Source: an uncultured Acidobacteriota bacterium (lineage in GTDB: Bacteria > Acidobacteriota > Thermoanaerobaculia > Multivoradales > UBA5704). From it: a stretch of DNA of 64,000 bases. Position 1 is the first letter of the stretch, and each line of letters begins with the position of its first letter. The notes below the pieces were generated by a model. That model did no database searches and had not been told where the DNA came from. It saw nothing but the letters and a program-made list of their open reading frames with translations. The position numbers and the translations under genes were made by a program. The stretch spans positions 736,001 through 800,000 of the forward strand of contig CAVYRF010000002.1 in the NCBI GenBank assembly GCA_963770895.1, given 5' to 3'. Shown one piece after another: positions 1-64,000 of the stretch.

Positions 1-1494
1 GCGCGTCAGCTCGGCGAGCGGGCGCCCGGCGGCGTCGGCGCCGAAGGCGCCCAGGGCCACCAGGTGGTCGCGCTTGACCAGGAACAGCACGGCGCGCTCG
101 ACCGATTCGGAGATGATGTGCATCAGGTTGAGCGCCACGGTGGCGGAGATCAGCCCTGAACGCAGATCGCCGAAAACCCGTCGCAGGCGCGCCACTCCCG
201 ATTGGGAAGCGGTTTCGGGCACGATGGGCGCCGCCGCGGGGCCCGGCAGCAGGTCGTCGCGGCTGTCGATGAGGTTTTCGACGCACGCGGCGATGGCTTC
301 GACGTCGGGCGGCAGCGCATTGAGCATCCCGGCGGCGTAGACCTTGACGATCGGCGTACCGGGGTCGACCACCGCGATCAGCGAGGCGCGCGGACGCGCC
401 CGCCGCAGGGCCGTGGCCTGCTCCAGCGTCACGCCGCCGGGACGCAGATCCACCACCACGATGGGCGGCGGCTCACCCGGACCCGCCATCCCCGCCTGGT
501 CGATGCCCATGCCTTCCACGCCGGCCACCTGGTGGTGCAGCACCTGCGCCAGCCGCTCGCAGAGCACCGCATCGGCGGAGACGATCTGCAGGTGCAGGCG
601 CTCGACGGCGTGCGTCGGCGCTTCGCCGCGGCGCGGCTCCGCCTGCGGCCTGGGCTCGAGCAGCATGACCGCCGCCGCGGATCCCACCGTGGTGAGGGCG
701 ACGGCCTGATCCAGCGACGGGTTGGTGGCGTCGCCATCCGCATAGCCGCCCATCGCCGGCGTCGCCCCCGCACCGTGCGACGGCGCGTGCGCAGCGCTTG
801 CAGCCATCGGGCCGCTGGCAGCCAGCGGAGCCAACGACCCGAGCGGCAGCATGTGGCCGCCGCCCATGGCGTCGTCACCGGCGGCGCCGGCGTGCCGGGC
901 GCCGGCGGGGAGCGAACGGCGCAGCTCGGCCAGGCCGGGGATGCCGCCGCCGGCCGGTTCGGCGACTTCGCCACGCCCGCGGTTGCGTTCCCGCTCGTCG
1001 AAGATGCGGGCGGCTTCGAGCAACACCATCTGGGTGTTGATGTCGGCGTCCGGCAGCACGTCGCTGGGGTACAGCGCGATGTCGTCGATCGGCCGCAGGT
1101 CGTCGATGGCGAATTCGAAGGTGCCGGTTTCCCAGACCATCACTTCGGAGACCGCCTGCTCGATCTGCTGGCCGATGACGCGGCGCAGCCCTTCGGCGTC
1201 GATGGCGCCGGACGCCACCAGCATCTGTCCGAGCGAGCGCCGCTCGCGTTCGAGGGACTGCGATTCGATCGCCCGGTCGAGCGTGTGGGTGCTGATCAAG
1301 CCCGAGGAGATCAACAGGTCGCCCAGCTTGGGCGTGCGCGGAGCCTGCGCCGACACCAGCCGGCCGCCGTGGAAGCCGATCACGGCGCGCTGGGCGCCGC
1401 GCGTCAGCAGCAGCGTGCCGGTGCGCCGTCCCAGGTGGATGAACTGCATGACGTCCGCGACGGAGACGTCTTTCAGACTACCGGAAATGGCCAT
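1..1494 (-). CDS. DUF4388 (PatA_N-like) domain signalling protein with probable receiver-like region; runs off the left edge
   Basis: Own translation from ATG at 1494: MAISGSLKDVSVADVMQFIHLGRRTGTLLL...PKLGDLL, a typical DUF4388 start. Absent from the ORF track, consistent with no stop inside the window. Confidence 0.75.
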   Translation of the reverse strand, partial: MAISGSLKDVSVADVMQFIHLGRRTGTLLLTRGAQRAVIGFHGGRLVSAQAPRTPKLGDLLISSGLISTHTLDRAIESQSLERERRSLGQMLVASGAIDAEGLRRVIGQQIEQAVSEVMVWETGTFEFAIDDLRPIDDIALYPSDVLPDADINTQMVLLEAARIFDERERNRGRGEVAEPAGGGIPGLAELRRSLPAGARHAGAAGDDAMGGGHMLPLGSLAPLAASGPMAASAAHAPSHGAGATPAMGGYADGDATNPSLDQAVALTTVGSAAAVMLLEPRPQAEPRRGEAPTHAVERLHLQIVSADAVLCERLAQVLHHQVAGVEGMGIDQAGMAGPGEPPPIVVVDLRPGGVTLEQATALRRARPRASLIAVVDPGTPIVKVYAAGMLNALPPDVEAIAACVENLIDSRDDLLPGPAAAPIVPETASQSGVARLRRVFGDLRSGLISATVALNLMHIISESVERAVLFLVKRDHLVALGAFGADAAGRPLAELTR

Positions 1495-1530
1495 CGCTCT
1501 GACTTTCGGGTGTGCCGCGCGGTCCGGACT

Positions 1531-2307
1531 CTACTCGCCCCGCGCCAGCTTGACGAGGCTTTCCAGCGTGCGGAGCTTGCGGTCCTTGGTCGCGAACAGC
1601 CGCGCCGCAAAGAGAGCCGACGCGGCATGGGCCGACAGCAGGTCCAGCAGATCGCGGTCTTCCGCCCGCAGGATGGGCTTGTGGTCGAGCAGCTTGAGCA
1701 GCACCAGCGCGCCGACGATCTCGTTTTGCACCCGCAGCGGCACCGCCGCCAACGCTTTCGAGTCGCCGGTCGGTCCCAGGCGCAACACGCCGTCGCCGAG
1801 CGTCGCGTCGACCACCGGGTCGCCGCCGCCGTAGGTTTCGCCGCCGTACAGCGGATCGATGTCGCCGTAGGCACCTTCGATGAGGGCGATCTCGCAGCCG
1901 TCGCCTTCGTCGCGCCGCAGCAGCAGGACGAACTGCTCGGCGCCCAGCAGGTTGATGGCGATTTCGGCAATCGTCGCCTGCACCTCCGCCGGGTCCAGCG
2001 TCGCGTGCAGCTGGTAGGTGGCGACGTACAGGTTCATCAGGCGGCCGCCCTGGTGCTCCGAGTCCACCAGCCGCGACGCCAGCTCCTTGACGTCCGAATC
2101 GGCCGTCGCCAGACGCCGCTCCAGCTCGGTGACGCGGCTCAGGCCGGCGAGATCGCCGCCACGCTCCGCGATTTCGCGCAGGTTGACCTCTGCGACGCGG
2201 GCCAGCTCGCCGGCGCGCTCCAGGGTGATGCGCAGCTCGCCGATCAGGTCGAGTCCAGGCGAGGCCTGTGCCGGGCCGGCGCCGATCTGCGACACCCGGT
2301 CGTTCAC
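1531..2307 (-). CDS. Coiled-coil + GAF domain protein
   Basis: LYVATYQLHATLD...ALAAVPLRVQNEIVGALVLLKLL...DRDLLDLLSAHAASAL is a GAF signature; overlaps the upstream response regulator by 4 nt. Confidence 0.8.
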   Translation of the reverse strand: MNDRVSQIGAGPAQASPGLDLIGELRITLERAGELARVAEVNLREIAERGGDLAGLSRVTELERRLATADSDVKELASRLVDSEHQGGRLMNLYVATYQLHATLDPAEVQATIAEIAINLLGAEQFVLLLRRDEGDGCEIALIEGAYGDIDPLYGGETYGGGDPVVDATLGDGVLRLGPTGDSKALAAVPLRVQNEIVGALVLLKLLDHKPILRAEDRDLLDLLSAHAASALFAARLFATKDRKLRTLESLVKLARGE

Positions 2308-2684
2308 GCCGCGGACCTCGCCGGCAGACGGGCGATCACGGCCAGGATCTCCTCGCTGTGGAACGGCTTCTTGATGTACGCCGAGGCGCCGGCCGCGAGG
2401 CCGCGCACGGTGTCTTCTTCGCGCCCTTCGGTGCTGATGATCACCACCGAGGTGGCGCCCCGCGAACCGCCGGACGAGCGCAGCTGGGCGAGGAATTCCA
2501 GGCCGTTCATGTTCGGCATGTTCACGTCGAGCAGCACCAGGTCCACGTCTTCATGCTCGCGCAATCGTTCCAATGCCTGCCTGCCGTCGGAAGCGTACAC
2601 CAGCGCATACTGGCGCAGCATCACCTCGTACATTTTGTGCATGAGCTTCGAGTCATCGACGACCAGGACTTTCCTTGGCTGCAC
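2304..2684 (-). CDS. Single-domain CheY-like response regulator
   Basis: KVLVVDDS, LVLLDVNMPNMNG, IISTEG, YIKKPF; GTG start at 2684 with purine-rich RBS. Confidence 0.9.
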   Translation of the reverse strand: MQPRKVLVVDDSKLMHKMYEVMLRQYALVYASDGRQALERLREHEDVDLVLLDVNMPNMNGLEFLAQLRSSGGSRGATSVVIISTEGREEDTVRGLAAGASAYIKKPFHSEEILAVIARLPARSAA

Positions 2685-2919
2685 AGCGCTCTCCCGCCGG
2701 AGCTGCCAGGCCTCCTCGCCGGCTTCGGCGCGTGCCCGCGGTCCGGCGCTTTCGGTGGACGCACCAACCCCCAAAGCAGCAGTCTAGCCAATGCATTGAC
2801 CTAGTTCAAGTTGGTCGCAGCGCGCTCCAATTGCGCTGCGCGCCGCTCGCGTTGCAGTGCAGATTTGCGCTGACGCTAATACCGGCGACTGGTATACGAC
2901 CTGACAAATCCCCGCGTCA

Positions 2920-3198
2920 GGGACCGATCCGCGTCGATTCGAAAGCCCGCTGTCGATGGCCGATGGGGTGCGCTGGTCGCGCCGGCTCTGGCGAGCCGCC
3001 GAAGTGATGCCGATCCTTCCCGCGCCCGGCGTCATGGATCGCACGCTCGAGCTCCTGGAGCGCCTGCGCCTGGGGCGCAAGCGCATCCTCGACACCGCCC
3101 TTGCCGCCACCCTCCAGCTGGCCGGCGTGGATCGCCTCGCCACCTTCAACGCGCCGGACTTCCGGCGGTTCGACTTTCTGCAGCTCACGCCGGACTGA
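2920..3198 (+). pseudogene. 5'-truncated PIN-domain (VapC-like) toxin remnant
   Basis: Frame reads TDPRRFESPLSM...RILDTALAATL...LATFNAPDF (C-terminal half of a PIN domain); in-frame TGA at 2902, no N-terminal DTN motif. Confidence 0.6.
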
Positions 3199-3220
3199 CT
3201 CCGATCCCAGACGCCACCCG

Positions 3221-5122
3221 TCACTGGTACATGTCGAGGAAGGCCTGGCTGTTGGCGTCGTCGGCGACGACCCAGGCCGAGAGGTTGGCCAGCATGTTGA
3301 TCTCGGTGGCGGACAGGCCGGTGTCGAAGGTCGGGTAGTGGGGGAACGAGTTGAACGCCATCGGATCGGTAAAGGAGCCGAGCAGCGCCTGCACCTGCGG
3401 CGAAAGCAGGTCGTACCAGGCCTTCACCCGGCTGTTGTAGACCCACAGCACGGTGACGGTGCGGCCGCCGTGCACCCCGAACCAGGCGTTGTCCAGCACC
3501 GGCAGGGTCTGCTTGAAGACGGCGGGGGCGGCGTTGGTGCCGCTGCCGCTGGCCGCCCACAGGCCGCGCAGAAACGGAGCGAACTGCTCCGGCGGGAAGA
3601 CGCAGCTCTTGCCGCCTTCGGCGAACACGGGGGTTTCGTCGCCGGCGTAGGGGATGTACCCGACTCCCGGCTGGTAGGGCTGGTAGCCGAACAGCGGCGG
3701 CAGGTCCTGGGTGACCGCCACCCGCGTCCCCGCGATCTCGTTGCCCTGGGCGTCGATGACGCCGCGGTTGCCGGAGGTGATCGCCGCGTCGGTGTTGATG
3801 AAGGAGATCAGCTGCCCCACGTCCGCATAGGAGAGGGTCGCTGCCACGCCCAGGTTTTCCAGGTTGCCGCCGTCGGCAAAGCGCGTCGGCTTGGTCGCCG
3901 GCCAGGCGGACGCGCCGGTGACCGGCCAGTACTGGAACTGCGGGATCAGGTCCTGCAGCACCTGCAGATCGGCCTTTGCCTCGACCAGCATCTCGATCTT
4001 CGACAGCACCGACTCCACGCCCTGCAGCGCCTTGGCCGCGACCATGTCGAACTCGGGGAAGCGGCTGCCCAGCAGGTCGGTGACCCGGCCGCCGAACTGG
4101 TTGAGCGCCACGAACATCTGGCTGGGGTCCTGCTGCCACGTGGCGAACAGGTTTTCCAGCACCTCGGCAAAGGCGGCGCTGCTGGCGCCGACGATCTCAG
4201 CCAGCGACAGCTGGCGCTGCTGCGCGGCCGACACCGCGGCAGCGTCCACCGCCGTCGGATTGGAGCTGAAGGCGAACGACGTGACGCCGCCGCCGCCCAC
4301 GGCGCGGCCGTTGGCGTCGGTGCCCTGCGGCGCGCCGACGATGCCGGTGAAAAAGGGCGTGGCCTGCGCCGGCGCCAGGTAGTGGTAGGTGGTGGCCGGG
4401 GTGTTCACGAACATCGAGCTGTTGCACAGCAGGTAGGGCCGCTGGTCGTGCCCGGCGCCGGCGGCGACCAGGTGCCCCGTTTCGGCGGCGAGCGCCGGGT
4501 TGGGGCCGGTGACCTGCGCGGCGAGCGTCGCCGGGTCCCACGAAAAATACGACGTCGGCAACGAATCGGTGCCGGGTTGGTACAGACCGTACGGCTGCAG
4601 GATGTGCATGCCGATCAGCACCTGCCACAGGAAGTTGGGAGGAGTGTGGTGGAACTTGTACAGCAGATAGCCGGCGATCGCCAGCGCCGGCACCGAGAAC
4701 AGGTCGCCCTCAATGGAGTTGCCGATGTTGCCGGCCGGCAGCACGTCCAGCGTCTCCGCCGGCGGATGCCCCGGCGTCGAGGTCGGCACCAGCGCCCCCT
4801 GGTCGGCGACGTAGTCGTTGAGGAACTGCGCGTCGCTCGTCGCGGCGGGCAGGAATTCGAAGGTCACACCCAGCCACGAACCGCCCGACACGGTGGACAG
4901 GCTGCGCGTCTGGCTGAGCAGGCTGCGGCCGTTGCTCTGCAGGTACGCCAGGGCGCGCAGCTGCCCCATGCCGGCGCTCAGGGCGCGCGAGCCGCCGCCG
5001 GAAAGGCAGACCCCCACCTGTCCGGGCGTATCGTTGCGCGCCACGAACTGGCCGACGGTGAGCGATTGGGAAGTGTCGGTCAGCTGGGCGTTGAAGGTCC
5101 CTGCCACTGCTTGGTTCGGCAT
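3221..5122 (-). CDS. Patatin/cPLA2/phospholipase B-like lipase
   Basis: CLSGGGSRA (oxyanion loop), TVSGGSW (nucleophile Ser), FADGG (catalytic Asp); ATG 5122 with GGAGG RBS. Confidence 0.8.
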   Translation of the reverse strand: MPNQAVAGTFNAQLTDTSQSLTVGQFVARNDTPGQVGVCLSGGGSRALSAGMGQLRALAYLQSNGRSLLSQTRSLSTVSGGSWLGVTFEFLPAATSDAQFLNDYVADQGALVPTSTPGHPPAETLDVLPAGNIGNSIEGDLFSVPALAIAGYLLYKFHHTPPNFLWQVLIGMHILQPYGLYQPGTDSLPTSYFSWDPATLAAQVTGPNPALAAETGHLVAAGAGHDQRPYLLCNSSMFVNTPATTYHYLAPAQATPFFTGIVGAPQGTDANGRAVGGGGVTSFAFSSNPTAVDAAAVSAAQQRQLSLAEIVGASSAAFAEVLENLFATWQQDPSQMFVALNQFGGRVTDLLGSRFPEFDMVAAKALQGVESVLSKIEMLVEAKADLQVLQDLIPQFQYWPVTGASAWPATKPTRFADGGNLENLGVAATLSYADVGQLISFINTDAAITSGNRGVIDAQGNEIAGTRVAVTQDLPPLFGYQPYQPGVGYIPYAGDETPVFAEGGKSCVFPPEQFAPFLRGLWAASGSGTNAAPAVFKQTLPVLDNAWFGVHGGRTVTVLWVYNSRVKAWYDLLSPQVQALLGSFTDPMAFNSFPHYPTFDTGLSATEINMLANLSAWVVADDANSQAFLDMYQ

Positions 5123-5270
5123 CGAAGCCTCCCTTTGGGGCCGGCGAGCGCCCCATCGTTTCTGCTCGCACCAGGCATGCGCGGCACCCGGCGCCGAATT
5201 GGAATCGGTCGTGGATTTTTGGCAGTTTAGCATGACCGCGCCGGCACCGGCGCCATGGTAAATTCAGCCC

Positions 5271-5768
5271 ATGGCGGTGCCGACGGACCCGGTGGTGGCA
5301 GGGTGGGCCTCGTACTACGCGGGGCTGCTGCGCGAGCGCCGTCACGGCGCCCAGCAGCTGGCGGTCCTGACCCGGCTACGGCGGGCGCGCCAGCACATGA
5401 CGGCCGGCCAGGCGCTGGAGGAGCCGCTGGACCTGGCGGCGATGGCCAGCGCCGCGCACTTTTCCAAGTTCCATTTTCTCCGCCTGTTCCGGCAGGCGTA
5501 CGGCGAAACGCCGGCGCGCTATCGCTCGCAGCTGCGCCTGGAACGGGCGCGCGCGCTGCTTGAAACCACCGACCGCAGCATCACCGACATCTGCCTGGAC
5601 GTCGGGTTTGCCAGCCTCCCCTCCTTCAGCGGCGCCTTTCGCAAGCACACCGGCCATTCGCCGCGGCACTACCGGCGCAGCCAGATCGTGGTGCCGCGCG
5701 CCATCCGGGCGGCACCGCGGGTGCCGGGTTGTTTCGTCGCCATGTACGCGGCGACGCGGCCGGCTTAG
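5271..5768 (+). CDS. AraC-family transcriptional regulator
   Basis: SKFHFLRLFRQAYGETP...SITDICLDVGFASLPSFSGAFRKHTGHSP double-HTH signature. Confidence 0.9.
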   Translation: MAVPTDPVVAGWASYYAGLLRERRHGAQQLAVLTRLRRARQHMTAGQALEEPLDLAAMASAAHFSKFHFLRLFRQAYGETPARYRSQLRLERARALLETTDRSITDICLDVGFASLPSFSGAFRKHTGHSPRHYRRSQIVVPRAIRAAPRVPGCFVAMYAATRPA

Positions 5769-5833
5769 CAATCGGCGATAAGCGTCGCCGCGGCGGGTGC
5801 GCTAGCGTTCTCCCAACAGATAAGGAGACCGCA

Positions 5834-6238
5834 ATGATCAGCCACCTGTCCCACGCCGTCGTCTACGTCCTCGATCACGACCGCGCCATCGACTTCTACA
5901 CCAACAAGCTGGGCATGGAGGTGCGCACCGATGCGCGCGCGGGCGACTTCCGCTGGGTCACCGTCGGCGTGCCCGGCCAGCCCGAGGTGGAGATCGCGCT
6001 GATGGAGCCCAAACCCGGCCTGGTGATGGACGCCGAGGACGCCGCCCAGATCCGCGCCCTGGTCGCAAAGGGCGCGCTGAGCGGGGGCGTCCTCGACACC
6101 CCCGACTGCGCCGCCGCCTACCAGGAGCTCAAAGCGCGCGGAGTGCAGTTCAAATCCGAGCCTCAAAAGCAGGAGTGGGGCACCGGCGCGGTCTTCGTCG
6201 ACGATTCGGGCAACTTCTTCAGCCTCTCCCAGCATTGA
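5834..6238 (+). CDS. VOC/glyoxalase family protein
   Basis: HAVVYVLDHDRAIDFY...AYQELKARGVQF...DDSGNFF; AAGGAG RBS. Confidence 0.9.
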   Translation: MISHLSHAVVYVLDHDRAIDFYTNKLGMEVRTDARAGDFRWVTVGVPGQPEVEIALMEPKPGLVMDAEDAAQIRALVAKGALSGGVLDTPDCAAAYQELKARGVQFKSEPQKQEWGTGAVFVDDSGNFFSLSQH

Positions 6239-6330
6239 GACCCGGCGCTTGTCTCGCGGCGGCGCGCCGGCTAACCTGGGCCGGCCGGCCGGCGCGCCGC
6301 CGGCCATCCACCGGCGAAGGGAGAGCAACC

Positions 6331-7071
6331 ATGATCGACGAAGACATCCAGGTCCAGGCCGCCGACGGCACCGCCCTGGCCGTGCTGGTGCGCGACGGGG
6401 GCGGGCGGCGGCGGCCCGCGGTCCTGCTGCTGACCGACATCGGCGGTATCCGCCCCGCCACCCGCGACCACGCCCGCCGTCTGGGTGAGCAGGGCTACAC
6501 CGTCCTGCTTCCCAACGTCTTCTACCGGACCGCCCAGCCGCCGCTCTGGGAGACCCGCCCCAACATGGCCGAAGAGAAGGGCAGGCAGCGCTTTGCCGAG
6601 CTGACCGGGCCGCTCGCTCCCGACGCCATGGAGCGCGACTGCGGCGCCTACGTCGATTTCCTGGCCGGCTGCGCCGCCGCCGCGCCGGGGCCGATGGCCG
6701 TCGTCGGCTACTGCTTTACCGGCGGCATGGCCCTGCGCGCCGCCGCGGCGCGCGCCGACCGCATCGCCGCCGCCGCCTCGTTCCACGGCGGCGGCCTGTG
6801 GACCGACGCCCCCACCAGCCCTCACCTGCAGCTGCCCCGCGTCAAGGCGCGGCTCTACTTCGGCCACGCCCAGGACGACCGCAGCATGCCCGCCGCCGCC
6901 ATCGCCCAGCTGGAAGGCGCGCTGGCCGCCTGGGGCGGCACCTGGGAGAGCGAGGTCTACCAGGGCGCCCACCACGGCTGGACCATGCCGGGATCCCCGG
7001 TCTACAACCCCGAGCAGGCCGACCGCGCCTTCGGCAAGCTGACCGACCTGCTGGCCGCCACTCTTCGGTAA
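6331..7071 (+). CDS. Dienelactone hydrolase family protein
   Basis: GYCFTG nucleophile, ASFHGG, YQGAHHGW. Confidence 0.9.
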   Translation: MIDEDIQVQAADGTALAVLVRDGGGRRRPAVLLLTDIGGIRPATRDHARRLGEQGYTVLLPNVFYRTAQPPLWETRPNMAEEKGRQRFAELTGPLAPDAMERDCGAYVDFLAGCAAAAPGPMAVVGYCFTGGMALRAAAARADRIAAAASFHGGGLWTDAPTSPHLQLPRVKARLYFGHAQDDRSMPAAAIAQLEGALAAWGGTWESEVYQGAHHGWTMPGSPVYNPEQADRAFGKLTDLLAATLR

Positions 7072-7395
7072 TCGCGGCAGCGCCGTGCGGACCAGCCGCG
7101 CGGGCCAGGCCCGGGCACGCGTCCAATCGCGACAGGACCAAGCGGAATTTTGGCCGCCGCGTCCCGTTCCTGGCCGCGACTCGCACGCCCTCCTAAGAGA
7201 GGCCCGCCATCCGGCAGGTGGTGGTGCCCGGCCTGCTCCGCAAAGCCAGCATGCTTAGCTTTTCCGATACACTGCAACGCACACAAGGCGCCGGCGGCGC
7301 CCCTCAACCCTCGCACTGGCAAGCATTGCCGCAACCGCAGGCGCAAACGCTGGAGTTGCGCCCATTCACCACCCGCACCCGAAAGGACTATCGCA

Positions 7396-7887
7396 ATGGT
7401 TGACGCTCGGTTGGGCTCACAGGCCCGCAGTATTGATCATATTGCCATCGCCGTTCGCAATCTCGAAGAATCGATCACCTTCTATACCGACGTGTTGGGC
7501 TTCGAGCTCCGCGAGCGCCGCAAGACCGAAGGCAAAAAGACCGCCATGGTTTCGGCCGTGCTCAAGGCCGGCCCGATCACCGTGGTGCTGCTCGAGGGGA
7601 CCTCGCCGGAATCGCAGGTGTCCAAGTTCATCGAGCACTACGGCCCCGGCGTGCAACACCTGGCCGTCGCCGTCGAAGATCTGCCGGCAACCGCCGAACG
7701 GCTCAAGCAGGCCGGTCTGTCCTTCGATACCTCCATCATCGAGAGCCCGGGCCTGCGGCAGATCTTCACCACTCGCGACCCCGGCTCGGGCATCATGATC
7801 GAGCTCATCGAGCGGATGGGTGGCGACTTCAGCGATCAGAGCGTGCAGAATCTCTTCCAGCAGCTGGAGCAGAAGGACAGCTTCTAG
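7396..7887 (+). CDS. Short VOC metalloenzyme resembling the catalytic C-terminal domain of HPPD/HmaS
   Basis: IDHIAIAV, PGVQHLAVAV, LRQIFT, IELIER (His-His-Glu triad) and terminal FSDQSVQNLFQQLE. Confidence 0.7.
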   Translation: MVDARLGSQARSIDHIAIAVRNLEESITFYTDVLGFELRERRKTEGKKTAMVSAVLKAGPITVVLLEGTSPESQVSKFIEHYGPGVQHLAVAVEDLPATAERLKQAGLSFDTSIIESPGLRQIFTTRDPGSGIMIELIERMGGDFSDQSVQNLFQQLEQKDSF

Positions 7888-7947
7888 AAGCGCGGCGCCG
7901 ACCGCGCCCGTGCACGCCCCGCCCACCGCGGGCGTTCAGGAGGTGAT

Positions 7948-9216
7948 GTGAAGCTGCAGCTGAAGCCCTGTTTCACCGAGCCGTTGCTGGAAGTCATGAA
8001 CTTCCTCAACGAGGTCGTGCTGCGCTATCCGCAGGCCGTGTCGTTCGCGCCCGGCCGGCCGGCGGAGCAGCATTTCGACGTCGCCGCCAGCCTCGACAAG
8101 GTGGCGACCTTCGTCGCCGATCGCGCCGCGGCCAGCGGCGCCTCGCAGCAGGCCGTCTACCGCGATCTCGGCCAGTACAACCGCACCAACGGCATCATCA
8201 ACGACCTGATCGCGCGCCAGATCGCCGCCGACGAGCACATCGCCGCCGACGCCGCATCGATCGTCGTCACCACCGGCTGCCAGGAGGGCATGGCAATCCT
8301 GCTCGCCGGACTCTTCGAGCCCGAGCGCGACGTGCTGCTGGTGAGCGATCCCACCTACATCGGCATCACCGGCCTGGCGCGCATCCTGGGCATCACCGTC
8401 GTGCCGGTGGCGAGCGGACCGCATGGCCTCGCGCCGCACGACGTCGAAGCGGCGATCGACGCCGTCGAGGCATCCGGCCGCCGCCCCCGCGCCCTGTACG
8501 ACATCCCCGACTTCAACAACCCCATGGGCACCCGCCTGCCGCTCGCCGCGCGCCACGCCCTGCTCGACCTCGCCGCCCGGCGCGGGGTGCTGATTTTCGA
8601 AGACAACCCCTATGGCATGTTCGGCTATGACGGCGAGCCGCTGCCGACCCTCAAGGCACTCGACCGGCAAGGCGTGGTCGTCTACATGGGGAGCTTCTCG
8701 AAGACGCTCTTTCCCGGCCTGCGCCTGGGCTACCTGGTCGCCGACCAGCAGGTCGACCTGCCCGGCGGCCGCCACGCCAGCCTCGCCGCCGAGCTCTCCA
8801 AGGTCAAGAGCCTGACCACCGTCAACACCTCTCCCCTGTTGCAGGCGGTCGCCGGCGGCATCCTGCTCGAAAACGGCGGCTCGCTCGCCGCCCTGATGAG
8901 CCGCAAGCTCCCCTCCTACCGGGCCAATCGCGACCGCATGCTGGCCTGCCTGGAGGCCCACCTGTCCGGCATCGCCACCTGGAATCGCCCCCAGGGCGGC
9001 TTCTTCCTCACCATCGACCTGCCCTTCGCATTCGATACCGACTGCCTGGAAACCTGCGCCCGCGACTTCGGCGTCATCTGCTGCCCGATGACCTTCTTCG
9101 CCCTGGCGCCCGGCCGCGAGCGCCAGATCCGCCTCTCCTTCAGCTACGTCACCGAAGAGCAGATCGAACAAGGCATCGCCCGCCTGGCGCGCTTCATCCG
9201 CGGATTCGGCCGATGA
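7948..9216 (+). CDS. PLP-dependent class I aminotransferase, HpgT-like
   Basis: MNFLNEV..RYPQAVSFAPGRP, DFNNPMG, EDNPY, GSFSKTLFPGLRLGY; N-terminus resembles hydroxyphenylglycine transaminases (recalled). Confidence 0.85.
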   Translation: MKLQLKPCFTEPLLEVMNFLNEVVLRYPQAVSFAPGRPAEQHFDVAASLDKVATFVADRAAASGASQQAVYRDLGQYNRTNGIINDLIARQIAADEHIAADAASIVVTTGCQEGMAILLAGLFEPERDVLLVSDPTYIGITGLARILGITVVPVASGPHGLAPHDVEAAIDAVEASGRRPRALYDIPDFNNPMGTRLPLAARHALLDLAARRGVLIFEDNPYGMFGYDGEPLPTLKALDRQGVVVYMGSFSKTLFPGLRLGYLVADQQVDLPGGRHASLAAELSKVKSLTTVNTSPLLQAVAGGILLENGGSLAALMSRKLPSYRANRDRMLACLEAHLSGIATWNRPQGGFFLTIDLPFAFDTDCLETCARDFGVICCPMTFFALAPGRERQIRLSFSYVTEEQIEQGIARLARFIRGFGR

Positions 9217-10307
9217 CCGGGTGGGCGCCTTCGCGCATCGCGGCCACGGCCTCCGCCGCCTTCACCCGGCGGGGTCTGTCCGCCGAGCACGCCGCCTATG
9301 TCGTCCAGGGCCTGCTGTTCGCCTCCGCCCGCGGCATCGACACCCACGGCCTGCGCCTGCTCAAGACCTACCTGGCGGAGCTCGACGGCGGCCGCGCCCT
9401 GGCCCGCCCCCGGCTGATCTGGCAACGCGAAAAGGGTGCCGTCCGCCTCCTCGACGCCGGCAACGCCCTGGGCATGGTCGCCGGCCGGGTGGCCGCGGCG
9501 CAGGCCGCCACCCTCGCCCACGAATTCGGCATCGGCGCCGTCACCGTCGCCAACTCCAACCACTTCGGCGCCGCCTCCTACTACACCGTCCAGCTGGCCC
9601 AGGACGGCCTCATCGGCCTCGCCTTCAGCAACTCCGACGCCCTGGTCGCCCCCCACAACGGCCTGCGCCCGCTGTTCGGCACCAACCCCCTATCCCTGGC
9701 CGTCGCCGGCGACGACGACGAGCTGTTCTGCGCCGACCTGGCCACCAGCCAGGTCTCCTACTCCCGCATCAAGCACCACCGCCAGCAGGGCATCCCGCTG
9801 CAACCCGGCTGGGCCCTGGCTGCCGACGGCACCGACGCCGCGCTCCCGCCGGCCGCGCCCGCCGGCGACCTGGCCCCCCGCTCACCCTCCCCGGCCGCAC
9901 CCGCCGGCGGCGTGACGCCTGGCGAAGTCGCGGCGCTCCAGCCCCTTGGCGGCTACAAAGGGCAGTGCCTGGGCATGGCCGTCGAGATCCTGTGCAGCCT
10001 GCTCACCGGCATGCCCTTCGACCACACGCTCACCCATCTGTACGATCCCCCCTTTGACCAGCCGCGCCAGGTCGCGCATCTCCTGATCGCCATCGACCCC
10101 GCCGCCCTGACCGACGCGCCCGCCCTGCGCACCAGGCTCACCCAATGGCTCCGCACCACCCGCACCGAGCCCGCCGCCGGCGCCGATCCCATCCTGGTGC
10201 CCGGCGACCCCGAGCGCGCCGCCGCCGCCGAGCGGCACCACCTCATCCCGCTCGACGATGAAGACCTGCGCCTCCTGACCGCTCTGGAACAGGCTGCAGA
10301 CAGCTAG
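9213..10307 (+). CDS. Ldh_2 family (malate/L-lactate/ureidoglycolate) NAD(P)-dependent dehydrogenase
   Basis: RGIDTHG, NSNHFGA, GTNPL, DLATS, GGYKG, LVPGDPE. Confidence 0.9.
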   Translation: MTGWAPSRIAATASAAFTRRGLSAEHAAYVVQGLLFASARGIDTHGLRLLKTYLAELDGGRALARPRLIWQREKGAVRLLDAGNALGMVAGRVAAAQAATLAHEFGIGAVTVANSNHFGAASYYTVQLAQDGLIGLAFSNSDALVAPHNGLRPLFGTNPLSLAVAGDDDELFCADLATSQVSYSRIKHHRQQGIPLQPGWALAADGTDAALPPAAPAGDLAPRSPSPAAPAGGVTPGEVAALQPLGGYKGQCLGMAVEILCSLLTGMPFDHTLTHLYDPPFDQPRQVAHLLIAIDPAALTDAPALRTRLTQWLRTTRTEPAAGADPILVPGDPERAAAAERHHLIPLDDEDLRLLTALEQAADS

Positions 10308-10466
10308 CACCGCGCGGCGCTCCACGGCTCCGCCCGGAGCATGCGAATATAGCTGAAATAGAGTGCGGCGGTATTTACAGCGAAAGATTCCCGCATATTC
10401 TTCTTCAGGACGCCCGCGTATCGGCCGCGCCGATGTCGGCCGGCGCGATGCGCCAGCGAACCCGCC

Positions 10467-11723
10467 ATGGCCGCCAAGAAGCACGTTCTCATCATTCCTG
10501 ACGGCGCGGCCGACCGCCATCGGCGCCAGGGCCTCTCCCCCATGGCCGAGGCGCACCAACCCTTTCAAGACTGGCTGGCCAGAAACGGTCTGTGCGGCCG
10601 CATGCAGACCCAGTACGAAGACCTGCCGCGCGGCAGCATCGTCGCCCAGCTGGGCATGCTCGGCTGGGACCCACGCCAATACCGCTGCCTGTCGCGATCC
10701 GCCTGGGAGCTGCTGGCGCTCGGCACCGTCGACCTGCACCGCAACGACCTGGTCTTGCGCGCCAACCTGGTGCGCACCGCAGGGCAGCGCCTGGTCAGCT
10801 ACAACGCCGGCTTCATCCGCAGCCAGGACGCCATCCCGCTCATCGACCGCCTCAATGCCCACCTGCGGAGCCAATTTCCCGAAATCGAGCTCTACCACAA
10901 CTGCGACTTCCGCAACAGCCTGGTCATCCGCGGCATCGGCGTCGATCCCCTGGCCCTCACCGGCCCCGAGCCGCACGAAAGCGAAGGCCTCGACCTGGCA
11001 GGCGGCGCGCTCCTCAGCGGCTGCGGCCCGGCGGCCCAAGCGGCGGCCGCCAGGATCAACCGCTACGTCGCCCGCGCCGCCGACCTGCTGGCCGGCGCCC
11101 AGGCCAATTTTCTATTCCCCTGGAGCGCCGGCTGCCCCCTGCGGCTGCCCTCCTTCAAGGCCAACACCGGCTTTCAGGGCCGCGTCGCCATCATCGGCTG
11201 CATGGACTTCCTCCGCGGCATCGCCCGCGCCGCCGACATCGACTTCTACCCCGTCGGCAACGGCCGCCCCGACACCGACTACGCCGCCAAGGGAGCCAAG
11301 CTCCTGCAGCTGCTCGACGACGGCTACGCCCTGGTCGTCTGCCACATCAACGCCCCGGACGAAGCCGCCCACATGCACGATCGCAACCTCAAGATCCGCT
11401 GCCTGGAATCCATCGACCGCCACATCGTCGGCCCCGCCGTCGACTACTTCCGCCCCCGCATGGCCGACCTCGGAGGCCTCCTGGTAGCCCCCGATCACTA
11501 CACCAACCTCCTCCTGGACGGCCCCCGCGCCGACGCCCACTCCACCGACCCCGTCCCCTTCGTCCTCTGGAACGGCCGCGACCGCCAGGCCGCCCCCGCC
11601 TTCCACGAAGACGCCGTAGCCGCCATCCACCCCGCCCCACCCCCCATCAGCCACCTCCGCCTCCTCGACCTCCTGGGCGTCCGAATCCTGGCCGCGCAAC
11701 CCCACCACCCCACCGCCGCCTGA
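10467..11723 (+). CDS. Cofactor-independent phosphoglycerate mutase-like protein (ApgM, alkaline phosphatase superfamily)
   Basis: IIPDG, GSIVAQLGMLGWDP, HINAPDEAAH, APDH, HSTDPVPF metal-ligand motifs. Confidence 0.8.
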   Translation: MAAKKHVLIIPDGAADRHRRQGLSPMAEAHQPFQDWLARNGLCGRMQTQYEDLPRGSIVAQLGMLGWDPRQYRCLSRSAWELLALGTVDLHRNDLVLRANLVRTAGQRLVSYNAGFIRSQDAIPLIDRLNAHLRSQFPEIELYHNCDFRNSLVIRGIGVDPLALTGPEPHESEGLDLAGGALLSGCGPAAQAAAARINRYVARAADLLAGAQANFLFPWSAGCPLRLPSFKANTGFQGRVAIIGCMDFLRGIARAADIDFYPVGNGRPDTDYAAKGAKLLQLLDDGYALVVCHINAPDEAAHMHDRNLKIRCLESIDRHIVGPAVDYFRPRMADLGGLLVAPDHYTNLLLDGPRADAHSTDPVPFVLWNGRDRQAAPAFHEDAVAAIHPAPPPISHLRLLDLLGVRILAAQPHHPTAA

Positions 11724-11764
11724 CCCTCGGCCGCAGGGAACACGCGAGATCCGTCGGCAAGCCG

Positions 11765-12176
11765 CCGTGCGGTAGGTCAGCGCAGGCCGAAGGCTTTGGC
11801 GATCAACGGCGCGTCGACCACCACGTGCGGCGCGATGGCGTGGTAGCCGATGGCGTGCACCCAGGCGTTGCCGGTGCGCAAGGTGAGGAACGTCTTGATC
11901 ATGCCCGGGCCAAAGTAGCCGAGGCCGACCAGGAGCAGCGACAACGCGGCGTTGCGAGGCGTATTGAACAGCGACCACCCTTCGACCAGGTGCATCGCGG
12001 CATAGGTGATGCCGCCCAATAGCACCGTCGTGGTGAAGGAACCGGTCAGCTTGAGGTACCGCGGAACCAGGATCGAGTAGATCAGCACCATGGTCGGCAG
12101 CACGGTGCCGATCAGGAACACGGCCAGCGACAGCGGCACCGCGGTCGCAAGCTGCCGGGCGTTCATGTGAAAGATC
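11765..12176 (-). pseudogene. Diverged duplicate of the 3' part of the membrane protein gene at 14840-15240
   Basis: Near-identical peptide HMN.RQL.TAVPLSLAVFLIG...APLIAKAFGLR in both places, with many synonymous differences. Confidence 0.85.
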
Positions 12177-12470
12177 CCGCGCCAGGTCGCGCATCTCCTG
12201 ATCGCCATCGATCCCGCCGCCATGACCGACGCGCCGGCCCTGCGCACCAGGCTCACCCAGTGGCTCCGCGCCACCCGCGCCGAGCCCGCCGCCGGCCCCG
12301 ATCCCGTCCTGGTCCCCGGCGACCCCGAACGCGCCGCCGCCGCCGAGCGCCGCCACAACATCCCGCTCGACGACGAAGACCTGCGCCTCCTGACCGCCCT
12401 AGAATAGGCAACGGACAGCTAGCGCGACCGCGCGGCGGCGCACCGCTCCATCCGGAACACGCGAATATAT
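12177..12470 (+). repeat. Diverged duplicate of the Ldh_2 gene 3' end and downstream spacer (copy of ~10062-10350)
   Basis: cgcgccaggtcgcgcatctcctgatcgccatcga... through to gcgaatata occurs in both places. Confidence 0.9.
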
Positions 12471-12481
12471 ATACTGTCGCG

Positions 12482-12913
12482 GTGAGCACAACCGATCAAA
12501 TCGGTACGACCGCAGAGATCGAGCTGGCGTTATCCGGTTTCTTCGCCGGCTGCCCGGCATCGGAAGGGCTGGCCGCGGCATACCTGTTCGGAAGCTTCGC
12601 GCGCGGCAGCGCCGGACCGGCAAGCGATGTGGACGTGGGAGTGCTCTACGCCGCCCCGCCGCTGTCCACCTTGGCGGGCCTCGGCTTTCACCTGGAAGCC
12701 GATCTCGCCCGCCTGCTCCACAGACCGGTGCAACTCGTGGTACTGAACCGTGCTCCCGTCGACCTGATCCAGCGCGTCCTGCGCGACGGCAGACTCGTCC
12801 TCGATCGCGACCGTTCCTATCGCATTCGTTTCGAAGTCCAGGCTAGAAACGAATTTTGGGACCTGCAACCCTTTCTGTTGCGCTACCGCAAGGCGGGAGA
12901 GCAGCCGCATTGA
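12482..12913 (+). CDS. mntA: MntA-type minimal nucleotidyltransferase antitoxin
   Basis: YLFGSFARG...SDVDVGV, VQLVVLNRAP; overlaps the HEPN gene. Confidence 0.85.
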   Translation: MSTTDQIGTTAEIELALSGFFAGCPASEGLAAAYLFGSFARGSAGPASDVDVGVLYAAPPLSTLAGLGFHLEADLARLLHRPVQLVVLNRAPVDLIQRVLRDGRLVLDRDRSYRIRFEVQARNEFWDLQPFLLRYRKAGEQPH

Positions 12914-13344
12914 CCGACGCCGACCTGGTCACCAAGCGCCTGGCACGCATCGAGACGTGCGTGCAAGAGCTGCGGACGCTCGGCAATCCAGGGCGCATCG
13001 CCACGGATCTGCGTGAACAGCGCTTCTTCGAGCACACTCTGCAAATCGCCATCCAGTCTGCCCTCGACGTAGCCTCCCACATCGTGTCCGACAGGCGCCT
13101 TGGAGAGCCGCAGAGCAACCATGATCTTCTCGACCTGCTTGTGCGCTATGGATGGATACCCGCCGAGCTGGCCCAGGCGCTACATCGCATGGTCGGTTTC
13201 CGCAACATCCTCGTCCGCGGCTACGAAACGGTTGACCTTGTCATCGTCGAGGACGTCGCCCGGAACCACCTGGACGACCTCCTCGCCTTCGCACGCGAGA
13301 TCCGTCGCCACGCCGCCCTGAATCCACCGCCTGCCGCCAACTAA
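12910..13344 (+). CDS. hepT: HepT/DUF86 HEPN toxin (catalytic His replaced by Arg)
   Basis: LQIAIQSALDVASHI...MVGFRNILVRGYETVD. Confidence 0.85.
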   Translation: MTDADLVTKRLARIETCVQELRTLGNPGRIATDLREQRFFEHTLQIAIQSALDVASHIVSDRRLGEPQSNHDLLDLLVRYGWIPAELAQALHRMVGFRNILVRGYETVDLVIVEDVARNHLDDLLAFAREIRRHAALNPPPAAN

Positions 13345-13348
13345 TACC

Positions 13349-14428
13349 ATGCCAAAGGTATTCATGTCGTATTCGTGGGACGACGACGAACACAGACTTT
13401 GGGTGCGCGATCTTGCCGCCCGGCTGCGCGGCGACGGCATCGAGACACTCCTGGATCAATGGCACCTCGTTCCGGGAGATCGGCTCCCGGCGTTTATGGA
13501 AACGTCGGTCCGGGAGTGCGACTTTGCCCTCATCGTCTGCACGCCACGATACAAGCAACGGTCGGACTCACGCGCCGGCGGCGTCGGATATGAAGGCGAC
13601 ATCATGACCGGCGAGGTCTACGTCCATGGCAACGCCAGGAAATTCATACCTCTTCTGGCGCGGGGTCCGTGGAGCCTCGCGGCCCCCTCATGGCTATTAG
13701 GGCGCCTCTACCTCGATTTCACCACGACGCCGCCGGATACTGCGTCCTACAACGACCTGGTGACGACCATTCTCGGGCGATGGCCTCAGCCGCCACCTGT
13801 CGGCGAGCTACCGCTGGAAGTGCCGCCACTCACCGTCGAGGCCCTCTTCGGCAACCAGGACACCCTGACCGTGAGCCCTATTTCGCGCGATTTTCGGCAA
13901 GGGTATAGCAGCTTCACCTGGCCCGCGGCTTACGCAGTGAACAACATGAGCCGGCGCGACTTCACCATCACCGGTATCGAAAACGTGCTGACCAGCGTGC
14001 GACTAGGCGAGCATGAGCTCCTGCTGAGGCAGACCAACGGCTCCCACGCCCTGATTATCATTTATGATGATTTCGGATCACTGCTGCATGACGGAGGCGC
14101 CACGGAGCGCCTCCCCTGGACAATCAGAGCTGGCGTCAAGCAGTATTTGAAAGTGATGGGTGACTACGACTTACTGGACCATGGCCATCCAGTGTTCTTC
14201 AAGAACGAGCAGGATGGCTATCAGCTTTTGACGGCAGCTCTCGGCGCCGAGCTGGGCGCCGACGGCTCACGGCCGGGCATTGTAAAGACGTTCGAAACGC
14301 ACCTGGCGCTCCACGGCCATGGAAAGCTTGTCTCCAGCCAGCGGACGATTCTTCTGACCCCGGGGTGCAAGATTAACTTGCAGCCCTTGCTGGACAGCGT
14401 CGTAGTCACCAAGAAGGACGACATCTGA
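13349..14428 (+). CDS. SEFIR/TIR domain protein with unrecognised C-terminal domain
   Basis: MPKVFMSYSWDDDEH..WV..LA..LR.DGI...LDQW, GGVGYE, KFIPLL. Confidence 0.85.
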   Translation: MPKVFMSYSWDDDEHRLWVRDLAARLRGDGIETLLDQWHLVPGDRLPAFMETSVRECDFALIVCTPRYKQRSDSRAGGVGYEGDIMTGEVYVHGNARKFIPLLARGPWSLAAPSWLLGRLYLDFTTTPPDTASYNDLVTTILGRWPQPPPVGELPLEVPPLTVEALFGNQDTLTVSPISRDFRQGYSSFTWPAAYAVNNMSRRDFTITGIENVLTSVRLGEHELLLRQTNGSHALIIIYDDFGSLLHDGGATERLPWTIRAGVKQYLKVMGDYDLLDHGHPVFFKNEQDGYQLLTAALGAELGADGSRPGIVKTFETHLALHGHGKLVSSQRTILLTPGCKINLQPLLDSVVVTKKDDI

Positions 14429-14430
14429 CA

Positions 14431-14676
14431 CTAACAAACACCCGTCGAGCTGACGTGGTAGTACGGCCTCTGCATACCACTGCACCAGCAGGTGCCGCAG
14501 TCGTTCTCACACGTACCGACAATCGTGGTCATCGAAGCGTCCGAATAGTAGACCCACATGCTGTCATAGGGTTGGGGGCGACAGACGAAAGCGTGCGCGG
14601 CAGATGGGGCTGCCGCCAGAGCGACCAGCACCAGCGCAATGATCAGACCCAAGAGGCGCAGACGAGGACTCGACAT
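14431..14676 (-). CDS. Small secreted Cys-rich protein (DUF6289-like)
   Basis: Signal peptide ending AHA, YYSDASMTTIVG motif, six Cys; GGAG RBS. Confidence 0.7.
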   Translation of the reverse strand: MSSPRLRLLGLIIALVLVALAAAPSAAHAFVCRPQPYDSMWVYYSDASMTTIVGTCENDCGTCWCSGMQRPYYHVSSTGVC

Positions 14677-14839
14677 GACAGGCTCCTCCAAGAGCGAATG
14701 GTTTGATGACGCAGGGCAAGACCGGCGGAACAGCCGCCCGGCGGTTCGCCACCCGCGGAGCCTAGCACAGCATTTTATAATTGCAGATACTAAGGTGTGG
14801 CTGGGCGCCCTCCGCAATGCCGTTGCGCCGTGCGGCAGG

Positions 14840-16156
14840 TCAGCGCAGGCCGAACGCCTTGGCGATCAGCGGCGCGTCGACCACCACGTGCGGCGCGATG
14901 GCGTGGTAGCCGATGGCGTGCACCCAGGCATTGCCCGTGCGCAAGGTGAGAAACGTCTTGATCATGCCCGGGCCAAAGTAGCCGAGGCCGACAAGCAGCA
15001 GCGATAACGCGGCGTTGCGGGGCGTATTGAACAGCGACCACCCCTCGACCAGGTGCATCGCGGCATAGGTGATGCCGCCCAGCAGCACCGTCGTGGTGGA
15101 GGAGCCGGTCAATTTGAGGTACCGCGGCACAAGAATCGAGTAGATCAGCACCATGGTCGGCAGCACGGTGCCGATCAGGAACACGGCCAACGACAGCGGC
15201 ACCGCGGTAGTCAGCTGCCGAACGTTCATGTGCAAGATCCCATCAAAAGCGCCCAGCTCGACGAAACTTTCGATCACCGCCACCACGACGATCACCAGCA
15301 GATCGTTCGCCCGATCGGTGGAGCGCAGGTTCAGCTCCATCGCCGAGTAGCGCCGGCGGAACCACACATAGGGTATGACGGCGAAGACGACAAAATTGTA
15401 GACCGCCCAGGTGCAGATCTCTCCCACACCGGCCGGGACGCTGCAACCCACCAGCGTGCCGGCGACGTGGAAGCTGAAGGGCCGGTAGCCAAGCGCCGGA
15501 CCGACCACCCATCCGCCGACCTGGCCAACCGCTGCATAGGTGAGCAACAGCGTCGTTTCCCGAGCCGCCTGGGGCCGGCCAGGCGCCCGAGCCGCAAGGT
15601 CGGGGATCTCACGCCGCCGGGTCAGCCAGTACACCACCGCCATCAGCGCAAAGACCTCAAGCAGGCCCAGGCTGGGAAACGCCACCTGCCGGCCGAACGA
15701 CAACTTTGCCAATGCCGGCCGGTCGAACGGCAGAACGCCACGCGCCAGCAGGCTGCACCGCTGGCCAAGATGCGCCAGCTCACGACTCAGCACCACGCTG
15801 CTGAACCCCACCTCCGGGGCTCGCACCCGCAAGAACGGCACCCAACGGTCCAGGACACGCCCCCGCCGCCGACGGTGCTGCACCTGCCAGACCCGCGCCC
15901 ACCACTTCCGCACGGTCTTTACGTCGAGGCCGAGCTGCCGCGCAATCGCCTTCTTCGCCACTCCACGCTCCCGCAAAGCGGCGATCGCTCCCCACATCCC
16001 CTCGTCGACCAACTCGCCCTCCTGGGCGCCTCCAGGCGCCGCAGAGAGCATGTCCGACTCCGGTGCCGGCAACGGCGCCGGCTCCTGCTCCGCATGCACC
16101 TCGGCCGCCGGCACGCCGGCCGCCGCCACTTCGCTGCTGCTGCTTGTTTCGCTCAT
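14840..16156 (-). CDS. Chimeric ORF: IS21 IstA N-terminal HTH fused in frame to a multi-pass membrane protein (CPBP/Abi-like)
   Basis: KKAIARQLGLDVKTVRKW HTH, junction near 15763, then hydrophobic helices and WVHAIGYH. Confidence 0.6.
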   Translation of the reverse strand: MSETSSSSEVAAAGVPAAEVHAEQEPAPLPAPESDMLSAAPGGAQEGELVDEGMWGAIAALRERGVAKKAIARQLGLDVKTVRKWWARVWQVQHRRRRGRVLDRWVPFLRVRAPEVGFSSVVLSRELAHLGQRCSLLARGVLPFDRPALAKLSFGRQVAFPSLGLLEVFALMAVVYWLTRRREIPDLAARAPGRPQAARETTLLLTYAAVGQVGGWVVGPALGYRPFSFHVAGTLVGCSVPAGVGEICTWAVYNFVVFAVIPYVWFRRRYSAMELNLRSTDRANDLLVIVVVAVIESFVELGAFDGILHMNVRQLTTAVPLSLAVFLIGTVLPTMVLIYSILVPRYLKLTGSSTTTVLLGGITYAAMHLVEGWSLFNTPRNAALSLLLVGLGYFGPGMIKTFLTLRTGNAWVHAIGYHAIAPHVVVDAPLIAKAFGLR

Positions 16157-16228
16157 TCCCTTCCTCCGTGCGGAGGGGGGGGGAATTTTAGCGTCCAGCA
16201 TGGGGGGAATTTAGGCGTCTCGCTGACA
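15764..16228 (-). mobile_element. IS21-family remnant (left end + truncated istA)
   Basis: Minus strand begins TGTCAGCGAGACGCCTAAATTCCCCCC, followed by the repeat GACGCTAAAATTCCCCC, a typical IS21 end; no istB or right end. Confidence 0.75.
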
Positions 16229-16230
16229 CA

Positions 16231-17077
16231 CGGCCAAGGGGCGCCAGCAGGTCGCGGTGGCCGACACCTTGCTGCGGCTGGTCGCCGAGCTGCCGCGGTA
16301 CGGGGTGCGGTCGTTTCGCTTCAAGGATCTGGCCGACCCGCTGAGGACCGATGCGCGGCAGCGCTGGGCGGCCTGCCTGGCCGAAGACCGGGCGGTGCCG
16401 ACCGCGATGGCTGACGGCGGCGAAGGCTGGGCGCTGCGCCAGGAGGTGCCGGAGTGTACCTTCGAGTCCCACCACAACTACCTGCACCTGGTCAGCTGCG
16501 TCTCGGCTGCAATTGGCAGCATCGAAACCGACCTCCGAACCCGCGGCTACCTGCGGGCGCTGTGGGATCACCTGCGCCTGAGCGACGACGACGGCGCGTA
16601 TGGCGCTTGCGATGACGTCGCACCGGTCGAGCGCCGGGCGCTTTTCCACCGCCAGGCGGTCGAAGACGAGAAACCCCACCGGGTCGTGCTCGCGTTGCCG
16701 TTCGTGCAGAAAGTGCTTGATGTTGAGGTTGACCAGGCCGTCGATATTGGCCTTGGCCGCGAGCTGGCAGCGGAGCGAGTGGTGCCGGTCCGAGAAGATG
16801 TATGCCCAGCAGTCGCTGACCAGTTCGCCCAGGGCGCTCTGCTCCGCCCGCCGCTCGCCCCAGAGGTGCGCCATGGGATCTCCCATCGCCGCTTCGGCGT
16901 CCCAGCGCTCGTAGCCGTACACGCCCAGGTAGCAGGGCGGGCAGCGCCACAGGCCGCGCCGCTTGAGCTCGCCCCCAACGCCGTCTGGAGGCTGTTCCAG
17001 GCATCGTGGAAGAGCTCCAGATCGGGAGTTTCACCGCCCTTCTGGCTTCGCAGAAAAGCGGTGAAGGCGGACTGCAT
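16231..17077. pseudogene. Fragmented hypothetical gene; frameshifted N-terminal part on minus (17077-~16640), another piece on plus (~16231-16620)
   Basis: Protein-like segments MQSAFTAFLRS..., ...NIDGLVNLNIKHFLHERQREHDPVG and ...RSFRFKDLADPLRTDARQRWAA in opposing orientations, without complete ORFs. Confidence 0.45.
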
Positions 17078-17324
17078 GTCGCCCCCTGCCGTCGACGCGC
17101 GGCGCCCGGCAGGTTCGCCGCCGGCGGTGATCGTGGGCACCCTGCGGATCATGGCCAGAGTCTCCGTCGCATTCCGCGCCCTCCATTGCGCGATCCCTCG
17201 CTGCCGGGGGCAGAACGCCGCCCATAAGCTCTTAACGGCGGGGATCGCCGCATTGGCGGCGCCGGCGCTCCTGGCGACTCCCGAACTCACCCGCCGGATG
17301 CCAACGCGGCACAAGAATCAGCCA

Positions 17325-17387
17325 ACCTCGGAGGCAGGCCTCCTCGTAGCCCCCGATCAATACGCCAACCTCCTTCTCAACGGCCCC
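17325..17387 (+). repeat. ~60 bp diverged copy of an internal segment of the ApgM gene (~11467-11525)
   Basis: ggcctcctcgtagcccccgatcaatacgccaacctccttctcaacggcccc vs ggcctcctggtagcccccgatcactacaccaacctcctcctggacggcccc. Confidence 0.8.
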
Positions 17388-19105
17388 TACGTCTTGACCC
17401 CCCTGCCATCTCCTGACACTCGGACGCTCCTGAGGAGTTCCTGGCCGTCATAGAAGCGGAAGCACCACTCGGCCCCTCCTCGTGGTCGCTCCAAACTAAC
17501 CGACATCACGTAAGACACCACCGCCGAGCAGCGGATAGCGAGTGCCCGCGCCCGGTGATACGCTTCTGAAAGCGATTCTGGCAAGGGGCACTGCGAGAAG
17601 GGAACGGAAAACGCGCAGCTATCGACTGCACCGACCCGGGCGGCGCCGTCCTTGCGAGTAACCAGGATCTGCTGGAAGTCGTAGGCATAGCCGGTCCGCC
17701 CATCCCGAGACATTACGTGCGGCTCGCCGCTGTATACCTCGACGACCCATTGCCCCGCTCTTCCGTCGGGAGTCATGAGCCCTTCCTCAGGGCTGACGAA
17801 GTGGCGGCTAACCACCGATTCCACTATGCCCGTGTTTGATAGAAAGGCCAGCTGCCATCGCCGAGCCGCATCCGCGGCGAGGAGTTGGTCCGCTAACCTG
17901 AGAGCCTCTCCGGCCGTGAGGCGATCCCCGGTCGACTCATCCGGAGGCAGAATGTCCCAGATATAGTTGCCCATCGCCTTCCGCTGCTGGTTGATGTCGA
18001 TCACGACATTCCCGTTTTCGATTTTTGTATGGAAGAAGTCGGCGTTCAGAACCTCAGCCTGCATGGCCGGATGCCGCACCTCGCCCGACGCCGCGTCCAC
18101 ACCGACCGTAAGAATGCTATCGCCCAGCGCTGGATCGAAGAACGACACTTTCCAGATCAGGAAGCCGCCGTCGCGCTTGTCGCACTCGAGCTTGGCGAGA
18201 GTGAAGAATTGCTCGTCGTCTTTGCGCAACGCCCCTCCCGCCCGTCCGCAGTCGAGGGCGCGCGCGATGGCGGCGTCGGAATCGACGAAACCACCCGTGA
18301 TTGGAAGCGGCCTGAACCGAGTGTATCTTTTCGCGACGTGCTTCACGTTGGCCCCATCGTACTCGATGAGATCCTTCGCCCGCTTCTCTGAAATGCTCGG
18401 CTGCTCATTGAGGGCGCAGGAATAAATGACCACAGAGTCCGGAACAGGCCGCGGGTCCAGGTCGAGGAGGAATAGGGTGGGCAGAGCATGGATCTTGCCA
18501 TCGATCACAGCATAGGCCTGCACCGAGGCCTTTTCTGGATCGAAGAATTCGGTGATCCAAAGGCGGCTGGCGCCGTTCGTCGAATCAGCGAAGAGCCAGT
18601 CGCGTCGCCTGCTGAGGCTGTAGACGGTCGCGACACCCTGGTGAGAAAGGCCGAAAAGTTGTCCCGCTGGATTAACCTTGACCTTGACCTCCCTGGCGGC
18701 CTCCTTGGCCCTGAGATACCGTGGCTTCGGCAGGCATTTGATCTCATTGACAAGCTGGTAGAGCGCGCGACGATAATCCGAGCGAACGCGGAAATCAGTG
18801 AAGGCCATCTCGAACTGCCACGGCCCCACGATGTCCTCGATGAGCACGGGCAGGATGCGGACCCCGCCCATCGCCCTTGCCATCTCGATCTCCCTCTTGA
18901 CCCAGTCCGATTGATTTGCCGCCTTTGACAGGACCACCACAAGACATCCCGCGTTGCGGATACCCGTCTCAAGGGCCGTGAGGCTCTCGCCGGCCCGTAG
19001 CTCCATCTCGTCGAGCCAGGGCTCTATCCCCTCCTGGTGCAGGTCAATGGCCAGTCTTCGAACAAAGGCCTTGTCTTTGCTGCTATGCGAGAGAAAAACC
19101 GGCAT
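17387..19105 (-). CDS. TIR-domain protein with internally repeated (PepSY-like) C-terminal region
   Basis: VFLSHSSKDKAFVRRLA, WLDEMELRAGES, SDWVKREI (catalytic Glu). Confidence 0.85.
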   Translation of the reverse strand: MPVFLSHSSKDKAFVRRLAIDLHQEGIEPWLDEMELRAGESLTALETGIRNAGCLVVVLSKAANQSDWVKREIEMARAMGGVRILPVLIEDIVGPWQFEMAFTDFRVRSDYRRALYQLVNEIKCLPKPRYLRAKEAAREVKVKVNPAGQLFGLSHQGVATVYSLSRRRDWLFADSTNGASRLWITEFFDPEKASVQAYAVIDGKIHALPTLFLLDLDPRPVPDSVVIYSCALNEQPSISEKRAKDLIEYDGANVKHVAKRYTRFRPLPITGGFVDSDAAIARALDCGRAGGALRKDDEQFFTLAKLECDKRDGGFLIWKVSFFDPALGDSILTVGVDAASGEVRHPAMQAEVLNADFFHTKIENGNVVIDINQQRKAMGNYIWDILPPDESTGDRLTAGEALRLADQLLAADAARRWQLAFLSNTGIVESVVSRHFVSPEEGLMTPDGRAGQWVVEVYSGEPHVMSRDGRTGYAYDFQQILVTRKDGAARVGAVDSCAFSVPFSQCPLPESLSEAYHRARALAIRCSAVVSYVMSVSLERPRGGAEWCFRFYDGQELLRSVRVSGDGRGVKT

Positions 19106-19220
19106 ACGTCGCGCTCCTCCTTCTCAGAAACGGCCGTGATAGGCACGGGCGTCCAGACCTGCGATTTCGTCGCCGCAATACCCTGAAAGGCGCTGCTGGT
19201 CGCCACGGCCGCCGAGAGGC

Positions 19221-20646
19221 GGGGATGTCCCACTTTCCGTTGAAAGTCGACGGCGAAGTTGGCGGTAGTTTCACGCAGTGAGCGTCTCCTGGTCAAGCTT
19301 TTCTGGGTAAGAAGGGGCAGACCGAGCGAGGGCGATGCTGAGAGCCGGCAGGTCGCGGTAGCCCTTGATGCGACGGAAGCGCTTCTCGGCTTCGAGGATC
19401 CCGGTGACCGCCCAGCGCAAGACCATCGTCCCTCCTCGCCAGCGCTTGACACGGCGAGCCAGGTGCTTCAGAGCACTGTTGAGATTCTCGATTGGATTGG
19501 TCGAGCGCAAACTGCGAGTGAGCGTCGCCGACATGCGCAGGCCGATGATTGTTAAGGTTTCATCGAGACCTTCCCGCAACGACGACGCTGCGCCTGGATG
19601 CGCCTCTTCCAGTTGCTCTGCCAAGCCCACGAGGCGCTTCCGGGCTTGCTCGACAGAGCCAGCGGCCCAAGCCTTCCGGATCACCGTTCGCACCCACGCG
19701 TGCTTACTATCAGGTAAATGATCGATCACGTTGCGCATCTTGTGGATCTGGCAGCGTTGGATCAATGCCCAGCCCGCAAAAGTCTTTCTAATCGCGGCAC
19801 GCACGCCCTTGCCGCCGTCCACAACGAACAGGCGCATCCGCTCTACCAGCAGGCCGCGCTCGATCAAGTTGCGCAGCAACGCCCGCCCTGCCTGCTCGCT
19901 CTCGCTGCTGCCTTCCACCACCCCCAGCACTCGCTTCGACACATCCGCCTCGATGCCCATCGCCAACAGCAGCACATGGTCGCCAAGCACCGTGCCGTCG
20001 ATCATGAGCACCGGGAAGTCCCTGCCTTCGAGGGACTCGGACAGCCGCTGGGTGATCTGCTGGCGGGTCCGCGCGACGAAGCGCCGGGACACGCTCGAAC
20101 GGCTGACCGAGCACGAGTTCCGGCTCTCGGGCAGGGCCTCCAGGCTCCGGGCATACTTGCGCGTCGATACGCCCACGATCATCTGCTCGAGAGCTCGCTC
20201 GTCGAGAGGATCTTCCTGTCGCATCGCGACCCAACTCGGCAGCGCCAACTCCTCGCCCCCGACGGTGCGCACCCGCGGCCGGCCCAGCTGCACCTTGCGG
20301 CCGCCGAGGACCACGCGACCCTGCTCATGTCCGTAGCGATACGCCGTGCGCTGCGCTCCCTGCCGGCTGCCGGCAGGACCCACCAGCGCCTCGCGGTCCT
20401 CCTCCAGCATCGCCTCGAACACCGCGAGCCCCGTCGCCATCACCAGCTCCCGTAGCGCCTCTCCGGCTCGCACCAGCACGCCCCCCACGCCTACTCGCCG
20501 ACAGGCTCCCTCTTGCCCAGCAGTTGCCTCTCTCCCTCTCGCCGTGGCACTCTTCTTCATGACGGTGACCCTCCTTTAGTTGGCACCCCCATGCTCTATG
20601 GGGGCGAGGATCGCCGTCAACTTTCAACGGATTCTGGGACAAGGCC
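19221..20646 (-). mobile_element. IS256-family insertion sequence
   Basis: Imperfect terminal IRs (TGTCCCA...TCCGTTGAAAGTYGACGGCGA) and 9-bp target duplication CCGAGAGGC at 19212-19220 and 20647-20655. Confidence 0.95.
19271..20560 (-). CDS. IS256-family transposase
   Basis: GVSTRK, LMIDG, VVDGGKG, QRCQIHK.RN, STNPIENLN. Confidence 0.95.
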   Translation of the reverse strand: MKKSATARGREATAGQEGACRRVGVGGVLVRAGEALRELVMATGLAVFEAMLEEDREALVGPAGSRQGAQRTAYRYGHEQGRVVLGGRKVQLGRPRVRTVGGEELALPSWVAMRQEDPLDERALEQMIVGVSTRKYARSLEALPESRNSCSVSRSSVSRRFVARTRQQITQRLSESLEGRDFPVLMIDGTVLGDHVLLLAMGIEADVSKRVLGVVEGSSESEQAGRALLRNLIERGLLVERMRLFVVDGGKGVRAAIRKTFAGWALIQRCQIHKMRNVIDHLPDSKHAWVRTVIRKAWAAGSVEQARKRLVGLAEQLEEAHPGAASSLREGLDETLTIIGLRMSATLTRSLRSTNPIENLNSALKHLARRVKRWRGGTMVLRWAVTGILEAEKRFRRIKGYRDLPALSIALARSAPSYPEKLDQETLTA

Positions 20647-20949
20647 CCGAGAGGCTGCGCCATCGTGGAGCAACCAATGCGGTTCATGTCCGAAGGGCTG
20701 GCTGTCGCCCGAACGCGCACCGCGGGCTCAGGGGTTTGGCGAGTGCGCGGTCGAGTGGGCAATGCTTCTGGTGGGGCAGATGGATGGAGCGGCCGCAATC
20801 GGCAGGCGTGAGAAGCGCACGGGGGCCGCGGTGCGCGCGAGGCAAAAGACGTACACCTCGTCAAATCCGCGTTGAGGGGTGGGCTCCCTATCTGACGCTC
20901 GAAGACGCTGAGCAGTCGGACGAGGTGCGCGAGGCATTGGCGATGCCGC

Positions 20950-21426
20950 TTGCCGCGCGGCGTCCGGGCTCGATGGCTACGGCGTGCCGGCGGGCGGCGA
21001 GGAACCCGGCGACGCTCCGGCGGCACTCGGCGCGAACAAGCCTACTTCGATGCGCTATCTCGCGGTCATATCAAGGCGACTGCCGCCGGCCTAGCTGGTG
21101 TCAGCGAGCGATGCGTGTACAAGCGGGCGAAGGAAGATAGCGACTTCGCAGAGCGGGAATGGATTGCGTATCACCGGGGAGGCGCGGCACTGATGAAGAT
21201 AGCATTAGATCGCGTGAGAGATCCAGCGCATCCTAGCGACAAGATTCTGCTACATCTTCTCGCTGTTCGTGAAGTCGATCATAAGCGGGTTATAGAGCAC
21301 AGCCGGCCTGATAGCGGATCGATGGCGACTCGGGACATGATACCCTTCGACAAATTATCGATTGAGACGAAGCGCCGCATAGTTGCAGAGGTAGAAGCGA
21401 TCGAGCGCGGCGACCTGCGGGTATAG
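20950..21426 (+). CDS. Phage terminase small subunit-like HTH protein (start uncertain)
   Basis: YFDALSRG...AAGLAGVSERCVYKRAKEDSDFA...SDKILLHLL resembles TerS proteins (recalled pattern). Confidence 0.5.
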   Translation: MPRGVRARWLRRAGGRRGTRRRSGGTRREQAYFDALSRGHIKATAAGLAGVSERCVYKRAKEDSDFAEREWIAYHRGGAALMKIALDRVRDPAHPSDKILLHLLAVREVDHKRVIEHSRPDSGSMATRDMIPFDKLSIETKRRIVAEVEAIERGDLRV

Positions 21427-21709
21427 TCTCCCCCGAGCGCGCCCAAATGGAGTCGGGGGCTTCGGCAGCGCCACACCTCAACGGAGGCGCCCGCGTACGC
21501 ATAACGCGCCAGGTGGACGACCGAGCGCAACGGGTGAATAGCGCCATAATACGGAAAGTGATGCCTTTAGTTGCCTGGGACAACTATGGGTCTTGAGGTA
21601 GTTGCAATTTCTCCCGGAGGCAGCGATCTTGTAATTCTCTCCCCTGCTGGCGCAGGTAATGGAACGGGAGGAGTCTGCTGAGTCTCTGCCATTGCTTATG
21701 TCTCCTGAG

Positions 21710-22369
21710 TTATGGTTTCCGATGGGTTGTAAGGTTTTGTTGATGCTTGGACTGCGAAGACGCCGCAGCCATGAGATGATCGCGCTGCTCAACAACACCG
21801 AATCCAAGCACCGCCACCCCGATGCCAACCAGAAGTAGTGAAAGGACCAAGATGGTTGAGGATCGCCGCAGCCGCCTCGCTAACCTTTCCTGGAGCTCCA
21901 AAAGCGAAGGATAAGCGTTGATGTAAGAATTTGTGATCACCTCGATGGCATTGCTTGAGCCAGTTTGTGAAATGGCATCATGCACCGCCCTGGGCGATGG
22001 CGGACCTTCGAGCGTATCGCCAGAGAAACCACTAAGGAGAGCTATCGACAGCGCACACAACTGAACGATAAGGGCTGCCACAAAAGCAATCGATCCAATG
22101 CTGCATAGAATGTCAAATTGCCCCACCCAATCGAACCAGAGCTTTCCGACCGCTGTGAGTTCCAAACCGAAAAGAATTACAACCGCTGATGCAAGTTGCC
22201 TAGCCCAGGTGCGAAACTCCTTTATCTGCTCTCCTGTTTCCGAGAGGCGGTCCTTTGTATACTCCAATAATGCGGCATGAATGCTGTCGTCTCCGGCAGC
22301 GGATGGCTTCGGGTTTGAACATTGGGCTGCGCTTTGCCTCCCCCTGTCACCTATTTGTTTCGAGCTCAT
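21710..22369 (-). CDS. Hypothetical membrane protein (3 TM)
   Basis: 219-aa ORF in lower-GC DNA with three hydrophobic stretches. Confidence 0.65.
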   Translation of the reverse strand: MSSKQIGDRGRQSAAQCSNPKPSAAGDDSIHAALLEYTKDRLSETGEQIKEFRTWARQLASAVVILFGLELTAVGKLWFDWVGQFDILCSIGSIAFVAALIVQLCALSIALLSGFSGDTLEGPPSPRAVHDAISQTGSSNAIEVITNSYINAYPSLLELQERLARRLRRSSTILVLSLLLVGIGVAVLGFGVVEQRDHLMAAASSQSKHQQNLTTHRKP

Positions 22370-22711
22370 GCGGTGGCAGTGGCAGAGCCTAGCCTACATC
22401 GAGGGGGCGTCAGGGGAGTTAAGTAATCCCCTCCGGAGATCGTGACCATGGTGGGTAGTTGTCTTCGGGAGGGCAAAATGGGATTGTCTTGGTGGTCTAC
22501 AAATGGTGCCCCTGAAAATGTGGCTCGCCTCTCGGCAAGCTTATGCCGCGCTACAATGCGCGACCCGTTCCATTGCAGCAGCCACAGGCATCACCTACGC
22601 CACCTGAGCTAAACTTGAACTCATTTAGCGATCGGTTTGTTTCTATTAGATCGCGCATGGACGACCGCTCGCGTTGTACCTCAACTGTATAGATATAGTC
22701 GCCGTCCTTAA

Positions 22712-24003
22712 GTGACTGGCACGAAATAACTGCTTGATATCTACCCTCGCGTCAGGTACACTTGATGGGTGGACATCGAGTCCCTGCGCGCGAAATACGA
22801 AAGCCTTGCTCCAGCACTGACAGAACGATCACGGCGACTCTGGGCGGCCACCGAGGCGCGGGCGTTGGGGCACGGCGGGATTGCCTTGGTGGAGCGCGCG
22901 ACCGGCATCTCTCGATCCACGATCGCACGTGGCATCCAAGAGACGAAAGCCGGCGCCAGGTTCGGGCCGGAGCGCACGCGTAGGCCGGGGGGCGGCCGCA
23001 AGAAGACGATCGATAAGGACGCGACGCTGCTGACCGACTTGGAAGCCTTGGTCGAACCGACGGCTGCCGGTGATCCTCAGTCGCCCCTGCGTTGGACGTC
23101 AAAGAGCGTGCGTCGCTTGGCGGCGGAGCTTCAAGTGTTGGGGCACATTGCAAGCCACCGTCTGGTCGCCGAGCTCCTGCAGGCGAGCGGCTACAGTTTG
23201 CAGGCTAACCGGAAGACCCGCGAGGGATCTCAGCATCCTGATCGCGACGCGCAGTTTCGCTACATCAACGAGCAGGTGCGTCGCTACCACAAACGGGAGC
23301 AGCCGGCCATTTCGGTGGACACGAAGAAGAAGGAATTGATCGGAGACTTCAAGAATGCCGGCCGGGAGTGGCGGCCGAAAGGCGAGGCCGAGCCCGTGCG
23401 GGTGCACGACTTCGTGATCCCCGAGCAGGGCAAGGCGATTCCCTACGGCGTCTACGACCTGCACCGCAACGAGGGCTGGGTCAGTGTCGGGATCGATCAC
23501 GACACGGCGAGCTTCGCGGTGCACGCGATCCGGCGATGGTGGCAACTGATGGGCCGAGCGGTTTACGGTAGCGCCACATCGCTGCTCATCACGGCGGATA
23601 GCGGCGGGAGCAACGGAGCCCGCGTCCGCCTGTGGAAGTGGGAGCTACGAGAGCTCGCCGAACGCACTGGCCTCTCGATCACCGTCTGCCACCTCCCTCC
23701 CGGGACCAGCAAGTGGAACAAGATCGAGCACCGCTTGTTCTCCTACATCGCGATGAACTGGCGCGCCAAACCGCTGGTGAGCCTGGCCGCCATCGTCAGC
23801 CTGATTGGCTCGACCACCACGACGGCTGGGCTGAGGGTCAGGTCCGAGATCGACAAGGGTAGCTATCCGCAAGGCCTCGCCATCACGGACCAACAGATGG
23901 ATCAGATCAATCTCAAGCGTCACACCTTCCACGGGGACTGGAACTACACAATTTACCCAGGCAAACCTCAGAGCAAGTAAAGCAGTTATTTCGTGCCACG
24001 CCC
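22712..24003 (+). mobile_element. ISAzo13-family insertion sequence
   Basis: IR core TGGCACGAAATAACTGCTT at both ends; 3-bp TAA duplication (22709-22711, 24004-24006). Confidence 0.95.
22769..23980 (+). CDS. ISAzo13-family transposase
   Basis: SVDTKKKELIG, ITADSGGSNG, PPGTSKWNKIEHRLFS, FHGDWNY. Confidence 0.95.
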   Translation: MDIESLRAKYESLAPALTERSRRLWAATEARALGHGGIALVERATGISRSTIARGIQETKAGARFGPERTRRPGGGRKKTIDKDATLLTDLEALVEPTAAGDPQSPLRWTSKSVRRLAAELQVLGHIASHRLVAELLQASGYSLQANRKTREGSQHPDRDAQFRYINEQVRRYHKREQPAISVDTKKKELIGDFKNAGREWRPKGEAEPVRVHDFVIPEQGKAIPYGVYDLHRNEGWVSVGIDHDTASFAVHAIRRWWQLMGRAVYGSATSLLITADSGGSNGARVRLWKWELRELAERTGLSITVCHLPPGTSKWNKIEHRLFSYIAMNWRAKPLVSLAAIVSLIGSTTTTAGLRVRSEIDKGSYPQGLAITDQQMDQINLKRHTFHGDWNYTIYPGKPQSK

Positions 24004-24087
24004 TAATCTTGATGAGCGAGGAGGTTCTCCCCTTGCTCTGTAGTTCATGGATCAAGGCAGCCGCGTAGTTGTCTTCTCTGGCCATGC

Positions 24088-24543
24088 TCATCCCCTTTTC
24101 AATTTGTCCATTGCTAGCCGTTCGCTCTTGAGAGTTTCGTAGAACTGCATAGCGGCTCTATTCTCAAGCAAAAGATCTTTTCCCGTCTTATTCAGCGTTG
24201 GCATCTTTCCGCATGCATCAATTTCATTATATATTCGTATAAAAGTGTCCCTGAAGGTCCTGCGGATAACCTGAGGGTCAACCATCTCACCTTCCTCGCA
24301 GAGCGCCAGAAGCTCCAGACTGTTCACTGCCCTTACAACATCTGGCACGATAGGCGAGGCAGGATCTATGTCATGGAGTTTGGACAAATAGTCCCACAAG
24401 GGCACTATCAATTGTCGCTGACTCAAGAGTTTCTGTCCCCTATACACACGCCAAGATACCCATATTGCTGCACCGGCTGAGATTGCTGAGATTAACGTCG
24501 AAACCGCAGTAAGCACCTCAGTCGCAGAAGGTGTAGAAGCCAT
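24088..24543 (-). CDS. Hypothetical protein, N-terminal TM helix + helical domain (DUF4760-like)
   Basis: 151-aa lower-GC ORF; TM helix then VNSLELLALCEEGEMVDPQVIRRTF. Confidence 0.65.
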   Translation of the reverse strand: MASTPSATEVLTAVSTLISAISAGAAIWVSWRVYRGQKLLSQRQLIVPLWDYLSKLHDIDPASPIVPDVVRAVNSLELLALCEEGEMVDPQVIRRTFRDTFIRIYNEIDACGKMPTLNKTGKDLLLENRAAMQFYETLKSERLAMDKLKRG

Positions 24544-24558
24544 ACGACTCCTAGTTGT

Positions 24559-24774
24559 CTACTTCGGTGGAGATACGACCTGATAGGTAAACCGCAGTCG
24601 TAGCGTCGAGGCGCTATCGTTATTTGCGAGGTGCACATGCAGGTCGGCATTTCTTTCTGGTATTACAGCGAGATCGAAGTCAACGCCAATGGTCTGCTGC
24701 TGGCCAGGCCCGAGAGCCGTGCCTCCTTGTTGGACTGCTGCGAGCGCTGTTTGGATGAATTTCTCCAGGTCCAC
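24559..24774 (-). CDS. Small hypothetical protein (Trypco2-like)
   Basis: GTG with GGAGG RBS; DLEKFIQTALAAVQQG...VDFDLAV...LRFT pattern. Confidence 0.55.
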   Translation of the reverse strand: MDLEKFIQTALAAVQQGGTALGPGQQQTIGVDFDLAVIPERNADLHVHLANNDSASTLRLRFTYQVVSPPK

Positions 24775-25513
24775 GATTGCTACCTCCCTACAGTATAGCA
24801 TATCATAGGTTGCCGGACCTTCAGGTTCCTGTAGGTCGCCTTGCCGGGCGGAGGCGTGTTCGCTGCCTGGACCCTTGCAGCAGGCCCAGGCAGTGAACGA
24901 TCTGAGAGGCGCCTTGGGGCGCGTGGCGGATCTACTTGTGTAGGCAGGCGGTCATCGCTTGCAGGTGCCGCCGGAACGGACTCGGCTCCTTGGGCGCCTT
25001 GAACACCATGCGGAAGAACTCAGCGGGCGCCATGTCCTGCGGATTCCGTCGAAGGCGACCACCTGTTCCGACGCAAGGCGACCAGTCTGGTCGGAGCGAA
25101 GCGACGAAGAGGCTCGGGTTGGGTTCAGGTGGTCGTCTTGGTGCTTGTCTCCTGGTTTCGTTCAAACAGTGTATCCCGTCGTCGTCGGGGTTGTGGGAGG
25201 TGCGTGAAAGCGGCGAGGGTGGGCGGTGGAGGGCGGGCGGGTGGCGGGCCGGGAGCCGGTTTCCGAGGGGCTGCGGTAACGGCGGACCGGGAGCCGCGGT
25301 GGGCGGGGGCCGTGGAGCGTAGCGACACGGGCGGCTCCCGTCGGGTCCGCGGTTTCCGCAGCCCCGGCACCTTCCACAGCCCGTGCGTGCGCTGGGCGGG
25401 CGGTACAGCGCCCTTGGACGCAGCGGCGGTGCCGTTCAGCCACTGCCGGAGCCGAGACCATAGGAAGGCCAGCAGGCGCGCGTAGCGCGCGCCGCCGCGG
25501 TCGGTCGTCCGCG

Positions 25514-26281
25514 TCATCGCGCCCCCGTTGCGGGCGCCGCGTTGGTTTGCAGCGCTTTTCGTTTGCGCATCGATTCCTTGGTGCTGAGAGGCAGCTGGTA
25601 GGCGTTGTGCACCAGCCGATCGAGCACCGCGTCGGCCAGTGTCGCGTCGCCGATGGCGTCGTGCCAGGCGGCCACCGGCAGCTGGCTCGTCACCACCGTC
25701 GAGCGGCGGCCGTATCGGTCCTCGAGGATCTCGAGCAGATCGCGCCTCTGGACGTCGGTGAGTGGGTGCAAGGCCCAGTCGTCGAGCACCAGCAGGTCGG
25801 CGCGGGCCAGCGCCGCAAGCAGTTTGCCGTAGCGGCCGTCGGCTTTGGCCAGGCCGAGGTCCGGCAGCAGCCTCGGCAGCCGGTGATAGAGCACCGAAAA
25901 TCCTTCGCGGCATGCTTTCTGCGCCAAGGCGCAGGCCAGGTAGCTTTTGCCGCTGCCGGTCGGCCCGGTGATCAAGACGTTGAGATGCTCGGCGATCCAT
26001 TGGCACGAGCACAGAGCTGCAAACAGCGCCCGGTCCAGCCCGCGCGGCGTGCGCAGGTCCACGTCCTCGATCGCCGCGGCCTGCCCGAGCCGCGCTTTGT
26101 CGAGCCGCATCTTGAGCCGTCGGTTCTCCCGTTCCGTCAGCTCGCGGTCGACCAGCAGCCCCAGCCGTTCCGCGAAGCTCAGCTCTTCGATGCCGGACAG
26201 CGCCTGTTGCTCTTCGAGGGCCTTCGCCATGCCGGTCAGCCGCAGCGCCTGCAGCTTGTCGAGTGTCGGATGGCTCAGCAT
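25514..26281 (-). CDS. istB: IS21 helper ATPase IstB
   Basis: [20 protein letters not shown]...W...[11 protein letters not shown]. Confidence 0.95.
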
Positions 26282-27086
26282 GGCGGCAGTTCCTCGCCGG
26301 CGCCGCTGCCGTAGTAGCTGGCTCCGCGCAGGTTCTCGTGCTGGGGCAGGCGCGCCGACGGCTCGCCTGCCGGCGGTTCCGCCTGCCGGTCCAGTCCGGT
26401 CTCCAGAATCGAACGCACACTGCGGTACGACAGGGCGCCGGCGGCCAACGCCCGCGCACAGGCCGCGGCCAGCCGTTCCCCGCCGTACCGCTCGCCCAAC
26501 CGCATGATGCCCAAGCAGGTGCGGAAACCCTGCTGGGCGTGGATCCGCGTCGCCAGAATCGCCTCGACCAACGCCGCGACGGACGGGCCGCTGCTCTGCG
26601 CCCACTGCACCAGCCGGTGCGGCGTCCACGCGGCGTAGTCACGGTGCGCTCGCGGCATGTGTCCGCCCTGGGTGGTGTGCCCTGCACGGCGGAAGCTGCG
26701 CAGATGGCTTGCCACTCGCCGCCCGCGCACGAAGACTTCCACGGTCTTGGCGGTCAGCCGCGCCTCCACCGCCTGGCCCACCAGTTGGTACGGCACGCTG
26801 TAATAGTGGCCTTCGATCTCGACGTGATAGTCGATGTGCACCCGCGCCTTCTTCCACTCCGCATAGACGAACCGCTCGGCCGGCAGCGCGCGCAGCGCCG
26901 GCCGCTCCAGGCTCTCGAACTGCGATCGCCGGCAGCCGGGCAGTTTGCGAAACGGCCGCTCGTTGAGCCGGCTCAGCAGCTCGCGGATCGCCGTGTTGAG
27001 CTCGCCAAGCGAGAAAAACTGCCGGTGCCGCAGACGCGCCAGGATCCAGCGCTCGACCACCTGCACGCCGACCTCGACTTTGGCCT

Positions 27087-27395
27087 TGGAGAAGGCAGTC
27101 AACTACAGCAGCTTCAACAGATGTGCGGCCGCTTGTTCGAGTGACACACCCGTTCCATCCCTTGTCTGGTTGCGAGTTCGAACTGGTGGAGTACAAGCAG
27201 GCGTGGGGCGAGGATCGCGTCTACTTCCTCGATGATAAGGGCCGGCTTCACCACATGCCCATCGGATGGACCAACGTTGCGCCGCTGGACCCATTCCGGG
27301 TGATGGCGGCCGGCCAGAGCCGGTTCAGGACGGAGGATCTCCTGCGGCTGGCTAACCTCATTACCCAACTTAAAGACGAAGCAAGAGTAAAGTAA
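27087..27395 (+). CDS. DUF5372 (Y4bD/Y4pK-like) protein body; likely true start lies across the att junction
   Basis: [13 protein letters not shown]...WGEDRV...P..WT...DPF motif; frame open up to the left junction. Confidence 0.75.
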
Positions 27396-27549
27396 ATTAT
27401 GCCGCTAGTGTCAAGGGAACTATGCCGCCGCACTCGGTTTCAAAACGCATAGGCGTGCCCAGAGAAAGCACAGCAATCTCCGTAGATTACGTAGTTGCGC
27501 GTCGCGGGGGCTTGACTGTGCTCTAGATAGACGGCATAATTCCTCTTAC
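27387..27549 (+). promoter_or_regulatory. Sigma70-type promoter with three 18-bp operator-like repeats
   Basis: TTGACT(27512)-17 bp-CATAAT(27535); GT.A....AAyTATGCCG at 27387-27404, 27410-27427 and inverted at 27532-27549. Confidence 0.65.
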
Positions 27550-27567
27550 ACATGTTGGAGATCACTG

Positions 27568-28035
27568 ATGCCAGACCGCAAGCCCTCCGATCCGAAGCTC
27601 GCCGCCTTGCGGGAGCGCCGGACCCTCAACCCGCGGCCGGAGCGCGTCACCGACGAGCTCTTCGCACGGTCGGACTTCTTCGATCCAAGAGATCTTCTCC
27701 AGGTCAAGTACGAGATGATCCGGCGTGCGCAGGTCGACGAGGCGCCTGTCGCCGAAGCGGCAGAGGCTTTCGGCTTCTCGCGGCCCTCGTTCTACAAGGC
27801 GCGCGACGCCTTCGCCGACGGCGGGCTCGCTGGCCTCTTGCCACGCAGGCGCGGGCCGCGAGAGGCTCATAAGCTCAGCCCGGACGTGATGGCCTTTATT
27901 GAAGAGCAGCGGGGGGCCGACCTCTCGCTCACCGCGGCGGCGCTCGTGCCCCTGGTCAAGGAACGCTTCGGTGTTGAGGTTCATCCCCGCAGCATCGAGC
28001 GTGCGCTGCGTCGGCTGGAAAAAAAACGACGGTGA
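27568..28035 (+). CDS. HTH protein of the recombinase element
   Basis: FFDPRDLLQVKYEMIR...AAEAFGFSRPSFY...GLLPRRRGP..AHKL...VHPRSIERAL. Confidence 0.85.
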   Translation: MPDRKPSDPKLAALRERRTLNPRPERVTDELFARSDFFDPRDLLQVKYEMIRRAQVDEAPVAEAAEAFGFSRPSFYKARDAFADGGLAGLLPRRRGPREAHKLSPDVMAFIEEQRGADLSLTAAALVPLVKERFGVEVHPRSIERALRRLEKKRR

Positions 28036-28343
28036 CCTCCGTGTCCGACTCTGTCATGGCGGGAGCGCAAGATGCCCTGATCGCTGGCTACGAGGATCTC
28101 CGGCGTAGCGCGCTCGGTCGTCTTGCCGGGTCAAGTCGTGAGGTTGGATGGGGATTGTTCATCCGCAGTGGCATGGCCGCCTGGATGGAGAGGTGCGCGG
28201 CGCTGATCAGGCCGTCCGAGGCGGGGGCTCGGCGATCAGCCGCGGAGCCATCTTTCATGCCACAGGACTTCCGAGTCGAAGTGGCCATGCTCCTTGCCGA
28301 AATGGCTCTGTCGGCTTACGCCCCGAGAGGAGTGACGACATGA
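28032..28343 (+). CDS. Small hypothetical protein of the recombinase element
   Basis: YEDLRR..L...GWGLFIRSGMAAW; 4-nt overlaps with both neighbours. Confidence 0.75.
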   Translation: MTSVSDSVMAGAQDALIAGYEDLRRSALGRLAGSSREVGWGLFIRSGMAAWMERCAALIRPSEAGARRSAAEPSFMPQDFRVEVAMLLAEMALSAYAPRGVTT

Positions 28344-30421
28344 TGGGCAACGAAGCGCACCAGAAGGTCACGGCCCGACACCTTAAGCGAAACGCCTACC
28401 TCTACATCCGGCAGTCCACGCTGCGACAGGTCTTCGAGAACACCGAAAGTACCGATCGCCAGTACGCCCTGAGGCAGCGAGCGGTAGCGCTAGGTTGGGC
28501 CCAGGAGCAGATCATCATCATTGACTGCGACCAGGGGCAGTCGGGCGCGTCGGCGGAGCGACGCGACGGCTTCCAGAGACTTGTCGCCGATGTCGGCATG
28601 GGACGCGCGGGAATCGTGATGGGGCTCGAGGTGTCGCGGCTGGCGCGGAACTCCTCCGACTGGCATCGGCTCCTCGAGATCTCTGCGCTCAGCGACACGC
28701 TCATCCTCGACGAAGATGGCGTCTATGACCCCGCGCACTTCAACGACCGCCTTCTGCTTGGCCTCAAGGGCACCATGAGCGAGGCGGAGCTGCACGTGCT
28801 GCGGGCGCGACTACGGGGCGGCATCCTCAACAAGGCGCGCCGCGGCGAGCTTGAGTCGCCACTTCCCATTGGCTTCCGTTACGACGCTCAACAGCGCGTT
28901 ATTCTCGATCCTGACAAGCAGGTGCAGGAGACGATCCGCACCTTCTTCCAGATTTTCCGCCGCACAGGTTCGGCGACCGGAACGATGAAGGCCTTCCGCG
29001 CACAGGGACTCCGGTTTCCTCACCGCGTGCGGACGGGGCCGGCCAAAGGTGAGGTGATCTGGGGAGATCTGCAGCATTCCCGTGCCCTCTGGGTGCTGCA
29101 CAATCCGCGATTTGCCGGAGCCTTCTTCTTTGGCCGTAGTCGACAACGCCACTATGGGAATCGCAGCGGCACGTTTGAGAGGTTGCCGCGGGAGGAGTGG
29201 ACCGCACTCATCCGCGATTCGCACCCAGGCTACATCACCTGGGACGAGTTCGAGGAAAACCAGCGACGCCTGCGCGAGAACTCGCAAGCCCAAGGCAGCG
29301 AACGCCGCAAGAGCCCTCCCCGAGAAGGGCCAGCACTCCTCCAGGGTTTGGTGATCTGCGGTGTCTGCGGTGAACGGATGACGGTCCGTTACAACCACAG
29401 CTACGGCAAGCGCCTAACTGTCTACACCTGCCAGCGACAAGGCATCGAGCGCGGCGAACCCTTATGCCAGAGCATCTCGGGCACCCACATCGATGCGGCG
29501 GTCGGGCGCCTCCTCGTCGAAGCCATGACGCCGATGGCTCTCGAGGCCACGCTGACGGTTCAGCAGCAGCTTCAGTCGCGCGCCGATGAAGCGGAGCGGC
29601 TATGGTCTCGACAGGTCGAGCGCGCTCGTTATGAGGCGGACCTGGCACGCCGGCGTTTCATGCAGGTCGATCCCGATAATCGTCTGGTGGCTGACGAACT
29701 CGAGGCTGACTGGAACCGGAAGCTGCGGACGCTCACCAGTGCTCAGGAAGAGTATGAGCGACGGCGGAAAGCCGAGACAATAGTTATCGATGAAGCGCAA
29801 CGCTCGCGCATCCTCGCCCTCGCTACGGATCTGACGAAGCTCTGGTACGAGCCAACGACGACGGATCGCGACCGCAAACGGATGGTCAGGCTTCTCATCG
29901 AAGATGTAACACTCAGCAGAGGAACACAGATCACGGCGCAGATTCGCTTCCGCGGTGGCGCAACCACGACACTGGGCCTCCCGCCCGCGTTGCGAGTTTG
30001 GGAGATCTCTCAAACCAGCAAGGAGGTGGTGGCGGAAATCGACAGGTTGCTCGACCATCATACCGACAAACAGATCGCAGCCATCCTCAACCAACAAGCT
30101 TTCCGGTCAGGCAGTGGCAAGAACTTCAAGCCGGTATTCGTCTATCGAATCCGCTTGGAATACAAGCTCCGGAGCCGATACGATCGTCTTCGGGCGGCGG
30201 GTATGATGGACATCACGCAGATCGCCAAGCGGCTCAACGTCACTCCCTGCACGATCAAGCTCTGGCGCCGCGCGGGCCTGCTCAAGGCCCATGCATACAA
30301 CGACAAGGGCCAGCACCTTTTTGAGCTTCCAGGTGCCGACCGGCCTATCAAATTCAAACACAAGCCGCAGCCCTTGCGGCCCACGGTGCGGCACGCAAGT
30401 CGCACCGATTCCAACGGATGA
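28340..30421 (+). CDS. Large serine recombinase (resolvase + recombinase + zinc ribbon + C-terminal HTH)
   Basis: AYLYIRQST (catalytic Ser), EVSRLARN, LLQGLVICGVCG, coiled coil, IAKRLNVTPCTIKLWRRAG. Confidence 0.95.
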   Translation: MMGNEAHQKVTARHLKRNAYLYIRQSTLRQVFENTESTDRQYALRQRAVALGWAQEQIIIIDCDQGQSGASAERRDGFQRLVADVGMGRAGIVMGLEVSRLARNSSDWHRLLEISALSDTLILDEDGVYDPAHFNDRLLLGLKGTMSEAELHVLRARLRGGILNKARRGELESPLPIGFRYDAQQRVILDPDKQVQETIRTFFQIFRRTGSATGTMKAFRAQGLRFPHRVRTGPAKGEVIWGDLQHSRALWVLHNPRFAGAFFFGRSRQRHYGNRSGTFERLPREEWTALIRDSHPGYITWDEFEENQRRLRENSQAQGSERRKSPPREGPALLQGLVICGVCGERMTVRYNHSYGKRLTVYTCQRQGIERGEPLCQSISGTHIDAAVGRLLVEAMTPMALEATLTVQQQLQSRADEAERLWSRQVERARYEADLARRRFMQVDPDNRLVADELEADWNRKLRTLTSAQEEYERRRKAETIVIDEAQRSRILALATDLTKLWYEPTTTDRDRKRMVRLLIEDVTLSRGTQITAQIRFRGGATTTLGLPPALRVWEISQTSKEVVAEIDRLLDHHTDKQIAAILNQQAFRSGSGKNFKPVFVYRIRLEYKLRSRYDRLRAAGMMDITQIAKRLNVTPCTIKLWRRAGLLKAHAYNDKGQHLFELPGADRPIKFKHKPQPLRPTVRHASRTDSNG

Positions 30422-31661
30422 GGTGCAGTATGAAGCGCAGCCTTTGTCCCGCGGTTTGCGCACCCGCGCCGGCAGCACCGCCACACCGTAGTGCTGCGCC
30501 AGCTCCTGATAGGTCCGGTTCGATCTCCGGCTCGTACCGGCACGCCTTGCTCACGCCCGACCGCAGATTGTCGATCACTACGGTTTCCGGCACACCGCCG
30601 CTGAACTCGAAGGCCCGCACGTGCGAGCCCAGCCAGTCCGGCAGCCCCTGCGTCCAGGTCGCCTCCGCGAACGTGTGGTTGCTGGCGCCCCACACTGCCA
30701 CGAACACCTGCGCCTCGCTCACCACGCCGGTCGCTGCATCGATCACCGGCACCGTCTTGCCGCAATAGTCGACGAACAGAGCCTCGCCGGCGCGGTGCAC
30801 CTGCCGCATCGTCACATCGGCCCGCCGCCGCCATCTCTGGTAGAGCTCGCAGTAGCGGCTATATCTGTACCCTTGTGGTTCCTGCTCTTGATACTCCTCC
30901 CACAGCAGCTGCAGCGTCACACCTTTCCCTTTGAGCTCTTGGTGCACCGTAGCCCAGTCCACCGACGCCCGCTGCGCGGCCGGCACCGCCTCCGGCGGCG
31001 GGTACAGCCGCCGCTCCAACTCGTCGTCGCTCAGCGGCTGCGCTTCAGACCAGCTCAACCCACTGCGGCGCGCCCGCGCGCCGCACTCCGCTACCGCCGT
31101 CTTGCTCGACCCGCAGCAGGCCGCCGCTTGGCGCTGGCTCAGCCCGCAGACCATCAGCAAACGCAGGATCTCTCGAATCTTCCTCATGCTCACTCTCCGT
31201 GCTGGCATCTCGACTCCTGATCGTCAAACGACCAGGATGCCAGAGGTTTGTGAGCCCCTCCAAACGCTTATCGCGCATGCACTTACGGCGCATCGCGACC
31301 GGCATTCCGGGGAAGGCGACCACCCTTCCGGGCTTGGCGACCACCCTTACGGCGGTCACACCCAAACCGGTCGTCTTCCCGTCGGAATCACTGGTCGCCT
31401 TCCGCCCGGAACGGTGGTCGCCTTCGCCCCGGAATCGGTGGTCGCCTTCGACCGGATTACGCACCATGTCCACCGCTTCTACGATTGCCAGCACCTGCCA
31501 CAACCGTAGGTCGGTCCTGCCGGTTAGAGCACGCTGCACGTCGCATGTGAAGCCCCGACCCTGAAGGCGGCGGGACATCTCCACTCGGCTCACCCCTGCC
31601 AATCCGACGAGACGGCAAAGCGCCTGGTGCGACCGCTCGGCGTCCGGGTGACGGCCAGTCG

Positions 31662-31955
31662 TCATGACAGCCTCCCTTCGATCGACTCCGCTATGGCGCC
31701 GACCTTCCCAGCCATCTTGCCGGCGAACCGGGCCAAGTCGTCGTCCGGCGGCGGGAGCGATGAGGCGCTGTGCGCATCGCCGGTCATGGATAGGTAGCCT
31801 TCGAGATACCGGAGATCGGCGGCGGCGGCGCGCAACTCGTCGCGGGTCGGAGACTCGGTGAATGGCCCGCGTGTCGTCTCCAGAGCGTACAGGTACAGCA
31901 TTCGGCTCAGGCGGCGGATGGCCTTCCGGTCCTTTGCGTTGTCGATACTGCGCAT
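31662..31955 (-). CDS. Hypothetical protein
   Basis: 97-aa ORF overlapping the start of the split XRE gene (ATGA coupling). Confidence 0.6.
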   Translation of the reverse strand: MRSIDNAKDRKAIRRLSRMLYLYALETTRGPFTESPTRDELRAAAADLRYLEGYLSMTGDAHSASSLPPPDDDLARFAGKMAGKVGAIAESIEGRLS

Positions 31956-32051
31956 GGTGGTTTCCCGGATCGAGGCTGCCTCGGTCCAGGCGGGAGATGG
32001 GGTGGTAGATTTGTGGCGGTTGCGCATTGGCTGGTGTCCTTTGCGTGACTA

Positions 32052-32086
32052 GGCTCCGGTGAGAGTTAACGGCTCTTGCCGGGGCC
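32052..32086 (+). other. Stem-loop immediately upstream of the group II intron insertion site
   Basis: GGCTCCGGTGAGAG-TTAACGG-CTCTTGCCGGGGCC pairs with G-U wobbles; class IIC introns insert just downstream of hairpins. Confidence 0.65.
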
Positions 32087-33902
32087 GCTGTGTGCCCAGC
32101 ATGGGCGTGACTTGGAGGTGCAAGTCCTCTGGGGAACCTGGTCGCAGGGGCCCCGAGCGAACCGCAAGGCGACCGGCCGCGAGGCCGGCGCTGAAAGAAG
32201 CGGTAGCGAAACCGCGGGTTGACGAACAGAAACCGGATAGGAGGCGGCGCAAGCCGGGGCGAGCGGGCAGCGAACCGCGAAGCTCCTGCGACCAAGGGCG
32301 AGCGCCGTAAATCCGGCAGCCGTGCGGGGAAAGCCACGACCCTTACCTGGGGAGGTCTCGCCTGACGCCTGAAAGGGCGACGCCGCAGGGCGGAGCGAGA
32401 AGTCAGCAGAGGTCATAGTAGCCGGGGAGGCGGGAGGGGAGAGGCGAAGGACCGAACGGGGAGGAGAGAGCAACGACCATGGGTCTCGAAGGTGCACGGC
32501 GCCAGATGACCGGGCAACTGGAACTCCCGTTCGAACCAAGGGGTGAAGCCCCGCGAGGAGAGCGGAGTGGCGAAGCACCGATGGCGAGTCAGGGAGACGA
32601 GCGCTCAGGGACCGACCGCCTAATGGAACAGGTGGTGGAGCGGGGCAACGCGAAAGCGGCGTTGCGGCGAGTGAAGCAGAACCACGGAAGTCCTGGCATC
32701 GATGGGATGACGGTGGGAGAGCTGTCAGCTCACCTGGTGAAGCAATGGGAAAGTATCCGGGCGCAACTCCTGACCGGGACTTACCAGCCGCAGCCGGTGA
32801 AGCGGCAGCCGATTCCAAAGGCGGGAGGAGGAGTCCGGGAGTTGGGGATCCGACCGTGCTCGACCGTTTCATCCAGCAGTGCATCTTGCAGGTTCTTCAG
32901 CCGCGCTTTGATCCGACTTTCTCTGAGCACAGCTACGGCTTCCGACCTGGGCGGCGAGCGCACGACGCCGTGCGAGCGGCGCAGAAGTTCATCCAGGAAG
33001 GGCGCCGTTGGGTCGTGGACGTGGACCTGGCGAAATTCTTCGACCGGGTAAATCACGATGTGCTCATGAGCAGGCTGGCCCATCGAATCGCGGACAAGCG
33101 CATGCTGGGACTGATTCGTCGTTACCTTGAGGCCGGAATTCTGGCCGAAGGGGTGACGAAGGAGCGGCACGAGGGGACTCCTCAGGGAGGTCCTCTCAGC
33201 CCGCTACTGGCAAACGTGCTCCTCGACGAAGTGGATCGGGAGCTGGAAAAGCGCGGACACGCCTTCGTGCGTTACGCCGACGACAGCAATGTGTATGTGC
33301 GGTCCCGGCGTGCCGGCGAACGAGTCCTTGGGACTCTTCGGCGGCTCTATTCGCAACTCCGGCTCCAGATCAACGAAGGGAAGAGCGCGGTGGCGCGGCC
33401 ATGGGATCGCAAGTTCCTGGGCTACAGCTTCTGGATAGCCCCCGGACGCGTGATTCGCTGTCGCGTCGCACCCGAAGCTTTGGAGGCGATGAAGACGCGG
33501 GTACGGCACATCACCGGCCGCAGCGAGGGCCGGAGCATCGACTTGGTGGCTGCGAGCCTCCGAGAATATCTGACCGGCTGGAAAGAATACTTCTGTCTGG
33601 CAGATGGCCGGCAAAAGCTCACCAGCATCGACAAGTGGATCCGTCGTCGCCTGCGTATGGTCCAGCTCAAGCAGTGGAAACGAGGTGCCACGACCTACCG
33701 AGAGCTGCGCAGGCGGGGCGTTCCCGAACGCGAAGCCTCCTGGTCGAGTGCCCACGCCCGCAGCTGGTGGAGGACCGCCAAGAACACCGCCTGCTCGGCG
33801 ACAATTACTCCTGTGCACTGGCGACAACTACACCTGTGCAATTTAAGCAGCGCGTAAAGTGGTTGGCAGGCTCGTACCCCCGGCGGCCGGGGAGGAGGCT
33901 GC

Positions 33903-35381
33903 TTGATCACAAGCGACGCACAGGTGAGGCGACTCATGGAAGAGCTGGAGCGACATGGCAAGGTGGGCTTGTCCGCCCTTCGGGCGGGTCTGCACCGCAA
34001 CACCGCGAGGCGATACCGGGACCTGGGCAAGGTGCCCTCGGAGGTCAAGGAGCCGCGGTCGTGGCGGACGCGGGACGACCCGTTCGTGGAGGATTGGCCG
34101 GCGGTGGTGGAGCGCCTGGCCGATGCGCCGGAGCTGGAGGCGAAGGTGCTGTTCGAGGATCTGCTGTCGCGGCGGCCGGGCCGCTACGAGCCTGGCCAGG
34201 TGCGGACGTTTCAGCGCCGGGTGAAGGCATGGCGGGCGCAGGAAGGCCCGGCCAAGGAGGTCTTTTTCGCGCAGGAGCATCGTCCAGGGGAGGCGCTACA
34301 GAGCGACTTCACCTGGGCCAAGGAGTTGGCGATCACGATCGGCGGAGAGGCGTTTCCGCACCAGCTGTGCCATGTCGTGCTGCCGTACTCAAATTGGTCG
34401 TGGCCGACGGTGTGTTTTTCGGAGTCGTTGGCGGCGCTGCGCCGCGGCGTCCAGGCCGCGGTGTTCCGGCTGGGTCGGGTGGCGCACTTTCACCAGACCG
34501 ACAACTCGACGGCGGCGACGCACGATTTGCGGACGGGCAAGCGGGGCTTCAACGCTGAATACGAGGCGTTGATGCGTCATTTGGGGATGGAGCCGCGGAC
34601 TATCGAGCCGGGACAGAAGCATCAGAATGGCGATGTGGAGGCTCTCAACGGCGCCCTCAAGCGGCGGCTTGAGCAGCACCTGCTGTTGCGGGGCAGCCGT
34701 GAGTTTGGCAGCCAGGAGGCGTACGAGTCTTGGCTTGAGCAGGTGACGGAGAAAGCCAACCGGCTGCGGAGCCGGCGGCTGACGGTGGAGCTCGATGCGA
34801 TGCGCCAGCTGCGCGTGGAGCGTCTCCCCGAGTACAGCGAGGTTGAAGTTGGAGTCAGCGGCTGGAGCACGATCCGAGTCAAACACAACGCCTACTCGGT
34901 GCCGTCGCGGCTCCAGGGCGAGCGAGTGCGCGTGCGGATCTTCGACGCCAGGCTGGAGGTCTTCCATGGCGGCCGGCACCAGCTGACGATCGAGCGGCGT
35001 CGCGGCGAAAACGGTCACCGTATCGACTACCGGCACGTGATTTGGTCGCTGGTGCGCAAGCCCGGCGCCTTCGCGCGGTACCGGTACCGTGAGGAGTTGT
35101 TCCCGACGCCGGCGTTTCGCCGCGCCTACGACCAGCTCCACGGCGCGCAGGCCACGGCGCGGGCCGACCTGGAGTATCTGCGGATTCTGCATTTGGCCGC
35201 CTCGACGATGGAGTCCGAGGTAGAGGCGGCGCTGGATCTGTTGAGCGAAGAGGTGCCGCTGTACGAGCGCGTCAAGAGCTTGGTGCAACCGGCACGGACG
35301 TCGCTGACTGTGCCAGAGGTTGCGATGCCGGTCGTCGACCTCCACAGCTACGATGCCCTGCTGGCGCAGGTGGCGTCATGA
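33903..35381 (+). CDS. istA: IS21 transposase IstA
   Basis: N-terminal HTH, QSDFT, QTDN, NGDVE (DDE), YSVPSRL. Confidence 0.9.
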   Translation: MITSDAQVRRLMEELERHGKVGLSALRAGLHRNTARRYRDLGKVPSEVKEPRSWRTRDDPFVEDWPAVVERLADAPELEAKVLFEDLLSRRPGRYEPGQVRTFQRRVKAWRAQEGPAKEVFFAQEHRPGEALQSDFTWAKELAITIGGEAFPHQLCHVVLPYSNWSWPTVCFSESLAALRRGVQAAVFRLGRVAHFHQTDNSTAATHDLRTGKRGFNAEYEALMRHLGMEPRTIEPGQKHQNGDVEALNGALKRRLEQHLLLRGSREFGSQEAYESWLEQVTEKANRLRSRRLTVELDAMRQLRVERLPEYSEVEVGVSGWSTIRVKHNAYSVPSRLQGERVRVRIFDARLEVFHGGRHQLTIERRRGENGHRIDYRHVIWSLVRKPGAFARYRYREELFPTPAFRRAYDQLHGAQATARADLEYLRILHLAASTMESEVEAALDLLSEEVPLYERVKSLVQPARTSLTVPEVAMPVVDLHSYDALLAQVAS

Positions 35382-36142
35382 GTGCGACGCCAGCGGGCCT
35401 CCCGATCCAGCTGCGAGAGCTCAAGCTGCCGGCGTTCGTGACCTACCACGACGAGGTGGCGAAGAGGGCTGAGCAGGGAGGATGGCCCTTCCAAAACTAC
35501 CTGGCCCATTTGACGCAGCTCGAGCTCGACGAGCGGCAACAGCGCAAGCTCGATCGGCTGCGGCGGGCTTCGCAACTACCCGCCGAAAAGACGCTGACAA
35601 CACTGGATTTGTCCCGTCTTCCCGCCAAGGTACGACGAGTTCTGCCAAGCCTGTGCGAGGGCGGCTTTGTCGAGCGGGCGGAGAATCTCTTGGCCTTTGG
35701 GCTGCCAGGAAGGGGAAAATCCCACGCCTTGTGTGCCGTCGGTCACGAGCTGGTCCAGCGCGGCTACAAAGTGCTCTTCACGCCGGCCTTTCGGCTGGTT
35801 CAACGGCTGTTGGTCGCCAAACGCGACCTCGCCCTCGATGCCGAGCTGCGGCGCCTCGACGCCTTCGACGCCGTCCTGGTCGACGACCTCGGCTACGTCC
35901 AGCAAGACCGCGAGGAGATGGAGGTGCTCTTCACCTTCCTCGCCGAGCGCTACGAGCGCAAGAGCGTCCTGATCACCAGCAATCTGGTCTTCTCGCAGTG
36001 GGATCAGATCTTCAAGAACCCGATGACCACTGCCGCCGCGATCGACCGCTTGGTGCATCACGCCGTCATTCTGGAGATGACAGGTCCGAGTATGCGGTCC
36101 GAAGAGGCAGCCGCCCGCGGCGCCGAAGCCAAGAAATCATGA
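35378..36142 (+). CDS. istB: IS21 helper ATPase IstB
   Basis: GLPGRGKS, VDDLGY, ITSNL.FSQW, AAIDRLVHHA. Confidence 0.95.
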   Translation: MSATPAGLPIQLRELKLPAFVTYHDEVAKRAEQGGWPFQNYLAHLTQLELDERQQRKLDRLRRASQLPAEKTLTTLDLSRLPAKVRRVLPSLCEGGFVERAENLLAFGLPGRGKSHALCAVGHELVQRGYKVLFTPAFRLVQRLLVAKRDLALDAELRRLDAFDAVLVDDLGYVQQDREEMEVLFTFLAERYERKSVLITSNLVFSQWDQIFKNPMTTAAAIDRLVHHAVILEMTGPSMRSEEAAARGAEAKKS

Positions 36143-36627
36143 GACTTGGCGCTCCATCGGCCGGCGCGCGTCCTATGGAAGGTGACGCCCTGTGGAAAAC
36201 TGGGTCCCCCACCCGCACCCCCTCCCAGTTTCCCACAGGACTTGCAAAACGCCCCCCTGTCCTCCCACCCGCGTTTCGCACACCTCCCACAGGACCGACG
36301 ACGAGGAGATATCTACCTGAATTTGAAGCAAGAAAAAGCCCGCGGGGCTACGCCCCGCCCCCTACCACGGTGCACAGGTGTAATTGTCGTCGCCGCACAA
36401 GTGTAGTTGACGCCGGGCAACCGCCCTCAACATGGCCCTGCCAACGAGCTACTACGACCGACTGGGAATACCCAGGCTTGCCCCGTAACCTCAACTCCTC
36501 GAACCGCCGGATGCGGACTCGCATGTCCGGTGGTGTGGGAGGGGAACGGCGGGGATGACCCGCCGTCCCCTATCCCGCTTAACTGGATCGCGGGAGAGGA
36601 GCGCTCCTCCCCTCGATTGAGCCAGTA

Positions 36628-36659
36628 TAATCCAAGTTGGATTAACCCAAGATAGATTA
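36628..36659. promoter_or_regulatory. Tandem palindromic operator upstream of the XRE gene
   Basis: Perfect TAATCCAA-G-TTGGATTA (36628-36644) overlapping a degenerate copy TAACCCAAGATAGATTA (36643-36659). Confidence 0.55.
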
Positions 36660-36671
36660 CAGAATGGGCGA

Positions 36672-36902
36672 GTGGGTCCCGTCCACTCACCTGAGTACCA
36701 GAACATGCTGGCGCGGCTTCGGCAGGCCCGCCGCAGCGCCGGGCTTACCCAGGAAGAGGTAGCAAAGCGGCTCGGGGCGCGCCAGGCGTTCGTGTCGAAG
36801 GTGGAGCGAGGCGAGCGGCGGATTGATCCCGTCGAGCTTGCACAGTTCGCCTCCCTGTACGGAAAGCCGCTTGTTTGGTTCCTCGGCTCAGGCCGCGAGT
36901 GA
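36672..36902 (+). CDS. XRE-family HTH regulator
   Basis: LRQARRSAGLTQEEVAKRLG..QAFVSKVERGERRID. Confidence 0.9.
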   Translation: MGPVHSPEYQNMLARLRQARRSAGLTQEEVAKRLGARQAFVSKVERGERRIDPVELAQFASLYGKPLVWFLGSGRE

Positions 36903-37023
36903 GATCAGGGGGCGAGGATGCGCCCCGCCATTGGTCTTGCAGCAGTCTTGCAAATCACGACCCAAAGGACGAACCCTTCCCCGGACCTGATCCTGCAAGT
37001 GACGTTTTTTGTGAGATTTAAAG

Positions 37024-37099
<76 letters not shown>

Positions 37100-37112
37100 A
37101 CTGAGGCGTGAA

Positions 37113-37141
37113 AGTCTAGCGGCTGGGTGGTGGGGTGTCAA
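37113..37141 (-). promoter_or_regulatory. tRNA-Ala promoter
   Basis: TTGACA-17 bp-TAGACT on the minus strand. Confidence 0.7.
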
Positions 37142-37295
37142 ACTCGCGGCGGGGTGGGCGGAAGAGTGGGGTTGCCCCGGCCGCGGCGCGCCTGACGGCG
37201 CGACCGCGGTCGGGCCGGGGGCGCGAGAGGGAGCGTCTTGCCGCGCTCGGAGCCGCTCCAGCATGACGGGTGACATCGGGTGCTGGATTGGGCGG

Positions 37296-37700
37296 TTACA
37301 AGGATGCCCAATTTTCCGTCCGTAGCCCCCCCACCCGCTCGAACTCTCTGAGGTTGTTGGTTACCAGGATGAGGTTGCGGGCCAGGGCCTGGGCGGCGAT
37401 CAGGCTGTCGAGGTCGCCGATGGGACGACCTCGGCGACGAAGATCCGCTCGCAGTCGAGCCCCGTGGACGGCGTCTTCCAGCTCGAAGGGGAGGAGCTTT
37501 ATAGGGGCAACGAAAGAGTCCAGCCGGCCGTGTGCTGCGGAAGGGTCTCGGCTCCCCTCTGCCCCTTGCCGGAGCTCGAGCACGGTGATGACACTCAAGA
37601 CCACGTTCGTGGGACCTACGACACGCAACTTTGCCAGCACGCCGGGTGGGCGCTCCTTGAGGGCGTAGATGCAGATGTTCGTGTCGAGGAGATAGCTCAC
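37296..37700 (-). CDS. vapC: VapC PIN-domain toxin
   Basis: YLLDTNICI, EL..GA, DSLIAAQAL, LVTNNLREF. Confidence 0.95.
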   Translation of the reverse strand: MSYLLDTNICIYALKERPPGVLAKLRVVGPTNVVLSVITVLELRQGAEGSRDPSAAHGRLDSFVAPIKLLPFELEDAVHGARLRADLRRRGRPIGDLDSLIAAQALARNLILVTNNLREFERVGGLRTENWASL

Positions 37701-37936
37701 GGCTCGAAGGTCTTGCGGCGCTGCTTGACCGCGGCAGGGCGGACGAAGTTCTCGGGCATCCCTTCGAACGCTTGCCAGAAGTCAGCCGGCCATTCGGAGC
37801 GCGGCAAGAGCTTGAGGACCAAAGTCTCACCCTCGCGATGAATCTCGACCTCCTCGGTTCCCGGGGGAAATCGCAACTCCTTGGGAAGCCTCACGGCCTG
37901 GCTGTTGCCGCTCCAAAACACCTTCGCGTGGACCAT
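37697..37936 (-). CDS. vapB: VapB antitoxin (AbrB/MazE fold)
   Basis: AKVFWSGNSQAVRLPKELRF; AGGAGG RBS. Confidence 0.92.
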   Translation of the reverse strand: MVHAKVFWSGNSQAVRLPKELRFPPGTEEVEIHREGETLVLKLLPRSEWPADFWQAFEGMPENFVRPAAVKQRRKTFEP

Positions 37937-38195
37937 CCTACCTCCTGGCGGAAGCGCCGCCAACGCGCTTCAAACGAAGTATGCACGCGTATATACAGAG
38001 AATCAACCCGGGAGCCGGGTAGTGGGTCAAGGCTCACTGCCGAGGTGGTGCCGGTAGTCGTTGATGTTGCCACGATGCTCCCATCCCCCTGGTGATCCCG
38101 GCCAGGCGTCTTTGTTGCCCCGGCCGCGGCGCGCCTGACGGCGCGACCGCGACCGAGCCGGGGGGGCGCGGGCGGTGCGTTCTCGAGGGTCCGGC

Positions 38196-39410
38196 TTAGC
38201 TGCCGGCGGAGGCCAGGCTTGGCAGGCGGCGGACGATCTCGGCGCGGAGGTCGTCCAGGCCTTTGCCGGTGACGGCGGAGATGCATACGGCGTCGCCGTC
38301 ATGGGGTGTGGCGTGGGCGGCGGGGAGGCGATCGCATTTGTTGAAGACGGTGATGACGCGGTTGCGATCGACGCCGAGCTCGTCCAGAACCTCGTCGGCG
38401 ACGCGCATCTGGTCGTACCACTGGGGGTGGCTGCGGTCGACCAGGTGCAGGACCAGGTCGGCGGCGGTGATTTCGCCCAGGGTGCTGCGGAAGGACGAGA
38501 CCAGGTGATGGGGGAGCTTGCGGATGAAGCCCACGGTGTCGGCAAAAACGATGGAATCGGCGGCGTGACCGGCGGTCCCGGCGGCAGGATGGCCGGCCGC
38601 GGCGGCGGCGCCGTTGCCGTCCTGGGCGACGGCGACGGCGTACGGGGCGGCGGCGCCGCCGGGATGCAGGCTGCCGCGCCTTAGCTTGGCGTCCAGGGTG
38701 GCGAAGAGGCGGTCTTCGGCCAGGGTGCCGGCGGCGGTGAGGCGGTTGAACAGGGTCGACTTGCCGGCGTTGGTGTAGCCGGTCAGGGCGACGATGGGGG
38801 TACCGCGGCGGCCGCGGCGCTGCTGGCCCCGGGTGCGATCGATGCGGGCCAGGTCGGCTTCCAGGCGGCGGATGCGGACGCGCAGCAGGCGGCGGTCTTG
38901 CTCGAGCTGCTTTTCGCCTTCTCCTCCGCGCATGCCGATGCCGCCGGCCTGGCGCGAGAGGTGGGACCAGCGGCGAGTCAGACGCGGCAGGAGGTAGTTG
39001 AGGCGGGCCAGCTCGACCTGGGTGCGGGCTTCCCGGCTTTGGGCTCGCTGGTCGAAGATCTCAAGGATGAGGCCGCTGCGGTCCAGGACGGAGAGGCTGG
39101 TGGCCTCCTCCAGCGCCTTCACCTGGCCGGCGGTCAGGTCGTCGTCGAACAGGAGCAGATCGGCCTTCAGGGCGGTGGCGGCTTCGGCGACCTCGGCGGC
39201 CTTGCCCTTGCCGATGAAGGTGGCGGGGTCGGGGGCTTGGCGGGACTGCACGGCGCGGCCGACGACCTTGGCGCCGGCCGAGGTGGCCAGCTGCGCCAGC
39301 TCGTCCAGGTGTTCTTCGACGCGCTCCATGCCGCCGGGCTGGCCGCGCAGGAAGATGCCGACCAGGAAGACCCGGCGCGAGCGCGAGCGTTCGATTTCGT
39401 GGGGGGACAA
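38196..39410 (-). CDS. hflX: GTPase HflX (start uncertain)
   Basis: EELAQLA..AG, GYTNAGKST, DRLFATLD, DTVGFI, FNKCD. Confidence 0.95.
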   Translation of the reverse strand: MSPHEIERSRSRRVFLVGIFLRGQPGGMERVEEHLDELAQLATSAGAKVVGRAVQSRQAPDPATFIGKGKAAEVAEAATALKADLLLFDDDLTAGQVKALEEATSLSVLDRSGLILEIFDQRAQSREARTQVELARLNYLLPRLTRRWSHLSRQAGGIGMRGGEGEKQLEQDRRLLRVRIRRLEADLARIDRTRGQQRRGRRGTPIVALTGYTNAGKSTLFNRLTAAGTLAEDRLFATLDAKLRRGSLHPGGAAAPYAVAVAQDGNGAAAAAGHPAAGTAGHAADSIVFADTVGFIRKLPHHLVSSFRSTLGEITAADLVLHLVDRSHPQWYDQMRVADEVLDELGVDRNRVITVFNKCDRLPAAHATPHDGDAVCISAVTGKGLDDLRAEIVRRLPSLASAGS

Positions 39411-39494
39411 AGTTGGGTTGCCGGGGTGAGCTCTTTGAGGGGTGGCGCGCGTCCTGCGGTATTCTATCCCGCAGACCTGGATGGCAGACTGACG

Positions 39495-40154
39495 ATGACC
39501 CGCGACCCTGCAGGAACAAAACGGCCGCTCGACGGCGGAAATTCCGCCCCCCCACCCGTTGCGCCACCCGCGGCGGCGACCGCTCCCCTGGCGCCGGCCG
39601 TCGGGCTCCAGGCGCGGTGGGTGGCGGCTCTGGTGACGGCGATGGCGCTGTGTGTGCTGCTGTGGCCTCGCGGCGCGGCGACGACTCCCATGGCACCTGG
39701 CGGCTTGCTGGTGGATCCGAGCGGCCAGCCGGCGCCGCTGACGGAAAACCTGGCGCCGGTGACGCTGCTCCATTTCTGGGCTACCTGGTGCCCTCCCTGC
39801 ATCGAGGAGGCACCTGCGCTGGAGCGGCTGGACCGCGCTTTTTCGGGCTATGGCGGGTTCAAGGTGCTGCGGGTGGCGGTGGCGGATTCGCCGGCGCGGG
39901 TGGATTCACTGTACGGCGGGCGCGCGCCCAGGATGCTGTATGACCCGCGCTGGGACGTGGCGCATCGGTTCGGCACCGAGCAGCTGCCGGAAACGTACCT
40001 GCTGGTGAACGGCCGCATCGTCGAGAAGTTCATCGGCGAAAACGATTGGGACGACCCGATGGTGCGCCGCAAGATCACCCTGCGTCTGGCCGACGCCGGC
40101 GCGGCAGCGGCCACGCCGGCGGCAGAGGGCCGCGGCAGCAGGACCCAGCCTTGA
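39495..40154 (+). CDS. TlpA/ResA-like membrane-anchored thioredoxin
   Basis: TM helix, HFWATWCPPC..E.P, LPETYL. Confidence 0.88.
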   Translation: MTRDPAGTKRPLDGGNSAPPPVAPPAAATAPLAPAVGLQARWVAALVTAMALCVLLWPRGAATTPMAPGGLLVDPSGQPAPLTENLAPVTLLHFWATWCPPCIEEAPALERLDRAFSGYGGFKVLRVAVADSPARVDSLYGGRAPRMLYDPRWDVAHRFGTEQLPETYLLVNGRIVEKFIGENDWDDPMVRRKITLRLADAGAAAATPAAEGRGSRTQP

Positions 40155-40837
40155 TCGGCGACCTTTACCAGGCCGGCGAGATCGCTGCCAAGATCGGCCT
40201 TTCGGCAGTGCTCGCGGGCGCCGTCGGCATCGAGCGACAGTGGACGGGCAAGTGGGCCGGCCCGCGCACCCACATGCTGATCGCGACCGGCGCGACGTTG
40301 ATCACGCATATTTCGTCGCCGGCATACACCGCCGGAGCGGCCTGGGACGGCGGCCGCCTGGCGCCGCAGATCGTCACCGGCGTCGGCTTCATCTGCGGCG
40401 GTACGATCCTGCACGCGCGCGGGGTGATCCACGGCCTGACGACGGCGGCCGGACTGTGGGTGGCGGCGGCGGTCGGCATTGCCATCGGTGCCGGCCACTA
40501 CGCCGCCGGCACGCTGACGACCCTGGCCCTGCTGACCATCCTTGCCGCCCTGCGGCCGCTGGAGGGCCGTCTGGGCCGGGGCCATACGCGCAGCGTGGTG
40601 GTGCCCATCCCGCCGGGCCAGACGGTGGCCCAGCTGGTCGACATCATCGAGACCGAGGCGATCGAAACGGAGGGGATCGAAGTGGCGCGCGGCACGTCGC
40701 CGCTGCAGGTCACCGTCAAGGTGCGCGGCGGTCCGGAAGGCGCCCGCCGGTTCATCGAGGCAGTGTGTGTCGGCGGCTTTGACGCGGTGGACGAATCCAC
40801 GCCGGTCCGGCCGCTGGTCCCGCCCCCATCGGTCTGA
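40151..40837 (+). CDS. MgtC/SapB family membrane protein
   Basis: GIERQ...AGPRTHMLI, QIVTGVGFICGGTI, GLTTAAGLW. Confidence 0.9.
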   Translation: MIGDLYQAGEIAAKIGLSAVLAGAVGIERQWTGKWAGPRTHMLIATGATLITHISSPAYTAGAAWDGGRLAPQIVTGVGFICGGTILHARGVIHGLTTAAGLWVAAAVGIAIGAGHYAAGTLTTLALLTILAALRPLEGRLGRGHTRSVVVPIPPGQTVAQLVDIIETEAIETEGIEVARGTSPLQVTVKVRGGPEGARRFIEAVCVGGFDAVDESTPVRPLVPPPSV

Positions 40838-40933
40838 ACCGATCTGAGCCACGGCGGGCGGCCGCCGCCGCGGTGAGCCGCTTGCTCGCTGTCGCCGGCT
40901 CTGCCGCGGCGGGGTAACGCTCCCGCTCCTGCG

Positions 40934-41515
40934 CTAGAAGTGAAACGCCAGGCCGCCGTGCGCCATGGCGAAGATGTGCGAGCGGGTCAGCTCGGCGTAA
41001 TGCCCGGACACTTCCAGGGTGACGCCCAGGCGGCGGGTGGCCCTGAACTCTCCGGTGAGCCCGACGACGCCGCCGACCGCCGTCCTGGACGACGAGGTGC
41101 CGGTGTCGATGTCGATGCCGCTCAAGCGGTAGGCGCCAATCCCCAGGTAGACCCCCGAATCGTAGTAGCTCTCTTCGTACATGTACTGGCCGGAGAGCGT
41201 AAGGTACGACAGGTCGGCTCCCAGCTTGCTGCCGAAGACCGTCTGGTTGTTGCCCAGGCTGAGCTGCCCGAAGCGCACGCCCAGCAGCGTCCGCGGCTCG
41301 GTCAGCGCCAGGCCTTCGATTTGCCAGCTGCCGTTGTCGAAGCTGCGGCTTCCCGGCGAGACGTCGAGGGAACCGCCCAGGCCTCCGGCCACTCCGACGG
41401 TCCAGCTGTAGAGGTCTTGCGCGGATGCCGCCGCGGGGAGCGCCAGGGCGCCCAGGACCGCGAGCAGCGCCAAGACGGACAGGTGGGCCGAACCAGAACG
41501 ACGATGACCGATCAA
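40934..41515 (-). CDS. Outer-membrane beta-barrel protein
   Basis: Signal peptide, alternating strands, C-terminal GLAFHF. Confidence 0.7.
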   Translation of the reverse strand: MIGHRRSGSAHLSVLALLAVLGALALPAAASAQDLYSWTVGVAGGLGGSLDVSPGSRSFDNGSWQIEGLALTEPRTLLGVRFGQLSLGNNQTVFGSKLGADLSYLTLSGQYMYEESYYDSGVYLGIGAYRLSGIDIDTGTSSSRTAVGGVVGLTGEFRATRRLGVTLEVSGHYAELTRSHIFAMAHGGLAFHF

Positions 41516-41655
41516 GGGCAATCCCTCCTTTGGTTGCTGCCTGCGTACCGCCCAACGCGGCCGAGGCTCCTGAAATGGAGCTCCGGCCGCGCCGCTGCGA
41601 GACGCCGTGCAGTATACAGGCGACGGCCCTCGCGGGCCGTCCCAGAGCGTGCTTG

Positions 41656-43116
41656 CTACCGCCACAGACCGGTGGCGCTGCTGCCGTTGCCGGTCGCGCC
41701 GGCCGCGTCTCCCTGCCCGCGCTGGCCATCTCCGCCCAGCGCGATCCCGCCGGCGGCGGCGACGGCCCTGCTGTCGGCCCCTGCCGCGCCGCCCACGTCC
41801 GCCATATCGGCCATAGCGGCGGCGGGAGTGGCGGCAAAGGCGCGGCCGAACACCCCGCCCGGCGCGCTCAGCGCCACCACGAAGGCGCCGTCGACGCCGA
41901 CGCCGGTGATGGCGGGCCGCAGCGTCGTCAGGTCGCCGGGGCTGCCGCGGTAGACCACGAACTCGTCGGTGAGCGCGCCGCCGGTGCTATCGGAGAAGCG
42001 ACGCCCCCGCACGCCGTTGACGCCGCCGGGGGTGCCCTCCCAGACCACGACGTAGGCGCCGGTGGGGTCGTGGAAGAGCGCCGGATGGCTCTGCTGCTGG
42101 TCGGTCACCTGGTTGACCAGCTGCGGCGTGCCGATCGCCCGTCCCAGGCGGGTGAAGCGCTGCGCCACGATGTCGGTTCCGGCCACCGCCGGGGCCTGGT
42201 CGGTCTGCCAGGCCACCATGTAGGTGTTGCCCGGCCCGCACGAGATCGCGACCGAGGATTCGCTGGCGAGCGCCGGCGCCACCACCTGCTCGTCGCCGAT
42301 CGCCACGCCGGCAGGCGTCAGCCGCCGCACGGCGACGCCCGCCAGGTTGGGTTCAAACGGCTGTAGCGAGTTGGCGAACGTCCAGGCCGCGTGGATGCGG
42401 CCGCTGCCGCTGACGCACAGGCTGGGCCGGTCGGTCAGCGCCAGGCCGGTGCTCAGCTGGATCTCCGCGCCGGCCGCGGCTCCGGCGGCGTCGAACAGCC
42501 GCGCCATGACCCGCGGCGGACCGCTGGCCTGGGCGCCCGTCGGCAGTGCGATCCACGCCACCACGAAGCCGCCATCGGGAGTGGCGGCCACTGCCGGCCG
42601 CGAATCGGCAGGGGTCGCCGGCGAACCCGAAGGGTCGGAGGCCACGACGATCGTGCCACCCACCGGCCGGCCGCGCGGGGCGTAGCGCTGCGCCAGGACG
42701 GTGCTCTGATCGCCGGCCTGGCTGGTCCACACCACGACGTAACGCCCCTGGGTGTCGGCGACGGCGGCGGCGGCGGTCTGCGGCGGCTGCGAGCCTGTCG
42801 GCTCCGGCAGCGCGAAGTCACCGCCCAGCGGCGCATCGCTGGCGCCGAAGATCCGGCCGAAGACGTCCTGCTGCACGACGTCGGTCAGGGCGTCCCACGC
42901 CGCCAGAAATCCGCCGCCGGCGTTGCCCGCCACCACCGGATCGTTTTGCACGCAGTCGCTGCAGCTGCTGAGCGAGAAGACCGGTCCCGCCGCCGGTTGC
43001 GCCGCGGCTGCGGCGACCGGCGCCGCGACGGCGAGGGTCAGCAACAGCGGCGCGAGCGCTCGGGCGCCGGCCGCCAGATTCCGGCACGACATGTTGATCC
43101 TGTCTTGGAGCTTCAT
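41656..43116 (-). CDS. Secreted repeat (beta-propeller-like) protein
   Basis: Signal peptide; repeated P.VA....G.FVVAW......V.ARRF units. Confidence 0.7.
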   Translation of the reverse strand: MKLQDRINMSCRNLAAGARALAPLLLTLAVAAPVAAAAAQPAAGPVFSLSSCSDCVQNDPVVAGNAGGGFLAAWDALTDVVQQDVFGRIFGASDAPLGGDFALPEPTGSQPPQTAAAAVADTQGRYVVVWTSQAGDQSTVLAQRYAPRGRPVGGTIVVASDPSGSPATPADSRPAVAATPDGGFVVAWIALPTGAQASGPPRVMARLFDAAGAAAGAEIQLSTGLALTDRPSLCVSGSGRIHAAWTFANSLQPFEPNLAGVAVRRLTPAGVAIGDEQVVAPALASESSVAISCGPGNTYMVAWQTDQAPAVAGTDIVAQRFTRLGRAIGTPQLVNQVTDQQQSHPALFHDPTGAYVVVWEGTPGGVNGVRGRRFSDSTGGALTDEFVVYRGSPGDLTTLRPAITGVGVDGAFVVALSAPGGVFGRAFAATPAAAMADMADVGGAAGADSRAVAAAGGIALGGDGQRGQGDAAGATGNGSSATGLWR

Positions 43117-43269
43117 TGCAAACCTCCATGGGTCTGAATGCTTCGTTTGCCTTTCGGCTGGCGGCCAACCATCTGCATTCATCTACGGAGGCGAAGCGGC
43201 CGGCGTCCAGCGCGCGCCGGTTGCCGGCGAGACAGGTGCGGTGTCTAAAGCGTGCAGAGGAGGAACCGC

Positions 43270-44124
43270 ATGCCGCCGATCCGGAACATCGCCAACGACC
43301 CCCGCTACTACCAGATGGCGGTCCTCGGATCGCTGCTCGTCTACGGCATCCTTGGGCTGGACTTCGAGGTGCGAGCGCCGCAGGCGCTGGCCATCGCCGC
43401 CGCCGCGCTCGCCACCCAGTTTGCCTGCACTCGCTGGGCGCTGCCGCGGGCACCGGGCGCACCGCCGCCGCGCTGCGACCCCAGGAGCGCCGCCATCACC
43501 ATCCTCTCCCTCTGCCTGCTGCTGCGCACCGACCAGCTGGCCCTGGCCGTCGCCGCGGCGGTCCTCGCCATTGCCAGCAAGTTCTTCCTGCGGGTGGGGG
43601 CCAAGCACGTGTTCAACCCCACCAACTTCGCCCTGGTCGCCCTGATGCTCGCGACGCGCGGCCGCGTCTGGATCTCGCCCGGTCAGTGGGGGAGCACGGC
43701 GCTGCTCGGCTTTGGCGTGCTCTGCCTCGGCGGCCTGGTGGTGGCGCGCTCGTCGCGCGCCGACGTGACCTGGGCGTTTCTGGCGGCCTACGGCTCCCTG
43801 CTGCTGGGGCGCGCCCTGTGGCTCGGCCAGCCGCTTGCGATCCCGCTCCACCAGCTACAGAGCGGCGCCTTCCTGATCTTCACTTTCTTCATGATCTCGG
43901 ACCCCAAGACCACCCCCGACTCGCGCGCCGGCCGCATCGTGTTCGCGATTTTGGTGGCCGCCGGCGCCGGCTGGGTGCAGTTCGCGCTGTACCGCCCGAC
44001 CGCGCTTCTCATCTCCCTTGCCTTTCTGGCTCCCCTGGTGCCGGTGATCGACCGGGTGCTGCCGGGCAAGGTTTACGCTTGGCCGCAGCTCATCCTGCTG
44101 CGTGCGGAAAGGAGTCTCGCATGA
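43270..44124 (+). CDS. RnfD/NqrB-like membrane protein
   Basis: SKFFLR...KHVFNPTNF, FFMISDPKTTP. Confidence 0.8.
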   Translation: MPPIRNIANDPRYYQMAVLGSLLVYGILGLDFEVRAPQALAIAAAALATQFACTRWALPRAPGAPPPRCDPRSAAITILSLCLLLRTDQLALAVAAAVLAIASKFFLRVGAKHVFNPTNFALVALMLATRGRVWISPGQWGSTALLGFGVLCLGGLVVARSSRADVTWAFLAAYGSLLLGRALWLGQPLAIPLHQLQSGAFLIFTFFMISDPKTTPDSRAGRIVFAILVAAGAGWVQFALYRPTALLISLAFLAPLVPVIDRVLPGKVYAWPQLILLRAERSLA

Positions 44125-45554
44125 GGCATCATCCTGGAAGCTCCGCGCCGTCGCCGGCGCCGGCGCGATCGGCTGCGGCGCGGCTGGCGCGGCGTGTCGC
44201 CTGCGGCCTGCTGGTCCTGGCAGGCGGCGCCGGCATGGCCTACGGTTTCTGTGGGTTTTATGTTGCCAAGGCCGACAGTCATCTTTACAACCAAGCATCG
44301 CAAGTGGTGCTGGTGCGCGACGGCGACCGCACCGTGATGACCATGGCCAACGATTTCAAGGGCGATCCAAAGGAGTTTGCCGTCGTCATCCCGGTGCCCA
44401 TAGTGCTGCAACGCGAGCAGATCCACGTCGCCGACAAGGCGCTGATCGATCACCTGGACGCTTACTCGGCGCCGCGCCTGGTGGAATACTTCGATCCCGA
44501 CCCCTGCGCGCCGATGTACGAGACCAAGGCGATGCGCGCCGCGCCGGCGGCACCCCAGATCTCGGTGGGTGGCAATATCGCCGACCGGGCCCACGCCCTG
44601 GGCGTGACCATCGAGGCCACCTACACCGTCGGCGAGTACGACATCCTGATCCTGTCGGCGAAGCAGAGCGACGGCCTGACCACCTGGCTGCGCGAAAGCG
44701 GCTACAAGGTGCCGGCGGGCGCCCTGCCGGTGCTGGGCAGCTACATCCGGCAAGGGCTGCATTTCTTTGTCGCCAAGGTGAACCTGACGGCACAGTCGAA
44801 GCTCGGCTTCACCTTCCTGCGGCCGCTGCAGGTGGCGTATGAATCGCCCCGTTTCATGCTGCCGATCCGCCTGGGCATGGTCAACGCCGCGGGCCCCCAG
44901 GAGCTGTTCATCTATGCGGTGACCCGCCACGGGCGCGTCGAGACGACCAACTACCGCACCGTCAAGATGCCCCAGGGCGAAGAGGTGCCGCTGTTTGTAA
45001 AGGATCAGTTCGGGACCTTCTACAAGGCGATGTTCTCCCACCAGGTAGAGCGCGAGGGCATGCGCACGGTGTTCGCCGAATACGCCTGGGACATGGGGTG
45101 GTGCGACCCCTGCGCCGCCGAGCCGCTGTCGCGGCAGGAGCTGCGCAATCTCGGCGTGTTCTGGCTGCAGCCCGACGAAGGCAACGGCGACAACGGTCCG
45201 GTCCTCAGGCGACCCGGCGGGCGCGGGCCGGTCAACGGCGAGGTCTTTCTGACCCGGCTGCACGTGCGCTACGACGCCGAGCACTTCCCCGAGGACCTGG
45301 CCTTCCAGGAGACCGGCGACCGAGACAACTTTCAGGGCCGCTTCATCATCAGCCATCCCTGGACGCGCGGCGCCACCTGCGAGGCGGCCGCACCCTACCA
45401 GCGCCAGCTGCACGAGCGCTGGGACCGCGAGGCGCAGAACCTGGCCAATCTCACCGGGTGGGGCATCGACGACATCCGCCGCCAGATGAATCTGCGCGCG
45501 GCGAGCGCGCCTGCAAGCGAGCAGCCGTGGTGGAAGAGCCTGTGGAATCAGTGA
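44121..45554 (+). CDS. DUF2330 domain exported protein
   Basis: AYGFCGFYVA, FAVVIPVP, SAPRLVEYFDPDPC, FLTRLH. Confidence 0.8.
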   Translation: MRHHPGSSAPSPAPARSAAARLARRVACGLLVLAGGAGMAYGFCGFYVAKADSHLYNQASQVVLVRDGDRTVMTMANDFKGDPKEFAVVIPVPIVLQREQIHVADKALIDHLDAYSAPRLVEYFDPDPCAPMYETKAMRAAPAAPQISVGGNIADRAHALGVTIEATYTVGEYDILILSAKQSDGLTTWLRESGYKVPAGALPVLGSYIRQGLHFFVAKVNLTAQSKLGFTFLRPLQVAYESPRFMLPIRLGMVNAAGPQELFIYAVTRHGRVETTNYRTVKMPQGEEVPLFVKDQFGTFYKAMFSHQVEREGMRTVFAEYAWDMGWCDPCAAEPLSRQELRNLGVFWLQPDEGNGDNGPVLRRPGGRGPVNGEVFLTRLHVRYDAEHFPEDLAFQETGDRDNFQGRFIISHPWTRGATCEAAAPYQRQLHERWDREAQNLANLTGWGIDDIRRQMNLRAASAPASEQPWWKSLWNQ

Positions 45555-46048
45555 GCGGCAGGTGGCGGTGTCGCCGGTGCCGGATTCGGCGCCGGCGCCG
45601 GGGACGCAGCGGGCGGCGCACCCGCGTCACCCGGTCCGGCGCCGTGGGCGGCGTGGCGCCGGTGCTCCAGGCGGGACTGGGCGCGCTCTTCCAGGAAGCG
45701 CTGATACTGCTGCCGCTGCTCGGCGTCGAGCACCTGGCCGATGCGGTCCTGGGAGCTCTTGACCACCGCGGCGATCTTGGGGCGCACTTCCTGGAAGAGC
45801 GCCCAGGTTTCGCGATGGGTGTCGGCCAGGATGGCGTCGATCTGCTGCTCCTGCTCGGGGCGCAGCTGGAGACGGCGCTTCAGCTCCCCCTCCAGCGCCT
45901 GGATGCGCTCCGCTTCCATGGCATGGATGCCTGCGACGCCGCCCGTGCGCACCCGGCGATGCAGCAGCAGGTTTGCACCCAGGGCACCCACCACGACGCC
46001 CACCAGAAAGAGCGCGACGACCGTGCCGACGGCGGCCGGTCGCTTCAT
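45548..46048 (-). CDS. Periplasmic helical protein (Spy/CpxP-like)
   Basis: TM helix, L.LRPEQ.QQI..IL, VLDAEQRQQY; third gene of the ECF unit. Confidence 0.65.
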   Translation of the reverse strand: MKRPAAVGTVVALFLVGVVVGALGANLLLHRRVRTGGVAGIHAMEAERIQALEGELKRRLQLRPEQEQQIDAILADTHRETWALFQEVRPKIAAVVKSSQDRIGQVLDAEQRQQYQRFLEERAQSRLEHRRHAAHGAGPGDAGAPPAASPAPAPNPAPATPPPAAH

Positions 46049-46091
46049 GCGCGGCACTCCGTCCGCGCTGCCGCTTCACCCCGGCGGGGCG

Positions 46092-46563
46092 TCACTGCGT
46101 CGCCTCGGCCGAAGCCGAGGACCAGGCGACCAGCTGATCGGGGCTGGGCTCCTCCAGCAGCAGCTGCGGCGGCGCGGCGGCAGCGGCGACGGTAGCCGGC
46201 GCCGGTGCGGGCGAAGAGGTGGTGAACCCCAGAAAGGCCAGGGCCACGGCCAGCCCCAGGGCGGCCGGCAGAGCGCGGAAGGCCGCCCAGCCCAGCAGCT
46301 CCGAGGGGCGCTCGATGCGCGCCGCGACGCGCAGCGCAAAATTGGCGTCCGGCAGCACCGCCGCCCAGGCAGGCGTCGCCGGTTCGGCGAGGACCTGCCG
46401 CGCCAGCTGCAACCGCCGGGCGAAGTCGGCGCAAGCGGCACAGCCGTCCAGGTGGGCGGCGACCTGCACGGGAGCCGGTCGACCGGCCGCAGCGAGCCGC
46501 GCACGCACCTGCCGGCAGACCGCAGCGTTCCGGGTGCCCCTGGGTTCCATCGTGGCGCTCATG
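46092..46563 (-). CDS. Zinc-finger anti-sigma factor
   Basis: HLDGCAAC (HxxxCxxC) plus TM helix, directly after the ECF sigma. Confidence 0.8.
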
Positions 46564-46566
46564 GTC

Positions 46567-47181
46567 TCATCCCTCCTCGAGCACCCGCCGCAGACGCTGG
46601 CGGGCTCGATGCGCACGGACCTTGACGTTGACCTGACTCCAGCCGAGACGTTCCGCGATCTCGGCCACCGACCAGCCTTCGGCTTCCAGCAGCACCAGCA
46701 TGAAACGGTCGGCGGGCGTCAGGCGGGTGAGCAGCCGTTCGACCTCCAACCTGGCGGTGGGATCGGTTTCGGGCGCCGCCACCTCTTCCATGTCGCCGGC
46801 GCCGCCCTGCGCCCACGCCCGCCCTGGGCTGCTTGCCCCCGGCGAGCTTGCCGCGGCCCCCGGTTGCACCGCCGCGCGATGATCGTGACGCCGCAACCGA
46901 TCGTAGGAGCAGCGCAGGCACAGACGCGTCAGCCAGTGCTCAAAGGGCGCCCGCGCGCTGTAGGTGCCGAGCTTCAGCCAGGCGCGCAGGAAGGTTTCCT
47001 GGGCTACTTCTTCGACGTCCTGCGGCTGGCGGAAAAAGCGGCCGACCAGCCGGAAGACGCGCGCCTGATACCGCCGCACCAGGACGGCAAAGGCCTCCCC
47101 GTCGCCGCCCATGCTGGCGCGGATCAGAGCGGCTTCACCGTCTTCGCTGCGCTCGCTGCCGGCGAGCGGCTCAAGGGTCAT
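46567..47181 (-). CDS. ECF RNA polymerase sigma factor (start uncertain)
   Basis: GDGEAF..LVRRY, EEVAQETFLRAW, EIAERLG.S..NVKVRAHRAR. Confidence 0.92.
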   Translation of the reverse strand: MTLEPLAGSERSEDGEAALIRASMGGDGEAFAVLVRRYQARVFRLVGRFFRQPQDVEEVAQETFLRAWLKLGTYSARAPFEHWLTRLCLRCSYDRLRRHDHRAAVQPGAAASSPGASSPGRAWAQGGAGDMEEVAAPETDPTARLEVERLLTRLTPADRFMLVLLEAEGWSVAEIAERLGWSQVNVKVRAHRARQRLRRVLEEG

Positions 47182-47391
47182 CCATGCGTCCACAGCCTGC
47201 ATGCCGGCGTCTCCATGCTCCCTCAACATTCTAGACGAGCCCACGGCCCTGCCGGTTACGCCCCGCTGCTGCGAGCGGCTAAGCAGCCTAGCCCGTTCGC
47301 TCCAAAGCTGGCCGGGCCGGGCCGCTACTGTCCATCGGGTTCGCTCCGCAGCGCCCGCTGGGACAGCCTGGCGCATGATGGAGCCCGGCCC

Positions 47392-47427
47392 AAAAAAACG
47401 ACAGCCCGCGATTCCTCGCGGGCTGTT
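47392..47427 (-). terminator. Rho-independent terminator of the rRNA operon
   Basis: ACAGCCCGCGA-GGAA-TCGCGGGCTGT followed by a T7 run on the minus strand. Confidence 0.85.
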
Positions 47428-47441
47428 CAACAAGATTAGCT

Positions 47442-47558
47442 TCCCGGCAACGACCTACTCTCCCACACACTTTCGCATGCAGTACCATCGGCGCTGAGGG
47501 GCTTAACTGCCGTGTTCGGAATGGGAACGGGTGTTTCCCCCTCGCCACAGCCACCGGA
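47442..47558 (-). rRNA. rrf: 5S rRNA
   Basis: Conserved CCCGTTCCCATTCCGAACACGG...GGGAGAGTAGGTCGTTGCCGG on minus. Confidence 0.95.
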
Positions 47559-47653
47559 AAAGCGTCAAACTGAAAAAGAACAGATGAATCTGTATCTTTG
47601 AAACTGAATCGGGTCAGTAGCGATAGGAACCGCCGGCTGGAGAGCGAACAATT

Positions 47654-50632
<2,979 letters not shown>

Positions 50633-50861
50633 AAACTTGAGTTCTCTTCATCCGGCGAATCCTATCGCTTCTAACCCGATTCAGTTGTCAATGAACCCGT
50701 AAGGATCGTTGAGATCCGCGGTGCGCTTCCCCACCGGCATTGCTGCCGCGGCAAGCGCACCGCGCATCGTCAACTCACGTCACGTCTTCGCAAAGAACCT
50801 TGGCGCCACACAGGCCGCCTGCCAACTTTCCCCGGTCGCCAGCCAGCTTCGATTACGGAGC

Positions 50862-50937
50862 TGGTGGAGCTGATCGGGTTCGAACCGATGACCTCCGCCT
50901 TGCAAGGGCGGCGCTCTCCCAACTGAGCTACAGCCCC
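50862..50937 (-). tRNA. tRNA-Ala(TGC)
   Basis: Cloverleaf with TTGCAAG anticodon loop and CCA end, in the ITS. Confidence 0.97.
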
Positions 50938-50965
50938 CCGGGCTTTCAAGTCGATCACGCCGATA

Positions 50966-51042
<77 letters not shown>

Positions 51043-51162
51043 AGAGAGGGAACGCGCGCGCGCCGATTCCCTGGAAACTGAATAGAGGAAGGAGGTCAAC
51101 GCTTCGACCTAGAGTCAGCCGTCGTTCACCCGCGAAGGGCTTCGGACGGACATGCTCCTTAG

Positions 51163-52723
<1,561 letters not shown>

Positions 52724-52861
52724 GAATCCATCTTCCGCCGAGGTCGGCTAAGTGACCCTCGACGGCTCGTTTTTCATTCGGAATCTCGGATCGTCCACGC
52801 CATCCTCTTGCGAGGCTTGCGCAGACGTCAGAGTTCAGTCGTTGACTTTTCCTCTATTCAG

Positions 52862-53425
52862 TTTTCAAAGAACCGGCGCTTTTTTGAAGCGCGATTTTTG
52901 ATTCTACGGCCCTTACTGGCGCCTGTCAAGCACTTTTTGAGTCGCCGCTGAACACAGGCGGCGGGGGCCTCACGGCCACCTGCCGGCATCGCTACCGTTG
53001 CCTGTCTCGCGGGGATGCGTGCGCCTGCGGAACTAGCCGCAGACAGTTCGATGCCCCCGACGATCGTCTTGCCAACACTTGGAGTGTCGGGGACCTGCGA
53101 CGGAACAACGCCCGGCTCGTCTTGTCAATTCCACCCAACGTGGCCCAGCTGCAACCACGTCCGCTTGTCCCCACCGCACCACCCACACCCTCGGGACCCG
53201 CGACCCCTGCACCGGCTTGCCGATTCAGGGAGGAAGAGTTTACGTCCCTGCCACAGGGTTGTCAACCACTTCGTGACGCGAATTTTGGGGCGCGTGCCGC
53301 GATCCACGCCAGCGCGCTTGGGTGCCCCGCCGCCTCACCCGCCAACCCATCCAAATGTCAAACCCAAACAACCCCCTGGCGTCACCAGGGAGGCGCAGTG
53401 TAGGGAACCCCGCCCGCCATGTCAA
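52862..53425 (-). promoter_or_regulatory. Tandem rRNA promoters and boxA-like site
   Basis: TTGACA-17-TAGAAT (52929-52901), TTGACA-17-TAAACT (53265-53237), TTGACA-17-TACACT (53425-53397); GTTCTTTGAAAA near 52865. Confidence 0.75.
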
Positions 53426-53801
53426 CCCCTGCGCATCACTTCATCCAACAGACTCCCTGAATCCGCCCCAATCCCCCTTGCCGGCGCTCCCCCACCGCCA
53501 TATCCGCCCACGGATTCCGCCGCACCGTGGCCAGCCAGCCGCCCCTGGTGGCAATCGCCTCGGAGCTGCTCGCATTCACCGCCGCACTGGTCACGCCCGC
53601 GCACCGCCGATCGGCAGACCATGGCGCGCTCCTGCTGGCTCGGCACGGCAGACGGCTTCGCCGGACGCTGCGGACCTGGCGGCGGGGCCGGCGGAGCTCC
53701 GGCTCCTACGGCCCCGGCTCCAGTCCTTGAGATGGACACCTCAATGGACACCCCCATGGGGTGTCTTGCCGGGGATTGGAGGCTTGTGATAGGAACGTTA
53801 A

Positions 53802-54899
53802 ATGCGAACGATCCGGACTGCAGCGCCCAGGATAGTCGGCCTCTCTCTTCTCCTTGCCCTTGTCGCCACGGCGGCGTGGCCGGCATCCTGCCCGGCCAAC
53901 GGCGCGCCGCTGCCGACCCCCGCGGAACGGCAGGCCCTGACGCCGATGGTGATCCTGCTCTGCTACCTGCCGCCGCAGGAGGTGGACGTGATCATCGGCT
54001 CGATCGGCCACGATCCGCAGGCGTCGCTCACCGATCCGGCGTACGACAGCGGCAAGCAGAACCCGGACGGGTCGCTGCGGCCGCCGCTCGACCGCGCCGA
54101 AATCGTCGCGCTGATCGACATGCACTCGGTGCTGGACGTGGACATGACCGATGGCGCCATCGTGCGCAAATACGTTCCCAACAGCGACGTCGGCGGCTAC
54201 CTGTACGGCCGCACGGTGATCAGCTCCGGCGGCAAGCTGTTCGTGGTCCCCACCAACACCGTGCGCGGCTTCGTCGGCCTGGAGCGCAACACCACCGGCC
54301 TCGACGCCGGGCAGACCATCGCCGCCGTGGGGCTCGACTACGAAACCGGTCTCACCGGCCAGTTCACCGACGCCACCGACGATCCGTCGTCCTACCACCG
54401 CCTGGTGTCGCGGGAAGTGCAGGCGCACGGCCTGCACGTGCTGCGGCACATCATGTCCAGCTCCGGCGCCGCCGCCGCAGAGATCCCCCTGGGCAAGAAC
54501 CTCAACGATGCCGTGGCGGCTACCGCGCCCAGCCTGACCGGGCGCACCTTTGAAATGGACCGCCAGGGCGCGACCAACCCCTACACCGGCCTGGGCATCT
54601 CGGACGACATCGGCCTGCTCGTCTTGCAACACGAAAGCGACCAGTACCCCCTGCACCTCAACGAAGAGGACGTGATGCTGACGGCGCCGACGCCGCTCGC
54701 CACCGGCGACACCCTGCTGCGGCGCAACCTGGAGGGCGCCGACACCCAGATCGCCGTCTACACCCAGGTCACCAACGCCGACGGCTCGCAGAGCAACGTC
54801 TGGCAGCTGTCGCCCGACCTGTCCGCCGCCGACCTCGACTACTACCAGCGCCTCATCGGCCAGGCCGCCGCCCGCGCCGCCGCCGCCGCCGGTGGTTAG
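53802..54899 (+). CDS. Secreted hypothetical protein
   Basis: 365-aa ORF with signal peptide and host-like GC3 codon usage. Confidence 0.75.
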   Translation: MRTIRTAAPRIVGLSLLLALVATAAWPASCPANGAPLPTPAERQALTPMVILLCYLPPQEVDVIIGSIGHDPQASLTDPAYDSGKQNPDGSLRPPLDRAEIVALIDMHSVLDVDMTDGAIVRKYVPNSDVGGYLYGRTVISSGGKLFVVPTNTVRGFVGLERNTTGLDAGQTIAAVGLDYETGLTGQFTDATDDPSSYHRLVSREVQAHGLHVLRHIMSSSGAAAAEIPLGKNLNDAVAATAPSLTGRTFEMDRQGATNPYTGLGISDDIGLLVLQHESDQYPLHLNEEDVMLTAPTPLATGDTLLRRNLEGADTQIAVYTQVTNADGSQSNVWQLSPDLSAADLDYYQRLIGQAAARAAAAAGG

Positions 54900-55007
54900 G
54901 CGGCGGCCTGTATCGGAGGAATCGGTACTGGATGGCGGCACGCGGCGCGGCGGCGCCAGGCGCTGCCCCGCGCCCCGCATGGGCGCGCCGGACCTGCTGG
55001 GTAGCGC

Positions 55008-55676
55008 TCAGCCGGCTTGCGGCCCGTGCGGCACGGGCTGGTTCGCAGCGGACTTGAAGAGGAGACGGCGGCCCTGAATCTCCCAGGGCTCGGTGAGGAG
55101 GCGGCGGAGGGCTTCCGGGTAGGCCAGGTGCTCTTGCTGCAGGATGCGGGCGGCCAGGGTGTCGTCGGTGTCGTCGTCGGCGACGGCGACGGCGCGCTGG
55201 ACGACGATGGGACCGCTGTCCAGGCCTTCGTCCACCAGGTGGACGGTGCAGCCGGCGATGCGGACGCCGTGGGCCAGGGCCTGCGCGGCTCCGTCGACGC
55301 CCGCAAAGGCAGGCAGCAGGCTGGGATGGATGTTCAGGATGCGCCGCGGAAAGGCGGCCACAAAATCCGCCGACAGCAGGCGCATGTAGCCCGCCAGGCA
55401 GACCCATTCGACCGCGGCGCCGCGCAGGGCGGCGATCACCTTGGCTTCGTGCGCGGCGCGGTCAGGCTCGCCGCGGTGAGGCAGCGCCACCGCCGGCAGG
55501 CCGCGCTCGCGCGCCCGTTCCAGGCCGGCGGCGCCGGCGACGTTGCTGGCGACCAGGGCGATCTGGGCCGGCAGCTCACCGCGCACCACGGCGTCGTGGA
55601 GCGCCAGGAAGTTGCTGCCGCGGCCGGACAGCAGGACGCCGACGCGCGCGGGTGCGCCGGCCTCAGGGGCCGTCAT
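55008..55676 (-). CDS. purN: Phosphoribosylglycinamide formyltransferase
   Basis: LLSGRGSNF, LAGYMRLLS, LNIHPSLLPAF, GCTVHLV. Confidence 0.97.
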   Translation of the reverse strand: MTAPEAGAPARVGVLLSGRGSNFLALHDAVVRGELPAQIALVASNVAGAAGLERARERGLPAVALPHRGEPDRAAHEAKVIAALRGAAVEWVCLAGYMRLLSADFVAAFPRRILNIHPSLLPAFAGVDGAAQALAHGVRIAGCTVHLVDEGLDSGPIVVQRAVAVADDDTDDTLAARILQQEHLAYPEALRRLLTEPWEIQGRRLLFKSAANQPVPHGPQAG

Positions 55677-56760
55677 CGTGCGCCGGAGCGTCGTCGCTGG
55701 GCAGCGGTCCCAGGTCGTAGACGACCCCGGCCGCCCCTTCCTGCACGGTGCCGATGATCGACGACCGCTGGCCGGCGGCGCGGAGCTGGGCGAGGATGTC
55801 GCGCAGCCCGGCGGGGTCGACGACCAGGATCATGCCGATGCCCATGTTGAAGACGCGGAACATCTCTTCCGTTTCGACGTCGCCGTGCTCCTGCAGGAAG
55901 TGATAGATGGCAGGCACTTCCCAGCTGCCGACGCGGATCTCGGCGTGGAGGCCCTGGGGGAGCACGCGGGGCAGGTTGTCGGTGATGCCGCCGCCGGTGA
56001 CGTGCGCCATGGCGCGCAGCGCGGGGTGGCGCAGCAGCGGCCGCAGAGGGGCCAGGTAGGACAGGTGCGGGGCCAGCAGCTGCTCGCCGACCCGCTCGCC
56101 CTTGGCCCACGGCGCCGCATCGCTCACGCCCAGGCCGAGGCGCTCGAAGAGGACGCGGCGCGCCAGCGAATAGCCGTTGGTATGGAGCCCCGCCGCCGGC
56201 AGGCCGACCAGGACGCTGCCGGCGACGACGCGCGAGCCGTCCAGCACGTGCAGGCGATCGACCATGCCGACGATGAAGCCGACCAGCTCGTAGTCACCGG
56301 GCTGGTAGAAGCCGGGCATTTCCGCGGTCTCGCCGCCGAGCAGCGCACAGCCGTTCTGCTTGCAGCCGTCGGCCACCCCGCGCACCAGCTCGACCAGGCG
56401 CTCCGGCTCCAGCGCTCCGGCCCCGACGTAGTCGAGAAAGAACAGCGGCACGGCGCCCTGCACCAGGATGTCGTTGACGCAGTGATTGACCAGGTCGCGG
56501 CCGACGGTCGAATAGTCGCCCGCCAGCCGGGCGACCACCAGCTTGGTGCCCACGCCGTCCGCCGAGGCGACCAGGACAGGTTCGCCGATCCCCTCCAACT
56601 GCGGCCGGAAGAGCCCGCCGAAGCTGCCGATCTCGCTCAGGACGCCGGGGGTGAAGGTGGCGCGGGCCAGCTTCCTGACCTGCGCCAAGCCCTTTTCCTG
56701 CGCGGCGATATCCACCCCGGCCGCTTTGTAGGCGCTCCTGCTGGCATCGGCGCTTGACAT
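55663..56760 (-). CDS. purM: AIR synthetase
   Basis: YKAAGVD, DGVGTK, GGETAEMPG, GLHTNGYSL, FNMGIG. Confidence 0.97.
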   Translation of the reverse strand: MSSADASRSAYKAAGVDIAAQEKGLAQVRKLARATFTPGVLSEIGSFGGLFRPQLEGIGEPVLVASADGVGTKLVVARLAGDYSTVGRDLVNHCVNDILVQGAVPLFFLDYVGAGALEPERLVELVRGVADGCKQNGCALLGGETAEMPGFYQPGDYELVGFIVGMVDRLHVLDGSRVVAGSVLVGLPAAGLHTNGYSLARRVLFERLGLGVSDAAPWAKGERVGEQLLAPHLSYLAPLRPLLRHPALRAMAHVTGGGITDNLPRVLPQGLHAEIRVGSWEVPAIYHFLQEHGDVETEEMFRVFNMGIGMILVVDPAGLRDILAQLRAAGQRSSIIGTVQEGAAGVVYDLGPLPSDDAPAHDDGP

Positions 56761-56786
56761 GGCTGGCGGAGTCGAAACCGTCGCCG

Positions 56787-58094
56787 TTACGGCAGCGGCG
56801 TGATGCTGTTGCAGACCTCCCGCGGCAGCGCGATATCGCGGTAGAAGATCAGGTTGTCGCCCCAGATGGTGAAGGTGCGGCCGGGACAGCGGAGCTTGTC
56901 GACCTGCTCCGCGACCTTGCCCTTGGCGCTCACCTTGGTGAACGTCACGGACTGTTTGAGCACGTCCACCTGCTGCCGCACCCAGGCGCTGCCGTCCGGC
57001 CCTTCCTCCAACCACAGGTCGGAAAACCAGATGGGGAAGGCGGTGTCGTGCGCCTTGGCCTTGGCGTCGAGGTCCGCAAGGCGGTTGCCTTCGGTCTTCT
57101 GCCACGGATTGTCCACGCTGGCGCTCCACACCAGCGCGCCGTCCAGGGTGAAAACGCGCAGGTCGCCGGTGAAGCCTTCGAGGCTGAACAGCAGCCGGCG
57201 CTGCGTGTCGTAGCGCAGCTGCACGTCGCGCACGCGAGTGGTGCCGGGCGGCCGCGGGATCGGCTTCTCGTTGCCGATGCTGCGCACCAGCTTGCGGTCG
57301 CGCAGGCTCCAGATTTCGATGCGGTGCGCGGTCCAGCGCGGCGAAACGGCAACGGTGTCGGCATCGATCCAGCACACCCAGCCCGCCGGGTCGGGCAGAT
57401 CGATCACCTGGCGAGGCGCCGGCGCCGCCGCGGCAGCGGCGACCGGTGCGGCTCCAGCGACCGGTGCGGCGGCCGGCGCGGCTTCTGTGCCTCCGGCGGC
57501 CGGCGCGGCAGCGGTTCCCGGCGCACCTCCAGCATCCGGCGCAGCCGGCTCGCGTCGCACCACGTCCAGATCCTGCCCGGGCCGCACCCACACGATCTGG
57601 CTGCCTTCGTCGCGCAGCGCCACGACACCCCATTGCGTGTCGCCTTCGACGGCCGAGGTACCCTGCGGCATCTCGATCGTGGCAACCCGCTCGGCGGTAG
57701 GCGAGAAGAATCGCACCGTCGCTTCGACCGGCTCCCAGGCCCAGAGATTGCCGACACGATCGACCCCCATCCACCGCGCCCGCACCAGCTCGATAAGGCT
57801 CAGGGCGTCCTTGGTGGGGCGGACGGGCCTGGCGGCGGCGGCCGGCAGCGAGGTGCTGGCGGCGGCTTCGCGCCCCAGGCCGCCGCGCAGCGATTCCGCG
57901 GCCAGGGCGGGGATCGCGGCGGCGGCGAGCAGGCCGATCGTGCCGATGGCGCCGATGGCAGCGGTGGTCAGCACCGAGCGAAGCGGTCGCCGCGACGCCG
58001 ACGACCGCAGGGATCGCGGTGGCTGGGGCGGCGATGCTGGGGTCTGCGACGGGGGGACGGAGAGGGCGGTGGCAAGCTCTTTCATCGGGTGCAT
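56787..58094 (-). CDS. Exported hypothetical protein (beta-propeller-like) with Ala/Pro linker
   Basis: Hydrophobic leader, Trp-rich beta-strand repeats; directly upstream of purM. Confidence 0.6.
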   Translation of the reverse strand: MHPMKELATALSVPPSQTPASPPQPPRSLRSSASRRPLRSVLTTAAIGAIGTIGLLAAAAIPALAAESLRGGLGREAAASTSLPAAAARPVRPTKDALSLIELVRARWMGVDRVGNLWAWEPVEATVRFFSPTAERVATIEMPQGTSAVEGDTQWGVVALRDEGSQIVWVRPGQDLDVVRREPAAPDAGGAPGTAAAPAAGGTEAAPAAAPVAGAAPVAAAAAAPAPRQVIDLPDPAGWVCWIDADTVAVSPRWTAHRIEIWSLRDRKLVRSIGNEKPIPRPPGTTRVRDVQLRYDTQRRLLFSLEGFTGDLRVFTLDGALVWSASVDNPWQKTEGNRLADLDAKAKAHDTAFPIWFSDLWLEEGPDGSAWVRQQVDVLKQSVTFTKVSAKGKVAEQVDKLRCPGRTFTIWGDNLIFYRDIALPREVCNSITPLP

Positions 58095-58152
58095 CTTAGC
58101 GCTCTTTTCGCCGCCGCGCCGCGCGCGAGCTGGTAGCATGGCAGCTCCGGCC

Positions 58153-58877
58153 ATGGCACAGGTCCATCCTTTCAGGGTCTTCGGCCCCTCGCACCTGGCG
58201 GTCCTCGGGCTGACCGTGGCGCTCAGCGCGGCGCTGTCGCTGGTCGCCCGCCGGCCGGAGGGCGAGCGGGCGGCACGCGTCTTCGCCTGGGGCCTGGCGG
58301 TGCTGCTGCTGGCCGACGAAGCCGCGGTCGTCGCCGTGGCGGCGCGCACCGACCTGCCCACCCTTTCGGACCACCTGCCGTTCCAGCTCTGCGACTGGGT
58401 GATCTTCGCCTGCGTCATCGCACTGGTGGCGCGACGCCAGCTCGCCTACGAGCTGGCCTGGTTCTGGGGGCTCGCCGGCACGCTGCAGGCGCTGATCACC
58501 CCCGACCTGGCGGAGGACTTCCCCAACCCGCACTTTTTCACCTTCCAGATTCTGCATGCCGGCGTCGTGGTCGCCGTCCTGTACCTCACCTTCGGCCTCG
58601 GCATGCGCCCCCGCTGGCGATCGATCGCCCGCGCCTGGCTGTGGTTGCAGATCTACCTGGTGGTCACCGCCGGCGTCGACCGGCTGCTCAATTCCAACTA
58701 CGGCTACCTGCGCGCCAAGCCGGTGCAGGCCAGCCTCTTCGACTACCTCGGCCCCTGGCCCTGGTACCTGGTCAGCCTGGAAGCGCTGTCGCTGGTCCTG
58801 TTCGTGATCTGCTACGTCCCCTTTGCCGTGCTCGACCGCCTGCGCCAGGGCAAGGGCAGCCCCATCCCCATCGAGCC

Positions 58878-58881
<4 letters not shown>
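58153..58881 (+). CDS. YwaF/TIGR02206 family membrane protein
   Basis: FGPSHL, LPFQLCD, QALITPDL, NYGYLRAKP...LFDYLGPWPWY. Confidence 0.88.
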
Positions 58882-62696
<3,815 letters not shown>

Positions 62697-62785
62697 GGCT
62701 CGTCGTCGGTCCGGTGGGGAAAGCGCAGGCTGCCCTGCGGCCCCGCAGCTGTGTAACGGTTGGAACGCCGCCAGTATTCTACAGC

Positions 62786-64000
62786 CTACAGACCGAGTGC
62801 CCGCGGCAGCGCTGTGGCCCAGATCTCCCGCAGGGCCGCAACCGGCGCCCGCCAGGCCTGGCCGCCGCCGCGCACCACCAGGGCGTCGCCGCCGACGCCG
62901 CCAATCTCCGCCGCCGGCACACCGGCTTCGTCCGCCGCCATCAACACCCGCTCCAGCTGGTCGCCGCGGCAGGCGACCAGCGCCCGCCCCTGGCTCTCCG
63001 AAAACAGACCGGCGGCGCCGGCCAGACCGCAGCCGTCCAGGTCCACCTCGACGCCCAGACCGCGACCGAAACACGCTTCCGCCAGGGCCACCGCGAAGCC
63101 GCCTTCCGCCAGGTCGTGCGCGGTGCCCACCAGGCCCTCTGCCGCCAGCCGTCGCAGCAGGCGCGCCAGGCGCAGCTCCGCCTCGAGGTCGACCGCCGGC
63201 GGGCGCCCCTGCTCGATGCCGTAGAGCAGCCGCAGGTAGGCCGAGCCGCCGTGCTCGCCATGGTCGCGCCCCAGGAGCACGACGCGGTCGCCGGCGGCGG
63301 TGAAGTGCGCCACCGGCAGGTGGGCCACGCTGGGGACCAGTCCCACCATCGCCACCGTCGGCGTGGGATGGATCGAGACCCCCTCGGTTTCGTTGTAGAA
63401 CGACACGTTGCCCGAGATGACCGGCACGCCGAAGGCGCGGCAGGCCGCCGACATGCCGCGCACCGCCTCGGCGAATTGCCAGGTGATCACCGGGTTTTCA
63501 GGGTTGCCGAAGTTGAGGCAATCCGTCAGCCCCACCGGTTCGGCGCCGGCGCACGCCAGGTTGCGCATCGCCTCCGCCACCGCCTGCGCGCCGCCGGTGT
63601 AGGGGTCCAGGGAGCAGTAGACCGGGTTGACGTCGGAGGTGAGGGCCAGGCCGGCGGGAGTGCCCTTGAGGCGCAGCACGGCGGCGTCGCCCCCCGGCCC
63701 GATGGCGGTGCCGGTGCGCACGCTGTGATCGTACTGCTGCCAGATCCACTCCTTGCTGGCCAGCTCGGGCGTGCCCAGCAGGCGCTCCAGGGCGCGGCGC
63801 GGATCGTCCGCCGGCGGCACCTCGGGCGCCGCCTGACGCGCCGCCAGGTCCGCCGGCGGCGCCGCGGGGCGGCGGTAGACCGGCGCTTCCTCGGTCAGCG
63901 GCCGGATCGGCATGTCTGCCACCCGCTCGCCGCGGAAGAGCAGCTCGGCGCGGCCGGTCGCCGTCACCTCGCCGATCGTCGCCACCTCCAGGCCCCAGCG
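62786..64000 (-). CDS. purL: FGAM synthase subunit PurL (3' part; start outside the window)
   Basis: SKEWIWQQYD, DCLNFGNPE, SGNVSFYNE, HDLAEGG. Confidence 0.95.
   Translation of the reverse strand, partial: RWGLEVATIGEVTATGRAELLFRGERVADMPIRPLTEEAPVYRRPAAPPADLAARQAAPEVPPADDPRRALERLLGTPELASKEWIWQQYDHSVRTGTAIGPGGDAAVLRLKGTPAGLALTSDVNPVYCSLDPYTGGAQAVAEAMRNLACAGAEPVGLTDCLNFGNPENPVITWQFAEAVRGMSAACRAFGVPVISGNVSFYNETEGVSIHPTPTVAMVGLVPSVAHLPVAHFTAAGDRVVLLGRDHGEHGGSAYLRLLYGIEQGRPPAVDLEAELRLARLLRRLAAEGLVGTAHDLAEGGFAVALAEACFGRGLGVEVDLDGCGLAGAAGLFSESQGRALVACRGDQLERVLMAADEAGVPAAEIGGVGGDALVVRGGGQAWRAPVAALREIWATALPRALGL

Follow-up and report, generated by a model that had tools for sequence, protein, structure and literature searches.

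The window analysed here, the whole 64,000-nt stretch of DNA, contains a 3.36-kb large-serine-recombinase element at positions 27088–30443, with genes in the order DUF5372, HTH, small ORF and recombinase (Table 1). The element lies antisense within its insertion target, an IS21 istA gene, and rebuilding istA across the insertion point (slash) gives ...PRDK/AKVE.... Elements of this family are widespread across many phyla and apparently undescribed.

Table 1. Features of the element and its flanks, in window coordinates
Feature	Position	Strand	Basis or remarks
istA 3' (C-terminal) part, left flank	26275..27085	-	ORF and Pfam Mu-transpos_C_2, E 4.7e-22
TT crossover dinucleotide, left junction (attL)	27086..27087	.	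Common to both junctions of differently flanked copies
DUF5372 body, codon 6 (TGG) to stop TAA	27087..27395	+	Pfam PF17342; frame open to junction
Right (P') arm of predicted attP	27088..27109	+	14 inner bases, then outer motif ACTACAGC; family consensus ACTGCACC
Promoter-like TTGACT-17-CATAAT, sigma-70-like, ahead of the HTH–small ORF–recombinase operon	27512..27540	+	Pattern match
HTH protein gene, 155 aa	27568..28035	+	Pfam HTH_32, HTH_28, HTH_29
Small ORF, 103 aa, no family	28032..28343	+	ORF list; start and stop overlap neighbouring genes
Large serine recombinase, 693 aa	28340..30421	+	Resolvase, Recombinase, Zn-ribbon, coiled coil, C-terminal MerR-like HTH
GAGGTGCAGT	30420..30429	+	Shine-Dalgarno-like GAGGTG and outer half-site of left (P) arm of predicted attP
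DUF5372 ATG and codons 2-5, ending in the TT crossover	30430..30445	+	Right junction (attR)
istA 5' (N-terminal) part, right flank	30446..31208	-	ORFs and weak rve match; PRDK motif continues

The recombinase has the organisation of a large serine recombinase, with a resolvase domain followed by DBD1 and a zinc-ribbon DBD2 carrying an inserted coiled coil. Pfam matches were to Resolvase (E 5.9e-19, residues 19–170), Recombinase (E 2.8e-13) and Zn_ribbon_recom (E 1.1e-9); the catalytic serine motif is present, R24, Q25 and S26 being invariant in 29 homologues, and C340, C343, C364 and C376 are likewise invariant in recombinase homologues. An AF2 model inserts two long helices (398–442 and 448–479) between the strands of the zinc ribbon. 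All 44 intact loci have an HTH homologue, placed between the DUF5372 and recombinase genes. The small ORF gave no Pfam or PHROG match and was detected by tblastn in 12 of the 44 loci, with no match in the other 32. Scanning the integrated sequence for consensus promoters (10/12 matches) found 2 sites against 0.5 expected; the best is internal to the element, and what the element's ends unite is a Shine-Dalgarno motif and start codon with the rest of an ORF.

The DUF5372 gene is divided between the two ends of the element

The DUF5372 body at the left end matches PF17342 over profile positions 1–77 of 78 (85 bits, gathering cut-off 25, E 3.7e-24), and the model begins at VTHPFHP, 3' of the N-terminal extension that runs across attP. 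As an earlier note on this DNA had read it, the frame is open to the left junction with neither an ATG nor a clear ribosome-binding site. The integrated body has no ribosome-binding site or start codon of its own, no promoter and no conserved start; its sole start candidates are a non-conserved GTG at 27123 and a Val codon. GTG 27123, the first listed start, has no Shine-Dalgarno-like motif ahead of it, and was rejected as a conserved start since homologues do not conserve it. Also present as described is the Shine-Dalgarno motif with an ATG at 30430, just past the recombinase stop codon (TGA, 30419–30421); the spacing from GAGG to ATG is 6 nt.

The same note had placed the shared core at TTG, which narrows to TT when three copies of the element from this genome, each with different flanks, are compared: TT are the sole bases common to both junctions in copies 1 and 3, whose flanks differ (at the right junction, 30444–30445). 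TT ends also occur in multi-copy elements of other genomes (L019/L021, L055/56/58, and 8 + 3 copies in G279). Empty related IS21 sites (L004, L005) have two T at the place of insertion, which together with the TT core implies an attP with three T and an in-frame join. The in-frame protein predicted from the joined ends is thus retained with the corrected core, and the layout bears out the placing of DUF5372, after joining, as fourth gene of the HTH–small ORF–recombinase operon. Sequence comparison shows that DUF5372 is complete only once the two ends meet, and its protein would be made only from that joined form.

The start codon at the junction overlaps the recombinase stop or lies at most 14 nt from it in 32 of 39 loci, 15 of these having an ATGA overlap. 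This arrangement indicates that in many relatives DUF5372 is translationally coupled to the recombinase through the ATGA overlap.

Homologous elements join in frame

Circularising homologous elements in silico, as the earlier note had suggested, reduced 52 loci from many phyla to 41 distinct junctions (29 clusters at 70% protein identity), and the Shine-Dalgarno-like motif, start codon and frame proved to be kept across attP in 40 of the 41. In-frame joins number 40/41 by junction and 28/29 by cluster, counts that overstate independence because the families are related and inherit their geometry, so that 41 junctions are not 41 independent trials. All 41 junctions are free of stops in the DUF5372 frame, as against 4 and 7 of 41 in the other two frames. 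A start codon stands at the exact position in 39 of the 41 (ATG in 29, GTG in 10), and in the other two, L029 and L087, it is found in the next codon.

Measured from the core to the Thr codon of THPFHP, the domain lies 58 nt away in 35 of the 41 junctions, 55 nt in 4, 61 nt in 1 and 59 nt in 1. Five of the six variant junctions therefore differ by -3 or +3, the exception being the +1 of L045, although these represent only about five length-change events by which the frame is tested (four multiples of 3 and the one +1). Stops in the variable spacer, counted beyond the att arms, number 0 in frame 0, 3 in frame +1 and 20 in frame +2; shuffling predicts 11.6 stops in frame 0, and none of 20,000 shuffles was stop-free in all 40 families. 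Two more lineages read by hand, L131 and the very divergent L136 family, also join in frame. Spacer codons 14–21 have no amino-acid conservation and no third-position pattern; the residues just before the conserved Val (F/V-R) do have a coding pattern. On this sequence evidence, in-frame joining is far beyond chance.

The joined ends form a predicted attP

Joined in silico, the ends give a symmetric GGTGCAGT-N14-TT-N14-ACTGCACC-like site, situated within the 5' part of DUF5372. It resembles the attP of a large serine recombinase in being about 50 bp long, with imperfect inverted arms, a predicted 2-bp crossover and no duplication beyond the core. The P' arm doubles as DUF5372 codons 6–13, and its outer motif, 14 nt past the core in homologous loci, repeats the right-end motif GGTGCAGT in inverted orientation. 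At the right end, GAGGTGCAGT was found in 39 of 44 intact loci (at most 2 mismatches); intact loci L043 and L058 show no recognisable motif there. Because GAGGTGCAGT is also a recombinase half-site of the inverted repeat, part of its conservation is unrelated to translation; it would thus be only partly a translation signal, and the same may perhaps hold for the TG of the ATG. All 35 aligned families nonetheless keep GGTG unchanged in the left arm, whereas its mirror positions in the right arm vary (1.1–1.5 bits), which we count in favour of an extra constraint on the Shine-Dalgarno motif.

DUF5372 is predicted to contact the recombinase

In its AF2 model (pLDDT 82) DUF5372 folds as an SH3-like barrel followed by a C-terminal helix and preceded by a disordered N-terminal tail. 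Modelled with the recombinase from our own alignments, it gave a complex score of 0.73 in three runs, the best control scoring 0.00; among solved complexes 58 of 80 reach the tool's score mark, and among mismatched pairs 2 of 110. At least 81% of contacts are shared between runs, with a partner pLDDT of at least 71. On the recombinase, the modelled contacts (339–344, 395–415, 478–519 and 524–542) fall on strands of the zinc ribbon and at the base of each long helix. The model supports binding of DUF5372 at the base of the coiled coil on DBD2, and so lends in-silico support to the earlier guess that DUF5372 is a directionality factor. RDFs bind at the DBD2–coiled-coil junction, according to the parts of PMC12286644 drawn on here, so that the two would be alike in their site of contact. 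DUF5372 has no sequence or fold match to any solved RDF.

Joined forms occur in metagenomes

Joined forms exist in nature: four metagenome contigs match the joined-form pattern, and in three of them the 3' end of the recombinase gene is followed by attP and an entire DUF5372 ORF. One of these three runs on further, to HTH and small-ORF sequence, and the gene order of L141 is an exact circular permutation of the element. In contig L140 the canonical ATG is out of frame and the rest of the element is absent. The joined-form pattern is absent from all 139 other loci.

A proposed state-dependent cofactor and the alternatives

We consider it probable that excision completes a split gene whose product is a state-dependent directionality cofactor. 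In the integrated element DUF5372 lacks its head: GAGGTG, the ATG and codons 1–5 stand at the right end, immediately past the recombinase gene, and codon 6 onward is stranded 3.36 kb away at the left end. By joining the ends through the TT core the recombinase would give its operon a fourth gene, and DUF5372 would bind where the zinc ribbon meets the coiled-coil base, the site of RDF action. Recombinase made from the integrated copy would then lack DUF5372, and recombinase made from the circle would carry it. We infer that DUF5372 most likely promotes or permits recombination of attP x attB, or prevents its reversal, since the 3.4-kb circle, with no replication gene in the element, must integrate; canonical RDF action would inhibit integration, opposite to this sign. 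More tentatively, the element may carry a self-contained directionality switch that senses topology, in which the circle rewrites the start of a cofactor and the recombinase gains an 'integration factor' partner for integration and loses it once integrated. If true, this logic would be opposite to that of every known serine-integrase RDF, and the switch would belong to a widespread, unnamed family of serine-recombinase elements of bacteria, living as parasites of transposase genes.

The predicted binding site would also suit a canonical excision factor, because known RDFs that act there favour attL x attR. In that case the split gene would be real, and DUF5372 made from free circles would act in trans, the first rare excision or an incoming copy triggering excision of other copies and delaying re-integration. 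Several copies per genome could respond in this way, and genomes are often multi-copy (3 copies here, 11 matches in G279); by analogy, archaeal split integrases likewise need an external intact gene for excision, going by the portions of PMC8371274 consulted. Yet single-copy genomes exist (for example G332 and G258), and a 3.4-kb circle without a replication gene would disappear if the protein it encodes prevented integration, so we regard this explanation as unlikely. We think it very unlikely that DUF5372 is instead translated while integrated, from an internal or non-canonical start (here GTG 27123), with GAGGTGCAGT-ATG kept only as a DNA half-site and the frame across attP staying open as a consequence of fixed att geometry. 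Such an account would draw on GAGGTGCAGT being one arm of an inverted repeat, on the GTG of the window copy, which makes weak translation in the integrated state possible, on some internal in-frame candidate in 20 of 40 families, and on the predicted disorder of an N-terminal tail that lies outside the modelled interface. Against it, internal starts are not conserved: between core and domain, 20 of 40 families lack any in-frame ATG, GTG or TTG; in 28 of 38 loci the flanking DNA ends the frame and supplies no start; and 11 of 34 loci, even counting the flank, offer none upstream of the domain. Synonymous changes are seen at the conserved Val codon (GTC 18, GTG 15, GTA 7; n = 40), which is GTC or GTA in 25 of 40 and is therefore an internal residue rather than a start. 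The coding pattern ahead of that Val, the length changes in threes, the lack of in-frame stops in all 41 junctions and the invariance of GGTG in one arm alone also argue against it, as do A-to-G changes that preserve the start codon in 10 families and the shift of the start to the next codon where the position is lost.

Least probable to us is that the joined form is a chromosomal tandem array or a larger attP replicon rather than an excised 3.4-kb circle, in which case expression of DUF5372 would be a sign of tandem or episomal copies, not of excision. Short (1.1–2.7 kb) and without terminal overlap, the three joined contigs fit circle and tandem alike and cannot separate the two. However, recombination of attL with attR by large serine recombinases yields a circle, the order of genes in L141 is exactly that of the element circularly permuted, and the joined pattern occurs in 0 of 5 assembled genomes, which together hold 19 DUF5372 matches.

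Comparison with known systems

The closest concept to a cofactor gene completed by excision is, by analogy, that of the archaeal 'suicidal' integrases. In SSV1-type systems (SSV1, pTN3, pT26-2) attP lies within the integrase's own gene, which is whole only when the element is circular; the splitting is a built-in control of directionality, and such recombinases are described, in the parts of the source used here, as found only in archaea (PMC8371274). The DUF5372 elements are similar in that attP lies inside an element gene that is split in two on integration. There, however, judging from the same parts, the split gene is a tyrosine integrase cut in mid-ORF, whereas here a bacterial element with an intact serine recombinase has a small accessory protein split, and only the ribosome-binding site, start and five codons are detached. 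Identity as a self-split integrase was rejected, as the recombinase ORF is intact and of the serine type. If the topology-sensing switch is real, bacteria would have in it their first equivalent of the archaeal split-gene systems.

RDFs such as phiC31 gp3 and the SPbeta RDF are, like DUF5372, small, fast-evolving and element-encoded, as far as the consulted parts of the sources describe them (PMC12286644, PMC5814800). Known RDFs are ordinary genes whose products switch the integrase to excision; the DUF5372 gene can be completed only after excision, which reverses the timing, so that the sequence layout argues against the classical order of events.

Circle-junction promoters are known from IS911 and the IS3 family, IS30, IS110/IS1111, Tn4451 TnpX and ICEclc (Pcirc). 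In these, too, joined ends create an expression signal confined to the excised form that boosts integration, either by joining -35 and -10 halves or by putting a promoter before a complete gene. The DUF5372 junction, by contrast, builds coding sequence and a translation start within an existing operon. In mycobacteriophage integration-dependent immunity attP lies in the repressor gene, and phage Mx8 intP/intX is a further case; as with DUF5372, attP is in an element gene, and the integrated and free forms encode different products. In those phages the 3' end is swapped and both forms are translated, differing in stability or activity, whereas the DUF5372 gene has its 5' end removed with all initiation signals.

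Layout and ends of the element

The element carries the body of a DUF5372 gene at its left end and the start region of the same gene at its right end, with an HTH gene, a small ORF and a large serine recombinase gene in between, the last three having overlapping starts and stops. Neither DUF5372 (which we take to be the family also named Y4bD) nor the small ORF had a match in PHROGs.

Features of the element and of the istA gene that it interrupts
Feature	Position in window	Strand	Annotation
Element	27088-30443		Large serine recombinase element, antisense in IS21 istA
TT common to both ends	27086-27087 and 30444-30445
DUF5372 gene	First listed start GTG 27123, stop at 27395	+	Pfam PF17342, E 3.7e-24
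Sigma-70-like site TTGACT-17-CATAAT	27512-27540		Ahead of the HTH, small ORF and recombinase genes
HTH protein gene	27568-28035	+	HTH_32, HTH_28, HTH_29
Small ORF, 103 codons	28032-28343	+	No family
Large serine recombinase, 693 aa	28340-30421	+	Resolvase, Recombinase and Zn_ribbon_recom domains, C-terminal MerR-like HTH
Interrupted IS21 istA parts	30446-31208 and 26275-27085	-

The genome of the window holds three copies of the element; the element sequence of copy 1 (the window) is the same as that of copy 2 and one base away from that of copy 3. The gene interrupted by copy 3 is another one, encoding an rve integrase core domain whose Pfam match stops at the insertion point. Comparison of the junctions of copy 3 with those of copy 1 leaves only TT common to both ends. 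The TTG proposed as core in the earlier note is thereby ruled out. The in-frame join drawn there is nevertheless the right one: empty related IS21 sites (L004, L005) read ...GGCC-TT-GTC..., with istA in frame as PRDK/AKVE, so that the joined site, attP, has three T. The TT ends were confirmed where one element has several flanks (L019/L021; L055/L056/L058; 8 and 3 copies of two subtypes in genome G279).

Copy 2 (L002; G000:C1:1494741-1498284) has inserted in another IS21, of diverged sequence. On both sides of this copy the sequence agrees with that of the empty copy L004, at 100% over 900 nt on the right and 99.3% over 1588 nt on the left, but the left 60 nt adjoining the element are identical to the IS21 variant of the window, unlike L004. 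Such a patch resembles a short conversion tract, and copy 2 may therefore have arrived by homologous recombination rather than by site-specific integration.

A large family across many phyla

Scanning a species-representative genome collection with a sequence pattern returned at least 598 stretches, at least 439 of them encoding a DUF5372 relative; many of the relatives come from contigs of ~3.4-3.5 kb, roughly the size of the element. We kept 80 loci from many phyla. Of these 80 and the window, 44 are intact in layout (DUF5372, about 1.2 kb, recombinase); the other 37 are on short contigs or have broken recombinases. An HTH gene lies between DUF5372 and the recombinase in all 44 intact loci, 12 of which also have a detectable small ORF. 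With at least 439 related loci, the family is large, overlooked and spread across many phyla. In a search of largely open-access main texts, DUF5372 was named in no paper and these elements were described in none; within that literature, this widespread family is apparently undescribed.

The ends of these elements have a common structure. Right ends read GAGGTGCAGT followed by ATG or GTG, a stretch of 11 bases and TT, and the motif is present with at most two mismatches in 39/44 intact loci; left ends read TT, 14 bases and a ACTGCACC-like motif at a near-fixed distance ahead of the THPFHP of DUF5372. Joined in silico, they form an inverted repeat, GGTGCAGT-N14-TT-N14-ACTGCACC. In the available text of PMC12286644, DBD1 of large serine integrases sits on the inner bases of a half-site and DBD2 on its outer segment, a layout with which this inverted repeat agrees. 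The GAGGTG at the right end, with six bases from GAGG to ATG, doubles as the outer motif in the left arm of attP; it is both a Shine-Dalgarno-like motif and a half-site. Its GGTG is invariant in 35/35 aligned families and the mirror positions of the right arm have 1.1-1.5 bits of entropy, which points to an additional constraint on the left arm.

Joining the ends restores the start of DUF5372

We joined the ends of 52 loci in silico: 39 of the 44 intact loci, L065 (joined by hand, with three motif mismatches) and 12 copies from genomes G279 and G353. Left out were L037 and L062 (contig edge), L043 and L058 (no right-end motif), and L123 and L126 (same flanks as L120 and L124); L132, L137, L138 and L139 were also left aside, and L036 was dropped from alignment A3 for an internal stop. 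The left end of L019/L021 was set at d=58 by comparing the two copies, overriding the automatic d=48.

The 52 loci gave 41 distinct junctions, 40 of which are in frame with THPFHP, although these counts overstate independence because the families are related; clustering at 70% protein identity left 29 junction clusters, 28 of them in frame. Directly after GCAGT, 29 junctions have ATG and 10 have GTG, and the remaining two start one codon later (CTG-ATG in L029, CAC-TTG in L087). The earlier note had proposed circularising homologues in silico: frame and start are indeed kept across attP, with ATG or GTG in 39/41, and out-of-frame joining, which at chance level it took to count against its reading, occurs in a single junction, L045. 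L131, which has a changed outer motif, also joins in frame by hand.

The THPFHP frame is free of stops in all 41 junctions, as compared to 4 and 7 for the other two frames. Past the att arms, in the spacer of codons 14-21, frame 0 contains no stop, frame +1 three and frame +2 20; shuffling the spacer predicts 11.6 stops in frame 0, and none of 20,000 shuffles was stop-free throughout. From core to domain, 35 junctions measure 58 nt, four 55 nt, one 61 nt and one 59 nt (L045). The cleanest independent tests of frame are changes in length, of which three are -3, one is +3 and one is +1.

A very divergent DUF5372 lineage (L136, G230:C3; L137, G250:C12) has the motif LHPPHP (Pfam E about 1e-6), is without the HTH gene, has its DUF5372 and recombinase genes just some 320 nt apart, and targets a CPQC zinc-finger gene on the same strand. 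There too, GAGGTG, ATG and about seven codons follow the recombinase stop, in frame with the left end when joined by hand. Since this lineage joins in frame as well, the split start may be ancestral to the pairing of DUF5372 with a recombinase.

The integrated element offers no conserved alternative start

Between the core and THPFHP, 20 of the 40 in-frame families have no ATG, GTG or TTG, and 11 more have only a conserved Val codon; this is GTC in 18, GTG in 15 and GTA in 7 families, and the Val is therefore an internal residue. Counted by locus, 11/34 have no candidate start at all and a further 11 the Val codon only. GTG 27123 of the window, shared by only one other family, is ruled out as the start of the family. 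A start supplied by the flank was likewise rejected, the frame being closed by the flank without any start in 28/38 loci. Codons 22-24 (F/V-R-V), upstream of the first position of the Pfam model, have a coding pattern. In 32/39 loci the stop codon of the recombinase gene either overlaps the junction start or is no more than 14 nt away from it; 15 of these loci have an ATGA overlap, the usual sign of translational coupling.

Among the matches listed (P0002-P0033), database DUF5372 proteins often begin at the Val of VTHPFHP (14/28 alignment rows), which is also where the Pfam PF17342 model begins. We read these Val starts as an artefact of gene callers; start annotation of the family is probably wrong systematically, and should be corrected to an N-terminus that spans the element junction. 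Other database DUF5372 proteins run open into flanking DNA.

Naturally joined forms

A degenerate pattern able to match only the joined form was searched in metagenome contigs, other loci, genomes and viral contigs. It matched four metagenome contigs (L140-L143), none of 139 other loci, no viral contig and none of five multi-copy genomes that together hold 19 DUF5372 matches. L141, L142 and L143 each contain the 3' part of a recombinase gene, attP and a complete DUF5372 ORF from that ATG or GTG, and L141 runs on into the HTH gene and small ORF, a circular permutation of the element; these contigs are compatible with a circle or a tandem alike. By contrast with these three, L140 (5359-5709, -) has DUF5372 on its own: the junction is of the joined type and is preceded by about 200 nt resembling the 3' part of a recombinase gene, but neither an HTH gene nor a recombinase follows downstream. 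Two extra bases in its right inner arm put the gene out of frame with the canonical ATG, and it reads from TTG or GTG; L140 is a remnant, decayed or possibly domesticated. For the organism of the window, 20 public runs were listed, all as assembled (Logan) contigs and none of them RNA. The four examined had no joints, and loose ends led only to other flanks and to empty related IS21 sites; since contigs cannot show rare circles, this counts neither for nor against a circle.

These data confirm the split gene observed in the earlier note and, from comparison and from the natural joined forms, support its interpretation as a gene gated by excision. DNA sequence shows that the DUF5372 gene is whole only when the ends of the element are joined.

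A predicted complex of DUF5372 with the recombinase

AF2 models DUF5372 (pLDDT 82) as a small beta-barrel that leads into a long C-terminal helix, the N-terminal tail being disordered. A Foldseek search against the PDB gave a best E of 4.6e-3 (ribosomal eS4, SH3-like barrels); as no match reached E 0.001, the fold assigns no function. Modelled with the recombinase, DUF5372 scored 0.73 in all three runs versus 0.00 for the best of three controls, against a mark reached by 58/80 solved complexes and 2/110 mismatched pairs, a calibration that is only rough because our own alignments were used. The runs agreed in at least 81% of contacts, with a partner pLDDT of at least 71. Contacts involve the conserved HPFHP and DPF motifs and C-terminal helix of DUF5372, and recombinase residues 339-344, 395-415, 478-519 and 524-542. 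The AF2 model of the recombinase (pLDDT 79.7) places these recombinase residues in zinc-ribbon strands and at the bases of its two long coiled-coil helices (398-442 and 448-479). Known recombination directionality factors (RDFs) are described in the available text of PMC12286644 as binding the junction of DBD2 and coiled coil and redirecting the coiled coil. The model supports a predicted binding of DUF5372 to the recombinase.

A proposed switch and its precedents

Transcription from the internal promoter would pass through the HTH gene, small ORF and recombinase gene; in the chromosome it would exit into DNA antisense to istA, and in the circle it would continue into DUF5372, to be translated from the restored start. 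If DUF5372 then binds the directionality hinge, recombinase made from the circle would behave unlike that made from an integrated copy. The main rival is that DUF5372 works in trans on other copies, as an RDF of the classical, excision-promoting kind. All RDFs known to us push toward excision, and they are hard to find. We favour an integration-promoting or reversal-blocking role, since a 3.4-kb circle without a replication gene must integrate. If synthesis of a cofactor depends on the state of recombination, this would be a new principle of control, possibly with a cofactor of reverse sign. Large serine integrases are genome-engineering tools, which makes their directionality a practically important problem. 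Related ideas include the circle-junction promoters of IS elements and Tn4451, the integration-dependent immunity of mycobacteriophages and the sib retroregulation of lambda.

The nearest concept is that of the archaeal 'suicidal' integrases, whose attP lies inside the integrase gene and which the available text of a review calls exclusive to archaea (PMC8371274). Here, by contrast, the element is bacterial, its recombinase is serine-type and stays intact, and an accessory gene loses its initiation region only. The split-gene principle of archaeal type thus takes a new form in this apparently undescribed family.

Insertion targets

The elements insert almost always antisense into transposase genes of other elements (27086/30445 in the window; junctions of L010-L089 and L120-L135). 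From 48 reconstructed targets, TT lies in a Lys or Asn codon just ahead of the conserved catalytic-Glu motif, with DK/AKVE in IS21-like genes, EK/GRVER, and NPYDN/A..ESF in IS3-like genes among the motifs; in G353 the target has the YWDRDG...YKRLE motif of IS66 TnpB-like genes. The IS family names are those that we take the motifs to indicate. By inserting in the catalytic-motif region of transposase genes, the element parasitises insertion sequences, which has consequences for IS activity.

At about 30490-30530 (-) of the window, a 1-nt frameshift seems, by eye, to break the 5' part of the interrupted istA. Its ORFs lie in different frames (...RYEPEIEP..., 30354-31208, versus AVLPARVRKPRDK, 30107-30484), where the related IS21 of L008 has one continuous frame; either the gene is a pseudogene or the sequence contains an error. 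About 1.5 kb past the IS21, the window also contains an ORF for a group II intron reverse transcriptase/maturase (32745-33854, +; RVT_1 E 2.4e-35, GIIM E 4.6e-16).
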